DNA from: a virus
Taxonomy: Duplodnaviria; Caudoviricetes
DNA length: 51,986 nucleotides
Reading direction: 5' to 3' (one strand)
Virus record (IMG/VR): IMGVR_UViG_3300036766_001779
Span: 1 to 51,986 of that record
Numbering within the stretch: the stretch's first letter is position 1; each line of letters opens with the position of its first letter. Of the stretch, positions 1-51,986 are shown piece by piece. The position numbers were made by a program, and so were the translations under genes. The notes under the pieces are model-generated. The model worked only from the letters and a program-made list of their open reading frames with translations, searched no databases and had not been told where the DNA came from.

Positions 1-127
1 TTCTCCGCCGTGTTTGACCACCTTCATCGCAGCAGACTCTGTGATTACGAACGTCCTTTCGAAGGCTTGGACGACCAAAAACACGAGTTCTGCTCCTGAG
101 GGATGGGGAAAATGAGCTATTTTCAGG
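1..127. repeat. Terminal direct repeat (127 bp), identical to 51860-51986; circular-assembly overlap
   Basis: Sequence ttctccgccg...tttcagg is identical at both ends. 127 is a common assembler k-mer size, and an ORF crosses the junction in frame. Confidence 0.95.
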
Positions 128-321
128 CTTGCCTTCTTTCCGAATGTCTTCGCGAACGTCTCCGCCAAGCAGTCAAACAGACGCTGAAACCGTGTCGCCA
201 CTGGCACTATTTTTGCCGTTGCAGCACCCTTGAGGTCGCCCTTCTGTCCAAAGCGAAGTATAGTCGGCTGCTCCTTCACGTCGCTGTCGAAACTGCAGCT
301 ATAGTCCATGTTTTGTTCCAC
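1..321 (-). CDS. 5' part of a hypothetical protein spanning the circular junction (continues 51859->51581, ~199 aa)
   Basis: GTG at 321 with AAGGAG 7 nt upstream. The frame is open (VEQNMDYSCSF...GAELVFLVVQAFER) and joins ORF 51581..51943. Confidence 0.75.
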   Translation of the reverse strand, partial: MEQNMDYSCSFDSDVKEQPTILRFGQKGDLKGAATAKIVPVATRFQRLFDCLAETFAKTFGKKASLKIAHFPHPSGAELVFLVVQAFERTFVITESAAMKVVKHGGE

Positions 322-339
322 TGCTGTGCTCCTTTCGTG

Positions 340-576
340 CTAAGAGTCCATGTATTCGACGGTTTTCTTGTACGCTTGTGAATCCTTCTGTTTCGTTTCC
401 TCCAGCCAGCCGATGAGCCAGTCCAAGTATTCTTCGCCGTCATGTTCCGCAGCTATTTGGTCCAGCGTACGGCCTCTGTATTTCCCGAACGGCATTACGA
501 ACGAGCCCGGCTTTGCCGCTGCTGCTGCGACTGGCTTTTTCTTCCAGAGATTAGCTGTGTTTTTGTCGGGTTGCAT
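340..576 (-). CDS. DUF3820/exonuclease X C-terminal-like small protein
   Basis: MPFGKYRGRTLDQI...EYLDWL motif. Confidence 0.7.
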   Translation of the reverse strand: MQPDKNTANLWKKKPVAAAAAKPGSFVMPFGKYRGRTLDQIAAEHDGEEYLDWLIGWLEETKQKDSQAYKKTVEYMDS

Positions 577-578
577 GT

Positions 579-1004
579 TTATCGTGTTTCCTTAGCCGGA
601 CTTTGCAATTCTTTTACAGCTGTTTCCAACTCTGTAATGAACTTTTGGTCCGCAGCTACATCCATACAGTGGCCGTCACAATTGGATTCTGGGCCACACG
701 TGTGATTCGGATATGGCTGCTCGGCAAAATGCCGCGCCATCACGAGCGACTGCTGCAATAATTCAAGTATTTGCTGCGGTCCATGTTGGTCTCCTTTCGA
801 TTCAGCATAATCCTTTGGCACTGCATCCGTATTGTGAGTGCCGGAATCCAGTTCGTGCAGTGTGGCCTTTAACGATTCCAGATGCTGCTCCTTCTCGTAC
901 GAACAGCCCGATTCTTCGTAATCGTCCTTCGCTTGGTCAACCAGCTGCTCCAGAGCGACACGTAAAGTCGCCACTGTTTCTTCGGAAATTAAGAGCCATT
1001 TCAT
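579..1004 (-). CDS. Hypothetical protein
   Basis: ATG 1004 after GGAGG; packed between its neighbours. Confidence 0.6.
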   Translation of the reverse strand: MKWLLISEETVATLRVALEQLVDQAKDDYEESGCSYEKEQHLESLKATLHELDSGTHNTDAVPKDYAESKGDQHGPQQILELLQQSLVMARHFAEQPYPNHTCGPESNCDGHCMDVAADQKFITELETAVKELQSPAKETR

Positions 1005-1006
1005 TA

Positions 1007-1348
1007 TTAGCCTCCTTTGTTCAGATTGACAAGATGAATGTCCTGCGTCTCCCACAGGTGAAAACAGTGCTGATGCACGTTCACGTAGAATTCTTTTGGC
1101 GGAAGACACATCACCATAAATGCCTCCGCTGACAAGAATCTGTATCTGGCCTCTGTAATGTCCTCCCAGCTTGGATTTGTGGATGGGCTTGAAATACTGA
1201 GATGCCAACGGCCCGCATCCTGCGAAACAAGCACTGTCAGTTCACGGCCTGTGCGCGGATTTGTGCCCTCAAAACAACGGGCGTTCGCTGCAGGAAAGTC
1301 CGGCGGCAAACGCTGTTCAACCCACTTGTATTTGCTGCTATCCGGCAT
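1007..1348 (-). CDS. Conserved phage protein (DUF7694-like)
   Basis: WHLSIS...PSWEDI...PPKEFYVNVHQHCFHLW signature; AAGGAG RBS. Confidence 0.7.
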   Translation of the reverse strand: MPDSSKYKWVEQRLPPDFPAANARCFEGTNPRTGRELTVLVSQDAGRWHLSISSPSTNPSWEDITEARYRFLSAEAFMVMCLPPKEFYVNVHQHCFHLWETQDIHLVNLNKGG

Positions 1349-1376
1349 TCTCAATTGCTCCTTTCATTTTCTCGTG

Positions 1377-1694
1377 CTAAAAGATGTGGCGCGTGGTGTC
1401 CGCCAACTGTGTTGCTTGTGGCGACGTCCGTTTGATGTTGAGGAACACTGCGAACATCGTCACCGAACGGTAAGTCAGATGTGTTTCTCGCGCAATAATT
1501 TTCACGCCCTGAACGTCCGTGCCGACGGCTGACCGCATTTTTGCTGCGAAATGCTCTGCTCTCGCTACGTCAAAGCCAGTCAGCCACTTGTATGTCCAGC
1601 TGCACTTGAGATGATTCTTCCAGTCCCACTTGCGGCCGATTGCCCTCGCTGCTTCTACTGCGACCTTGTGTGGATTGCTGCGTTTTGTCTTCAT
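1377..1694 (-). CDS. Hypothetical protein
   Basis: ATG with AAGGAG RBS. Confidence 0.6.
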   Translation of the reverse strand: MKTKRSNPHKVAVEAARAIGRKWDWKNHLKCSWTYKWLTGFDVARAEHFAAKMRSAVGTDVQGVKIIARETHLTYRSVTMFAVFLNIKRTSPQATQLADTTRHIF

Positions 1695-1756
1695 TGCTTT
1701 GCTCCTTTAACGGTTTTTAGTTCTCATCCTACACTGTATACACTATATCGCCTTTC

Positions 1757-2458
1757 TCACTCTATGGGCACACCATTTTCTCTTTTTTTGCGATTTTCTC
1801 GATATTTTTTACGGTTGTAACTTGCTTTGCCTGCAGCAATTACATCCTTCATCGTCAAATTTTCCAAAAATTTTGCACCTTTACGAATTTTTCTTTCCTC
1901 TCTCTCCAATTCCTTTTTTCGCTGTTTTGTCAGCGTGTTCTGCTTGCGACGGCGATATCGCAGCTGTTTTGCCCGTTGAATGGCATCCAAAATGCGTGCA
2001 AATTGCTCCTGAGTGTCGTTGTAATACTGCTTAGCTTCTGGATTTCTCTTGCGATTTTTCTCGCGACAATAACGGCGGTTGCACTCGCCACACATACGCG
2101 CATTCCAATATTTGGAAAAGGACTTTATTGGCTGCAGAGTGTTACAGTACGGGCACAGGGTCACTGCGTTCGGATACAAATACAGCTTGTTGCCATGCCA
2201 CTCGCCTGCTGCAGGCTGCACGTTAATGAATAAGTCGTCAATGCACGACTTGCAGTATTTTTCTGCAGCACGAGTCTCGAGTGGAATTTCGTCACCGCGT
2301 TCTCTATGCTCGGGAATAAAGACGTTCATCTCAGATGTTATACCTTTTCCTAAACGACAATTTAAGCACGTGTATTCCCGCCGACGTTTTTGATTCCGCA
2401 TAACTTCCTTTCGAATTTTTATTTCCCAGTTCGTTAATTTTTTAACAAATTTTGCCAT
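1757..2458 (-). CDS. Basic Cys-rich (four CxxC) putative Zn-finger DNA-binding protein
   Basis: CLNC, CKSC, CPYC, CGEC; K/R-rich C-terminus; AAGGAG RBS. Confidence 0.65.
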   Translation of the reverse strand: MAKFVKKLTNWEIKIRKEVMRNQKRRREYTCLNCRLGKGITSEMNVFIPEHRERGDEIPLETRAAEKYCKSCIDDLFINVQPAAGEWHGNKLYLYPNAVTLCPYCNTLQPIKSFSKYWNARMCGECNRRYCREKNRKRNPEAKQYYNDTQEQFARILDAIQRAKQLRYRRRKQNTLTKQRKKELEREERKIRKGAKFLENLTMKDVIAAGKASYNRKKYRENRKKRENGVPIE

Positions 2459-2490
2459 TTTTTTCTCCTTTTCAAAACTCTGTTCCTACA

Positions 2491-2613
2491 GTGGAGTTGT
2501 GAAGTATTTTACCAAAACGGCGGTTTAGAATCGACTCAAAAATTTGCTGAAAAATTGACTTTTTTGTGGACTTATTCAAAAACGCGATTTAGTAAAAAAC
2601 TACACAACTCCAC
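2491..2613. repeat. Inverted repeat, 22-bp arms (20/22 match), 79-bp spacer
   Basis: gtggagttgtgaagtattttac (2491-2512) vs gtaaaaaactacacaactccac (2592-2613). Confidence 0.8.
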
Positions 2614-2731
2614 ATGTCCACACCGTTTTTTGCGGTTTTTAAATTTGCGAAAAAATCGCTGCTAACTGCCTGATTTTTCCTTAAGTTATAGCCCAAAAAT
2701 CGAGCATGTGGACGGATTGATGAATTAACTG

Positions 2732-2778
<47 letters not shown>

Positions 2779-3214
2779 AGCTGTTTTTTGTGTGCATGAA
2801 AAATGATGAGTTCTCTCAACCGCTTTGAGAAAAGCTCTATAGCCCTTTTAAAAAATTCCCCGACAACTGTCACATGCATTTCCTTTTTTTGTTTGTGCTA
2901 CTTTCGTGTATCGAAATCGTGATGTTCTTGTTGAAAATTCACCAGCTCTTTTTTTCCTAATGGCTTTGTGCACATTTGTTTTTCTTCTAATGGTTTTGCA
3001 TTGCTCATTTTTCTGCACGCCGAGCGAGATGATTATTTTTATTTTGTCAATTTTATTCTTCGTTTGGACCTAAAACTGTTTTCGCCGCACGAGAGATTTG
3101 TGTAGCTGGAGTCATTTTGAAAATTGTACATTTATTTTAGGTTTTTACGAAGCCTGTGTGTACGGGCTCGTGCTAACGTAAAGTTTACACAGCTACACAG
3201 TAAGGAGACACACA

Positions 3215-3853
3215 ATGGTGGCACGAAAGAAGAATCGTGCATACACTAAGCCGAGAGCTGCCACACAGCAGACAGGAGCGGCAGCAATACGCCGGTCGAG
3301 AGCACGTAACACGTTCCGCTCGAGAATTCGCCACAAGCTGCAGGACAAAGTTGGTCCGCGTGTGGCAGGTGGGCGCTGGAAGAACTCCACCTACTTCGAA
3401 GCTGTAGTGGACGCCTTGCTTGAAGGGCCTCTCAATCGCGACGATGCCAAGATGCTGCTGGAAGTCGTGAAGTACTACGAGCCAGCTGAGCTGGAAGGCC
3501 GCATACGCCTCGCCAAGAAACGCATCAAAGCACTCGTGCTAGGCCGCATCTTGCCGCTGATTGAGAAGTACGTTCCCGACGACCAGAAAGGCAATTTTGC
3601 TGCAGACTTGGACGAGCTCAGCTTTTATTCACGTGCAGGAATTGCAACAACTGGTGGTTCTATCGGCGTAAAAGAGATGATGAGAAAGACTTGCGGAGGC
3701 GAAGATATCTCTACGCCAAGACCTGAAAGCACTGCTTCTCGCAGTGCAATACGTGCAGCACATGAATCACTTGTGGCTGACGATGACGATATCATCGACG
3801 ACGATGCCGACTTGGATGACGAAGAAGAAGTAGACCCCGATATTGATACTTGA
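3215..3853 (+). CDS. Putative terminase small subunit
   Basis: Directly upstream of TerL; basic N-terminus, acidic tail; AAGGAG RBS. Positional call. Confidence 0.55.
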   Translation: MVARKKNRAYTKPRAATQQTGAAAIRRSRARNTFRSRIRHKLQDKVGPRVAGGRWKNSTYFEAVVDALLEGPLNRDDAKMLLEVVKYYEPAELEGRIRLAKKRIKALVLGRILPLIEKYVPDDQKGNFAADLDELSFYSRAGIATTGGSIGVKEMMRKTCGGEDISTPRPESTASRSAIRAAHESLVADDDDIIDDDADLDDEEEVDPDIDT

Positions 3854-3942
3854 TGCACGGAATAAATGTTGCAACTGTAACGGTCTGATACAGTATAGTG
3901 CCTTGTTGTTTGTCGATTTTACATCCTAAAGGGTCGAGTCAA

Positions 3943-5454
3943 ATGGTGGATGGCTTCGGATTCAGTGGCTCGTACACGGACCTTGCACGTATTGTCCGCA
4001 GTATGAAAACAAAGCGTCAGCAATCTGCTTCGGAGTTCGACCCAAAGATTTACGGCATTACGCTCTATCCAGCCCAGCTTGAAATGCTTAAAGCAGTTGA
4101 AAAGCTAGTTGACCATGACCGTGATGGCACGTTGTGCATTCGGGCTTCGCGGCAAACAGGAAAGAACGAAGTGGCAGCCCTGTGCCAAGTCCGTTATTTG
4201 CAGCGCTATGCTGGAGCGGGCGGCAACTGGATTCGCTGTGCTCCTACATGGAAACCGCAAATTGTTAACAGCATACGACGTTTGGAAAAGTATCTCTTCA
4301 GACGTCTTGTAGCCAATTGGAGAGGACGTTATGGCTACATTGTGGAATCCGGCCGTGCGAACTTATACTTTCTGTCTGCAGACAAGTCCGCGAACGTAGT
4401 TGGCGCCACTGCAGACGTTTGTTTGGACCTGGACGAAGCGCAGGATATTGACGTCGAGACATTCGACCAAAAGATAGCGCCATTCACTGCGAGTACAAAC
4501 GCTCCCACTCTTATGTGGGGCGTCGCAGGATTCAAGAGCGATTTGCTGTATCAATATCGTCAAGATAATCTAAAAGCTGGCCGCAAGAAGATGAACTTGG
4601 ACTATCCCTGCGATGTATTTATGGAACTAAACCCAGCTTATGCTAAGCACGTGCAAAGCAGAATTGACCGTCTGGGAGAAGACCATTTCATTATTAAAAC
4701 ACAGTACAAATTAGAGGACGTTGACAAAGTAGGCCACTTTTTGAATCGCAGGCAGATTGAGTCCATTCTCGAGTCCGCACACACTCGTCGCAGCAAACCA
4801 AACTTCCAGTTGCCCGTCATAATGGTCATTGACGTTGCAGGTATGCACGAAGAAGGCGAAGTGACAGACCCTGACGATATGTCCTCAGGCGGCAGGGACA
4901 GCACAGTGGCGTACATTGTAGAAGTGGACTACTCGCCTGCAGCAATGCGCTATCAATGGCCGCAGTGCAGAATTCTCGATATCGTTTGGTGGACAGGAAA
5001 GAAGTATGCCGAAGACACGCACGGCATTGAAGGTCAACAGGAGCTGCTGCTAAAGATGGCTCAGCGCTGGATGCCATTGAAGATTGTAGTGGACGCTCGT
5101 GGCTTGGGCGAGCAGCTTGCGGCTTATTTGAATGACCGATTTCTGAATGTCGATATGTACAAAGCGTCGCCTGATAGTGTGTGCGATGATGTGTTTTCGC
5201 TTCTTGGTTTAATCAACAACGGACAAGTACGCGTGTTTCGAAACGACTTGTCGCAGGAATATAAGGAGTTCGTTGCACAGTTAGGTGCTGTGGACTATAA
5301 GGTTGTCAACGGCAAGGTGAGCTTGAAAAAGCCCGTCGGCGGCACTACACGGCACATTGACTTTGTAAAGACTCTCTCGTATATTCCACGTGCGATAAAG
5401 GACCTTTCGGAAGGCGTTGGCTTGACCACTACAGTAGGAGATAATCCGCTATGA
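3943..5454 (+). CDS. terL: Terminase large subunit
   Basis: RASRQTGKN Walker A, LDLDEAQD Walker B, VIDVAG RNase H-like Asp, IVVDARGLG. Confidence 0.9.
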   Translation: MVDGFGFSGSYTDLARIVRSMKTKRQQSASEFDPKIYGITLYPAQLEMLKAVEKLVDHDRDGTLCIRASRQTGKNEVAALCQVRYLQRYAGAGGNWIRCAPTWKPQIVNSIRRLEKYLFRRLVANWRGRYGYIVESGRANLYFLSADKSANVVGATADVCLDLDEAQDIDVETFDQKIAPFTASTNAPTLMWGVAGFKSDLLYQYRQDNLKAGRKKMNLDYPCDVFMELNPAYAKHVQSRIDRLGEDHFIIKTQYKLEDVDKVGHFLNRRQIESILESAHTRRSKPNFQLPVIMVIDVAGMHEEGEVTDPDDMSSGGRDSTVAYIVEVDYSPAAMRYQWPQCRILDIVWWTGKKYAEDTHGIEGQQELLLKMAQRWMPLKIVVDARGLGEQLAAYLNDRFLNVDMYKASPDSVCDDVFSLLGLINNGQVRVFRNDLSQEYKEFVAQLGAVDYKVVNGKVSLKKPVGGTTRHIDFVKTLSYIPRAIKDLSEGVGLTTTVGDNPL

Positions 5455-7265
5455 CAATGCTTCCGCAGAACAAAGACCGTGGACCAGGCAATCCATCGTC
5501 CTTCCCTGTTGTCGCAGTGATTAACCCTGCAAATGTTATTGCTGGCGGTGCAGCAAGCGTTGGCACGTATAACGAGCTGATTAAAACTCGTCATCCGCAG
5601 TGGATTGCACAGCACAGCAACTGGGAAAAGTACAGGCTCACGTACGAGAGCGGCGACCCGTTCATCAAGACATATCTCAAGCGCTACAAGCGCGAGACGG
5701 ATGAAGATTTTAACTGGCGCTTGTTCTTGGCGTACAACCCGAATCACGCTGGCGCTATTGTGGATAATGTCCGTAATGCCCTTGCAGTGAAAATGCCTGA
5801 TGTCGCGCGCGAAGGCTCGGAAACATACTTGGATATTATCCGCTATAACGTGGACCGCAAAGGCTCCAGTATGTCCGCCTTTGTGGCAACGCAACTGCTT
5901 CCTGACTTGTTGTCGCTTGGCGGAGTGGGCGTCTGGATAGATGCTCCAGCAAAAGCGGCTAACGAAACTGCTGCGGACGATGCCGAAAAGACACCATTTC
6001 TGTTTGTCGTCCATCGGGAGAATATGTTGTCGTGGACAAAATGTCCTGAAAGCGGCCATCTGCTTACAATCCTGATAAAGGAGTGGATGCCAAGCATCGA
6101 TAAGTACGGCCTTACGAGCGGGCTGACGGTGCGCTATCGCTACGCCCAGCTTCTTCCAAATAACGGCGGTGTACGTGTAGTGTTGCTGGACAAGATTGGC
6201 ACCGTTGTGAGTGATGTCACGTTGGTGCTGCCTTGTATTCCGTACGTGTTCTTCGAAATCGCTCAGCCGTTGATGACCGACATCGCCAACATGCAAGTGG
6301 CTCTGCTGAATCTTAATTCGGAAGACACATCGTTCCTGTGTGCTGCGAACTTTCCAATTTGGACTCAGCAGTATGACCCGAAAATGGATATGCGGGAAAA
6401 ATACACGCAGCTGGCACACGATGGTTCGGTCGAATCCGCTAAGGATTTGAAGCTGCTGATGGCGTTGAACGAGCAAGTGCACAGTCATCAAAGAGGCATT
6501 AAGTACGCAGTAGGCACAGAACGTCCGTCGTGGATTTCACCCAGCTCTGCCAACGTTGAAATTTCGATTAAAAAGCAGGAGCGAATGATTCAGGATATGC
6601 GATTGATTACGCAGACGGCCTTGACATCCTTGAGTGTATCAGCCCTGCAGCAATCGGGTGCATCAAAAGAAGCAGACCGTATTGGCGAAGAAGCTGCGTT
6701 GGCGTACATCGCTAGCGTGCTGGAATCGGGCGAGAACTCCATTGCGGAAATCATGGCCAGTCTAATGGGCGATGACCCGACGCAAACAGGCATCACATAT
6801 CCTCGCACATTCAATGTGCATACGGATTCGGAAGTCCGTGCAGAAGCAAAGGAGTTATCCACACTACGAAGTCAAGTCCAGTCGGCAACGTACTACAAAA
6901 CGATGAGCAAAGCCATTGCCCGTACGCTGTTGAACGGCAAAGCCACGCCCGAAGAGTTGACCAGTATTGAAAAGGAAATTGACGAGCTGAAATACTGGGA
7001 CACAGACATAGAGCGGGCAAAGACGCTCGTCCAGTACGTGCTTAACAAGCTAGTCACAGCACAAACGGCCAGCAAATTGGCCGGCTTTGGACCTGAAGAA
7101 GCTGTGGCGGCCTTACAGCAGCAGAATGAAGACGTGAACAGAATGCTGGGCAACATCGCTAACGGTGGCGCTCCAGTGGACGTCAACACTGCTGAACAGG
7201 CTGCAGCGGACCTTGAAGCGGAAGGCCAAACGCCTAACACTGACGCAGCGCCTATTACGGAGTAA
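5451..7265 (+). CDS. Portal protein
   Basis: 604 aa after TerL (ATGA overlap); YLKRYKRETDEDFNWRL and SGASKEAD motifs typical of siphovirus portals. Confidence 0.85.
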   Translation: MTMLPQNKDRGPGNPSSFPVVAVINPANVIAGGAASVGTYNELIKTRHPQWIAQHSNWEKYRLTYESGDPFIKTYLKRYKRETDEDFNWRLFLAYNPNHAGAIVDNVRNALAVKMPDVAREGSETYLDIIRYNVDRKGSSMSAFVATQLLPDLLSLGGVGVWIDAPAKAANETAADDAEKTPFLFVVHRENMLSWTKCPESGHLLTILIKEWMPSIDKYGLTSGLTVRYRYAQLLPNNGGVRVVLLDKIGTVVSDVTLVLPCIPYVFFEIAQPLMTDIANMQVALLNLNSEDTSFLCAANFPIWTQQYDPKMDMREKYTQLAHDGSVESAKDLKLLMALNEQVHSHQRGIKYAVGTERPSWISPSSANVEISIKKQERMIQDMRLITQTALTSLSVSALQQSGASKEADRIGEEAALAYIASVLESGENSIAEIMASLMGDDPTQTGITYPRTFNVHTDSEVRAEAKELSTLRSQVQSATYYKTMSKAIARTLLNGKATPEELTSIEKEIDELKYWDTDIERAKTLVQYVLNKLVTAQTASKLAGFGPEEAVAALQQQNEDVNRMLGNIANGGAPVDVNTAEQAAADLEAEGQTPNTDAAPITE

Positions 7266-7269
7266 AACC

Positions 7270-7629
7270 ATGAGCGACATCAACGATGATGTGCGTGATG
7301 ACTTCATCCGCACGTTGCGGATAATTGCTACAGCTATTCACACAACAGCCGCCGACAAGGGCTTCTGGCGTGACGAAAGTCGCCGCAACAAGGGTGAGAT
7401 GATTGCCCTTATGCATAGCGAACTTTCGGAAGCGCTGGAAGCCCAGCGGCACGGCAATCCGCCAGACGAACACTGCCCCACATTCAGCTCGGTCGAAATC
7501 GAAATGGCCGATTTGCTCATCCGTGTAATGGATTACGCACACGGATTCGATTTGCGGCTGGCGGAGGCAGTGCTGGCAAAGATGATGTATAACGAAGGAC
7601 GGCCGCCGTTACACGGCAAGGAGTTCTAA
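7270..7629 (+). CDS. MazG-like NTP pyrophosphohydrolase
   Basis: IALMHSELSEALEA...EIEMADLLIRVMD...KMMYNEGRPPLHGKEF. Confidence 0.85.
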   Translation: MSDINDDVRDDFIRTLRIIATAIHTTAADKGFWRDESRRNKGEMIALMHSELSEALEAQRHGNPPDEHCPTFSSVEIEMADLLIRVMDYAHGFDLRLAEAVLAKMMYNEGRPPLHGKEF

Positions 7630-9800
7630 TGGCTTCGTTGCGAGACTTCGAGCCAAATAAGTTCGCACGTATGCTTATGCAGCGGCGTTTGATGGCTATA
7701 GTTGAGCCATCAGAACAGGAACGGGCTGTCTTGCGGGAAATGCTGCGCTACAGAGACCGCGCTCTCGAGCAGATTAATCTGCTGAAAAACTTCACGAACG
7801 AAGAAAAGAATATGGTTATGTCCGTTTCGGCGCAGCAGCGATTAACGGAAATCGAAGTCTCGCTTGCAAAAGAATCAGAAAAGTATGCAAAAAGCATGGT
7901 CCGGTCGGTGAAATCCGCCAAAGAAGCGTACTGGGGGCGGGGTCAGGACGATGTTTTAGTGTCATTAGAAGCTGCAAACGTAGCAAATATCAATTATACA
8001 CAGTTTCCTGAAGCAGCTGTCAAAGCCATGATTTCCAAACCAGTATTGGGCTCTGACCCAAACGAAGTATTCAAAGGAGTGTTCAGCGACACAACAAAAG
8101 TAATTCAAAACGACTTGACGCAGGGCATGGTGGGCGGCGAGAGCTTCTTTGACATGCATCGCCGTCTGCGGGACGACTTAAATATGGAAGCTGCCCAAGC
8201 GATGAGAATTACAAGAACAAATGTGGTCGCTGCATACAATGAAGGTTCCGTTGCAGCATACGATGAAAATGCTGATATCATTGCAGGCTATGAGTGGTGC
8301 TCCGTGCTGGATTCTCACACGAGCCGTATATGTGCAGCACTTCACAAGCAACGTATTAAACTAGGCGAGACATTCCCTGGTGGCTTTACAGCTCCTCCAG
8401 CACATCCAAATTGTCGCTCCACAACAATACCGATATTCTATAACGACGATATGAATAAGGAACTGGACAAAGCACACAAGTCAGCAAAAGAGGAGTACGT
8501 GACGCCTGAAGGTATTATAAAGAATCGTAATGTGGAGCTGGACTTCGATGTGGAATACGAGAAGTGGCTAAAGGACCAGCCTGAACTTACGCAGGAGAAT
8601 GTGCTGGGTTCTCGTTATAAATTTGAAAAATGGAAAGAGGATGAAATCACAATTCCGGACGTGCTGCGAAACGATATGTCGACAAAGACAGACGAAGAAG
8701 TTAAGCAGATGCTGGAAGAACGTGGCATAAGTTCTCCAGTTACCATAACGGCTCCTCCGCCTGTTGAATCGACGCCAATGTCTGACGTAACGGGCGAGCC
8801 AAATATTGAAACACAGCCTGAGCCAGTTGTTTCAAATACGCCTCCTCCTGCAGCAACAGATGAATACGAAATGGAAGTGCAGCGTATTGAAAACATGCAA
8901 GCAGGTTCTACTGAGCAGATAACGGCAATTATGCACATGGATTCGGAGTATATCAGCAACTTGACTTCGTCGCAGGCTGAGCGTTTATATGAAATTGCAA
9001 ACGCGAACGTAGCAACAACTCCGCAACTTCGAGACGTTCATCATTTGTTAGTACGGCAAACGTCCGTCGAAGCAAACCGTATTGGCAACAGAGTCTTTTC
9101 GTCGCCGTGGATGGACGGCCCTACTGTAGATTTGTCTAAGATTGACCAGCCTGTGCCACAGTTCACGAAGGTGAAGGACCTCAACAAGTATATGGAAAAA
9201 CTGATACCGGGCGTGAAGGTAAAACTCAACGGCTTGGATTTGGATGCAGCGACAGCTTATTCAGAGGAGCTGCGAAAACAAGTTGCCGCACGGCCAGAGT
9301 TGTTTACTACCTTCGTCACTTTCGACACAGTTAAAGACGAAGCGTATTATGCAATGGTGTGGGGCGGGTCAAGTATGCATATAAATGCGAGTAAAATGGG
9401 CAAGCTCACAGACCTTGAGGCACGTTTGAAGCGTGATGTTGCTGCGAAATTCCATCCGATTGGCGCTGAAAAAGCTGTGTCCGTCGTTACGCACGAGTCT
9501 GCCCATCTAATGGATGCCGGCATAATGTCAAACGAGCCTGCAGCTCACGTTAGTAAAGCTCGCAGCGACTTTAAAATGGACCTTGAGAAGTGGAAAACAA
9601 AGTACAAAAAGGATGCAGCTAAAATTAGTAAGTATGCTGCGACAAACAGAGAAGAGTTATATGCAGAAGCGTTCACATCACTGCAGTTCACGCCCGAGCA
9701 GCTGCAGCATGAATCCGTTAAGGAATTGAAAAAGTTGTTTGACAAGCACACAGTAAAAATTCGCAAGGCCTATTTGGGTCGATTTTACAAGGACGGATAA
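7629..9800 (+). CDS. MuF/SPP1 gp7-like minor head protein with a C-terminal zincin metallopeptidase-like extension
   Basis: RITRTN, WCSVLDSHTSRIC and PPAHPNCRS (MuF); Pro-rich linker; HESAH (HExxH) followed by SKYAATNREELYAEAF. Confidence 0.85.
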   Translation: MASLRDFEPNKFARMLMQRRLMAIVEPSEQERAVLREMLRYRDRALEQINLLKNFTNEEKNMVMSVSAQQRLTEIEVSLAKESEKYAKSMVRSVKSAKEAYWGRGQDDVLVSLEAANVANINYTQFPEAAVKAMISKPVLGSDPNEVFKGVFSDTTKVIQNDLTQGMVGGESFFDMHRRLRDDLNMEAAQAMRITRTNVVAAYNEGSVAAYDENADIIAGYEWCSVLDSHTSRICAALHKQRIKLGETFPGGFTAPPAHPNCRSTTIPIFYNDDMNKELDKAHKSAKEEYVTPEGIIKNRNVELDFDVEYEKWLKDQPELTQENVLGSRYKFEKWKEDEITIPDVLRNDMSTKTDEEVKQMLEERGISSPVTITAPPPVESTPMSDVTGEPNIETQPEPVVSNTPPPAATDEYEMEVQRIENMQAGSTEQITAIMHMDSEYISNLTSSQAERLYEIANANVATTPQLRDVHHLLVRQTSVEANRIGNRVFSSPWMDGPTVDLSKIDQPVPQFTKVKDLNKYMEKLIPGVKVKLNGLDLDAATAYSEELRKQVAARPELFTTFVTFDTVKDEAYYAMVWGGSSMHINASKMGKLTDLEARLKRDVAAKFHPIGAEKAVSVVTHESAHLMDAGIMSNEPAAHVSKARSDFKMDLEKWKTKYKKDAAKISKYAATNREELYAEAFTSLQFTPEQLQHESVKELKKLFDKHTVKIRKAYLGRFYKDG

Positions 9801-9802
9801 AC

Positions 9803-10015
9803 ATGGTTACATATCCTGCACCCGACTGTTGTTTCTGTAAGCATTTCAAGGACTGGGATGAAAAAGAAGAAGTCTTTACTTGTGCCGCTTTTCCAAAGGG
9901 CATTCCGAAAGTCATTTGGCTTGAAGGTCGCAAACATGACAGGCCTTATACTGGCGATAATGGAATTCGTTTTGCAAGTGCTGTGACCCAGCCAAAAAGT
10001 GTTAATCCGGCCTAG
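9803..10015 (+). CDS. Small Cys/His protein after MuF; putative immunity/partner protein
   Basis: CxxCKH...CAAFPKGIP...H...GDNGIRF motif, which I recall as commonly found downstream of extended MuF genes. Confidence 0.65.
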   Translation: MVTYPAPDCCFCKHFKDWDEKEEVFTCAAFPKGIPKVIWLEGRKHDRPYTGDNGIRFASAVTQPKSVNPA

Positions 10016-10016
10016 T

Positions 10017-10180
10017 GTGTACCATTTTGGTCACTCAGCTAAATCCAGCCAACTTTTGTGACTTCAAATCATCCTTGTAGGACCGTGAAATCACCGCCTA
10101 GAATCGATTTTAAGGCGTGTTTACGGGTCGACCCCGTAATTTATGCATCCCACCATCAAAATCGTTTAAATCGAGTTTCG
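10017..10180 (+). repeat. Dispersed ~165-bp element, copy A
   Basis: Begins gtaccattttggtcac; shares taggaccgtgaaat with copy D, and ggcgtgttt/gaccccg at identical offsets with copy C. Confidence 0.75.
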
Positions 10181-10326
10181 AGTTAGGTGGATATTAGGGT
10201 GCAATGTACGACATTCAACTGCACAAAAAACTTGAATAGCATCACGTTTTCATCATTGTATTTGTCTAACGCTGTGTGTAGTTTTAAGTTAGCGTGTTTC
10301 TAAGTGTTGATGATTGGAGAAGAAAT

Positions 10327-10794
10327 TTGCCGTACGTAGCAATAACATCGTATGCCGACGAGACTTATGCAAATGCATACATGGCCGAGACAGCAAGTCC
10401 GGGCGCAGTTGAATGGGCCGCTCTTTCCTCAGCAGACAAACAGAAGTACTTAAAATCCGCAACTCGTATGATTGACCGCGTTCTGTACGTGGGAGAAAAA
10501 AGCGTCGACACACAAGCGCGAGAATTTCCACGTGGCGGCGATACAGCGATTCCGGATGAAGTACTTCAAGCCTGCTGCGAAATCGCTCTTCAATTATCGC
10601 GTGGAATTACATTGGAATCGTTGGCCGAAGAATCAAAGCATACTGCAGAGTCCACAGGTCAAGCCTCCGTTTCATTCTCCGATTCACTCAACGCATTTCG
10701 TTTAACCCGCGGCGCATATAACTCAATGGAAGCATTGAACATTTTGTCGCCGTGGATAATGGACCCGAATACAACTCTAATTGAACGTGCTTAA
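10327..10794 (+). CDS. Head-tail adaptor (DnaT-like family)
   Basis: TTG start after GGAGA; SYADETYANAY...ATRMID...QAREFPR...IPDEVLQACCEIAL. Confidence 0.7.
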   Translation: MPYVAITSYADETYANAYMAETASPGAVEWAALSSADKQKYLKSATRMIDRVLYVGEKSVDTQAREFPRGGDTAIPDEVLQACCEIALQLSRGITLESLAEESKHTAESTGQASVSFSDSLNAFRLTRGAYNSMEALNILSPWIMDPNTTLIERA

Positions 10795-10869
10795 TTCCCG
10801 CTACTGCGGCGGGCATTCCGCAGGCTTTCGTTTTACCAGAGACGTAATTCTGGGGAAAGAGGTGCAACA

Positions 10870-11733
10870 ATGAAGTGGTACAACGCATTAGCTCTCGGCT
10901 TGAATCCGAATCCGTTTGTGTGCTCCGTTGAAGGTGCGCTTGCGGGAGATTCGACTGGTGGCGGCTCGGGCAAAACCGTGACGCCTGCAAGTGCAAACGC
11001 AGCTACAGCGGGCGATGACGATTTGGGTGACGATGCCGCATCGACTTCAAAAGGAGACAAAAATCGAACGTTTTCGCAGGACGAAGTCAGTCGTATTGTG
11101 GCTGAAGAACGGCGCAAGCTCAAAGGAGAAATTCGTACGCGGCTCACCGAACTCGAGCGTCTGCAGAAGTCTGCGCACGAATCCGAAGAACAACGCGCAG
11201 AGTTGACGACTCAACTCGATAAGCTCAACACTGAACTGATGTCCGTCGAAGAACGTCGGAAAAAAGAATCGGAGCTCGAGCGGGCGAAGGCAAAAGAAGA
11301 AATTGATAAGCACACAAAGTCAGCCCAAATGTGGGAAGGCAAGTTCAAGTCGAAGATGATAAACGAAGCGGTCATTCGGGCCGTCGAGCCGTTTGCACAC
11401 GTGCCGAGCCATTTCTTGCCGTTAATTGCTCCGGATGCTGTGCTGGACGAAGTGATGGACAAAGATGGCAAACCGACTGGGGAATACTCGGTCAAGGTCA
11501 AAGCTATTGAAACTATCAATGGCCAGCCACATCAAGTGCTGCTTCCGATTGAGGAGTTCGTCAAGCACCTCAGAGAGAATAAAGACTACGAGTACATGTT
11601 CCGGTCCAAGCGGGCTGGTGGAACTGGCGCGGGTGTACCGGCCGGCAGTCCGTCTGGACGTTCTCCCGAAGGAATGTCCCGACAGGAGAAAATCGCAGAA
11701 GGACTACGACAGCAGAAGCTGGCACAACAGTAA
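10870..11733 (+). CDS. Capsid scaffolding protein
   Basis: TFSQDEVSRIV motif, long coiled coil, G-rich tail; lies before the major capsid gene. Confidence 0.85.
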   Translation: MKWYNALALGLNPNPFVCSVEGALAGDSTGGGSGKTVTPASANAATAGDDDLGDDAASTSKGDKNRTFSQDEVSRIVAEERRKLKGEIRTRLTELERLQKSAHESEEQRAELTTQLDKLNTELMSVEERRKKESELERAKAKEEIDKHTKSAQMWEGKFKSKMINEAVIRAVEPFAHVPSHFLPLIAPDAVLDEVMDKDGKPTGEYSVKVKAIETINGQPHQVLLPIEEFVKHLRENKDYEYMFRSKRAGGTGAGVPAGSPSGRSPEGMSRQEKIAEGLRQQKLAQQ

Positions 11734-11773
11734 CGATGCTACGCTCTGCTGCACAGTTTAAGGAGTTCTCACA

Positions 11774-12691
11774 ATGGCGTTACTTCTCGCCGAAGCAGAA
11801 AAGTTGTCCAACAACTGGCTAATTGCGTCTATCATCGAAGAAATCATCACGATTGACGAAGTTTTTGCTCGGCTGCCCTTCGTGGGCTTTACCGGCAAGA
11901 CCTACACGTTCAACCGTGAAAAAACCCTGCCGACTGCGGCGTTCAAGCTGCCCAACGCAGTCCTGACCGAAACGGCCGGCACGTTCGATGAAATCGACGT
12001 CAAGCTCAAAGCCATTCTGGACGACGTCCAAGTGGACAGCTTTATCGAGACTCAGTTGAGTGACTTGGGCTCACAAGCGGCCAAGCAAGTCCAGCTGGCG
12101 TCCAAAGCTGTCGGCAGAGCGTTCTCTGACAAGTTCATTAACGGCGACCAAGACAACAACTTGGGCGGTGGTGCGAAACCGGAAGAATTCAACGGCCTCC
12201 GGTCGTTGTTGGCTTCCGCGGCCTTTGCCGCTCAGATTGCCACAACCACCGGCGCCCTCTCGTTCGCCATGTTGGACGAGCTGGTCGACATCTGCAAGAA
12301 GAACATGAATCGTGCATTCCTGATGCACAGCCGCACAATTCGTTCGTTCTACGAACTGTGCCGCAACTTGGGTGGTACCGACCCCGTTCACATCACCGTG
12401 CCCGGAATTACCGGACCCGTTCCGACGTATCGTGGCATTCCGATACTCAAGAACGAGTACATTCCCATCAATTTGGGCCAAGCCGGCACACTGACGCAGC
12501 TTTTCTGCGCGTCATTCGACGAAGATGAAGGCGTCCACGGCCTTATGCCGCGCACAAACGCCGGAATCGTGGTCGAAGAGGTGGGCATTGTGGAAGGTGC
12601 GGACGCTCGTCGTTATCGCGTAAAGTGGTACGCGAGCGCAACGGCCAAGTCCACGAAGTCGGTCTCAGTCGCGAACAGCGTCACGAACTAG
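11774..12691 (+). CDS. Major capsid protein (HK97 fold inferred)
   Basis: 305 aa; LPF...YTFNRE, FINGD...EFNGLR, YRGIPI; strong codon bias; AAGGAG RBS; followed by a terminator. Confidence 0.9.
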   Translation: MALLLAEAEKLSNNWLIASIIEEIITIDEVFARLPFVGFTGKTYTFNREKTLPTAAFKLPNAVLTETAGTFDEIDVKLKAILDDVQVDSFIETQLSDLGSQAAKQVQLASKAVGRAFSDKFINGDQDNNLGGGAKPEEFNGLRSLLASAAFAAQIATTTGALSFAMLDELVDICKKNMNRAFLMHSRTIRSFYELCRNLGGTDPVHITVPGITGPVPTYRGIPILKNEYIPINLGQAGTLTQLFCASFDEDEGVHGLMPRTNAGIVVEEVGIVEGADARRYRVKWYASATAKSTKSVSVANSVTN

Positions 12692-12703
12692 GGCAACTTA
12701 CGG

Positions 12704-12744
12704 ATGGGCGCCTCCATTTACTTGGGGGCGCTCATTCTTTTTTT
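12704..12744 (+). terminator. Rho-independent terminator after the capsid gene
   Basis: atgggcgcctcca-loop-tgggggcgctcat followed by a T-run. Confidence 0.8.
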
Positions 12745-12768
12745 GTCCATTTAAAAGGAGTTAGTTCG

Positions 12769-13146
12769 ATGGCGTTGATAAAAGAACCTTATGAAATTCT
12801 GCATCTGAATTTGCCCGTCACAGTACGAGTGACATTGACAAGATGGGTGCAGTATAACGGCGGTCTTCGTGGTTACATCTTCAAAAACAGTGTTGCCGAA
12901 CGTACGGTGACAACCAAGTTTCAGCTGATGGACCTAAAGCGGCTGATGATTGTTTCCGGCCAGTGCAAAGTCGAAATTCTCGACGATAAAGTGATTGAAC
13001 AGCCAGAAATCGAAGAGCCCGAAGAGCTGTTGACATCAGCGGAGCCGGAAGTTGTTGAAGAGCCAAAGCACGACACAGCTGTTTTAGAACGTGTGGAAAC
13101 GCCAAAAGCCGAAGAAGTGAACGCAAAGCGCAAAAAACGCAAATAA
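12769..13146 (+). CDS. Hypothetical virion-module protein
   Basis: ATG after AAGGAG; E-rich C-terminus. Confidence 0.6.
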   Translation: MALIKEPYEILHLNLPVTVRVTLTRWVQYNGGLRGYIFKNSVAERTVTTKFQLMDLKRLMIVSGQCKVEILDDKVIEQPEIEEPEELLTSAEPEVVEEPKHDTAVLERVETPKAEEVNAKRKKRK

Positions 13147-13488
13147 ATGTTTACTATTCGGCAACCTCACACAGTTGTGCTACGACGGCCCGTTAAGTCC
13201 GTTGACCCGAGCACAAACGAAACTAAGCTCGAGTATGCCTCTGCTGTTCTCCGAAATGTATCCTGCTACGTACAGTTCAACTCCGTAACACAAATGCTTG
13301 AACTTAACGGTCGACAAATTGAATTAGTGGGGCAGCTGTTCACAACGGATACAAACGTGTTGGAACTGGATATGATTACGTACGACAGCAAAAAGTTCCG
13401 CATTGAAAGTGTCGTGAAATACAACGACTATAAAGGCACATTCAATCATTTAATTGCGGAATTCAGTCGTATGCAGGCGGAGGAATAA
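13147..13488 (+). CDS. Putative head-closure protein
   Basis: Size, beta-rich pattern and position. Confidence 0.55.
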   Translation: MFTIRQPHTVVLRRPVKSVDPSTNETKLEYASAVLRNVSCYVQFNSVTQMLELNGRQIELVGQLFTTDTNVLELDMITYDSKKFRIESVVKYNDYKGTFNHLIAEFSRMQAEE

Positions 13489-13489
13489 T

Positions 13490-13906
13490 ATGCCAATTCG
13501 TGGACCGTTTGAATATACTTATGACCGTATTCTTGCGGTTCTGTCCGCCGACGCTCAACTTCTCGCTCTTGTTCCAAAAACGAATATGACTCCTACATAC
13601 GACAAGGCCGAGAAGAAAGGTCACAACGCTATCACTTACGGTTGGCCGTCTCGCAGCTATAATCCGAAGACACGTAAAGGCACTGGTACGTTGATATTCT
13701 ATATCGGTGCTGTGGACTCAAAAACTGTTGCAAACACAATTTACGGCCATTTGATTCGGCTGTTGACAGCCAAAAACTTATCGGATACGAACTTGAAAGT
13801 CGCTCGCATTACGGAAACAAGTGACTCGTCCGATGAAAATGTGGACAGAGAAGACCGCAACGTCGTGCAGCTAAAATACGATGTGCGGCTAGTGTACTTG
13901 GAGTAA
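13490..13906 (+). CDS. Putative tail terminator/completion protein
   Basis: ILAVLSADAQLLALV N-terminus; size and position. Confidence 0.5.
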   Translation: MPIRGPFEYTYDRILAVLSADAQLLALVPKTNMTPTYDKAEKKGHNAITYGWPSRSYNPKTRKGTGTLIFYIGAVDSKTVANTIYGHLIRLLTAKNLSDTNLKVARITETSDSSDENVDREDRNVVQLKYDVRLVYLE

Positions 13907-13910
13907 GCCA

Positions 13911-14342
13911 ATGGGCGGACGAAAAACAGTTTTTTCCTTTTATAAGTCCGTGCATCATCCGGGCACGAAACCGAATCCTTATACGAAAGAAATTCGTGAG
14001 CAGGTGCCGAGCATGCTGAAACAAGCTCTTACAAACGCTCTGATGCGAACGCCAGCTGCTACACGAGAGAAGATGGCAGTTATTGTTAATAAAGTCGTGC
14101 GAGAAGTTGGCTTTTTAGCACTGGCAAAAATTAAAAAGGCCTGTCCTGTGGGCTCGTATCGTGGTGGCCTTTTACGAAATAGTTGGAACGTCGTGAATGA
14201 AACAGCGTTCTCAATGACGTTGGGCACAAACGTGGCTTATGCCCGATATGTCGAAGAAGGAACACGGCCACATATCATTCGTGCTCGTCGGGCAAAAGCG
14301 TTGTTAATCCGACGAGAAAAAGTTACAAGAAGAAGGAGATAA
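13911..14342 (+). CDS. HK97 gp10-like neck protein
   Basis: KKACPVG...GLLRNSW...GTNVAYARYVEEGT. Confidence 0.85.
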   Translation: MGGRKTVFSFYKSVHHPGTKPNPYTKEIREQVPSMLKQALTNALMRTPAATREKMAVIVNKVVREVGFLALAKIKKACPVGSYRGGLLRNSWNVVNETAFSMTLGTNVAYARYVEEGTRPHIIRARRAKALLIRREKVTRRRR

Positions 14343-14348
14343 ATCGTC

Positions 14349-14690
14349 ATGGAAAACGTCGAACTTTTGCCGTCTGCAGCACGAGCGGGTGCGGGTGTTG
14401 GAACTGTGAAAAACAACGCTCGTTACTCGAATTCTGTGTTGATACTGGCCGTTTCTGCTATTGACCCTGCTGCAAAGATTTCTGTCTGGCTAGAGCAAGG
14501 TAATGTGGCCGGTGAGATGGCTGACACTGCCGAAATTCTCGACGTCGATGCAACCGATGTTGCAGCGACACCAGCCTTTATCGCGTCCTGCACAGAGCCC
14601 TTGATGGAAAAAATCGCAGCTCGTTGGGCCGTCGTTGGAGGCAACGCAACATTCAAGGTGTACGTGGTTTACTTGCCGTCTCGAGCGTAA
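14349..14690 (+). CDS. Small beta-rich virion protein
   Basis: AAGGAG RBS; V/A-rich; in the structural module. Confidence 0.55.
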   Translation: MENVELLPSAARAGAGVGTVKNNARYSNSVLILAVSAIDPAAKISVWLEQGNVAGEMADTAEILDVDATDVAATPAFIASCTEPLMEKIAARWAVVGGNATFKVYVVYLPSRA

Positions 14691-14726
14691 TCACGACTGA
14701 TTGACGAAAAACAAAGGAGTTCTTTC

Positions 14727-17108
14727 ATGGTTGCCATAAACAGTTATCCGAAAGTGCAAGGCGTTGACCCTCACAACAAAGGCTGGTTTGTCGATAATGC
14801 AGCTTTGATTGCTGCATATCCTATCGGCAGCGACGGCGACTACGCTATTGTTGGCTCGACTGACACCGTTTGGGTGTGGGATTCAACAACAGTTGCTTGG
14901 GTGGACACAGCTTCAGCTGGGCTTGTTTCCTCTGTTTTCACTCGTACGGGCGACATCCACGCACAAAGTGGCGACTATGCAGCGTCGTTAGTCAGCAATG
15001 ACAGTGTAATTCCAGGCTCTTCTGTGAAGGATGCCTTGAATAACTGCAACACATTGCTAAGTATATATCAAGAAATTTATGTCGACCCTGACTGGACTGC
15101 AGGGGACATTGCCGGATTTGTTTATTCAACATTGGATGCTGCAATTGCGTATGTCAACGCTCATCCAACGACGATGTACACAATTCGTCTCGCACCAAAA
15201 ACTCTCACACTCACAAAAACTCATCGTCTTGAAGTGTCCTGTCGCATTATTGGAGCCGGACCTAATCAAACTAAGATAATTGTTAATTTCGCTGGAGCAG
15301 GCCCGTGGTCTATCAATGTGGCAGGTGTAAAAGTAGGCCTTTGCTGGGCTGGCACTCCTGTTGCAAGCGTAATTCAGCGTATTATTGTGAACAGAATGGA
15401 AGTCTCAAATCTATCCATTATTATGACTGGAGACAATGGCAGTCAAGAAGCTCTTACAGTAAAGTTTTCGCCTGACTCAGCAATGGACTACACTCTGCAG
15501 AATCTTAGAGTGTATCGCAGGAAGTCCAACGCAGGAAGTATATATCAGATTTGGGCAGTGAATTTTGAAGGGTCAAACATGGCTGCGCCGTCCCTTCCAA
15601 GTTCTCCGCGTGTGCGACTGCTCGATGTACTTATTACAGGAGAAGAAGTTTCGCCCATTCTTATCAGAACTACTGCATCATCTGCTGTTGTTACTACAGT
15701 TGCTTCCGGATTCGATTTCAACGATTATTTGTCAGCAGGTTCACGTATAAAAATTGAATCTGTGGTCTATGTTGTTCAAGCTGTTAATTCTGCAACACAG
15801 ATAACGTTGACTGCAACAGTTCCAACAACTTACACAGATGTTGGATGCCAGTTTATTAACTTTATAAACAACGGCATCAACTTATATCTATTTCGTTCGA
15901 CATCGCCATCAATGATACGTTCTGCTGTTATTGCAGACAATTTGAAGATAGAGTGGACATATAATAAAGCAATGTCGTTAACTGGTGGAGACTGGAGCAG
16001 TTTCAAAAAATTCACTCTTCGCTCTTGCGGCTGCAACAACATTGTGGCAGGTGCAGACAGTTTAGTTGTTTTGTCCTACTCGCCTGGTGTTCGATTTGAA
16101 GGCGTGTACATTCTACGAGATTATCAGCTTTCAATAGCGAACGGCAAATGGGACATTTTCGATTTCAGCAACAGCGGCACTGATGCATGTGTTCCAACTA
16201 TTCAAGGTCTTCGAGTTGAATACAACGATATTGCCATATCCAGCTACTACAATTTTATGCGCCTTTCAGGAAACGGTGTAAAGCTAGTGGACATTAGCAT
16301 ACATACTTACATCCTCGCCAATGCACTTCTTCGTGTTTTAAGTGCTTGTCAGAACATCTGGCTGGAACGAGTTTTCACAGGAAGCGCTCTCGTGCGAGTT
16401 GTTGAAAATGCTGGGTCGCCCAGCAAATATCTTCTGCACGATATGACAGTGCTAAATTGCAGTTTTTCTGCAGGCCGTTTTGAACACAACGGCAACAATC
16501 TCATTGTAAAAAGCTCGAAATTCACAGGCGGATTTACAACAGACCAGTACTACAGTCAGAATTGCAAAATTGAGAACAACGAAATAGTGTCCACAGCTTC
16601 TGGATATGTTGCAATTTGGCTCGGAACTGGCTCGTTGTTTCGCGAGAATAAAATCGACATGCAAAATGCAGATTTTATTTCTGTTGTCGCATCAAGTGTT
16701 GCAGCAATTCTTTCAAATATCATCAGATTAGTTGGAGGCTGGACAGCCGGTCAATCCAAAATCATACTAAATGACAATTCGAAGTTCTGTAACAACACAA
16801 TTGACGCAGGCGGATTTGCAGTTACAGGACCAACAGATTTAATTTACGTTCTTTCGCTCTGCAGTATCGTGGGCAATCTCATAAACAACATCAACGACAA
16901 CGCCAATATTCGAGCTATTGACTTATCGGGGGACGACAATCAAGTTGCACACAACATCATTTCTGGCGGAGTAAAGACCAACTTAACAGGAGTTCGAGCG
17001 CTTGGAAGTCGGGCTATGATTGCAATGAACACACTTCGCTGCGGTTTGGTGAAATCTGTGCAGGACTCAGGAGCCGACACACAAGACCTCTTCAACATAA
17101 AGGAATAA
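14727..17108 (+). CDS. Fibre/spike protein with right-handed beta-helix (pectin lyase-like) repeats
   Basis: N-terminal VSSVFTRTGDI.AQSGDY fibre motif; STLDAAI...IRLAP...IIGAG beta-helix cap; I/N-rich repeats (IENNEI, FCNNTI, VAHNII). Confidence 0.7.
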   Translation: MVAINSYPKVQGVDPHNKGWFVDNAALIAAYPIGSDGDYAIVGSTDTVWVWDSTTVAWVDTASAGLVSSVFTRTGDIHAQSGDYAASLVSNDSVIPGSSVKDALNNCNTLLSIYQEIYVDPDWTAGDIAGFVYSTLDAAIAYVNAHPTTMYTIRLAPKTLTLTKTHRLEVSCRIIGAGPNQTKIIVNFAGAGPWSINVAGVKVGLCWAGTPVASVIQRIIVNRMEVSNLSIIMTGDNGSQEALTVKFSPDSAMDYTLQNLRVYRRKSNAGSIYQIWAVNFEGSNMAAPSLPSSPRVRLLDVLITGEEVSPILIRTTASSAVVTTVASGFDFNDYLSAGSRIKIESVVYVVQAVNSATQITLTATVPTTYTDVGCQFINFINNGINLYLFRSTSPSMIRSAVIADNLKIEWTYNKAMSLTGGDWSSFKKFTLRSCGCNNIVAGADSLVVLSYSPGVRFEGVYILRDYQLSIANGKWDIFDFSNSGTDACVPTIQGLRVEYNDIAISSYYNFMRLSGNGVKLVDISIHTYILANALLRVLSACQNIWLERVFTGSALVRVVENAGSPSKYLLHDMTVLNCSFSAGRFEHNGNNLIVKSSKFTGGFTTDQYYSQNCKIENNEIVSTASGYVAIWLGTGSLFRENKIDMQNADFISVVASSVAAILSNIIRLVGGWTAGQSKIILNDNSKFCNNTIDAGGFAVTGPTDLIYVLSLCSIVGNLINNINDNANIRAIDLSGDDNQVAHNIISGGVKTNLTGVRALGSRAMIAMNTLRCGLVKSVQDSGADTQDLFNIKE

Positions 17109-17112
17109 AGCC

Positions 17113-17685
17113 ATGAAAAAGGACATTGTGGGCAATGGCGTATTTACTTCGCCTGTGCATTTCAAAGATGCACAAGTTCCAGCCGTAGCTGTTCGCTCTG
17201 GCGGCACGCCTCCAACATTCGAAGATTTAACGGGTCTTTCAGCAGTGCTGTACGGCGATAAATTTGCAGTTGACGATGAGATGCACATTATTGTTCAGCT
17301 GCCCCACAGTCTAAAATTGAATACAGACGTTTATCCGCATGTTCATTGGATGCCGGACGAAGCTGCAAATGACGGTGACCAAGTGAGCTGGGAACTATTT
17401 GCGACTTGGGCAAATGTTGGCACAGAATTTCTATCAGGATACAGTATGATAACTGCTGTCGGCGAGGAGTCGCTGACTGGAATACAAGCGTGGACTCATT
17501 TGAAAACACTGTTGACATCCGTTACTCCTGCAGCTAATCAAGGCGGAATTTCATCCATCATAATCGCGAGATTAAGACGAAAAGCTGCGAGCGCTCAGGA
17601 GTACGGAGGCAAAGCAGTGTATCTCGGCTTGGATTTTCACATAGAAAACGATACGGACGGCTCGCGCCAAGAATTAGTCAAATAA
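17113..17685 (+). CDS. Hypothetical virion protein
   Basis: QLPH...PHVHW motif; follows the fibre gene. Confidence 0.55.
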   Translation: MKKDIVGNGVFTSPVHFKDAQVPAVAVRSGGTPPTFEDLTGLSAVLYGDKFAVDDEMHIIVQLPHSLKLNTDVYPHVHWMPDEAANDGDQVSWELFATWANVGTEFLSGYSMITAVGEESLTGIQAWTHLKTLLTSVTPAANQGGISSIIIARLRRKAASAQEYGGKAVYLGLDFHIENDTDGSRQELVK

Positions 17686-17699
17686 AGGACTAAAAATAA

Positions 17700-17948
17700 A
17701 TGACCTGGACTTCGGACGAACAACGGCTCGTAATGGAGATACATTCTGGCGTATCTTCGATGCGTGCAGAAATAAAAAGCCTGTCCAAACGACAGGACAC
17801 CCTTGAGGAGGACCACAAAAAGCTCGTCGACAAAGTTGACAAGCCACCGAGATGGATGACAATTACTGTCGGCATTTTTGTTGGGATGGTTGGCTTGCTC
17901 GGAACGCTTTTGGGCATCATTCTCGGCATAAAGGCCTTAATGCCCTGA
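17700..17948 (+). CDS. Coiled-coil plus single TM protein (holin/XhlA-like)
   Basis: N-terminal coiled coil and C-terminal hydrophobic helix. Confidence 0.55.
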   Translation: MTWTSDEQRLVMEIHSGVSSMRAEIKSLSKRQDTLEEDHKKLVDKVDKPPRWMTITVGIFVGMVGLLGTLLGIILGIKALMP

Positions 17949-18067
17949 CAGCCAAACAATAATTGGCGTGTTGCCGATTTCGTTTTGGACTTTCAGTTGC
18001 GAAACGTTGATAGTTTGTTTTCGACCACTTCTGCAGACGTGGCATTTGTTTAAAAGGAGTCAATTTC

Positions 18068-18901
18068 ATGGGTACGTATCCAGAGTCACCTGACCCGAGA
18101 AACTACACGATAGGCGGGAATCGTGTGGACTTCTCTGAACTGCTCGACCCCGACACCACACCGAAGAAGTATTCCGGTTTCTTCTCGCTGGGCAATATCG
18201 TTGACAGCGCCTTTGCGCAGGCAATTGAAGAGCTGGAACACTACACGGCCAAGACGGGCACAAGCACCCTTGACCGCAAGCTCACAAAGTCCATCAAGCC
18301 GACCGTTACGTTGACGATGGATGAGCCGAACGTTCCGAATCTTCGCTACGTGTTTCGCACGGACGAGGAAACGGTCGTACCGGGTGCGGTGGCTGCCGGC
18401 CCGATTACGGGCGAAACGGCAAAGCTCAAAGGCACGGAAGTCCGTGCCCTGAAGCAGGGTTTCAATCACTCGTCTATCGTCGTAAAGGATTTCACCGGCG
18501 TCACCACGTATATCCTTAACACGGATTACGAGATTGTGGACTTCCTTTTGATGACCGGTGGCAAAACCCTCAAGGGCATCAAACGCAAAGGCGCGGGGAT
18601 TGGAGACGGCGACGTCGTTCAGATTGAGTACAAATACGACGTGCTGGCTCACAAACTCATCAAGCCCACATCCAACACAGAAATCAAGGGCATGGTACGG
18701 CTCTTCGGCGTGTCCGACACCGGCAACGAGTTCATCTATCGTATTGACAACGCACAAATCACCCCGAACGGTGATTTCACGTTCAACAAGGACGATTGGA
18801 GCACGTTCCAGCTGGTGATTAACGTGCTGGACAACTCGGAAAATGCGCCGAGTTCTCCGTTCGGAGAATTCGAGCACTACGGAATCGGGACCGACTTCTA
18901 A
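18068..18901 (+). CDS. Major tail tube protein
   Basis: 277 aa with highly expressed codon bias; precedes chaperones and tape measure; followed by a terminator. Confidence 0.85.
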   Translation: MGTYPESPDPRNYTIGGNRVDFSELLDPDTTPKKYSGFFSLGNIVDSAFAQAIEELEHYTAKTGTSTLDRKLTKSIKPTVTLTMDEPNVPNLRYVFRTDEETVVPGAVAAGPITGETAKLKGTEVRALKQGFNHSSIVVKDFTGVTTYILNTDYEIVDFLLMTGGKTLKGIKRKGAGIGDGDVVQIEYKYDVLAHKLIKPTSNTEIKGMVRLFGVSDTGNEFIYRIDNAQITPNGDFTFNKDDWSTFQLVINVLDNSENAPSSPFGEFEHYGIGTDF

Positions 18902-18920
18902 ACGTCGGTCGCCCGCAAAT

Positions 18921-18963
18921 AAAAAGTGCAGCGGCCGACAGGTCTCTGCACTTTTTTTTCTTT
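18921..18963 (+). terminator. Rho-independent terminator after the tail tube gene
   Basis: aaaaagtgcag...ctgcactttttttt. Confidence 0.75.
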
Positions 18964-18986
18964 CATTTCAATAGGGGGAAACAATC

Positions 18987-19466
18987 GTGGACAAACTGGA
19001 ACAGGCACAGCAAGAAAAGTGGATTGAAATTTACGTCGCAGGAGTAACAAATCCAAACCGCGAAGACGGCAAATTTCGTATCCGTAAATGGACTTTTCGG
19101 CATCAAAGACGCTTCGGACCCGGCCTAATTCGCTTGGCTCAGGACTTTTTCAAGCAAGTCGATACTCTGGACGCCAAGCAGCTCTTCAAGGACTTTGAAC
19201 ATATTAAGTCCTTCAAGGACCTTGAAGCGATGAAGGTGAACTGGGGCGACTTGTTCGAGAAGCACGCCGACTTTATGAACGACGTGATTACGTACGCCCT
19301 AATGCCCAACTTCGGCGACGACCTGAACAAAACTCAAGCGTGGGTCGATGAGAACATCGACTTCTTCGAAAAGAAGAACGCCATCACGCTGATAAAAGAC
19401 ATCATTCTGCTGCAGTTTGGGCACGCACCAAAAAAAGAACTCGCACCTCAGCCGGCCGTGCAGTAG
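18987..19466 (+). CDS. Tail assembly chaperone (G-like)
   Basis: Between tail tube and tape measure; slippery A-run near its 3' end. Confidence 0.75.
   Translation: MDKLEQAQQEKWIEIYVAGVTNPNREDGKFRIRKWTFRHQRRFGPGLIRLAQDFFKQVDTLDAKQLFKDFEHIKSFKDLEAMKVNWGDLFEKHADFMNDVITYALMPNFGDDLNKTQAWVDENIDFFEKKNAITLIKDIILLQFGHAPKKELAPQPAVQ
19430..19437 (+). other. Programmed -1 ribosomal frameshift site (A AAA AAA G)
   Basis: In-frame CCA AAA AAA GAA. The -1 frame (AGA ACT CGC...GAA ATG) runs without a stop into ORF 19469..19774. Confidence 0.8.
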
Positions 19467-19468
19467 AA

Positions 19469-19774
19469 ATGGCTGAGGTGGTCAACGTACTTTTGAGTCA
19501 CGGCCATCGTTATGAGGATGTGTTTGACGAGTACACGATGGATGAAATTCGAATACTGTACGAATCCATTCAAGTGCTCGAAATGCGGCAGCTGAAAATG
19601 AGCTCGATTTCGCAGTTCAATGCTGCAAGAGGAACTGGCAAGGGCTTCAAGGAATACTTGCAGAGATTGGATGAAATTATCGAGCAGGCGTCCCGTACGG
19701 ACAACGAAAAGAAAACAGTTGGAGGCCGATTGTTCGCACAATTACTCCAGCTATCGAAGGCAGGACAACAATGA
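19469..19774 (+). CDS. Tail assembly chaperone T part (GT frameshift product)
   Basis: -1 frame relative to the upstream chaperone; overlaps the tape measure start. Confidence 0.75.
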   Translation: MAEVVNVLLSHGHRYEDVFDEYTMDEIRILYESIQVLEMRQLKMSSISQFNAARGTGKGFKEYLQRLDEIIEQASRTDNEKKTVGGRLFAQLLQLSKAGQQ

Positions 19775-22700
19775 CAGACGCAGCAGACAACACCGTACAG
19801 CTGAAAATTGGCCTCGACCCTTCGTCGATAAACGCCCTTTATGTCCAAGTGGCACAAATAGTTTCTGAATTATCCGGTCTTGTCATCCAACTAAAGGTCG
19901 ATACAAACACGCAGGAGGCCACAGACGCTGCAGGGCAGCTCGACGATGAGGTGAAGAAGGTCAACGATGAGCTCGAAGATACTGGGGCAAAAGGCAAAAA
20001 AGGCGGAGAAGAAGCGGCTGGAGGAATGAACACACTGATGGGCGCCGTGCAGGGATTGGCACAGGTCCTTGCCAGCGTCGGCCTCTCCAAGTTTCTCGGC
20101 TCCATAATCAAGTCAGCTTCTGACTCGGAAGACGCTCTTGTACGTCTTCAAGGCGCTCTGGCTGCGTCCGGCCAAGAAGTCAGCGGTTTATCCGCGCAGT
20201 ATCAACAGCTGGCCACCTCTATTCAGAAAAGCACACAGTTCAGCGACGAATCCATTCTCGATTTGATTGCCACATTAACACAGCTGGGCGTTGCATCCAA
20301 AGATATTGATGCGGCCACTCGCACAATTGCAGACTTCGCTGCTGCAACGGGCATGTCCATTGAAAACGCTGCGATGCTCGTCGGCCGTGCCCTTGAAGGC
20401 CAGATAACGAGCCTTCGCCGTTACGGCATCACCATAAATGAAGCTGCAGTTAAAGCCAGAGGAGCTGGTGCCGTGCTGGAGGAGCTGCAAAAACGGTTTG
20501 GCGGGGCTGCAGCAAATCAGGTCAACACTTTTACGGGTGCGCTGAAGGTGTCTGCAAATGCGTGGGACGACTTAAAGGAAACACTGGGCGCTGTTTTCAC
20601 GCAGGACACCGTCATACGCGAATTCCTCAAAACCGTGACCGATTTGATTGTGGGCATTAACGACTGGCTACAACAGAATCCGATACTGGCAAAAACCATT
20701 ATCTACATAACGACCGCTATCACCGGCCTTATAGCCGTAATGGGCGCACTGCAAATTGTAATGAGTTTAGGCCTTGTCAAGGCGTTTGGCACACTCGTTA
20801 CGTATTTGGTGTCTTTTTCTGTGCAGGCCACAGTTGCTTCGGCGAGCGCGAAAGCGCTGACTATCAGTCTTGTGTCTATGAAAACCGCAGCGGCAGCGGC
20901 TGCAACAGGAATTGGCATCGGTTTCGTTACTGTCGCTGTAGCAGGATTAGCTGCAGCGTATGCCGAAACAAAACGGCTCGAAGCTGAGATAAAACGATTG
21001 GAGGAAGAAGCACTGAAACAGCAGCAAGACTTCTTAGACAGACGATACGCAGGAGCCGAACGTCGTGCTCTTGCAGCTGTTGCAGTAGGCGATGAGAAGG
21101 AAGTGCAGCGAAATTTGGCAATAGCTGCAGCAGTGGGCCGCGAGAGTGAGCTGACGAATCGCATCTTTGAAGAGCGCCAAAAAATCTCTGCAGAGATTGA
21201 GAAACAACGTGCGACACTCAATCAGAGTGCGTTGGCATATGCGGACTCGTTGGGACTTGTGCGTGCAGAACTTTACAACATCGATACAATGACCGAATCG
21301 GGTGTGTCCAAGTTTATCGCCCTGCGCGGCCAAGTCGTGGCTGTTGAGCAAGCCTTACGTGATGCAGCCCTTTCGCTCGACCCAAAGCTGGGTGCAACAG
21401 CGTTTAACGACGCAATTTTAAACGCACAGACATCGGTAACGGAACTTGTAAGCAAACTGCGCCAAATGGAAGCAGCCGGCATCGATACAGGTAAGGCTTC
21501 AGGCGCCCTTCTAAAGGCTTTTGGCGATACGCTCAAGCCAAACGACGAGCTACTGAAATCGCTGCAGCAGCAGAATGCACAATATTCGGACCTTGTCAAA
21601 AAGGCGATGGACTTAGGCCTTGTTTCTCGCCAGCAGGCTATTACAGACCTTGACGCCGTCTTGATCCGCAATAAGGAGTTAGTTGCTGCAGGCAAAATAA
21701 ACGATGTATCCAACAAGCATATTGCGTTAACGAAAATTGAAAATGAACTGACCACACAGACAAAGGCTATTACACAGGCCATTGCAGCCGAGGAAGAACG
21801 GCGCGAGCAACTCGACAATCGTAAAAAGGCCGCACTCGAGAAAATTCAAGAGATACAGTTGGGAATCTTAGAAGACCAAGCCCGCGGGACCGAAACGTTG
21901 CAGGATGATTTGGCATTACTCGAAAAAAGACGTGCTATCGAACTCGCTGCAGCCAAAGGTGGGCCGGCCGAAGAAGCGGCTGCCGTTGAACTACAGTACA
22001 CACGTGACCGTTTGCAGATTGAGGAACGTATCAAACAAACGCGTGCAGATGCTGCCGCAGAGTTAGTGGCGCAAACCAAGCAGGCGCAGGATGATTTGCT
22101 GGGATTTATCGCCGGTGTTGAGGAACGTGTTATGCGCGCACAGGGCAAGGGTGCTCTCGTGGACCTACAGAAGGAAATTGCGTCCATTAACGAGCAAGTC
22201 AAAAACGTGCAGACAGAAGTTCAAGGCGGCCAGCTACAAAAGGCGGCCGAAAGCCTGCTGGCTGAGAGTGTAAAGCCTTTACGTGAAGCAGCTGAGGAAA
22301 GTCATAAAAAGTTGAAGGACTTGAACCAGCAGCTGGAAGACTTGACGGGCGAATATTTCGTTGAAAAACGGCAAGTGATTGCCTCCACAAAAGCAGGTCC
22401 AGAACGTGCCGCTGCTCTGCAGGCACTGGATGTGAAATACCGTGAAAAGGGCCTGTCTTTGAAGGACGATATCAAGTCAGCTGAGGAGCAAGCGGCAAAG
22501 GACGACGCTCTGGTGAAGGAAGGCGAAGACTTACGCCGTAAAGAGTTGGACGCTCTACAGCAGTCGGTTAATCTTCGTATTGCCGAAAATGAAATGCGTG
22601 CAGCAGCCATCGAAGAACAGAAAATACAAGAGGCTGCAATGGCCGAACAAGCACAAAAACAACTCGCGCCGGAAGTTCCTCCAGCAGGCGCAGAAGCTGC

Positions 22701-23028
22701 AGCGGCCGTGGTGGCCGTGCCAATAACGGCACCAGTCGTTACGCCCGAAGCCCTTGCACAAGTGCAGACCGTAACGGACCAAGTCAATACGGCAATTACA
22801 AACGTGGACGGAGCCTTCAGTTCAATCACAACGAGCTTGGAAGGCACCGTTACGGCGCAGCAAAATTTTGCCACAGTCTTAGCTAATTTCGCTGAAACAA
22901 CGGTGGACAAATTTGGAGAGATGACCCAAACGTACGATTCGCTTACTGCGAAATTAACGGACTTACAGACGCAGCTAAAAGCGATGTCGGGTGCTGCAGG
23001 CGAACTCGCGGATAAAGGACTTAAATAA
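19771..23028 (+). CDS. Tape measure protein
   Basis: 1085 aa, A/Q/E-rich helical; LRRYGITI and RFGGAA motifs; hydrophobic segment. Confidence 0.9.
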   Translation: MTDAADNTVQLKIGLDPSSINALYVQVAQIVSELSGLVIQLKVDTNTQEATDAAGQLDDEVKKVNDELEDTGAKGKKGGEEAAGGMNTLMGAVQGLAQVLASVGLSKFLGSIIKSASDSEDALVRLQGALAASGQEVSGLSAQYQQLATSIQKSTQFSDESILDLIATLTQLGVASKDIDAATRTIADFAAATGMSIENAAMLVGRALEGQITSLRRYGITINEAAVKARGAGAVLEELQKRFGGAAANQVNTFTGALKVSANAWDDLKETLGAVFTQDTVIREFLKTVTDLIVGINDWLQQNPILAKTIIYITTAITGLIAVMGALQIVMSLGLVKAFGTLVTYLVSFSVQATVASASAKALTISLVSMKTAAAAAATGIGIGFVTVAVAGLAAAYAETKRLEAEIKRLEEEALKQQQDFLDRRYAGAERRALAAVAVGDEKEVQRNLAIAAAVGRESELTNRIFEERQKISAEIEKQRATLNQSALAYADSLGLVRAELYNIDTMTESGVSKFIALRGQVVAVEQALRDAALSLDPKLGATAFNDAILNAQTSVTELVSKLRQMEAAGIDTGKASGALLKAFGDTLKPNDELLKSLQQQNAQYSDLVKKAMDLGLVSRQQAITDLDAVLIRNKELVAAGKINDVSNKHIALTKIENELTTQTKAITQAIAAEEERREQLDNRKKAALEKIQEIQLGILEDQARGTETLQDDLALLEKRRAIELAAAKGGPAEEAAAVELQYTRDRLQIEERIKQTRADAAAELVAQTKQAQDDLLGFIAGVEERVMRAQGKGALVDLQKEIASINEQVKNVQTEVQGGQLQKAAESLLAESVKPLREAAEESHKKLKDLNQQLEDLTGEYFVEKRQVIASTKAGPERAAALQALDVKYREKGLSLKDDIKSAEEQAAKDDALVKEGEDLRRKELDALQQSVNLRIAENEMRAAAIEEQKIQEAAMAEQAQKQLAPEVPPAGAEAAAAVVAVPITAPVVTPEALAQVQTVTDQVNTAITNVDGAFSSITTSLEGTVTAQQNFATVLANFAETTVDKFGEMTQTYDSLTAKLTDLQTQLKAMSGAAGELADKGLK

Positions 23029-25169
23029 TGGCCACAGTCGGTAAAATCACCCATACGTTGCGTGCAGTCGGTGGCGACTATAGTTCTTACAGCGCGTGGC
23101 ATACAGCTCAGGCACGCGACCTTACGGCCATGCGAAAAATCAAGGTGCTTATCACTACTGGCACGCCTGTAGTTGGGCAACTTATCACGTTTTCTAACGG
23201 CGCTACAGGCACAATTGCGACCGTCGACACAAAGAGCATCCGTTATGTAAGAGTGGGAGGCGAGCCAACGCCCGGACTGACGTGGACAACTGCGAGTTCA
23301 GCCGGTTCCGTCCTTGCTTGGGTTTATCGCGACGGCGAAATTGAAGAGCTGCTGATTTACAACGATTGGCCCAGTGGCCATACGGGCGCGGAAGTGAATA
23401 TTTCGTCCACATGGGTTACGAGCAGCAGCTGTTTTGTCCAACTTCGTGTGGCCAACGGCCATCGTCATAAAGGCCGTCTTAATAGCGGTTATTATTATGT
23501 TTGCAACAATCCCGCGCTTACACAGTCGGCTTTCAAAGTGCCGAACTACACACATTTCGAGGGCATGGGAATTGCAGCAAATGCAACGGGCTCAAACTGG
23601 GCCAACGGCCTCGTTTATCCTGCTCGCAACCTTGTAATGGATGGCTGCATCTTTAGTGGCAAGGGCATGCAGGTTGCTTCCACGCTCGGAACAATTCTTT
23701 GTAACAATCTCAGTTACAGCACTGTCATTCGCAACTGTTTATTTCTTAATTCGAAAGGCCAATATGCTCTTTATTGCACACAGTTGTCAAGCGGTTTGCA
23801 AATTATTAATAACACGATGAATTACGGATATATGGGCATGTGCGTTGGTTTTGTGAACATCACAAATATAAAGTCGCTTGTACTAAACAACTTGTTCACG
23901 TATCCCGGAAACGCGCTTAATAAATCGGGAATAGTTGGTCAGTTTATTGACAGCGCATCCGGCCATAACGCCTGTTCGACCGGCCAAGTTTGCATGATGG
24001 ACCCGCTCTACACAAGCCCGCTTACTGACATTGCAACATGGCTTACGGGCGGTTATCCAGACATGCTGTATCGTTATAAAGCCAGAACTGTCCATGAAAG
24101 TTACGACCAAGAGGTCTGGGATTTACGCTTGGCGTTTGAAGATACGCTCATTATGAAAAAGGGTGGCGACCTTACTGCGTACGGTGCAGGAAATGATTGT
24201 GCGGGCGAATTTCGGCCGGCCTTGTCTCCAGATATTGGAGCCTTTCAATTCAATTACGATATTGGCGGCCGTTCCTTTACGTTCACTCCAAAATCCAAGA
24301 ATCTTGCAGGCACGTTCCAAAAAACATTGCAGCAAACCGGCACCGATTTCTGGATTGAATACACGCGTGAAGACCAGACGACTGAAATTGATGGCCTTAT
24401 TCTGCACGGAGTTTGGCAAGTGCCGCTTGGAGCCGGCTTGGAAGGCCGTACTGCCGTCGAAGATTCCGTGCGCGAGTATTTGTGGGATTTCAAGAACATT
24501 GTGGGCGACTTAGTTGTGGATGCCAACACAGCAAATGAGCGTTTATTCGAGCGAGTCGCCCTAATGGAAATTTCGTTCGGTGACATGAGCCAAAACGGCC
24601 TGCTCGAAATAAACTTCACGTTCAAATATCCTGCTGCAGGTGTTGTTCTAACGGCCGCTTGCACGGAACTTGGCTTCTTGAAATTGGACAACACAGTGCT
24701 GTTTGATTTCGGGGCTAACGGCGAAATTGTAAATTTTGCAATGAAGCCCACTCGAGAAAACAACAATCAATTGAAGGACGTATTCCGCGGCAAGCCCGTT
24801 GTCGTGAAAAATAAGATGACGGATGACTTCGATAATATGTGGACTTTCGAAGTTACGATGACGCTCGACATGGCCCGTCTGTACGAGTTGACTGGCTTCT
24901 TGTCGTGGTTTGGCTTAGACCCCGCGGAAAAACGAATGGAAATTATGCGTGTTTGTGTTGAGCTCGCACGGCACGTTGGCTATGTTGGAAAACTGCAGCT
25001 CGACCCACATCGTAATTATTTTTCCAACATCTGGTCGGGCACAGTGGGCAACACATGGACGGGCGTGGAGTATGCGTCCTTCACACCAGGCGAGCTCACA
25101 AATGACCGTTACGTGGATTTGACTTTCGTGTTCCGTTACGGACTTAATTACGTCGCTGCGGAGTGGTAA
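23028..25169 (+). CDS. Tail tip protein (beta-helix-like N-terminus, distal-tail-like C-terminus)
   Basis: Follows the tape measure; IRNCLF/IINNT repeats; PDIGAFQ motif. Confidence 0.55.
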   Translation: MATVGKITHTLRAVGGDYSSYSAWHTAQARDLTAMRKIKVLITTGTPVVGQLITFSNGATGTIATVDTKSIRYVRVGGEPTPGLTWTTASSAGSVLAWVYRDGEIEELLIYNDWPSGHTGAEVNISSTWVTSSSCFVQLRVANGHRHKGRLNSGYYYVCNNPALTQSAFKVPNYTHFEGMGIAANATGSNWANGLVYPARNLVMDGCIFSGKGMQVASTLGTILCNNLSYSTVIRNCLFLNSKGQYALYCTQLSSGLQIINNTMNYGYMGMCVGFVNITNIKSLVLNNLFTYPGNALNKSGIVGQFIDSASGHNACSTGQVCMMDPLYTSPLTDIATWLTGGYPDMLYRYKARTVHESYDQEVWDLRLAFEDTLIMKKGGDLTAYGAGNDCAGEFRPALSPDIGAFQFNYDIGGRSFTFTPKSKNLAGTFQKTLQQTGTDFWIEYTREDQTTEIDGLILHGVWQVPLGAGLEGRTAVEDSVREYLWDFKNIVGDLVVDANTANERLFERVALMEISFGDMSQNGLLEINFTFKYPAAGVVLTAACTELGFLKLDNTVLFDFGANGEIVNFAMKPTRENNNQLKDVFRGKPVVVKNKMTDDFDNMWTFEVTMTLDMARLYELTGFLSWFGLDPAEKRMEIMRVCVELARHVGYVGKLQLDPHRNYFSNIWSGTVGNTWTGVEYASFTPGELTNDRYVDLTFVFRYGLNYVAAEW

Positions 25170-25172
25170 ACA

Positions 25173-26831
25173 ATGGTCGCTGTCCTCATAAGCAACAGTT
25201 TGCCCGGATTTGCGTTGAAAAAACTGACGAAGTCAATCAACCAGCCGGCCGTCCTACAGTTCGAATATTACGGCAGTGTTTACACGCCAGGCGGTGCGAC
25301 GCCGATGGCAATTGGCACAGAGGTCGAATATACGGACAGCGACTTGGGCTATGCTTTCAAAGGCAAAGTCAATTCGCTTGGATACAATTTCGGAGTTGGC
25401 GAAGGTCATCAATTGCGTGCTGTGGACGATTACTTTAATTTGAACAAAAACTTTGCCAATTTATTCACGTCGCCAAATTCAGCTCCGATAAATAAGCCGA
25501 CATATCGAGTTGGATTCACAGTCAAGAAGGCTTACAGTCGAGTAGCACCGCATCTTCCGCTATTCCGCGACACGCCGAAGGATGCCATCACTCGTCTGTT
25601 AACACAGCTTGGAATTGCCTTTGATACCGTTAGCTTGAACGCCGTAACGGGCATTAACACGGAAATTGACGAGCCAAATATTAAGAAGGGTGCAACGTAT
25701 GACGACTGGCTTTCGGAATTGCTCAGCCTAACGGATTCGGGCTTTGCTTATTTGGATTACGTTGACGTCGGCCACACGCCCACAATCTTCTTCGGTAATT
25801 ACGGTTCTGCAGCCACATTTGCAGTCGGTGTATCGGACTTTGGCACGCCCGCAATTATTATTCCGAACGGCACACCGCTGATGCTGAACGGCAATTTAAA
25901 TCTTCGTCGCTCCTCCAAGCGTGCAGCGACTTATACGCTGGAGGGAGCTGGCAAGTTCAAGCGTACGACGGGCAGGGACAACGTCGAGAATCCAGCAGGC
26001 CAGAGCGTTTTGGCTGCAAATATCGCGGTTTATTATCATGCCGGCTGGCCTAATGACCGTGAAATTCGTATTAAGACGCCTTGGCCGCTCGTGACAAAAC
26101 GAATGATTGACCCAGCGACAGGCGTTGCAGAAGACTATTCGCTCGTATATTTCAACTTCACATATTCCATTGTTCCGCCGTCGTTCACGTTCGTACTGCA
26201 CACGGATGATATGGAATTGAATGACGACTACATCGCCCTAAAGGACAACTGGTCAGTCCAAGTTGGATGGCTGAGTGACAACTTTTTAGGAATCGGTGCG
26301 GGCAGCCCCACGTTCGGCTATTGCCATATTTGGTGCACGAACTTAGTGGAGCCGCTAATTATTACGCAGACTGCTGCGCCGACGGAGTTGGACGGTCAAA
26401 TAACAGAGATGATTGACAAGTTCTATTACTATGAGGATTTCACAGGAGCCTTCGTTGTGTCCAGTATTCCCGAAATGCAGGCCTATTTCGATAAGCGCTT
26501 TGTCCAAGTCACTGCAGCAAACGATAGGGATGGCTCGCTGATTTGCCATATCTCAGGCTTGAACACGAGCATCAAATTAGGTGCTGTTATTTCGGGACCG
26601 GCTCCGTTCACAGATATGATTGTGAATCAAATTACATACGACTTGGAAAAACGTAACACGGACCTAATTATCTCGCCTCAACCTTTGAATGAAATTGTCG
26701 AAGAAGCCAAATTCGAGCTGCGCCGTCGTCGTGAGCTCAATTCCAACAACATCATTTTCTATCGGCCACCGGACCCGCCCGATATTTCGGACGCGTTTAA
26801 CGGCGTTCACCACGTCGAATCAGGAGCGTAA
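25173..26831 (+). CDS. Putative baseplate hub/tail tip protein
   Basis: Position; FKGKVNS and IVNQITYDL hub-like beta motifs. Confidence 0.55.
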   Translation: MVAVLISNSLPGFALKKLTKSINQPAVLQFEYYGSVYTPGGATPMAIGTEVEYTDSDLGYAFKGKVNSLGYNFGVGEGHQLRAVDDYFNLNKNFANLFTSPNSAPINKPTYRVGFTVKKAYSRVAPHLPLFRDTPKDAITRLLTQLGIAFDTVSLNAVTGINTEIDEPNIKKGATYDDWLSELLSLTDSGFAYLDYVDVGHTPTIFFGNYGSAATFAVGVSDFGTPAIIIPNGTPLMLNGNLNLRRSSKRAATYTLEGAGKFKRTTGRDNVENPAGQSVLAANIAVYYHAGWPNDREIRIKTPWPLVTKRMIDPATGVAEDYSLVYFNFTYSIVPPSFTFVLHTDDMELNDDYIALKDNWSVQVGWLSDNFLGIGAGSPTFGYCHIWCTNLVEPLIITQTAAPTELDGQITEMIDKFYYYEDFTGAFVVSSIPEMQAYFDKRFVQVTAANDRDGSLICHISGLNTSIKLGAVISGPAPFTDMIVNQITYDLEKRNTDLIISPQPLNEIVEEAKFELRRRRELNSNNIIFYRPPDPPDISDAFNGVHHVESGA

Positions 26832-26832
26832 C

Positions 26833-27066
26833 ATGGTCATTCAAAAAGGCGGTTACTGGCTCGTCGTGTCGCACACAGGCAAGATTCTTGGTCGTCACGA
26901 CACAGCTAAAGAAGCCTATGCACAACATTCGGCTGTCCTTCATTCTGAAGGACGGACCGAAGCCCATCCGAGCGGCACAAAGGAACAGTACGCTCGTGCC
27001 AAGCGCAGAGTGGAAGCCATGTCGATGGCTCAGGTCAAGAAACACACACCGTCTGGAGGAAAATGA
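26833..27066 (+). CDS. Conserved small phage protein
   Basis: IQKGGYWLVVSHTGKILGRHDTAKEA motif; AGGAG RBS. Confidence 0.6.
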   Translation: MVIQKGGYWLVVSHTGKILGRHDTAKEAYAQHSAVLHSEGRTEAHPSGTKEQYARAKRRVEAMSMAQVKKHTPSGGK

Positions 27067-27341
27067 GCATGGAAATTCAAGACGTTCTTTTCATTATCAG
27101 TTGGCTTATCGCTGTGGCAGTTCCTGCTGCTGTTGCCGTTTATAAATCCATCAAGGCCGGACAATACAAGGAGGCTGGCGAGAAATTGATGGACACCATC
27201 GAAATGGGCGACAGCAAGAAAACAAAGGACCTTGTGTCGAATCTTGTTCCAAAAAACATTCGCGAAGCGATTGTGGAGCCTTACGTCGAGAAAAAAGGCT
27301 ATCGCAAATCGCTCGCAAAAAAGGAGGCAGCACCGCAATGA
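27063..27341 (+). CDS. Membrane protein with N-terminal TM helix (holin/i-spanin candidate)
   Basis: VLFIISWLIAVAVPAAVAVY; GGAGG RBS. Confidence 0.55.
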   Translation: MSMEIQDVLFIISWLIAVAVPAAVAVYKSIKAGQYKEAGEKLMDTIEMGDSKKTKDLVSNLVPKNIREAIVEPYVEKKGYRKSLAKKEAAPQ

Positions 27342-27601
27342 GAAAAGTCCTTTGCTTGTTCGCTCTGATGGGCTTGTGTTTCCTTTCTGGCTGTTATCAT
27401 CTTGTGCCGGACAGCCATTTTGTGTTCCTGCAGAAAATTGACGAATCCGTCATGGTTGAGTATAAGGCGTACGTCACTGCAGACAAATCGCTGACACAGT
27501 TCAGCAAGGGCAATCGTTTGGAAACGGTTGCCACTTTTGAGGCGGTTCTGGAGGAGTACGGACATGGACCTGAACTTCGACCTGATGATAAACAAAAGTA
27601 A
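27338..27601 (+). CDS. Lipoprotein (o-spanin candidate)
   Basis: MRK, hydrophobic stretch, then LSGC lipobox; AAGGAGG RBS. Confidence 0.65.
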   Translation: MRKVLCLFALMGLCFLSGCYHLVPDSHFVFLQKIDESVMVEYKAYVTADKSLTQFSKGNRLETVATFEAVLEEYGHGPELRPDDKQK

Positions 27602-27893
27602 AGAAGTCTTATTCAAGTCGGACTTGATGACAAAATTTCCGAGCAAAAAAGAACGTCAACTGATGGAGCAGTTCATTTCGGACGCAGTGATGCTGGCCGT
27701 CATCATAGCTGCGAATCCACAGAGTGCCAAAAAATATGAAACGGACCGCAAAATGATTGAAGCACGTCTTTACGGACTACGTACATTGGCGGAAGCCAAA
27801 GTGGAACACGCTCTTCTTGAGATGGTCAAAGCTGCGATTCCGGACAGTGTGCCCAAACAGCTCGTTGAGTCAGTTGTGTTGTTCTTCGGCTGA
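27564..27893 (+). CDS. Hypothetical protein, last + strand gene
   Basis: ATG after GGAGGAG; overlaps the lipoprotein 3' end. Confidence 0.6.
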   Translation: MDLNFDLMINKSKEVLFKSDLMTKFPSKKERQLMEQFISDAVMLAVIIAANPQSAKKYETDRKMIEARLYGLRTLAEAKVEHALLEMVKAAIPDSVPKQLVESVVLFFG

Positions 27894-27899
27894 CCTGTT

Positions 27900-27970
27900 A
27901 AAATCGGGTGTGAGTGTGATGACAGTTTCCCCGTCATCCGATTCGTTAGAATCCTCACACCCTAATTTTT
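27900..27970 (-). ncRNA. Candidate three-way-junction RNA/terminator at the convergence of the two transcription units
   Basis: P1 gggtgtgag/ctcacaccc; on the - strand P2 gauuc-UAAC-gaauc and P3 gaugacgg-GGAAA-cugucauc. Confidence 0.5.
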
Positions 27971-28003
27971 GCCTATCAGTTTATGCCTAATAAACACCTA
28001 ATA

Positions 28004-28170
28004 CGAAACACGAAATTTCACGTTTAAACAGACTGACCCTATAAAATGCAGGTCGGACCGGTTGACCCGCCAAATTCTGCGAAGGCGACGCGAATTCTTG
28101 CATTCTAGAAGGGATGTCTGAAGTGATTAGGATGCTGGGCAGTTCGATTTCGGTGTTCAAAATGGTCAAT
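28004..28170 (-). repeat. Dispersed ~165-bp element, copy B
   Basis: Its reverse complement shares aattcgcgtcgccttc (16 bp), aatttggcg and gcattttatagggt (14 bp) with copy C. Confidence 0.85.
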
Positions 28171-28559
28171 TAGGGTTCTATTAGGATTCTTAAACGCTGT
28201 TTTGCTGCTATTTCGCTCAAATAACCCGGGTTATGAGAAGATTCGTATTTGGGCAGTACAACGACTTGCAGCGGCAAATTTCCAAACGGACATAATCGAT
28301 TCCATCCCGAATTCAACCAAGTCGTGTCCCATACGCAGGACAACATTTCATTGAACGGCCGTTTGCCCAAAAAGAAACGAGCTGGTGCCAAGCCCACAGC
28401 TACGATGATGGCTGGTTTCAAAATACAAAATTGTGTTATCGGAAATCGTGTAAACTTGAAACAGGATTCAGATGCAATTGTTAAAAGACGGCGCTGCAGC
28501 ACAGGGCCGATGTCAGAAGAATATGCAACGACGTTACAACGATAACCATGTAATGGCAT
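28170..28559 (-). CDS. Hypothetical protein; weak resemblance to the uracil-DNA glycosylase family-4 C-terminal segment
   Basis: KPAIIVAVGLAPARFFLG resembles a UDG-F4 motif; start codon uncertain. Confidence 0.3.
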   Translation of the reverse strand: MPLHGYRCNVVAYSSDIGPVLQRRLLTIASESCFKFTRFPITQFCILKPAIIVAVGLAPARFFLGKRPFNEMLSCVWDTTWLNSGWNRLCPFGNLPLQVVVLPKYESSHNPGYLSEIAAKQRLRILIEP

Positions 28560-29025
28560 GCTCTGTGGTCCAACTGTAGTGCAGCAAGCCGATGGCATCC
28601 GACACATTGAGATTGGCCGTCGTTGGCTTGAATTTAATTTTCTGTCCGTAAAAATATTTCATGCGCTTGTAAATGATGGGCTTTTTCAACTGCCCTTGCC
28701 ATATACCTGCAGACAACAGGCCAATCTTTTTGCAAGACGAAAGGCCAATAAGGATTCCAACCATCATTGACAGCTTCAAAATGGAGCCGGACTCCTTCGC
28801 TTGATTGCCGGCTCCTGCATGAAACACTCTCGGCAACTCGATGACGAGCTCACTTGGCTTGTAAATTGCAATTTGCTCACAAAGACCTTTTGCAATGACG
28901 ACTGAACGTGCAGCGTAATTCTTTTGTTTGTCATCTTCAAGACCGTAAGCCTGCAATTGCCCTTGCTTGCGTCCAAAAGCCCATCCACTAAAAAGTGTTC
29001 CAGGGTCAACAGCGAATCTGCTCAT
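28534..29025 (-). CDS. RuvC-like Holliday junction resolvase
   Basis: FAVDPG...GWA, LVIELP, W.G...K, NVSDAIGL. Confidence 0.85.
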   Translation of the reverse strand: MSRFAVDPGTLFSGWAFGRKQGQLQAYGLEDDKQKNYAARSVVIAKGLCEQIAIYKPSELVIELPRVFHAGAGNQAKESGSILKLSMMVGILIGLSSCKKIGLLSAGIWQGQLKKPIIYKRMKYFYGQKIKFKPTTANLNVSDAIGLLHYSWTTEHAITWLSL

Positions 29026-36163: not shown

Positions 36164-39037
36164 TTATTCACTAAACGTATTTCTTGGCAATCCGTGCTTG
36201 AGATAATGTTCACGGCGTTGCTTCAAGTACTCGATGAATGACGGTTTCTTTCGATAGCCGATGTGATTCTTTATGATGGCTCGCTGCTGTACAAGTGTGC
36301 CTGCAATAGCTTTTGCACGGTCTTTGTCTACACCAGCATAATCCGAAATATCCATCACAGTGATGGACTCGTGTTCCAGACATCCTTCAACGAAGTCTAA
36401 TGCCTGCTTTTCCAAGCTATCAAAAAGCTTATTTAACTCTGACGGACGTTTCAATGTCTTACGGTCGAGAACTGTGCGACTAAACGATTCGTACGACAAA
36501 CAAGTCTTTGTGTAGAGCTCGTTAATAAAGTTCACTGCAGCATCAACGTGGCATTTGTCAACAAACACCTTTTCACCACTTTCGATGCAGGAGAATACTC
36601 GCACAGCCACAGCTACTGCAGTGCGAGCAATTTTCACTCGGGCATTTTCTGTCTGCATTAAAGGAATTACAGACGTGTACTTACGAGCCATTGCTTGAGC
36701 TGCTTCAAGAATCGCTATTTTGGCGTCCGATGCGAACAGTATTTGTTCTAGCTTACGGCTCCAGCACCACAGAATTAATTTACGGCACAATTCAGACGTA
36801 TAGGGTGTTTTTTCAGGCTTGCGGAACAGACTGTTGATAACAGAGCTATCCACTTCGTCTGTTGCAACTGCAACTGCGTAATCAAAACGAGCAACGTCTT
36901 CCGTTTTTCCCACGAGTTCAACAATTGCTTCAACGCCTGTTGTGTATGTGTTCATTGGCTGACCGGAACGCGGATTTGCGAGCCAAAGTAAACGAGTGCG
37001 AGCAGTTGTTCGCTCTGTTTGTATCTTTGTTATTTCAGCAATTCCTTCAGAACGAACTCGGCTTAGACGTTCCCAGTCGGACAAAGTCAACGATGAAGCT
37101 TCGTCGACAATCAGCAGTCGTCTGTCATTCAATGGGATTTTTCCCCACGTAATGGCCCATCGTCTGTCGCTGAATTGCTGCATTCCTCCAACGAGCCCAG
37201 CAAACGTCGCATTCTCGCCGCCAACGATTTCACCCAAGTTGTAATAGCGGACGAGTCCCTCTGCTACATATCCTTTGCCTGTACGAGTGTCCCCGAGCAC
37301 AAGTACGTCTAAATAGCCTTTCATCACTCTCTCGCCGTTAAACTTAAAGCTGAGTACGCTGTGAAAAACAAGGTCAATAGCTTGATGCAGCAGAGGACGT
37401 TCAAAAATTCGTGTCGCATTATGAGCGTGGTGCTCGTAAATATCGTCGAGCTTCTTCTGCACTGTTTGGCCTTCTGTGGGTCGAAAAATTTTGAGTTCTT
37501 TTACGACATCGGGCGTAATTTCGAACGCGTCAATGGACGACTGTGTGGGTTCAGCCGATGTAAGTATGTGAGTTGCGAGCTGACTCTTTGGCTCTGGCAC
37601 AGTGAAGCCTTTAAACTCGTACGCTCTGTTCGAAAGAATGCCGTGTCCGATGTGATAGCCCGTTACAGACGAATAAGCCTGAATGACTGCGTGGTCAACT
37701 TCCGGTGTCATTTGAATTCGTTCGACGTTAAAGGATTCTTTCGTCTGAAAGGACACCTTACAAGTTTTTGGAATGCCCGCACGGCCGCGGATTGTTGCTT
37801 TTAGTGCGCTGTCGTTGCAGTTGATAAACTGCAGCACTTCTTTTGGGTCATCGTCCAGACGATAGTCCATTTCATAGTTTTTTGCAGCTAATGGGCAATG
37901 CAAACAAGTTTCAAGGCCTCTGTCGTCTTTGCAGCATATATGAACAAGACTCGGCGGTAGAAACGGTGCCAAGTCCTTGCCAGATACGAGACATTTCATT
38001 TTAATTTTTTTATTACAAAACACTGCTAACGACGCCTCATTTAACGTTACTTCGTGTTCATAGTCTTTGTCATCCTTCAAGGTCTTTTGAATTTCTGCAT
38101 TATTAAGTTCCACAATTTGTGCTGTATCGATTAGCTGTTGAAAGTCGTTCGCAGTATGCTTATGTACAGCGAAGTAATCTGTCAAGTCACCGCCGATTTC
38201 TTGCAGTGGCAATTTAACAATTTTAATTTGCTGTGCAATTCCACTTAGTAATGCAGCCCTTTTACGAGCACATTTCTGTCCTGCGTCTGTGTAATCATTT
38301 ACATCGAAACAGATTATCACGTCGTGATTTCGCAGCAGTTCATTCCACTCGTTATTCCACGAGCCAACTCCTGCAGTGGATGTTAATGCAGGAAATCCCA
38401 TCTGTGCTGTAACAATGGCGTCCATTTCACCTTCGCAGAGCACAATTTGGCGACTCAACAAATTCTCAACGGGAAAAAGCCGTTTTGAGCCGTAACCCTT
38501 CTCGTATGGCAGCATTTTTACTGCTTGTGTTTTTGTCCAGTCGTAACGGCGTATATTTACGCACAAATCGAATTCATCATAAATTGGAATTGTAATACGT
38601 TTGTTGTCAAAACCAAGTTCGAATCGCTCCACACTCTGTTTGTTGATACCACGTGCTGTTTTGAGCCAATTTAGCACTTTGGGTGAATGCAGCAAATTAG
38701 CGTGAAAGCCCTCAACGACGGATGCAGATATTGTTTTTGTTACGAAATTCGAGTAAATATCCAGCATTGAATTAACAAATGACAGCTTTTTATACTTCTC
38801 GTTGAACTGAATTACTGTTGTGCCTGAAACACCGCAGTGGCCTGAGTGACAATAAAATTCGCCATTCTTTGAAATTGACATTGACTTGTGAGCAGAGCCT
38901 TCATCGTCATGGAACGGACACCAAACATTTGTTTCTCCGTGCGGATTATGTATGTAACTATCCCCGAAAATTTCCCTGTAGTAGTCTGCAGGCTTCACAT
39001 TTTCGAGAATCATTTGTTTCAATTTCACTGTATTCAT
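36164..39037 (-). CDS. Primase-helicase fusion: CHC2 Zn finger + TOPRIM + MCM-like AAA+ helicase
   Basis: CPFHDD...CHSGHC; LCEGEMD, CFD, DLTD; VLGDTRTGKG, ATFAGLVGG, LIVDEA, ARTRLLWLANP, ARFD. Confidence 0.85.
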   Translation of the reverse strand: MNTVKLKQMILENVKPADYYREIFGDSYIHNPHGETNVWCPFHDDEGSAHKSMSISKNGEFYCHSGHCGVSGTTVIQFNEKYKKLSFVNSMLDIYSNFVTKTISASVVEGFHANLLHSPKVLNWLKTARGINKQSVERFELGFDNKRITIPIYDEFDLCVNIRRYDWTKTQAVKMLPYEKGYGSKRLFPVENLLSRQIVLCEGEMDAIVTAQMGFPALTSTAGVGSWNNEWNELLRNHDVIICFDVNDYTDAGQKCARKRAALLSGIAQQIKIVKLPLQEIGGDLTDYFAVHKHTANDFQQLIDTAQIVELNNAEIQKTLKDDKDYEHEVTLNEASLAVFCNKKIKMKCLVSGKDLAPFLPPSLVHICCKDDRGLETCLHCPLAAKNYEMDYRLDDDPKEVLQFINCNDSALKATIRGRAGIPKTCKVSFQTKESFNVERIQMTPEVDHAVIQAYSSVTGYHIGHGILSNRAYEFKGFTVPEPKSQLATHILTSAEPTQSSIDAFEITPDVVKELKIFRPTEGQTVQKKLDDIYEHHAHNATRIFERPLLHQAIDLVFHSVLSFKFNGERVMKGYLDVLVLGDTRTGKGYVAEGLVRYYNLGEIVGGENATFAGLVGGMQQFSDRRWAITWGKIPLNDRRLLIVDEASSLTLSDWERLSRVRSEGIAEITKIQTERTTARTRLLWLANPRSGQPMNTYTTGVEAIVELVGKTEDVARFDYAVAVATDEVDSSVINSLFRKPEKTPYTSELCRKLILWCWSRKLEQILFASDAKIAILEAAQAMARKYTSVIPLMQTENARVKIARTAVAVAVRVFSCIESGEKVFVDKCHVDAAVNFINELYTKTCLSYESFSRTVLDRKTLKRPSELNKLFDSLEKQALDFVEGCLEHESITVMDISDYAGVDKDRAKAIAGTLVQQRAIIKNHIGYRKKPSFIEYLKQRREHYLKHGLPRNTFSE

Positions 39038-39054
39038 GTGAGGAGCCTTTGTGC

Positions 39055-39100
39055 GACAAACAAAGAGGGCCGACTCGGTGCGCTGCCGAGCCGACCCTAC
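39055..39100 (-). terminator. Probable terminator/stability hairpin after ssb
   Basis: - strand agggtcggctcgg-loop-ccgagtcggccct then ctttgtttgt. Confidence 0.6.
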
Positions 39101-39111
39101 TGAACGAGCGA

Positions 39112-40221
39112 TTACTTCTTTTTAGAAACGGTCTTTTTTGCAATCTTTTTGGCCGGCTTCTTTTCCTCCTCTTCTTCGAGTTCCTCTTCTTCGCCGTTCT
39201 CTTCTTCGTCCTGTTTTTTGGACAGCTTGATGTCGTCACGCTCAACTTCCCATTCTTCATCGTCGACGAGAACAGTGATACTCTCGCCGATGGACACAAC
39301 GGCTCCTACGAGCTCGTTTTTCTTGTCGTCCTTGAACGTGACATTTTTGCCGAGCAGGTCCGTTTCTTTGGACAGGCCCATCTTTTCCCAGTAGGGTTTG
39401 CCTTTTACGGCTCCCTTTTTGGTGGGCTTGACTTCCTCTTCATCTTCGTCTTCGGGCTCTTCTTCCTCAGCGTCTTCCTCCTTATCATCGTCGTCGGAAG
39501 ACTCATCAGATACCTTTTTCGCGACCTTTTTGGCCGGTTTGGCATCTTCGTCTTCTTCGTCCTCCTCCTCTTCGACGATGGTGATTTCCGACGCATCAAC
39601 TTCCCAGCGGTCGCCGGCGACGTCCTTGATGGTAAGAACGCCATCAAGCTGTTTGATCACTTTGCCCTGAATGGATTTTTTGCCATCCTTGAAAGACACG
39701 AGAACTCCGCGTAAGTCGAGTTCCTCTTCGTCCTTTTTACGCTTTGTCGGAGGCGCTTCTTCTTCGTCGTCCGCACTGCCTTCGCCGGCTTCGTCATCGA
39801 GTAGCTTGTTGACGTACGTGTTCTGATACTTGTTGCCGTCCTTGCCAGTTTTCGTACGAAGATTGAGTTCCGCTTTGATTCCGGTCATTTTGTCGAGCAC
39901 GTCCGGAAGGTCCTCAATTTCGTCCGGAATGTCGACGTCAAGAGTGGCCAGAGTACGTTTTGTGATTTCAACGCCCTGGTCATTCCACAAGCCGAGATTG
40001 ACCCACACACGGCGATTGGCATTGGTTGGCCCGAGCAATTTCCATTGCATGGAAATTTGCAGACGTTTCTCGTCCTTCATTTCGCGCTCTTGAATCGTCG
40101 CTTCAACGAGTTCGCCTGTGTATTTTCCATCAGGGATGTCGTCAAACGTACCAGCTTCCGGCGTATCGACTTCCTTCCACAGTTTTCCAGCTTCCTTTAG
40201 CAGACCCTTGTTCATAGCCAT
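39112..40221 (-). CDS. Single-stranded DNA-binding protein (DUF669-like) with long acidic extension
   Basis: FDDIPDGKY...YQNTYVN OB-fold pattern; D/E-rich linkers; follows the Sak4-like ATPase. Confidence 0.75.
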   Translation of the reverse strand: MAMNKGLLKEAGKLWKEVDTPEAGTFDDIPDGKYTGELVEATIQEREMKDEKRLQISMQWKLLGPTNANRRVWVNLGLWNDQGVEITKRTLATLDVDIPDEIEDLPDVLDKMTGIKAELNLRTKTGKDGNKYQNTYVNKLLDDEAGEGSADDEEEAPPTKRKKDEEELDLRGVLVSFKDGKKSIQGKVIKQLDGVLTIKDVAGDRWEVDASEITIVEEEEDEEDEDAKPAKKVAKKVSDESSDDDDKEEDAEEEEPEDEDEEEVKPTKKGAVKGKPYWEKMGLSKETDLLGKNVTFKDDKKNELVGAVVSIGESITVLVDDEEWEVERDDIKLSKKQDEEENGEEEELEEEEEKKPAKKIAKKTVSKKK

Positions 40222-40259
40222 TGCAGTACTCCTTTTCGTTGCAATTGCCCTTAAAGTGA

Positions 40260-41042
40260 TTACTTCGACAACTTGTGAACTTTGTGAACCTTGTGAACCT
40301 TTCGAGACGTAAATCCTTCGAGACGGCCTTTATCTCCTTGCAGTGGGCCGTCACCTTTTCCGAATGCCTCCTTCACTTTGCTGTAGTTGAGAGGCAGATA
40401 TCCGGGCTCAATTGGGAACACCCCACCACGGTCTTTTGCCTCCAGTTCCAACTCGGGCCTGTATCTGAGAATGCGCCGTTGTGGGCTTTCAGGGTCAAAA
40501 TCGCAAAAGCCAATCACGTCGACTTCTGCACAGACAACCCTCCAGCAGGACGCACTCATACTCGGGATAGTTTTTTCGTACGTGATTCCACGTGCTTTTA
40601 CTTCCCGTTGTTTGTAGTGGCAGATGAGCACTTTGCCGGCCGGAAGATGCAGCAATTTCAGCAAGCCCGAGTGAAACTCTTGATTGAGTGCATCCCAGCC
40701 CTTGCCGTGCGATTCGTCGGAAACGTGGTCAACGCCTTTTTTCTTGCTGACATATTCCAAGCACATTTTGTACAGCAAGTCGATTGTATCAATCACAATC
40801 GTTTTGTATTTCAAAGGTTTCATTGCGACCAGCTCCGTCACAACTTTTAGATATGTTTCCCAGTTCGGAATATCGCAGCGATAAATTTTCAAATGGCGCT
40901 GGGACGTTTCCGTGCAGAGAAACAACACATCGGGAAAGTTGGATGCAAAAGTGCTTTTGCCAATTCCCGGCTGCCCGTAAATCAGCCAAGAACAAGTCTC
41001 CATTTGCATCACACCATCAGTTTGTTTCGACGGTAAAAGCAT
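40260..41042 (-). CDS. AAA_24/Sak4-like ATPase
   Basis: LIYGQPGIGKST, TIVIDT, GKGW, LICH, AKDR. Confidence 0.85.
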   Translation of the reverse strand: MLLPSKQTDGVMQMETCSWLIYGQPGIGKSTFASNFPDVLFLCTETSQRHLKIYRCDIPNWETYLKVVTELVAMKPLKYKTIVIDTIDLLYKMCLEYVSKKKGVDHVSDESHGKGWDALNQEFHSGLLKLLHLPAGKVLICHYKQREVKARGITYEKTIPSMSASCWRVVCAEVDVIGFCDFDPESPQRRILRYRPELELEAKDRGGVFPIEPGYLPLNYSKVKEAFGKGDGPLQGDKGRLEGFTSRKVHKVHKVHKLSK

Positions 41043-41054
41043 GACAGACTCCTC

Positions 41055-41975
41055 TTATACGAGTTCGGGATGGCGTTCTTTTCTCACATGAAAGTTCGCC
41101 ATAGTTGTCGGTGTTTGGCCGTGCGCACAGAATGAAAGAAATGGACAGCCCATGTAACCAGTGCATTCTTTGTCATTCTGAATCCACAGACTAGCCTTTC
41201 TGCACACGTTTATTTGGTCTGCAACAGCTCTATAAATCACAGGCACGAGTTTGACGTCTGCTGCACGTTTGTAAAGAACTGTTGTGTAGAGATACTTTGT
41301 GGCCTCTTGCTCAATTTTCTGCTCCATTTCGAGATTGAAGGCCGCAAGGGATTGCTTTTGTTTCTGGCGTATGCCGGGCTTTCCGAGTACGTTGTAGAGA
41401 CTGCCAGCAATTTTTTGTCCTGTGATTTCCTCCATTGCGTAAATGTAATCGGTTGTTTGCCAATCGACATAAAGGCGTTCAATGTAGTCAGGTCCAATGT
41501 TACTTGCAGATTTGTGCTCGAGAAGCCATAGTTTTTTGTCTTTTTTTGTGCAAAGACCGTCACATTTTCCGAGCATAGTTAGTGTGTTGTCAATTTCGAG
41601 TTCAAACTGCAGTTCAACTGCAGGCTCCTTATCGTATGTCCAAATTTTGATATTTTTGAGCAGACCACGATGGTCATTCCAAGCATTAATCAGTCCGACT
41701 ATAACGACTGAATCCTTCTCGAATGAATCAAGGTCTTCGCCGATGAGCTGTATGCGAGATTTTTTGATGTGCTTATCGATACTGTTCTGAACTTCTTCAA
41801 GCGGCTGTCCTCCAAGCAGCATTGCAAGTGCTTGATGGATTATGTTGCCAATTACGAGCGAACTTCCAGTGCTGTTGGGTGTCAGCTGGCATTCATAGCC
41901 GTAGTAATATTTGCGTTGACATGTAAGGAAGTCTCTTTTTGCGGAATACGTCAGCGTTAATTTCTTCGAATTCAC
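41055..41975 (-). CDS. PD-(D/E)XK exonuclease (RecB/Cas4-like)
   Basis: TYS...CQRKY, GNIIH, GKCD...EHKS, Q...Y, C-terminal C...CPF...C. Confidence 0.85.
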   Translation of the reverse strand: MNSKKLTLTYSAKRDFLTCQRKYYYGYECQLTPNSTGSSLVIGNIIHQALAMLLGGQPLEEVQNSIDKHIKKSRIQLIGEDLDSFEKDSVVIVGLINAWNDHRGLLKNIKIWTYDKEPAVELQFELEIDNTLTMLGKCDGLCTKKDKKLWLLEHKSASNIGPDYIERLYVDWQTTDYIYAMEEITGQKIAGSLYNVLGKPGIRQKQKQSLAAFNLEMEQKIEQEATKYLYTTVLYKRAADVKLVPVIYRAVADQINVCRKASLWIQNDKECTGYMGCPFLSFCAHGQTPTTMANFHVRKERHPELV

Positions 41976-42021
41976 GACAGTGCTCCTCTCGCTGCAGAGG
42001 TGACGGCCTCTGTTTACGCAG

Positions 42022-42243
42022 CTAAATTTTAACGAGAATGTTCACTTTGACTTCACGACTTTTTGGAAGATTCTCCTCAAGAATCGGAAGTGACTTGGCG
42101 ATGACAGCGTCCACAATCGACGATACGGACACGTTCGACGCAACTGCGAGAGATTTCAGTCGACTTATCGTTTCCCTGTCCTTGAAGTATATGGACACAC
42201 AATCACGCTCGCTCATTTTTTTATCGTCTTGAACTGAACTCAT
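42022..42243 (-). CDS. Small ribbon-helix-helix-like regulator
   Basis: VSIYF...LKSLA...VSVSSIV pattern; AAGGAGG RBS. Confidence 0.55.
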   Translation of the reverse strand: MSSVQDDKKMSERDCVSIYFKDRETISRLKSLAVASNVSVSSIVDAVIAKSLPILEENLPKSREVKVNILVKI

Positions 42244-42266
42244 TTTCGTTTCCTCCTTGTTAATTT

Positions 42267-43637
42267 TTAACTGCATTTAAGATCATCGTCTATGCCACAG
42301 AAAACTTTTTTGATGACTTTTTTAGTCATCAATGAATTTCCTAAATATCGCTTTTGAAATGTCTCATCAATTGTCCACTCGTCAACTGTTCCGCGGCAGT
42401 AAATGTCGAAGTAAAGGATGTCTTCGTGAATTTCCGAGCCAATACGATGTGAACGTGCTTCAGATTGGCTTCGCTTCAGCACAGACCATCCTCTACTGTA
42501 GTATATCACTGCAGAAGCTCGAGTGAGATTAATCATCTTCGAGCCGCTGCTGAGTGGAGCAACAAGAACTTCCACTTTGCCAGCTTGGAAGTCCTGCACT
42601 GATTTCGTGATATTCTCGCTCATAAGCCGACATTTATAGCCGTTTTTCACACACATCGCATATATCTGCTGCAGTTCGAAATGATAGTTAGCCCAAACTA
42701 CCGTTTGGCGCTTTCCAGCAAATTTACGCAGCAGAATCTTGAGTGCGGACAGTTTTGCTGAATGAAACTTAATGGCGTATCGGTCAAGAATGGAGGAGCC
42801 TTTCATATAGAATCCGCCGCCACAAATTTGCAGCAGCTTATTCAACTGTGCTACGATAAAACGTGTCTCATAGAACTGGTCCTCAATCTGCACCATAAAA
42901 TTCTCGAGCAGACTGTTATAGAAAATTTTTTGTTTGTGGCTGAGATTGACAGGTACGAGCTTGAATTTCTGCGGTGGAAGATGCAGCACCTCTTCTTTTG
43001 TCACTCTAAAGGATACACGTTCAATAATTCTTCGCAGCAGCTCTTTGGAGCCGGATTTCAGCTGCCATTCAAAGCCCGACTGAAAAAAATACTTGCTGCG
43101 AAATTTCATGAATGTGGAGCCGAACGTCTCTCCATCATCTAACCATTTAAACTGTCCCCATACGTCATACAGTGAATTTGTGAAGGGTGTTCCTGTAGCA
43201 ATCATACGATTAAACGTATCTCGTGTCCATCTGTAAAGAGCGCGTGCACGTTTAGAGCGAAAGTCCTTTATCGCAGTGGACTCGTCAACAATGATTGTTT
43301 CGAATCCTTTCTCCCACAGTTGACGGCCTATAGTGCGATAGATTTCGTAATTGCCTATATAAATTGCTGCAGGCTCTTGCAGCAACTTGAGCTTTTGAAC
43401 TTTTGTGCCCAGCAACTCCACAGCGGTCAAGTCAGTGTTTTGACGTATTTCAGCAGCGAGAAGTGAGATGTAGGATTTATCGATGAGGACGAGATTTGGC
43501 TGTGTACGCAAATGTTCTATCCACGAACAGTACATATAGGTTTTGCCTGTGCCCTGCTCTGCAAAAAGCGGAATCCTTGAGCGGGTCCTGGCCCACTCAA
43601 GGAAATCCACTTGCTGTGACTGCGGAATTCGCAGCAT
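42267..43637 (-). CDS. SNF2-family helicase
   Basis: EQGTGKT, IIVDES, ATGTP, INLTRA, QSEARSHRIG. Confidence 0.9.
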   Translation of the reverse strand: MLRIPQSQQVDFLEWARTRSRIPLFAEQGTGKTYMYCSWIEHLRTQPNLVLIDKSYISLLAAEIRQNTDLTAVELLGTKVQKLKLLQEPAAIYIGNYEIYRTIGRQLWEKGFETIIVDESTAIKDFRSKRARALYRWTRDTFNRMIATGTPFTNSLYDVWGQFKWLDDGETFGSTFMKFRSKYFFQSGFEWQLKSGSKELLRRIIERVSFRVTKEEVLHLPPQKFKLVPVNLSHKQKIFYNSLLENFMVQIEDQFYETRFIVAQLNKLLQICGGGFYMKGSSILDRYAIKFHSAKLSALKILLRKFAGKRQTVVWANYHFELQQIYAMCVKNGYKCRLMSENITKSVQDFQAGKVEVLVAPLSSGSKMINLTRASAVIYYSRGWSVLKRSQSEARSHRIGSEIHEDILYFDIYCRGTVDEWTIDETFQKRYLGNSLMTKKVIKKVFCGIDDDLKCS

Positions 43638-43939
43638 TACGATTTCGCCAGATATTTTTCCAGTGCAGCAACGACCAGTGCTGCAAAGGAGTCCGCTTTG
43701 CCGTTTGACACAACCTTTTTGGCCTTCTCGAACAGAGGCATTGCGCCGGAATTGAAGTACACGACGACTCGCACGCCTTTGAGCTCGGACGAAGCTCGTT
43801 TGGTCTTCGCGGACTTTTCTCCTTTTGCAGTCTTCTTGGACTTCTTGGCGGGCTTCGCAGCGACTTCTTCGGTCTCGTCCACTTCCGCATCGACATTCTC
43901 TTCTTCACTTTCCACAGCTTTGGACAACTTCTTTGCCAT
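43637..43939 (-). CDS. Small charged protein, possible DNA binder
   Basis: ATG after AAGGAG; E-rich then K-rich segments; RHH-like C-terminus. Confidence 0.55.
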   Translation of the reverse strand: MAKKLSKAVESEEENVDAEVDETEEVAAKPAKKSKKTAKGEKSAKTKRASSELKGVRVVVYFNSGAMPLFEKAKKVVSNGKADSFAALVVAALEKYLAKS

Positions 43940-44056
43940 CGCAGTACTCCTTAAAAAGATGGTTTCAATTTTCACTGCACTCAAACATATTATGTTACAT
44001 TACATCGCACTCGAGCCACAACGTTAAACTGAAATTTTTATCTGACTTTTTTGTGA

Positions 44057-44992
44057 TTACGCAGCCAATCGTTTTTCAACCAGCTCGTAAACCTTGTCCA
44101 TCACGTTCAAACTCCGTCCGAAAAACGTGTCTTCAAGACGGCGCAGCTGGGCTTCGTCACTGCCTTTTTTCTCGCCTTTGACTTTTTTCTCGTGCGTCAA
44201 AAATTCGGACACTGCGTTTGTGAGCGACCACCAACTGCCACGAATAACTGGAGCACTATTCTGCTCGTTCTCCAGCAGCGACAGGACGGCGTTTCTGTCG
44301 GATTCAGCTTTGCCAGTCTTTTCTCCTTCGGGCAACGGGTGCACAATATCCAGAACGGCCGTGACGTCCTTCTTCGAATATTTGGTGCCGGCCATTAGCT
44401 GCATACGTTTGCCTGCAGTGCTGTAGTAATCCCGCAACTTGTTATAAACAGTCGACACTGTGTCCAATTTCTCGACAACGTCGCCACGATGACGGACAGT
44501 GAGCGAATAACCCGCAACGTCTGCTGTGCTGCGAAGTAAGCCCATGACCTGATTCGAACAAAACGGATTGAACGGTATGGCTTTCCACTTGCAGGCTCGT
44601 CCTTCGTGATTTGCAGCAAACAACGTAAATGGCAGGATTCGCTCGTTAGAATGCGGGATTGAGAGCGATTTCACTTGTAATTCCGCAATGAGAAACGCAA
44701 TTCCTCCTCTGTGCATCATTCCGCCCGAGCGAAGTTTCATTGACCCATTTTCTACGAGCGGATTCAATTGACCGAACCATTCCTTGTTATCGATAGCCTG
44801 ATAACGGTCTTTTATTGCAGCAAAAAAACGTTCTTGCCCGTCAATACATCCAAAAAGACCGTTAATGTCTGTACGTTCTTTTGTTTCTTCGTTCAGGAGC
44901 CGACGAGTGACGAGCGAATAATCGAGCTGCAATTCCTGCAGCGCTTCAGTCACAGACGGTGTTTCTTTCGCCCATTTAACGAGTGCTACCAT
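44057..44992 (-). CDS. DUF932/DUF945 phage-plasmid protein
   Basis: RYQAIDN..F, ANHEG, FCSNQ, RHRG, RGSWWSLTNAVSEF. Confidence 0.8.
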   Translation of the reverse strand: MVALVKWAKETPSVTEALQELQLDYSLVTRRLLNEETKERTDINGLFGCIDGQERFFAAIKDRYQAIDNKEWFGQLNPLVENGSMKLRSGGMMHRGGIAFLIAELQVKSLSIPHSNERILPFTLFAANHEGRACKWKAIPFNPFCSNQVMGLLRSTADVAGYSLTVRHRGDVVEKLDTVSTVYNKLRDYYSTAGKRMQLMAGTKYSKKDVTAVLDIVHPLPEGEKTGKAESDRNAVLSLLENEQNSAPVIRGSWWSLTNAVSEFLTHEKKVKGEKKGSDEAQLRRLEDTFFGRSLNVMDKVYELVEKRLAA

Positions 44993-45521
44993 GACACTTC
45001 TCCTTTGTCCAAGTATGCCCTTTAACGACTGACTGATTGACAAGTTTCTTCGAGCTGAAACGCAGTATTTCAATCTTGTGAATAATGTTCCAGACGACAT
45101 CCGGGTTTTCCCAGTTATAACGGCTCATTATCCCGCCAAGATAACTCATCGGCAAACCGAAATCCATATATCCTTCTGCAACAATCCAAGCATAGTGTGC
45201 ACTTATGCCAAAACTCGCACGGACGTTCCGTTTCGGTATGAAATAAGTCATTGCAGTACGGCCGTCCTGAAGATTGAGTCGTGTTTTGTGATAATAGTAC
45301 GGGAATCCTTCATAATAGTCCAGTGCTGCTTCGTCCTTGTCCTCAATTTCCCACAGACCACCCCAGATAAAGGCATCATTGTTGCTGCGAACAATCGTGG
45401 CAGGACCGGAAAAGGCCAGAATAGCGTTGTAGATTTTTGCACGACAAAGCGGCTCTGCAGTTCTGCAGCGTTCTGCCATCTGTGTCAAATTCAGATTGGA
45501 GCCGTATGCGAAGTATAGCAT
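44976..45521 (-). CDS. Gamma-glutamylcyclotransferase-like protein
   Basis: LYFAYGSNL...QM..RC...A.IV...LDYYEG.P. Confidence 0.85.
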   Translation of the reverse strand: MLYFAYGSNLNLTQMAERCRTAEPLCRAKIYNAILAFSGPATIVRSNNDAFIWGGLWEIEDKDEAALDYYEGFPYYYHKTRLNLQDGRTAMTYFIPKRNVRASFGISAHYAWIVAEGYMDFGLPMSYLGGIMSRYNWENPDVVWNIIHKIEILRFSSKKLVNQSVVKGHTWTKEKCHGSTR

Positions 45522-45534
45522 TGAAATTCTCCAA

Positions 45535-45563
45535 AGAAAAAAGAAGGGGCAAAATGCCCCTTC
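45535..45563 (-). terminator. Rho-independent terminator
   Basis: gaaggggc-atttt-gccccttc then ttttttcttt on the - strand. Confidence 0.75.
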
Positions 45564-45586
45564 CGTGCTATCCGCTTCTGATTGTT

Positions 45587-45784
45587 CTACGCTTCTGCCG
45601 GCTTGTAAATATTCAGACCGAGCTTGAATCCGCCTTCCAGCGTCACATTGCCGCAGGTGCTGGCAACTTGAAGATTTTTGCCTGAACCTGTCTTGCCAAA
45701 CGACTTCGTGGAATCGACGGTAATGATAATTTTGCCGCCCTTTTGCTCCACACTCACATTGTTGCCTACAGTGACTACTGCCAT
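45587..45784 (-). CDS. Conserved small beta-rich protein
   Basis: FGKTGSGKNLQVASTCGN...KLGLNIYK family motif; AAGGAG RBS. Confidence 0.7.
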   Translation of the reverse strand: MAVVTVGNNVSVEQKGGKIIITVDSTKSFGKTGSGKNLQVASTCGNVTLEGGFKLGLNIYKPAEA

Positions 45785-45845
45785 GACTTATTCTCCTTTC
45801 GCTAACGGTTTTGGCCAGATTCATCTGACCATTTCAACTTCGTTT

Positions 45846-45873
45846 ACATTACACTGCACTTTTTCATTGTCAA
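45846..45873 (-). promoter_or_regulatory. Sigma70-like promoter
   Basis: TTGACA-16 nt-TAATGT upstream of ORF 45784. Confidence 0.5.
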
Positions 45874-45956
45874 CGGTGAAAACAAAATTATTTGTTTTCT
45901 CGAGCGAAAAAAATTAGTACATCGATGGGAAGTCCACAGAAACGCCTTCTGCTGAA

Positions 45957-46181
45957 TCACATGCGTCGATGAATTCGTCGAGCGAACAGTTCTTCCGCAG
46001 TGGATTTCGCGCCTGAAACTTCCGATTGTGCCTCACTGAAACGGTCAGCCCGACTGGTGGCCGGCTTCACACGGACAACAGAAACTTCGGCTTCCGGATA
46101 TTTCGCCTTGATGGCGTCCGTGACCAGTTTTTTGATGACGTTCACTTTGGCTTTGTGCTGTTGTACGTTCACTTGAATCAT
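45957..46181 (-). CDS. Hypothetical protein
   Basis: ATG after AGGGAG. Confidence 0.55.
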   Translation of the reverse strand: MIQVNVQQHKAKVNVIKKLVTDAIKAKYPEAEVSVVRVKPATSRADRFSEAQSEVSGAKSTAEELFARRIHRRM

Positions 46182-46186
46182 TGCAG

Positions 46187-46588
46187 TTACTCCCTTGCTC
46201 TGAGGGCAGCCGAAAAGCCGCCCTGACGGTTGATTAAACTCTTCGCCTCATCGAGCGGAAGGGCACGACGGGCACAATTTTTCACGTACTGTTCCACTTT
46301 TTTCGCAGTTATTCCGTGATTGACGTACTGGGCCACTGCACGGCAGAATCCCCGCAACGAACGATTGCCGCGCGAAGAATTGCATTTCTTGCAGCAGGTA
46401 ACGAGATTTGTGGCGTTGTTTGTTCCGTTTTTGGAATGCGGACGAAGATGGTCGAGAGTGAGTACTGCTCCATTTTCCACCGTAGCTCCGCAATACGCAC
46501 AGGCCAGCCCATCTCGCAGATAGATAGCCAGCCTTTTTTCATTCCGAATCCACTTCTGCCCATGCCAATTTTCGTTGCGGGAAGTCAC
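46187..46588 (-). CDS. HNH endonuclease
   Basis: RDGLACAYCG...TLDHL.P...N...NLVTCCKKCN; GTG start after GGAGG. Confidence 0.9.
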   Translation of the reverse strand: MTSRNENWHGQKWIRNEKRLAIYLRDGLACAYCGATVENGAVLTLDHLRPHSKNGTNNATNLVTCCKKCNSSRGNRSLRGFCRAVAQYVNHGITAKKVEQYVKNCARRALPLDEAKSLINRQGGFSAALRARE

Positions 46589-46604
46589 GGCAGTTCCTCC
46601 AGAG

Positions 46605-47060
46605 TTAAATGATGGCACCGTCAAAAAACTTTTTGCACTCGGGACCGATTCCGTATTCGATGGATTCCGGCACCGTCAAACGACGGCCACAACGACAGCA
46701 CTTGCCTTCGTGCTGAATGGCGTATCCGTCGGGAATTGCCAGCTTGAGGCTGACCGATTTAACGGCCCACTCGAAAACCTGGACGGGCTTGGATTCACGG
46801 CGCAGTTTGGATTTTGCAGTGAGCTGCAGATATTGGACAAGGCTGCTCCTGCTGCCAGTCGGCAAAAAGACGCCTAAGTACGTGTAGTCTTGGGTGTTGT
46901 CCGGCCCAGTGAGCAGCTGAACGAAAAACGGCATATCCGGCTTCGGACGGCGGATGCGGTACGTGTAGTGCTCCCCCTTGCCGTTGCTCGCCGTAAAAAT
47001 GGCGTTTCCGCCCGTAAAAAACTTTGGGTCTTTTAATGCATTTTGGACGACGGCTGTCAT
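46605..47060 (-). CDS. DUF6011-domain protein
   Basis: CCRCGRRLTVPESIEYGIGPEC. Confidence 0.8.
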   Translation of the reverse strand: MTAVVQNALKDPKFFTGGNAIFTASNGKGEHYTYRIRRPKPDMPFFVQLLTGPDNTQDYTYLGVFLPTGSRSSLVQYLQLTAKSKLRRESKPVQVFEWAVKSVSLKLAIPDGYAIQHEGKCCRCGRRLTVPESIEYGIGPECKKFFDGAII

Positions 47061-47106
47061 TGCGGTACTCCTTTCTTTTTGAATTTCAACATACAACACT
47101 GCAGGA

Positions 47107-47200
47107 ATTATACCTCGGACAGACTTATATGACCACATATATATGCATAAAAGTGTAAATTATTTTGCAGATATAACTGTGTGTATATACAGCAGTTATA
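47107..47200 (-). promoter_or_regulatory. Early promoter with upstream palindromic operator
   Basis: TGGTCA-17-TATAAT, AT-rich UP region, and the TATAACTG..CAGTTATA palindrome at 47172-47200. Confidence 0.65.
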
Positions 47201-47245
47201 AAATCACCGTTAATATTTTTTTAAAATTATGTTTTCAGCCCACAA

Positions 47246-47410
47246 ATGACCAAAATGGACACAAGCCCATCGGCTTAACTGATTTGACACCAGCCCTTTA
47301 GGACCGTGAAATTATGCGTTTCCTTCGTGTTTAAGAGGTGTTGGATTGCTGGGCCGGTAAATAGAGCCACAAAATTTATTTCCTTTTAATTAAAGTTTAA
47401 ACGGTGTTTT
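47246..47410 (+). repeat. Dispersed ~165-bp element, copy D (most diverged)
   Basis: tgaccaaaatggaca box plus taggaccgtgaaat (47299-47312), identical to copy A. Confidence 0.6.
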
Positions 47411-47530
47411 AGCCGATATAACTATTAGCAGCTGGGGTTCAATAACGAAAGGAGCCTCAAACAACATCCAGCCAGCTCATCCATCCGGAGGCCGTTCCGG
47501 CCACCGTCCAACTGCCCGAAGCCTTCCAAC

Positions 47531-47566
47531 AAAAAAGCCGGCCCTGTTGGCCGGCTCTTTTCTTTT
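47531..47566. terminator. Bidirectional terminator
   Basis: aaaaaa-gccggcc-ctgtt-ggccggc-tcttttctttt. Confidence 0.8.
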
Positions 47567-47580
47567 GAACTCTCCCCCTT

Positions 47581-47952
47581 TTAGGATTCGACTTCACTTG
47601 GCTTTTTGCCAAATTGATTGTAATGGAAAATGGCCTTTCGAATAGCTTTGATAATTTTGCGGTGCGCGTCATTAGTGACGGACTTGCAGCCCACCATCTG
47701 TGCAATTCGTTCCAGTTCCTTCGACTCGCACTTGTTCAAAAACTCTCTGCTGAATTTGTCCGGCTGCATTTTCTTTCGTGCAGCCAAAAGTTCACAGAGT
47801 GTGTGATTGTCGATGAGTTTGGAATTATTCTTCGCAGGACAGTCGTTGTCGTGCCATCGCACGTTGCAGCAAAGTCCACAGGCTTTACCGTCCGAAATGA
47901 GTCGATTGATTTCCGCTGCTGCTGTTGCTGTTGCTGTTGCTGTACTTGTCAT
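47581..47952 (-). CDS. Hypothetical protein
   Basis: ATG after AAGGGGG; CxxC..H..C. Confidence 0.55.
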   Translation of the reverse strand: MTSTATATATAAAEINRLISDGKACGLCCNVRWHDNDCPAKNNSKLIDNHTLCELLAARKKMQPDKFSREFLNKCESKELERIAQMVGCKSVTNDAHRKIIKAIRKAIFHYNQFGKKPSEVES

Positions 47953-47981
47953 GTTGTTTCCCCCTTGCAATGACGATGCAA

Positions 47982-48080
47982 TAAAAAATGCAGGCTGACC
48001 GTCAACAGCCTGCATCATGGGAAAGGGCTTAAATGCCCAACGAAAGGAGCCTGCACATAATAAGCTCCTACACGATGAAA
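47982..48080 (-). ncRNA. Candidate structured leader (three-way junction) fused to an intrinsic terminator
   Basis: - strand: P1 caucgug/caugaug, P2 aggagc/gcuccu, P3 gggc/gccc, then the augcaggcug/cagccugcau-UUUUU terminator. Confidence 0.4.
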
Positions 48081-48089
48081 TTTCAAGAA

Positions 48090-48611
48090 CTAAAACAGGG
48101 CACATTCAAATTTTGTTGTGACCAGCAATTTATGCTCGATTGTTTTCGCTGCATGTTTGTCTTTCAAGCCTTGAGCTACACGCAGCAGTTTTACAATGAT
48201 TATATCGTCTAACGGTAACGAAACAATATGCATTCTGTTCGAAAATTGACCGACTCGAATGCCTGCTGCAGTAGCTGACCCGTTATATTTGTACGGCAGT
48301 TCTCGAGCTAGCGCTGCGCCCGCACGACACGACAAGAAAAAACTGATTTCATAGACGGGCTTGCTTGAATCCGCAGTGGACTTCATCAGTAATTTTTTGT
48401 CTACTAAGTGCTGCAAAAACTGCTCGTGCGAAATTTCATCAGCTGACAATCCCAACTGTTCCTGCACTCTTTGCTTGTATTGAGTAGTATTTTTCACACG
48501 TTTGTCGGTGCAGCGGACAGCCAAAATTCGGACGATGTCGTACGCCGTTCGGCCGACCAAATCACACTTTGTTACACAGTCAAGAAATCGCAACATGTTT
48601 TTCTCCTTCAT
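48090..48611 (-). CDS. Hypothetical protein
   Basis: Open frame coupled to the amidoligase stop; start may be 48596. Confidence 0.55.
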   Translation of the reverse strand: MKEKNMLRFLDCVTKCDLVGRTAYDIVRILAVRCTDKRVKNTTQYKQRVQEQLGLSADEISHEQFLQHLVDKKLLMKSTADSSKPVYEISFFLSCRAGAALARELPYKYNGSATAAGIRVGQFSNRMHIVSLPLDDIIIVKLLRVAQGLKDKHAAKTIEHKLLVTTKFECALF

Positions 48612-49570
48612 TATGCGTTTGTTGATGTACGAACGACGGTCACACTAGCATCGTTCGAAATCGGAATTGGAGTCTGCACTGCAGGAGCCGTTACGTTGTG
48701 GGTCGCAGGACGGAAGCTCGGAACACCGGCCGGATTCAGCTCTCGTTGCCGTTTGTCAAACCACGCTTGCAGCTCTTTGTCCATACGAGTGAAGTATTTG
48801 AAATAGTATTTCAGGTCGTAGTTGATTTTGCCCTGTGGCATTTTGGACGCAATGGCGACGGACACAAAATTGACCATTAGACGGATGTAGTTCGTAATTT
48901 TGTCTCCATCTATCGAGCCCTGATGGCCTCTGAATTCCACAGTGCCGTACGTGTACTGGGGCTCGATGTTCATTTTGTAGTAACGGCCTCTCGGGCAGAA
49001 TTCACGGAAAAACTGGTCAACCGAATGGCTGTGCTCAGACATGTGCATGGCGTTCGTGAGTTTTTGCTCGAGAGTTGCAGTGCCAGTTCCAATGGCGTTT
49101 AGATTGGACTCGGCGTACCGTTGGGCACCACGGCGGGATTCGGAAAAAATCGTTTCCATCAGAGGCTCGAACTGCAGCCAACGTAGATATACACGGCGGA
49201 GCTGCTTGAGATTCATCATTCCAGTTCCGACATGCACGTGCAGGCCACAGGTCTTGTCCACTTTTCCGCCGGCCGTTTCGATGGCCTTGCAGACCTTCAT
49301 CACTTCGACAAGCCCTTCGGTCCCGCGCAGAATTGGGCTGACCATCTCGAGGCCACAGCCACATTCAGTTCCGGTTGAATTGACGGAACGGTCGACGCAG
49401 AGATTCCAAATTCCGTGAACACGATTGCCGTGATACGTGCCCGTCCAATGGCATGCCAAGTTGACATTTACCATCTGAGCCAGAACGGCGTTTGGTGTGG
49501 TGCCGAAGAATTCGATTTCGATTCCGTACGTCAGGTCCCGTATTCCAGTGATTGGCTTAATCTGCGGCAT
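48611..49570 (-). CDS. Amidoligase_2 (COOH-NH2 ligase) family protein
   Basis: TYGIEIEF, W...VD.S, EMVSPIL, CGLHVHVG, RY..MN, TVEFR; AAGGAG RBS. Confidence 0.85.
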   Translation of the reverse strand: MPQIKPITGIRDLTYGIEIEFFGTTPNAVLAQMVNVNLACHWTGTYHGNRVHGIWNLCVDRSVNSTGTECGCGLEMVSPILRGTEGLVEVMKVCKAIETAGGKVDKTCGLHVHVGTGMMNLKQLRRVYLRWLQFEPLMETIFSESRRGAQRYAESNLNAIGTGTATLEQKLTNAMHMSEHSHSVDQFFREFCPRGRYYKMNIEPQYTYGTVEFRGHQGSIDGDKITNYIRLMVNFVSVAIASKMPQGKINYDLKYYFKYFTRMDKELQAWFDKRQRELNPAGVPSFRPATHNVTAPAVQTPIPISNDASVTVVRTSTNA

Positions 49571-49614
49571 TTTTAAACTCCTTAATTTTAAACTATCAAT
49601 TATCAACTGTGTAC

Positions 49615-49709
49615 ACTATACTGCCAAACGATGGCATATGTCCACACAGCAGGCCGCGAAAAAATAAAATATTTGTGTGGCTATAACTACGTGTAAATAC
49701 ACGACGTTA
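49615..49709 (-). promoter_or_regulatory. Early promoter with upstream palindromic operator
   Basis: TGGACA-18-TATAGT; palindrome at 49682-49709; same architecture as 47107-47200. Confidence 0.6.
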
Positions 49710-49720
49710 CGTGCACGTGC

Positions 49721-50125
49721 TTATAATTTGTCCAAAATTTTTTGGATTTCGTTTGGCCGAATTTTGCCGTTTTCAGCCTTTACGACGGTCATACGGTCTG
49801 GACGACCACGGCCCAAGCATGTTGGCCGTATGCCTCCACTTTGAAGGTCCTTTATGCACGGACGGCACATAAACAGCAGGCTGTTGTCCGCAGCAATTAC
49901 GGGCATCAAGATTGTTTTCCTGCTGCAGACTGGGCATTGCTTCGGAAGTACGGACGAGTCCTGTAGTAGGTCCCTCAAAGCCTGCATAATCCGGCATTGG
50001 CTTTTAGATGGGCTTGCTATTTTCCGCAGCCGGCGAAGGGCCGCCATCCAGCGTGGACGGCCCGTTGCATAATATCGTTTTTGGCGATATTTCTCCTGCA
50101 ACTTTTTACTCCGTTTAATCTTCAT
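49721..50125 (-). CDS. Hypothetical basic protein with CxxC pairs
   Basis: CPVC...CRPC; GGAGG RBS. Confidence 0.55.
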   Translation of the reverse strand: MKIKRSKKLQEKYRQKRYYATGRPRWMAALRRLRKIASPSKSQCRIMQALRDLLQDSSVLPKQCPVCSRKTILMPVIAADNSLLFMCRPCIKDLQSGGIRPTCLGRGRPDRMTVVKAENGKIRPNEIQKILDKL

Positions 50126-50399
50126 CTTCGGCCTCCAGCCTATTCAGTTCATCCTGTTCCGCCTTTTTTGCAGCGACCTGCTTGAGAAAAACCCGTTTGT
50201 GGCCTTCGATAACGTAGTTTGTGTCCTTGATTTGTTGCCACTCGAAAGAACTCACCCGCACAGTTCGTTTTAGTTGCGTAGCAACATCACGATAAATTAT
50301 CACGACGAGAAATGGCTTGCGATTGAGAAATCGCTCGTCAACATAAATGTTTATGTTGTGCTCATCATCATGGTAGGATTTTGTTGTGTCGTTTCCCAT
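50115..50399 (-). CDS. Hypothetical protein
   Basis: AAGGAG RBS; tightly packed. Confidence 0.6.
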   Translation of the reverse strand: MGNDTTKSYHDDEHNINIYVDERFLNRKPFLVVIIYRDVATQLKRTVRVSSFEWQQIKDTNYVIEGHKRVFLKQVAAKKAEQDELNRLEAEDED

Positions 50400-50400
50400 T

Positions 50401-50781
50401 TTAGTTCTCCTTTGCTGCGTTGAGCTTGTCCTTCAACTGTCTCCACGCTCTGGCCTTCGTGCAGAATTCTTCGAACTGCTTATACAACAAGGATACACTG
50501 GCCTTTTTGTTCGCCTTGATGAAGGCAATCTGCAAGGCTAATTCATCCGCTTGCTCCATATAGACCGTGTTGGCAATCGCAGTCATTTCTTCAAACCAAA
50601 TTTTCTGATTAAAATTATTTTCTCTGTGTCGCACAATCCACTCAACTTCGCAAAATGTCAACGCAACAGAATCTTCGGAGCGAATTGTGCCAAAATGCCA
50701 CTTGTCATTTTCTTTTTTGAAACGTTGATGTTTTGGTGGCTCAGGAATTAGCTTGCTTATGTCCATGTCAGGCTCCTTCAA
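50401..50781 (-). CDS. Hypothetical protein
   Basis: Open frame; probable ATG ~50766 after AAGGAG. Confidence 0.55.
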   Translation of the reverse strand: MKEPDMDISKLIPEPPKHQRFKKENDKWHFGTIRSEDSVALTFCEVEWIVRHRENNFNQKIWFEEMTAIANTVYMEQADELALQIAFIKANKKASVSLLYKQFEEFCTKARAWRQLKDKLNAAKEN

Positions 50782-50783
50782 TG

Positions 50784-51104
50784 TTAGTGCTGTTTGAATT
50801 CATCGCCCTTGAAGTGATTCAGAAAGAAGTAAATGGCACCGTCAGGCGTAGCAAAAGGCTTGCGCTGATGGAGCCGGCCTTTTGAATCCCTGTACGTCAA
50901 CGTGTAACACCAGCCTGGGAAGTCGGCCAAGTTATAATTTGGGTCGAGCTTTTCCAGCTTGACTTGGCAGTAAACTTCGAACGGTTTCGATGGCTTTCCG
51001 AATCTTGCAAGCCGAGCTATTTTCACGAGCTGGGCGTTCAGCGCTTTGTTGTAGTTACTGCCAATTCTTTTGCGGCCTGCTGTTGAAATGTTATGAACGG
51101 CCAT
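50784..51104 (-). CDS. Hypothetical protein
   Basis: ATG after GGAGG. Confidence 0.55.
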   Translation of the reverse strand: MAVHNISTAGRKRIGSNYNKALNAQLVKIARLARFGKPSKPFEVYCQVKLEKLDPNYNLADFPGWCYTLTYRDSKGRLHQRKPFATPDGAIYFFLNHFKGDEFKQH

Positions 51105-51567
51105 TGCATCTGCCTCCACCGGTTTTATGTTCTTCGTCCTCCTTGAGGAGCATCGTCGGACCTTCACAGCAGGAATGTGCCCGCTCGACACAACGCCTGC
51201 AAATCAGTTGGCCGTTCACGAGCGTGAGCTGCTCCATAGGAGTCGGCTGATTACACTGCGAGCATAGGGCAATATCATTCTTTTGTACGCTCATGGTTTT
51301 TCTTCTTTCTGTTGAGTCTGCGGTTTCAATCCACGCTCCCGCGCGGGGAGCGACACCCGCAAGGCGGGCATCGCTGATGATGGAACTCAGACGAGAATAG
51401 CTGCGTTCCGTGTTTGAAATGAGATTCCGTGAGACGAACTGATAATACAATTGACGCAAGGTCAAATTGAAGCCCTGCTGCCTGTATTCTCGCGCGATTT
51501 TTTCCGCAGTGTTGATTGTCGCCAACGCTTTGCTGCGGAAATGCTTTTTTCTGTACTCAGTTTTCAT
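51091..51567 (-). CDS. Chimeric ORF: winged-helix-like N-terminus + translated CRISPR repeat + Cys-rich C-terminus (possible separate start at 51294)
   Basis: LTLRQLYYQFVSRNLISNTERSY.RL..I.DARLAG ends exactly at the repeat (VAPRAGAWIET); then CSQC...CRRC. Confidence 0.55.
   Translation of the reverse strand: MKTEYRKKHFRSKALATINTAEKIAREYRQQGFNLTLRQLYYQFVSRNLISNTERSYSRLSSIISDARLAGVAPRAGAWIETADSTERRKTMSVQKNDIALCSQCNQPTPMEQLTLVNGQLICRRCVERAHSCCEGPTMLLKEDEEHKTGGGRCNGRS
51323..51354 (-). CRISPR. Solitary type I-C CRISPR repeat unit (no array, no cas operon)
   Basis: GTCGCTCCCCGCGCGGGAGCGTGGATTGAAAC: 32 nt, CGCTCCC/GGGAGCG stem, ATTGAAAC 3' end; no second copy seen. Confidence 0.85.
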
Positions 51568-51580
51568 AGCCCCTGTCCTC

Positions 51581-51859
51581 CTATTCCAAGTGTAAATCCT
51601 TCTTCAATTTCTGAATGACTATCATCGCCACATCGGCTTCCTCCAGTTCCCCACGAGACAGGCGGCATTTCGGGCAGTCGCAGGGATACTTTTTCAACGT
51701 TGCGTACATACGGCCTTGTACGAGTTGCTGCACAATTTCCGTTGCGACATTCAGATAAGAACAGAAGTCGCCAAAATTGTGGCCAACAACTGCGTTCTGT
51801 GCGCTGTCGTAATGGCCTTCGTACAAGAACCAGCCGACTGTTAGAATCTCGCTGTGTGT
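51581..51859 (-). CDS. 3' part of the junction-spanning hypothetical protein (starts at 321)
   Basis: In frame with 321->1 once the 127-bp overlap is removed. Confidence 0.75.
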   Translation of the reverse strand, partial: THSEILTVGWFLYEGHYDSAQNAVVGHNFGDFCSYLNVATEIVQQLVQGRMYATLKKYPCDCPKCRLSRGELEEADVAMIVIQKLKKDLHLE

Positions 51860-51986
51860 TTCTCCGCCGTGTTTGACCACCTTCATCGCAGCAGACTCTG
51901 TGATTACGAACGTCCTTTCGAAGGCTTGGACGACCAAAAACACGAGTTCTGCTCCTGAGGGATGGGGAAAATGAGCTATTTTCAGG
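51860..51986. repeat. Terminal direct repeat, second copy
   Basis: Exact copy of 1-127. Confidence 0.95.

What the first reader, a model, noticed from the sequence alone, without database searches (positions are those of the whole stretch)
51323..51354. Solitary type I-C CRISPR repeat in the early region: candidate RNA anti-CRISPR or Cas5d-sensing switch
Seen: a single 32-nt GTCGCTCCCCGCGCGGGAGCGTGGATTGAAAC on the transcribed (-) strand, with an intact 7-bp stem and ATTGAAAC handle. There is no second repeat at spacer distance and no cas operon. A small hairpin (cccgc-ctt-gcggg, 51356-51368) lies just 5' of it. Established: this matches the type I-C repeat consensus processed by Cas5d, and solitary repeat units in mobile elements can act as RNA anti-CRISPRs (Racr). 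Inference: host Cas5d would cut this mRNA and leave an RNA beginning with the handle 28 nt before the ATG at 51294. That RNA could be a Cascade decoy, or the cut could control translation of the downstream Cys-rich ORF only when the host has I-C CRISPR.
Basis: partly seen in the sequence, partly recalled or inferred. Interest (0 to 1): 0.8.

Follow-up and report, generated by a model that had tools for sequence, protein, structure and literature searches.

The report
Lone CRISPR repeat capping truncated gene
A phage carries one perfect copy of a bacterial type I-C CRISPR repeat exactly where one of its own genes has been cut short, so it looks like a recombination scar that may also act as an already known kind of RNA decoy against CRISPR immunity.

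Summary
One exact 32-nt type I-C repeat lies at 51323-51354 (-), with no second full or partial copy and no cas genes in this complete 52-kb phage record. The same 32-mer builds true arrays in 115 bacterial stretches and is very abundant in the sample that holds the phage.

The repeat is not in a leader. It lies inside a 158-aa ORF, exactly at the point where a conserved ~300-aa phage gene (phrog_6247) is truncated after codon 71. The other ~225 codons are absent from the genome. A relative in another metagenome matches the downstream flank up to the repeat's last base and then differs.

Best reading (0.5): a host repeat captured at a deletion junction by exchange with an I-C array. It is read-through transcribed and therefore a Cas5d substrate, i.e. 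a young solitary repeat unit of the Racr kind. That kind is known (RacrIC1, PMC10651486).

Rivals: neutral scar, one-guide cassette against siblings, Cas5d switch, assembly artefact, Cracr. I could not recover the ancestral state or a PAM.

This scan has noted lone I-C repeats joined to native phage DNA before, on other genomes. Interest is moderate.

The parts
51323..51354 (-). Complete solitary type I-C CRISPR repeat, 32 of 32 identical to array repeats
   Evidence: single copy. (115 array-bearing stretches). (Cas5d next to such arrays). (no partial second copy).
51355..51567 (-). Stump (codons 1-71) of a conserved ~300-aa phage gene, phrog_6247 'DNA topoisomerase'. Ends ...SIISDARLAG at the base before the repeat.
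   Evidence: E 5e-21, profile positions 2-88 of 303; full-length homologues continue ARLAG-x-IDW...DRTR..; aa 1-71 score 103.2 bits, the whole ORF 105.0, and aa 72-158 give no hit; the C-terminal part is absent from the window; 3682 relatives of 278 aa or more.
51349..51375 (-). Predicted 12-bp RNA hairpin AGCGAUGCCCGC-CUU-GCGGGUGUCGCU.
   Evidence: forcing the canonical repeat stem instead costs 7 kcal/mol in a 152-nt context. Not diagnostic, because real array repeats fold no better in the same test.
51288..51322 (-). 35 nt of native phage DNA in the 'spacer position' after the repeat. Includes the purine-rich stretch and the ATG of the Cys-rich ORF.
   Evidence: a relative's 151-nt contig in run X3 matches 51220-51323 (13 differences) and then runs on for 47 nt that do not fit. 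No match elsewhere. No cas-promoter seed match.
51091..51294 (-). 67-aa Cys-rich (CxxC...CxxC) ORF of unknown function, in frame with the stump through the repeat
   Evidence: only sub-threshold zinc-finger-type Pfam hits; no homologues; the Atlas gave only unnamed clusters.
51091..51567 (-). Fused 158-aa ORF: stump, then the repeat read as VAPRAGAWIET, then a linker, then the Cys-rich ORF
   Evidence: the only protein at E <= 1e-30 is the ORF itself. P0002 is a translated CRISPR array that repeats VAPRAGAWIET.

Best explanation
The 32-mer is a genuine, complete type I-C CRISPR repeat that this phage captured from a host-type array. No integrase was found in the phage.

It marks a deletion junction. 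Codons 1-71 of a conserved ~300-codon gene run straight into the repeat's first base. The remaining ~225 codons are gone. Native phage DNA resumes at the repeat's last base.

The exact borders on both sides point to exchange with an array. Possible routes are spacer/protospacer recombination or an integrase-type joint at the repeat border, perhaps aided by the phage's own Sak4-like annealing protein and exonuclease. Random illegitimate joining is a poorer fit.

The repeat has no promoter or terminator of its own and is transcribed by read-through within the leftward gene block. In a I-C host its RNA would be bound and cut by Cas5d. It would then behave as a solitary repeat unit of the Racr kind, a decoy that competes with crRNAs for Cas proteins. 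It is probably young and unrefined.

Shown: identity, solitariness, position at the truncation point, and absence of the rest of the gene.

Inferred: the route of capture, transcription, Cas5d processing and any anti-CRISPR effect.
For: - The exact 32-mer occurs once and builds arrays in 115 bacterial stretches. Cas5d is present in 5 of 5 tested carrier genomes.
- Homology to phrog_6247 ends at codon 71, the codon before the repeat. aa 1-71 score 103.2 bits, the whole ORF scores 105.0, and aa 72-158 give no hit.
- 15 of 16 IMG/VR homologue loci have open frames that continue for ~220 more residues.
- All 120 listed longer relatives are 285-344 aa, out of 3682 at E <= 1e-10.
- tblastn of 5 full-length homologues finds only the N-terminal part in the window.
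- In run X1, Logan contigs at depth 26.4 and 25.4 run 29 and 27 nt into the repeat from either side, with no break at the flank/repeat borders. Summed depth over the repeat bin is about 3900, so arrays with this repeat abound in the same sample.
- A relative in run X3 matches 51220-51323 and then differs.
- The record ends in a 127-bp direct repeat. I read this, from recall, as a k=127 circular assembly whose junctions are read-supported.
- The phage encodes a Sak4-like annealing protein and a PD-(D/E)XK exonuclease.
- A I-C Racr co-transcribed with a protein gene is experimentally established, as is dose-dependent inhibition by any repeat-bearing RNA (PMC10651486, passages read).
- The same 32-mer is solitary in 3 other unrelated viral contexts.
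Against: - No relative carrying the same unit was found, so there is no evidence of conservation.
- There is no promoter-like or terminator-like site on the - strand in 50700-51986. The other viral copies look more like small-RNA genes: L005 has a terminator-like hairpin 39 nt after the repeat, and L002 has a promoter-like site upstream.
- The unit lies inside an ORF, which the published SRU search treats as probable false-positive space.
- The upstream flank has no TTC at the 33-37-nt offsets expected of a I-C protospacer. TTC occurs only at 28 and 40 nt (read; spacer lengths). This argues against a simple double crossover through two spacers.
- None of 1597 spacers from arrays with this repeat matches the phage.
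- No contig bridges the repeat in the independent Logan assembly.
- The host is unknown.
Confidence: 0.5

Rival explanations
1. Neutral scar. The origin is the same (exchange with a host I-C array that deleted most of the gene, perhaps selected once because the deletion removed a targeted protospacer), but the repeat has no present function and will decay.
For: - It lies inside an ORF with no promoter or terminator of its own.
- It is unique to this genome.
- Perfect identity to the array repeat fits recent capture.
- A conserved gene was destroyed in the process.
Against: - A perfect repeat on an expressed strand, in a community full of the cognate system, can hardly avoid Cas5d (inference).
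- Repeat-bearing RNAs inhibit in a dose-dependent way (PMC10651486).
- The repeat-bearing form is the only one seen at ~26x depth. Contigs drop rare variants, though.
Confidence: 0.3
2. One-guide cassette against siblings. The repeat replaced the PAM of a protospacer, so repeat plus native flank (51288-51322) yields a crRNA-like guide. Host I-C Cascade/Cas3 would use it against sibling phages that keep the intact locus, while the carrier, lacking the PAM, is immune.
For: - Native phage DNA starts exactly at the repeat's 3' border. The X3 relative aligns one base into the repeat (a C on the - strand), as TTC would require. The chance of that is 1 in 4.
- Earlier notes of this scan describe lone I-C repeats joined at sibling PAMs in other phages (unchecked AI notes).
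Against: - No second repeat or terminator defines a 3' end.
- No target was found. The 24-mer of the flank gave 0 hits in metagenome contigs. The 23-nt pattern with every sixth base free gave 0 hits in viral contigs.
- The relative's letters before the flank were not shown, so the PAM is unverified.
Confidence: 0.12
3. Cas5d-sensing switch. Cleavage in the repeat controls translation of the Cys-rich ORF according to whether the host has I-C.
For: - The repeat lies 28 nt before the ATG at 51294, in the same message.
- Without a cut the message encodes a 158-aa fusion. With a cut the two halves are separated (inference).
Against: - The arrangement arose by truncating a gene, not as a leader.
- No relatives show it.
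- A cut gives a non-stop stump message, and a Cas7 backbone on the handle-led RNA would cover the start codon (inference).
- The Cys-rich ORF has no known function.
Confidence: 0.05
4. Assembly artefact. Either a phage-borne mini-array collapsed to one repeat, or two phage pieces were wrongly joined through host-array k-mers.
For: - No Logan contig bridges the repeat. One ends at 51351 and the next starts at 51328.
- Arrays with the same repeat are about 150 times deeper than the phage in that sample.
Against: - Both flanks enter the repeat without a branch, at equal depth (26.4 and 25.4).
- The two Logan contigs (48603 and 3295 bp) add up to the record's unique length. Their other joint is a (GA)19 run.
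- The 127-bp terminal repeat suggests a k=127 assembly, far longer than the 32-nt repeat (inference).
- All 5 viral records that hold this 32-mer (the 4 and this window) carry it once and away from their ends.
Confidence: 0.05
5. Cracr-type regulator. The repeat plus flank guides host Cascade to a cas or toxin promoter.
For: A single repeat-like unit plus a spacer-like sequence is the described anatomy (bioRxiv 10.1101/2024.10.29.618823, passages read).
Against: - In 115 array loci (711,806 nt) no TTC is followed by 9 or more nt of the flank. The best case is one TTC plus 8 nt, in L106. By my arithmetic about 0.3 such cases are expected by chance.
- No terminator follows on the - strand.
- The flank is the phage's own ribosome-binding region and start codon.
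Confidence: 0.03

Closest known systems
Viral solitary repeat units / RNA anti-CRISPRs, especially RacrIC1 (Camara-Wilpert et al. 2023, PMC10651486; abstract, section 9 and passages read)
   Same: - One full-length copy of a host-type repeat in a virus.
- No neighbouring repeat and no cas genes.
- Type I-C.
- RacrIC1 is also co-transcribed with a protein gene.
   Different: - This one lies inside an ORF at a gene truncation point. The published search masked ORFs.
- No promoter within 250 nt by a sigma-70 scan.
- No recognisable acr neighbour.
- No activity data.
Virus-borne mini-CRISPR arrays used against related viruses (Medvedeva et al. 2019; seen only as described in review PMC11656645 and in a reference list)
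   Same: Host-identical repeat in a cas-less virus. The sequence after the repeat is virus-derived.
   Different: Only one repeat. The 'spacer' is the carrier's own contiguous DNA. No target was found.
Cracr RNAs (bioRxiv 10.1101/2024.10.29.618823; passages read)
   Same: A single repeat-like unit followed by a spacer-like stretch in a phage. I-C examples are reported.
   Different: No seed match to cas promoters in 115 loci. No terminator. The repeat here is perfect, not degenerate.
Recombination between phages and CRISPR loci through spacer/protospacer homology (Varble et al. 2019; recalled, not read, title words seen only in the listing) and prophage integration into CRISPR repeats (Varble et al. 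2021; seen as reference 17 and as a preprint abstract)
   Same: A physical exchange between a phage genome and a CRISPR array leaves array sequence in the phage.
   Different: - Here the product is a free phage genome with exactly one repeat replacing part of a gene.
- No integrase was found.
- The upstream flank lacks a canonical PAM offset.

Membership tests
Type I-C CRISPR repeat | Sequence occurs as the repeat of real arrays next to cas5d (I-C signature gene) | tested here: met
   The exact 32-mer is in arrays with a ~66-nt period, 115 stretches. Cas5d (PF09704) is present in 5 of 5 carrier genomes tested. In one complete chromosome it lies ~5 kb from the array.
Type I-C CRISPR repeat | GC-rich hairpin followed by an ...ATTGAAAC 3' handle (features recalled from the literature) | tested here: met
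   7-bp stem, 5-nt loop, -13.0 kcal/mol for the repeat alone. The handle is read directly from the sequence.
Rfam CRISPR-DR families | Score at or above the family's gathering threshold | tested here: not met
   Best is CRISPR-DR9 at 21.8 bits against 45. No match at gathering level in the whole window.
Solitary repeat unit (SRU) / Racr candidate | Full-length match to a known repeat, with no full or partial repeat within 100 bp | tested here: met
Solitary repeat unit (SRU) / Racr candidate | Not associated with cas genes | tested here: met
   No Cas5d, Cas1 or Cas7 match in the complete record.
Solitary repeat unit (SRU) / Racr candidate | Intergenic location (the search space of SRUFinder) | tested here: not met
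   Inside the 158-aa ORF 51091-51567. The upstream 71 codons are a real gene remnant.
Solitary repeat unit (SRU) / Racr candidate | Promoter within 250 bp upstream, or proven co-transcription | tested here: inconclusive
   No sigma-70-like site on the - strand in 50700-51986. The host's promoter type is unknown. Read-through from the leftward block is likely. No RNA data.
Solitary repeat unit (SRU) / Racr candidate | Host carries the matching CRISPR-Cas subtype | not testable with these tools
   Host unknown. Arrays with the same repeat are abundant in the sample that holds the phage.
Solitary repeat unit (SRU) / Racr candidate | Inhibits CRISPR interference when expressed | not testable with these tools
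   Needs a bench assay.
Mini-CRISPR array / guide cassette | Spacer flanked by two repeats, matching a related virus next to a PAM | tested here: not met
   No second repeat. No target found. The sibling's PAM was not visible.
Cracr RNA | At least 9-10 PAM-proximal nt matching a cas or creT promoter | tested here: not met
   None in 115 array loci. The true host's locus is unknown.
phrog_6247-like ~300-aa phage protein ('DNA topoisomerase' by PHROGs annotation) | Full-length protein with the C-terminal ...HLGDHDPSG.DMTRD... part | tested here: not met
   Only residues 1-71 are present. The rest is absent from the window. Two full-length homologues have no Pfam family.

The most novel reading that the evidence does not exclude
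The unit is a protein-free competition or homing cassette born in one step. Exchange with a host I-C array, possibly an integrase-type joint exactly at the repeat borders followed by repeat-repeat or spacer-protospacer recombination, deleted a targeted segment of the phage. It also replaced the PAM of the adjacent protospacer with a repeat. The survivor is now immune at that site. From its early operon it also makes a handle-led guide (51288-51322) that turns the host's Cascade/Cas3 against sibling phages that still carry the intact gene.
Probability: 0.12. Interest if true: 0.8.

Novelty: new member of a known kind. Interest (0 to 1): 0.45.

Why it matters
Solitary CRISPR repeats in viruses are an established anti-CRISPR device. 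The Racr paper does not discuss how they arise: a word search of its main text found 'recombination' 0 times and 'origin' once, a passage shown that concerns a plasmid replication origin.

This locus is a clean natural snapshot. A perfect host repeat sits with base-exact borders at the point where a conserved phage gene was cut off, in a community rich in the cognate I-C system. That suggests such units can be born as by-products of phage-array exchange, and perhaps of escape by deletion, and refined later.

It also shows a blind spot. Searches that mask ORFs, as SRUFinder does, would miss repeats that end up in frame inside fused ORFs.

Tried and rejected
ANCESTRAL STATE AND SIBLINGS (nothing found)
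- blastn of 49000-51986 against the phage collection: no match.
- Relatives of the 135-aa and 120-aa neighbouring ORFs in viral contigs: none.
- Relatives of the Cys-rich ORF in metagenome contigs: none.
- Protein homologues of the Cys-rich ORF (only 36-118 aa searched): none.
- Protein homologues of the 106-aa ORF: itself only.
- Closest full-length relatives of the stump reach only 69% identity.
- No shared neighbours in the 16 homologue loci or the 4 SRU loci.

SPACERS AND TARGETS (nothing found)
- 1597 spacers from the fetched arrays: best matches are 15 nt or less, at chance level.
- Flank 24-mer in metagenome contigs: 0 hits.
- Flank pattern with every sixth base free in viral contigs: 0 hits.
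- Downstream flanks of the other three viral copies found only themselves.

RNA FOLDING
- One search had an index error (all zeros) and was redone.
- The canonical stem has probability 0.024 in context, but 306 real array repeats have a median of 0.012. Thermodynamic folding says nothing about processing.

APPARENT HOMOLOGY BEYOND THE REPEAT
- PHROGs aligned the ORF to residue 88, and tblastn with L121 extended to residue 156.
- I reject this as real homology. The profile gains only 1.8 bits beyond residue 71, and the matching W is encoded by the repeat itself.

OTHER REJECTED IDEAS
- The 306-aa ORF at 41055-41975 is not a paralogue of the stump's gene. It is an exonuclease.
- attP-in-repeat model: no tyrosine or serine recombinase found.
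- Atlas search of the Cys-rich ORF gave unnamed clusters only.

SEQUENCING RUNS
- No RNA holder was listed.
- Runs X2 and X3 gave no contig over 51355-51986 or 50000-50835. At 2-5x depth this blank is no finding.

LITERATURE
- Faure et al. 2019 is not held.
- Supplementary tables of the Racr paper were not seen. They may already list this record or this repeat.
Full report
WHAT IS THERE

The window is a complete virus record of 51,986 bp with a 127-bp direct terminal repeat. On the - strand at 51354 to 51323 lies GTCGCTCCCCGCGCGGGAGCGTGGATTGAAAC.
- It is the only copy at up to 3 mismatches. None of 100 shuffles gave a match.
- A local alignment of the repeat against 200 nt on each side scores no better than shuffled flanks. 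The repeat is truly solitary.
- Pfam models of Cas5d, Cas1 and Cas7 find nothing in the record.
- Tyrosine and serine recombinase models also find nothing.

IS IT A TYPE I-C REPEAT?

An exact-match scan of one genome per prokaryotic species found the 32-mer in 115 stretches. Most are arrays with a period of about 66 nt and up to 86 copies in one stretch. They come from records labelled Nitrospirae, Deltaproteobacteria, Brocadia and other Planctomycetes, Acidobacteria, Firmicutes, Alphaproteobacteria, Bacteroidales and others.

From all 115 stretches (L006-L120) I extracted 1597 spacers, mostly 33-36 nt. Five carrier genomes were tested and all five encode Cas5d. In the complete chromosome among them Cas5d lies about 5 kb from the array.

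Rfam gives only a sub-threshold hit: CRISPR-DR9, 21.8 bits against a gathering score of 45.

The I-C assignment stands. The host hint is weak because the same repeat is spread over many phyla.

The repeat lies inside a 158-aa ORF, 51091-51567 (-). Residues 1-88 of that ORF match PHROG 6247, annotated 'DNA topoisomerase', at profile positions 2-88 of 303, E 5e-21.

Evidence that the gene is normally ~300 aa:
- Sixteen IMG/VR loci encode relatives, 42-63% identical over the best segment.
- In 15 of the 16 the frame stays open for about 220 more residues...SIISDARLAG-x-IDW-xx-I-x-DRTR..., later ...HLGDHDPSG.DMTRD.... The sixteenth, L133, has an in-frame TAG at the conserved Trp codon.
- A search restricted to longer proteins found 3682 relatives of 278 aa or more at E <= 1e-10. 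All 120 listed are 285-344 aa, and the best is 69% identical.

Evidence that the window copy is truncated at the repeat:
- In the window the sequence reads ...SIISDARLAG and then the repeat, translated as VAPRAGAWIET.
- A profile built from 13 of the 16 homologues scores residues 1-71 at 103.2 bits and the whole ORF at 105.0. I left out L128 and L129, which are identical to L127, and the interrupted L133. Residues 72-158 alone give no hit.
- tblastn of five full-length homologues finds nothing of their C-terminal two thirds anywhere in the window.
- The same peptide VAPRAGAWIET recurs in P0002, which is simply a translated CRISPR array.

So a conserved gene is cut off after codon 71, within a conserved motif, and the cut coincides with the repeat's first base. 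The precision is within 2 nt, because the third base of the Gly codon is free.

THE OTHER BORDER

After the repeat come 28 nt and then the ATG of a 67-aa Cys-rich ORF. That ORF has no detectable relatives. It is in frame with the stump.

Three public runs hold parts of this region. I laid their Logan contigs on 49000-51986.

Runs X2 (wetland) and X3 (wastewater) are two studies other than the possible source. They contain pieces 87-95% identical to 49216-49994 and 50836-51323, so relatives of this phage exist there. One 151-nt contig of X3 matches 51220-51323 with 13 differences and then continues for 47 nt that do not fit the window. The relative therefore shares the downstream flank up to the repeat's last base and lacks the repeat there. 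Those 47 letters were not shown. The ancestral sequence, and the presence of a TTC PAM, remain unknown. The only hint is that the alignment includes the one base (C on the - strand) that a TTC would share with the repeat's end.

IS THE JUNCTION REAL?

In run X1, which may be the source sample:
- One Logan contig (48,603 bp, depth 26.4) runs from the downstream side and stops at 51351, 29 nt into the repeat.
- Another (3,295 bp, depth 25.4) starts at 51328, 27 nt into the repeat, and runs upstream.
- Neither breaks at the flank/repeat border, so in that population both flanks continue only into a repeat.
- No contig bridges the repeat. That is expected at k=31, because the repeat bin has a summed depth near 3900, which means abundant arrays with the same repeat in the same sample.
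- The two contigs add up to the record's unique length. Their second joint falls in a (GA)19 run at 2738-2776.
- The 127-bp terminal repeat looks like the signature of a k=127 circular assembly (my recollection of assembler behaviour). Such an assembly would not collapse a mini-array or jump through a 32-nt repeat.

I put an artefact at about 5%. Only raw reads can settle it.

HOW DID IT GET THERE?

A complete repeat with base-exact borders, replacing at least ~680 bp of a gene, is what an exchange with a CRISPR array would leave. Random illegitimate joining would not be expected to give such borders.

The simplest version is a double crossover through two adjacent spacers. The upstream flank weakens that version: reading the - strand, TTC occurs 28 and 40 nt before the repeat but not at the 33-37-nt offsets that hold 95% of the 1597 spacers.

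Alternatives that need only one spacer homology, or none, are conceivable. One is joining of a processed phage DNA end to the repeat border by the adaptation integrase, followed by recombination. These are inference only.

Two further observations:
- The phage has the tools for short-homology exchange: a Sak4-like annealing protein (40260-41042) and a PD-(D/E)XK exonuclease (41055-41975).
- None of the 1597 spacers matches the phage.

WHAT DOES IT DO NOW?

The repeat lies in sense orientation about 3 kb into the leftward gene block. That block starts at the divergent region near 2500-3200. No promoter-like or terminator-like site lies on the - strand in 50700-51986, so transcription would be by read-through.

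Predicted RNA structure does not help. The minimum-energy fold pairs the stump's last codons with the first 6 nt of the repeat in a 12-bp hairpin. The canonical stem has probability 0.024 in context. But 306 true array repeats have a median of 0.012 in the same test.

By analogy with published work, a perfect repeat on an abundant early message in a I-C host would be bound and cut by Cas5d and would compete with crRNAs:
- RacrIC1 is a I-C solitary repeat co-transcribed 11 nt after acrIC5.
- Inhibition by RacrIF1 is dose-dependent, and a non-targeting crRNA also reduced interference (PMC10651486; abstract, section 9 and passages read).

This is my best reading of its present effect, at about even odds against a neutral scar.

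Points that make it look young rather than evolved:
- It sits inside an ORF.
- It has no signals of its own.
- A cut would leave a non-stop stump message.
- No relative carries it.

By contrast, other solitary copies of the same 32-mer in viral contigs are intergenic and antisense to the neighbouring ORFs. There are four records in three unrelated contexts. L005 has a terminator-like hairpin 39 nt after the repeat. L002 has a promoter-like site about 190 nt upstream.

OTHER READINGS

- A guide against siblings (repeat plus native flank) fits the exact 3' border. It echoes earlier unchecked notes of this scan on other phages. But I found no target and could not see the sibling's PAM.
- A Cracr-type regulator is not supported. 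No TTC plus 9 or more nt of the flank occurs in 115 array loci (711,806 nt), and no terminator follows.

COMPARISON AND NOVELTY

The kind is known. The Racr paper reports 2,103 solitary repeat units on viral sequences and validated nine candidates, one of them I-C.

This locus meets the sequence criteria: a full match, solitary, and no cas genes. It fails the 'intergenic' criterion and shows no promoter of its own. That paper's search masked ORFs and treated intragenic hits as probable false positives, so units like this one would be missed.

What is new here is the anatomy of origin: a repeat exactly replacing the end of a conserved gene. I rate it a new member of a known kind, of moderate interest. 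There is a small chance (about 0.12) that it is a one-step, protein-free competition cassette.

Noticed in passing
window 2738-2776: A (GA)19 microsatellite in the divergent intergenic region between the leftward and rightward gene blocks. The independent Logan assembly breaks there.
   Followed up: partly
L133 4220-4228: In this IMG/VR phage the phrog_6247-like gene has TAG where all relatives have the conserved Trp codon (…GLID*DSIKDRGR…), and the frame continues with good homology. This could be stop-codon recoding or a fresh nonsense mutation.
   Followed up: no
L005 1100-1196 (- strand): Another solitary copy of the same 32-mer is followed 39 nt later by a 10-bp GC-rich terminator-like hairpin with a T-rich tail. 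This is the repeat/spacer-like/terminator anatomy described for Cracr or Racr small RNAs.
   Followed up: partly
L002 1430-1461 and L003 2684-2715; L004 875-906: Solitary exact copies of the same repeat in other viral contigs are intergenic and antisense to the flanking ORFs. L002 and L003, from two metagenomes, share identical flanks.
   Followed up: partly
window 40260-41975 (-): A Sak4-like single-strand annealing protein next to a PD-(D/E)XK (Cas4-like) exonuclease. This is a phage recombination module that could mediate short-homology exchange.
   Followed up: partly
window 51349-51375 (-): The stump's codons for SDARLAG plus the first 6 nt of the repeat form a 12-bp hairpin (two G-U pairs). 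By my rough estimate the six extra pairs beyond the native 6-bp hairpin would arise by chance about 3 times in 1000. It is unexplained whether this palindrome played a part in forming the junction.
   Followed up: partly
protein P0002: A 448-aa 'protein' in the public representative library is a translated I-C CRISPR array in which VAPRAGAWIET recurs. Such false ORFs can mimic homology to any ORF that contains a repeat.
   Followed up: yes
window 44976-45824 and 48611-49606 (-): A gamma-glutamyl cyclotransferase-like gene and an amidoligase (PF12224) gene lie in the leftward block.
   Followed up: no
proteins P0054, P0059, P0065, P0072, P0118, P0145: Several short database members of the phrog_6247-like family diverge or end right after the ARLAG motif, the same place as the break here. 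None shows the repeat peptide. They may be contig ends or frameshifts, or this conserved site may be a recurrent breakpoint.
   Followed up: no
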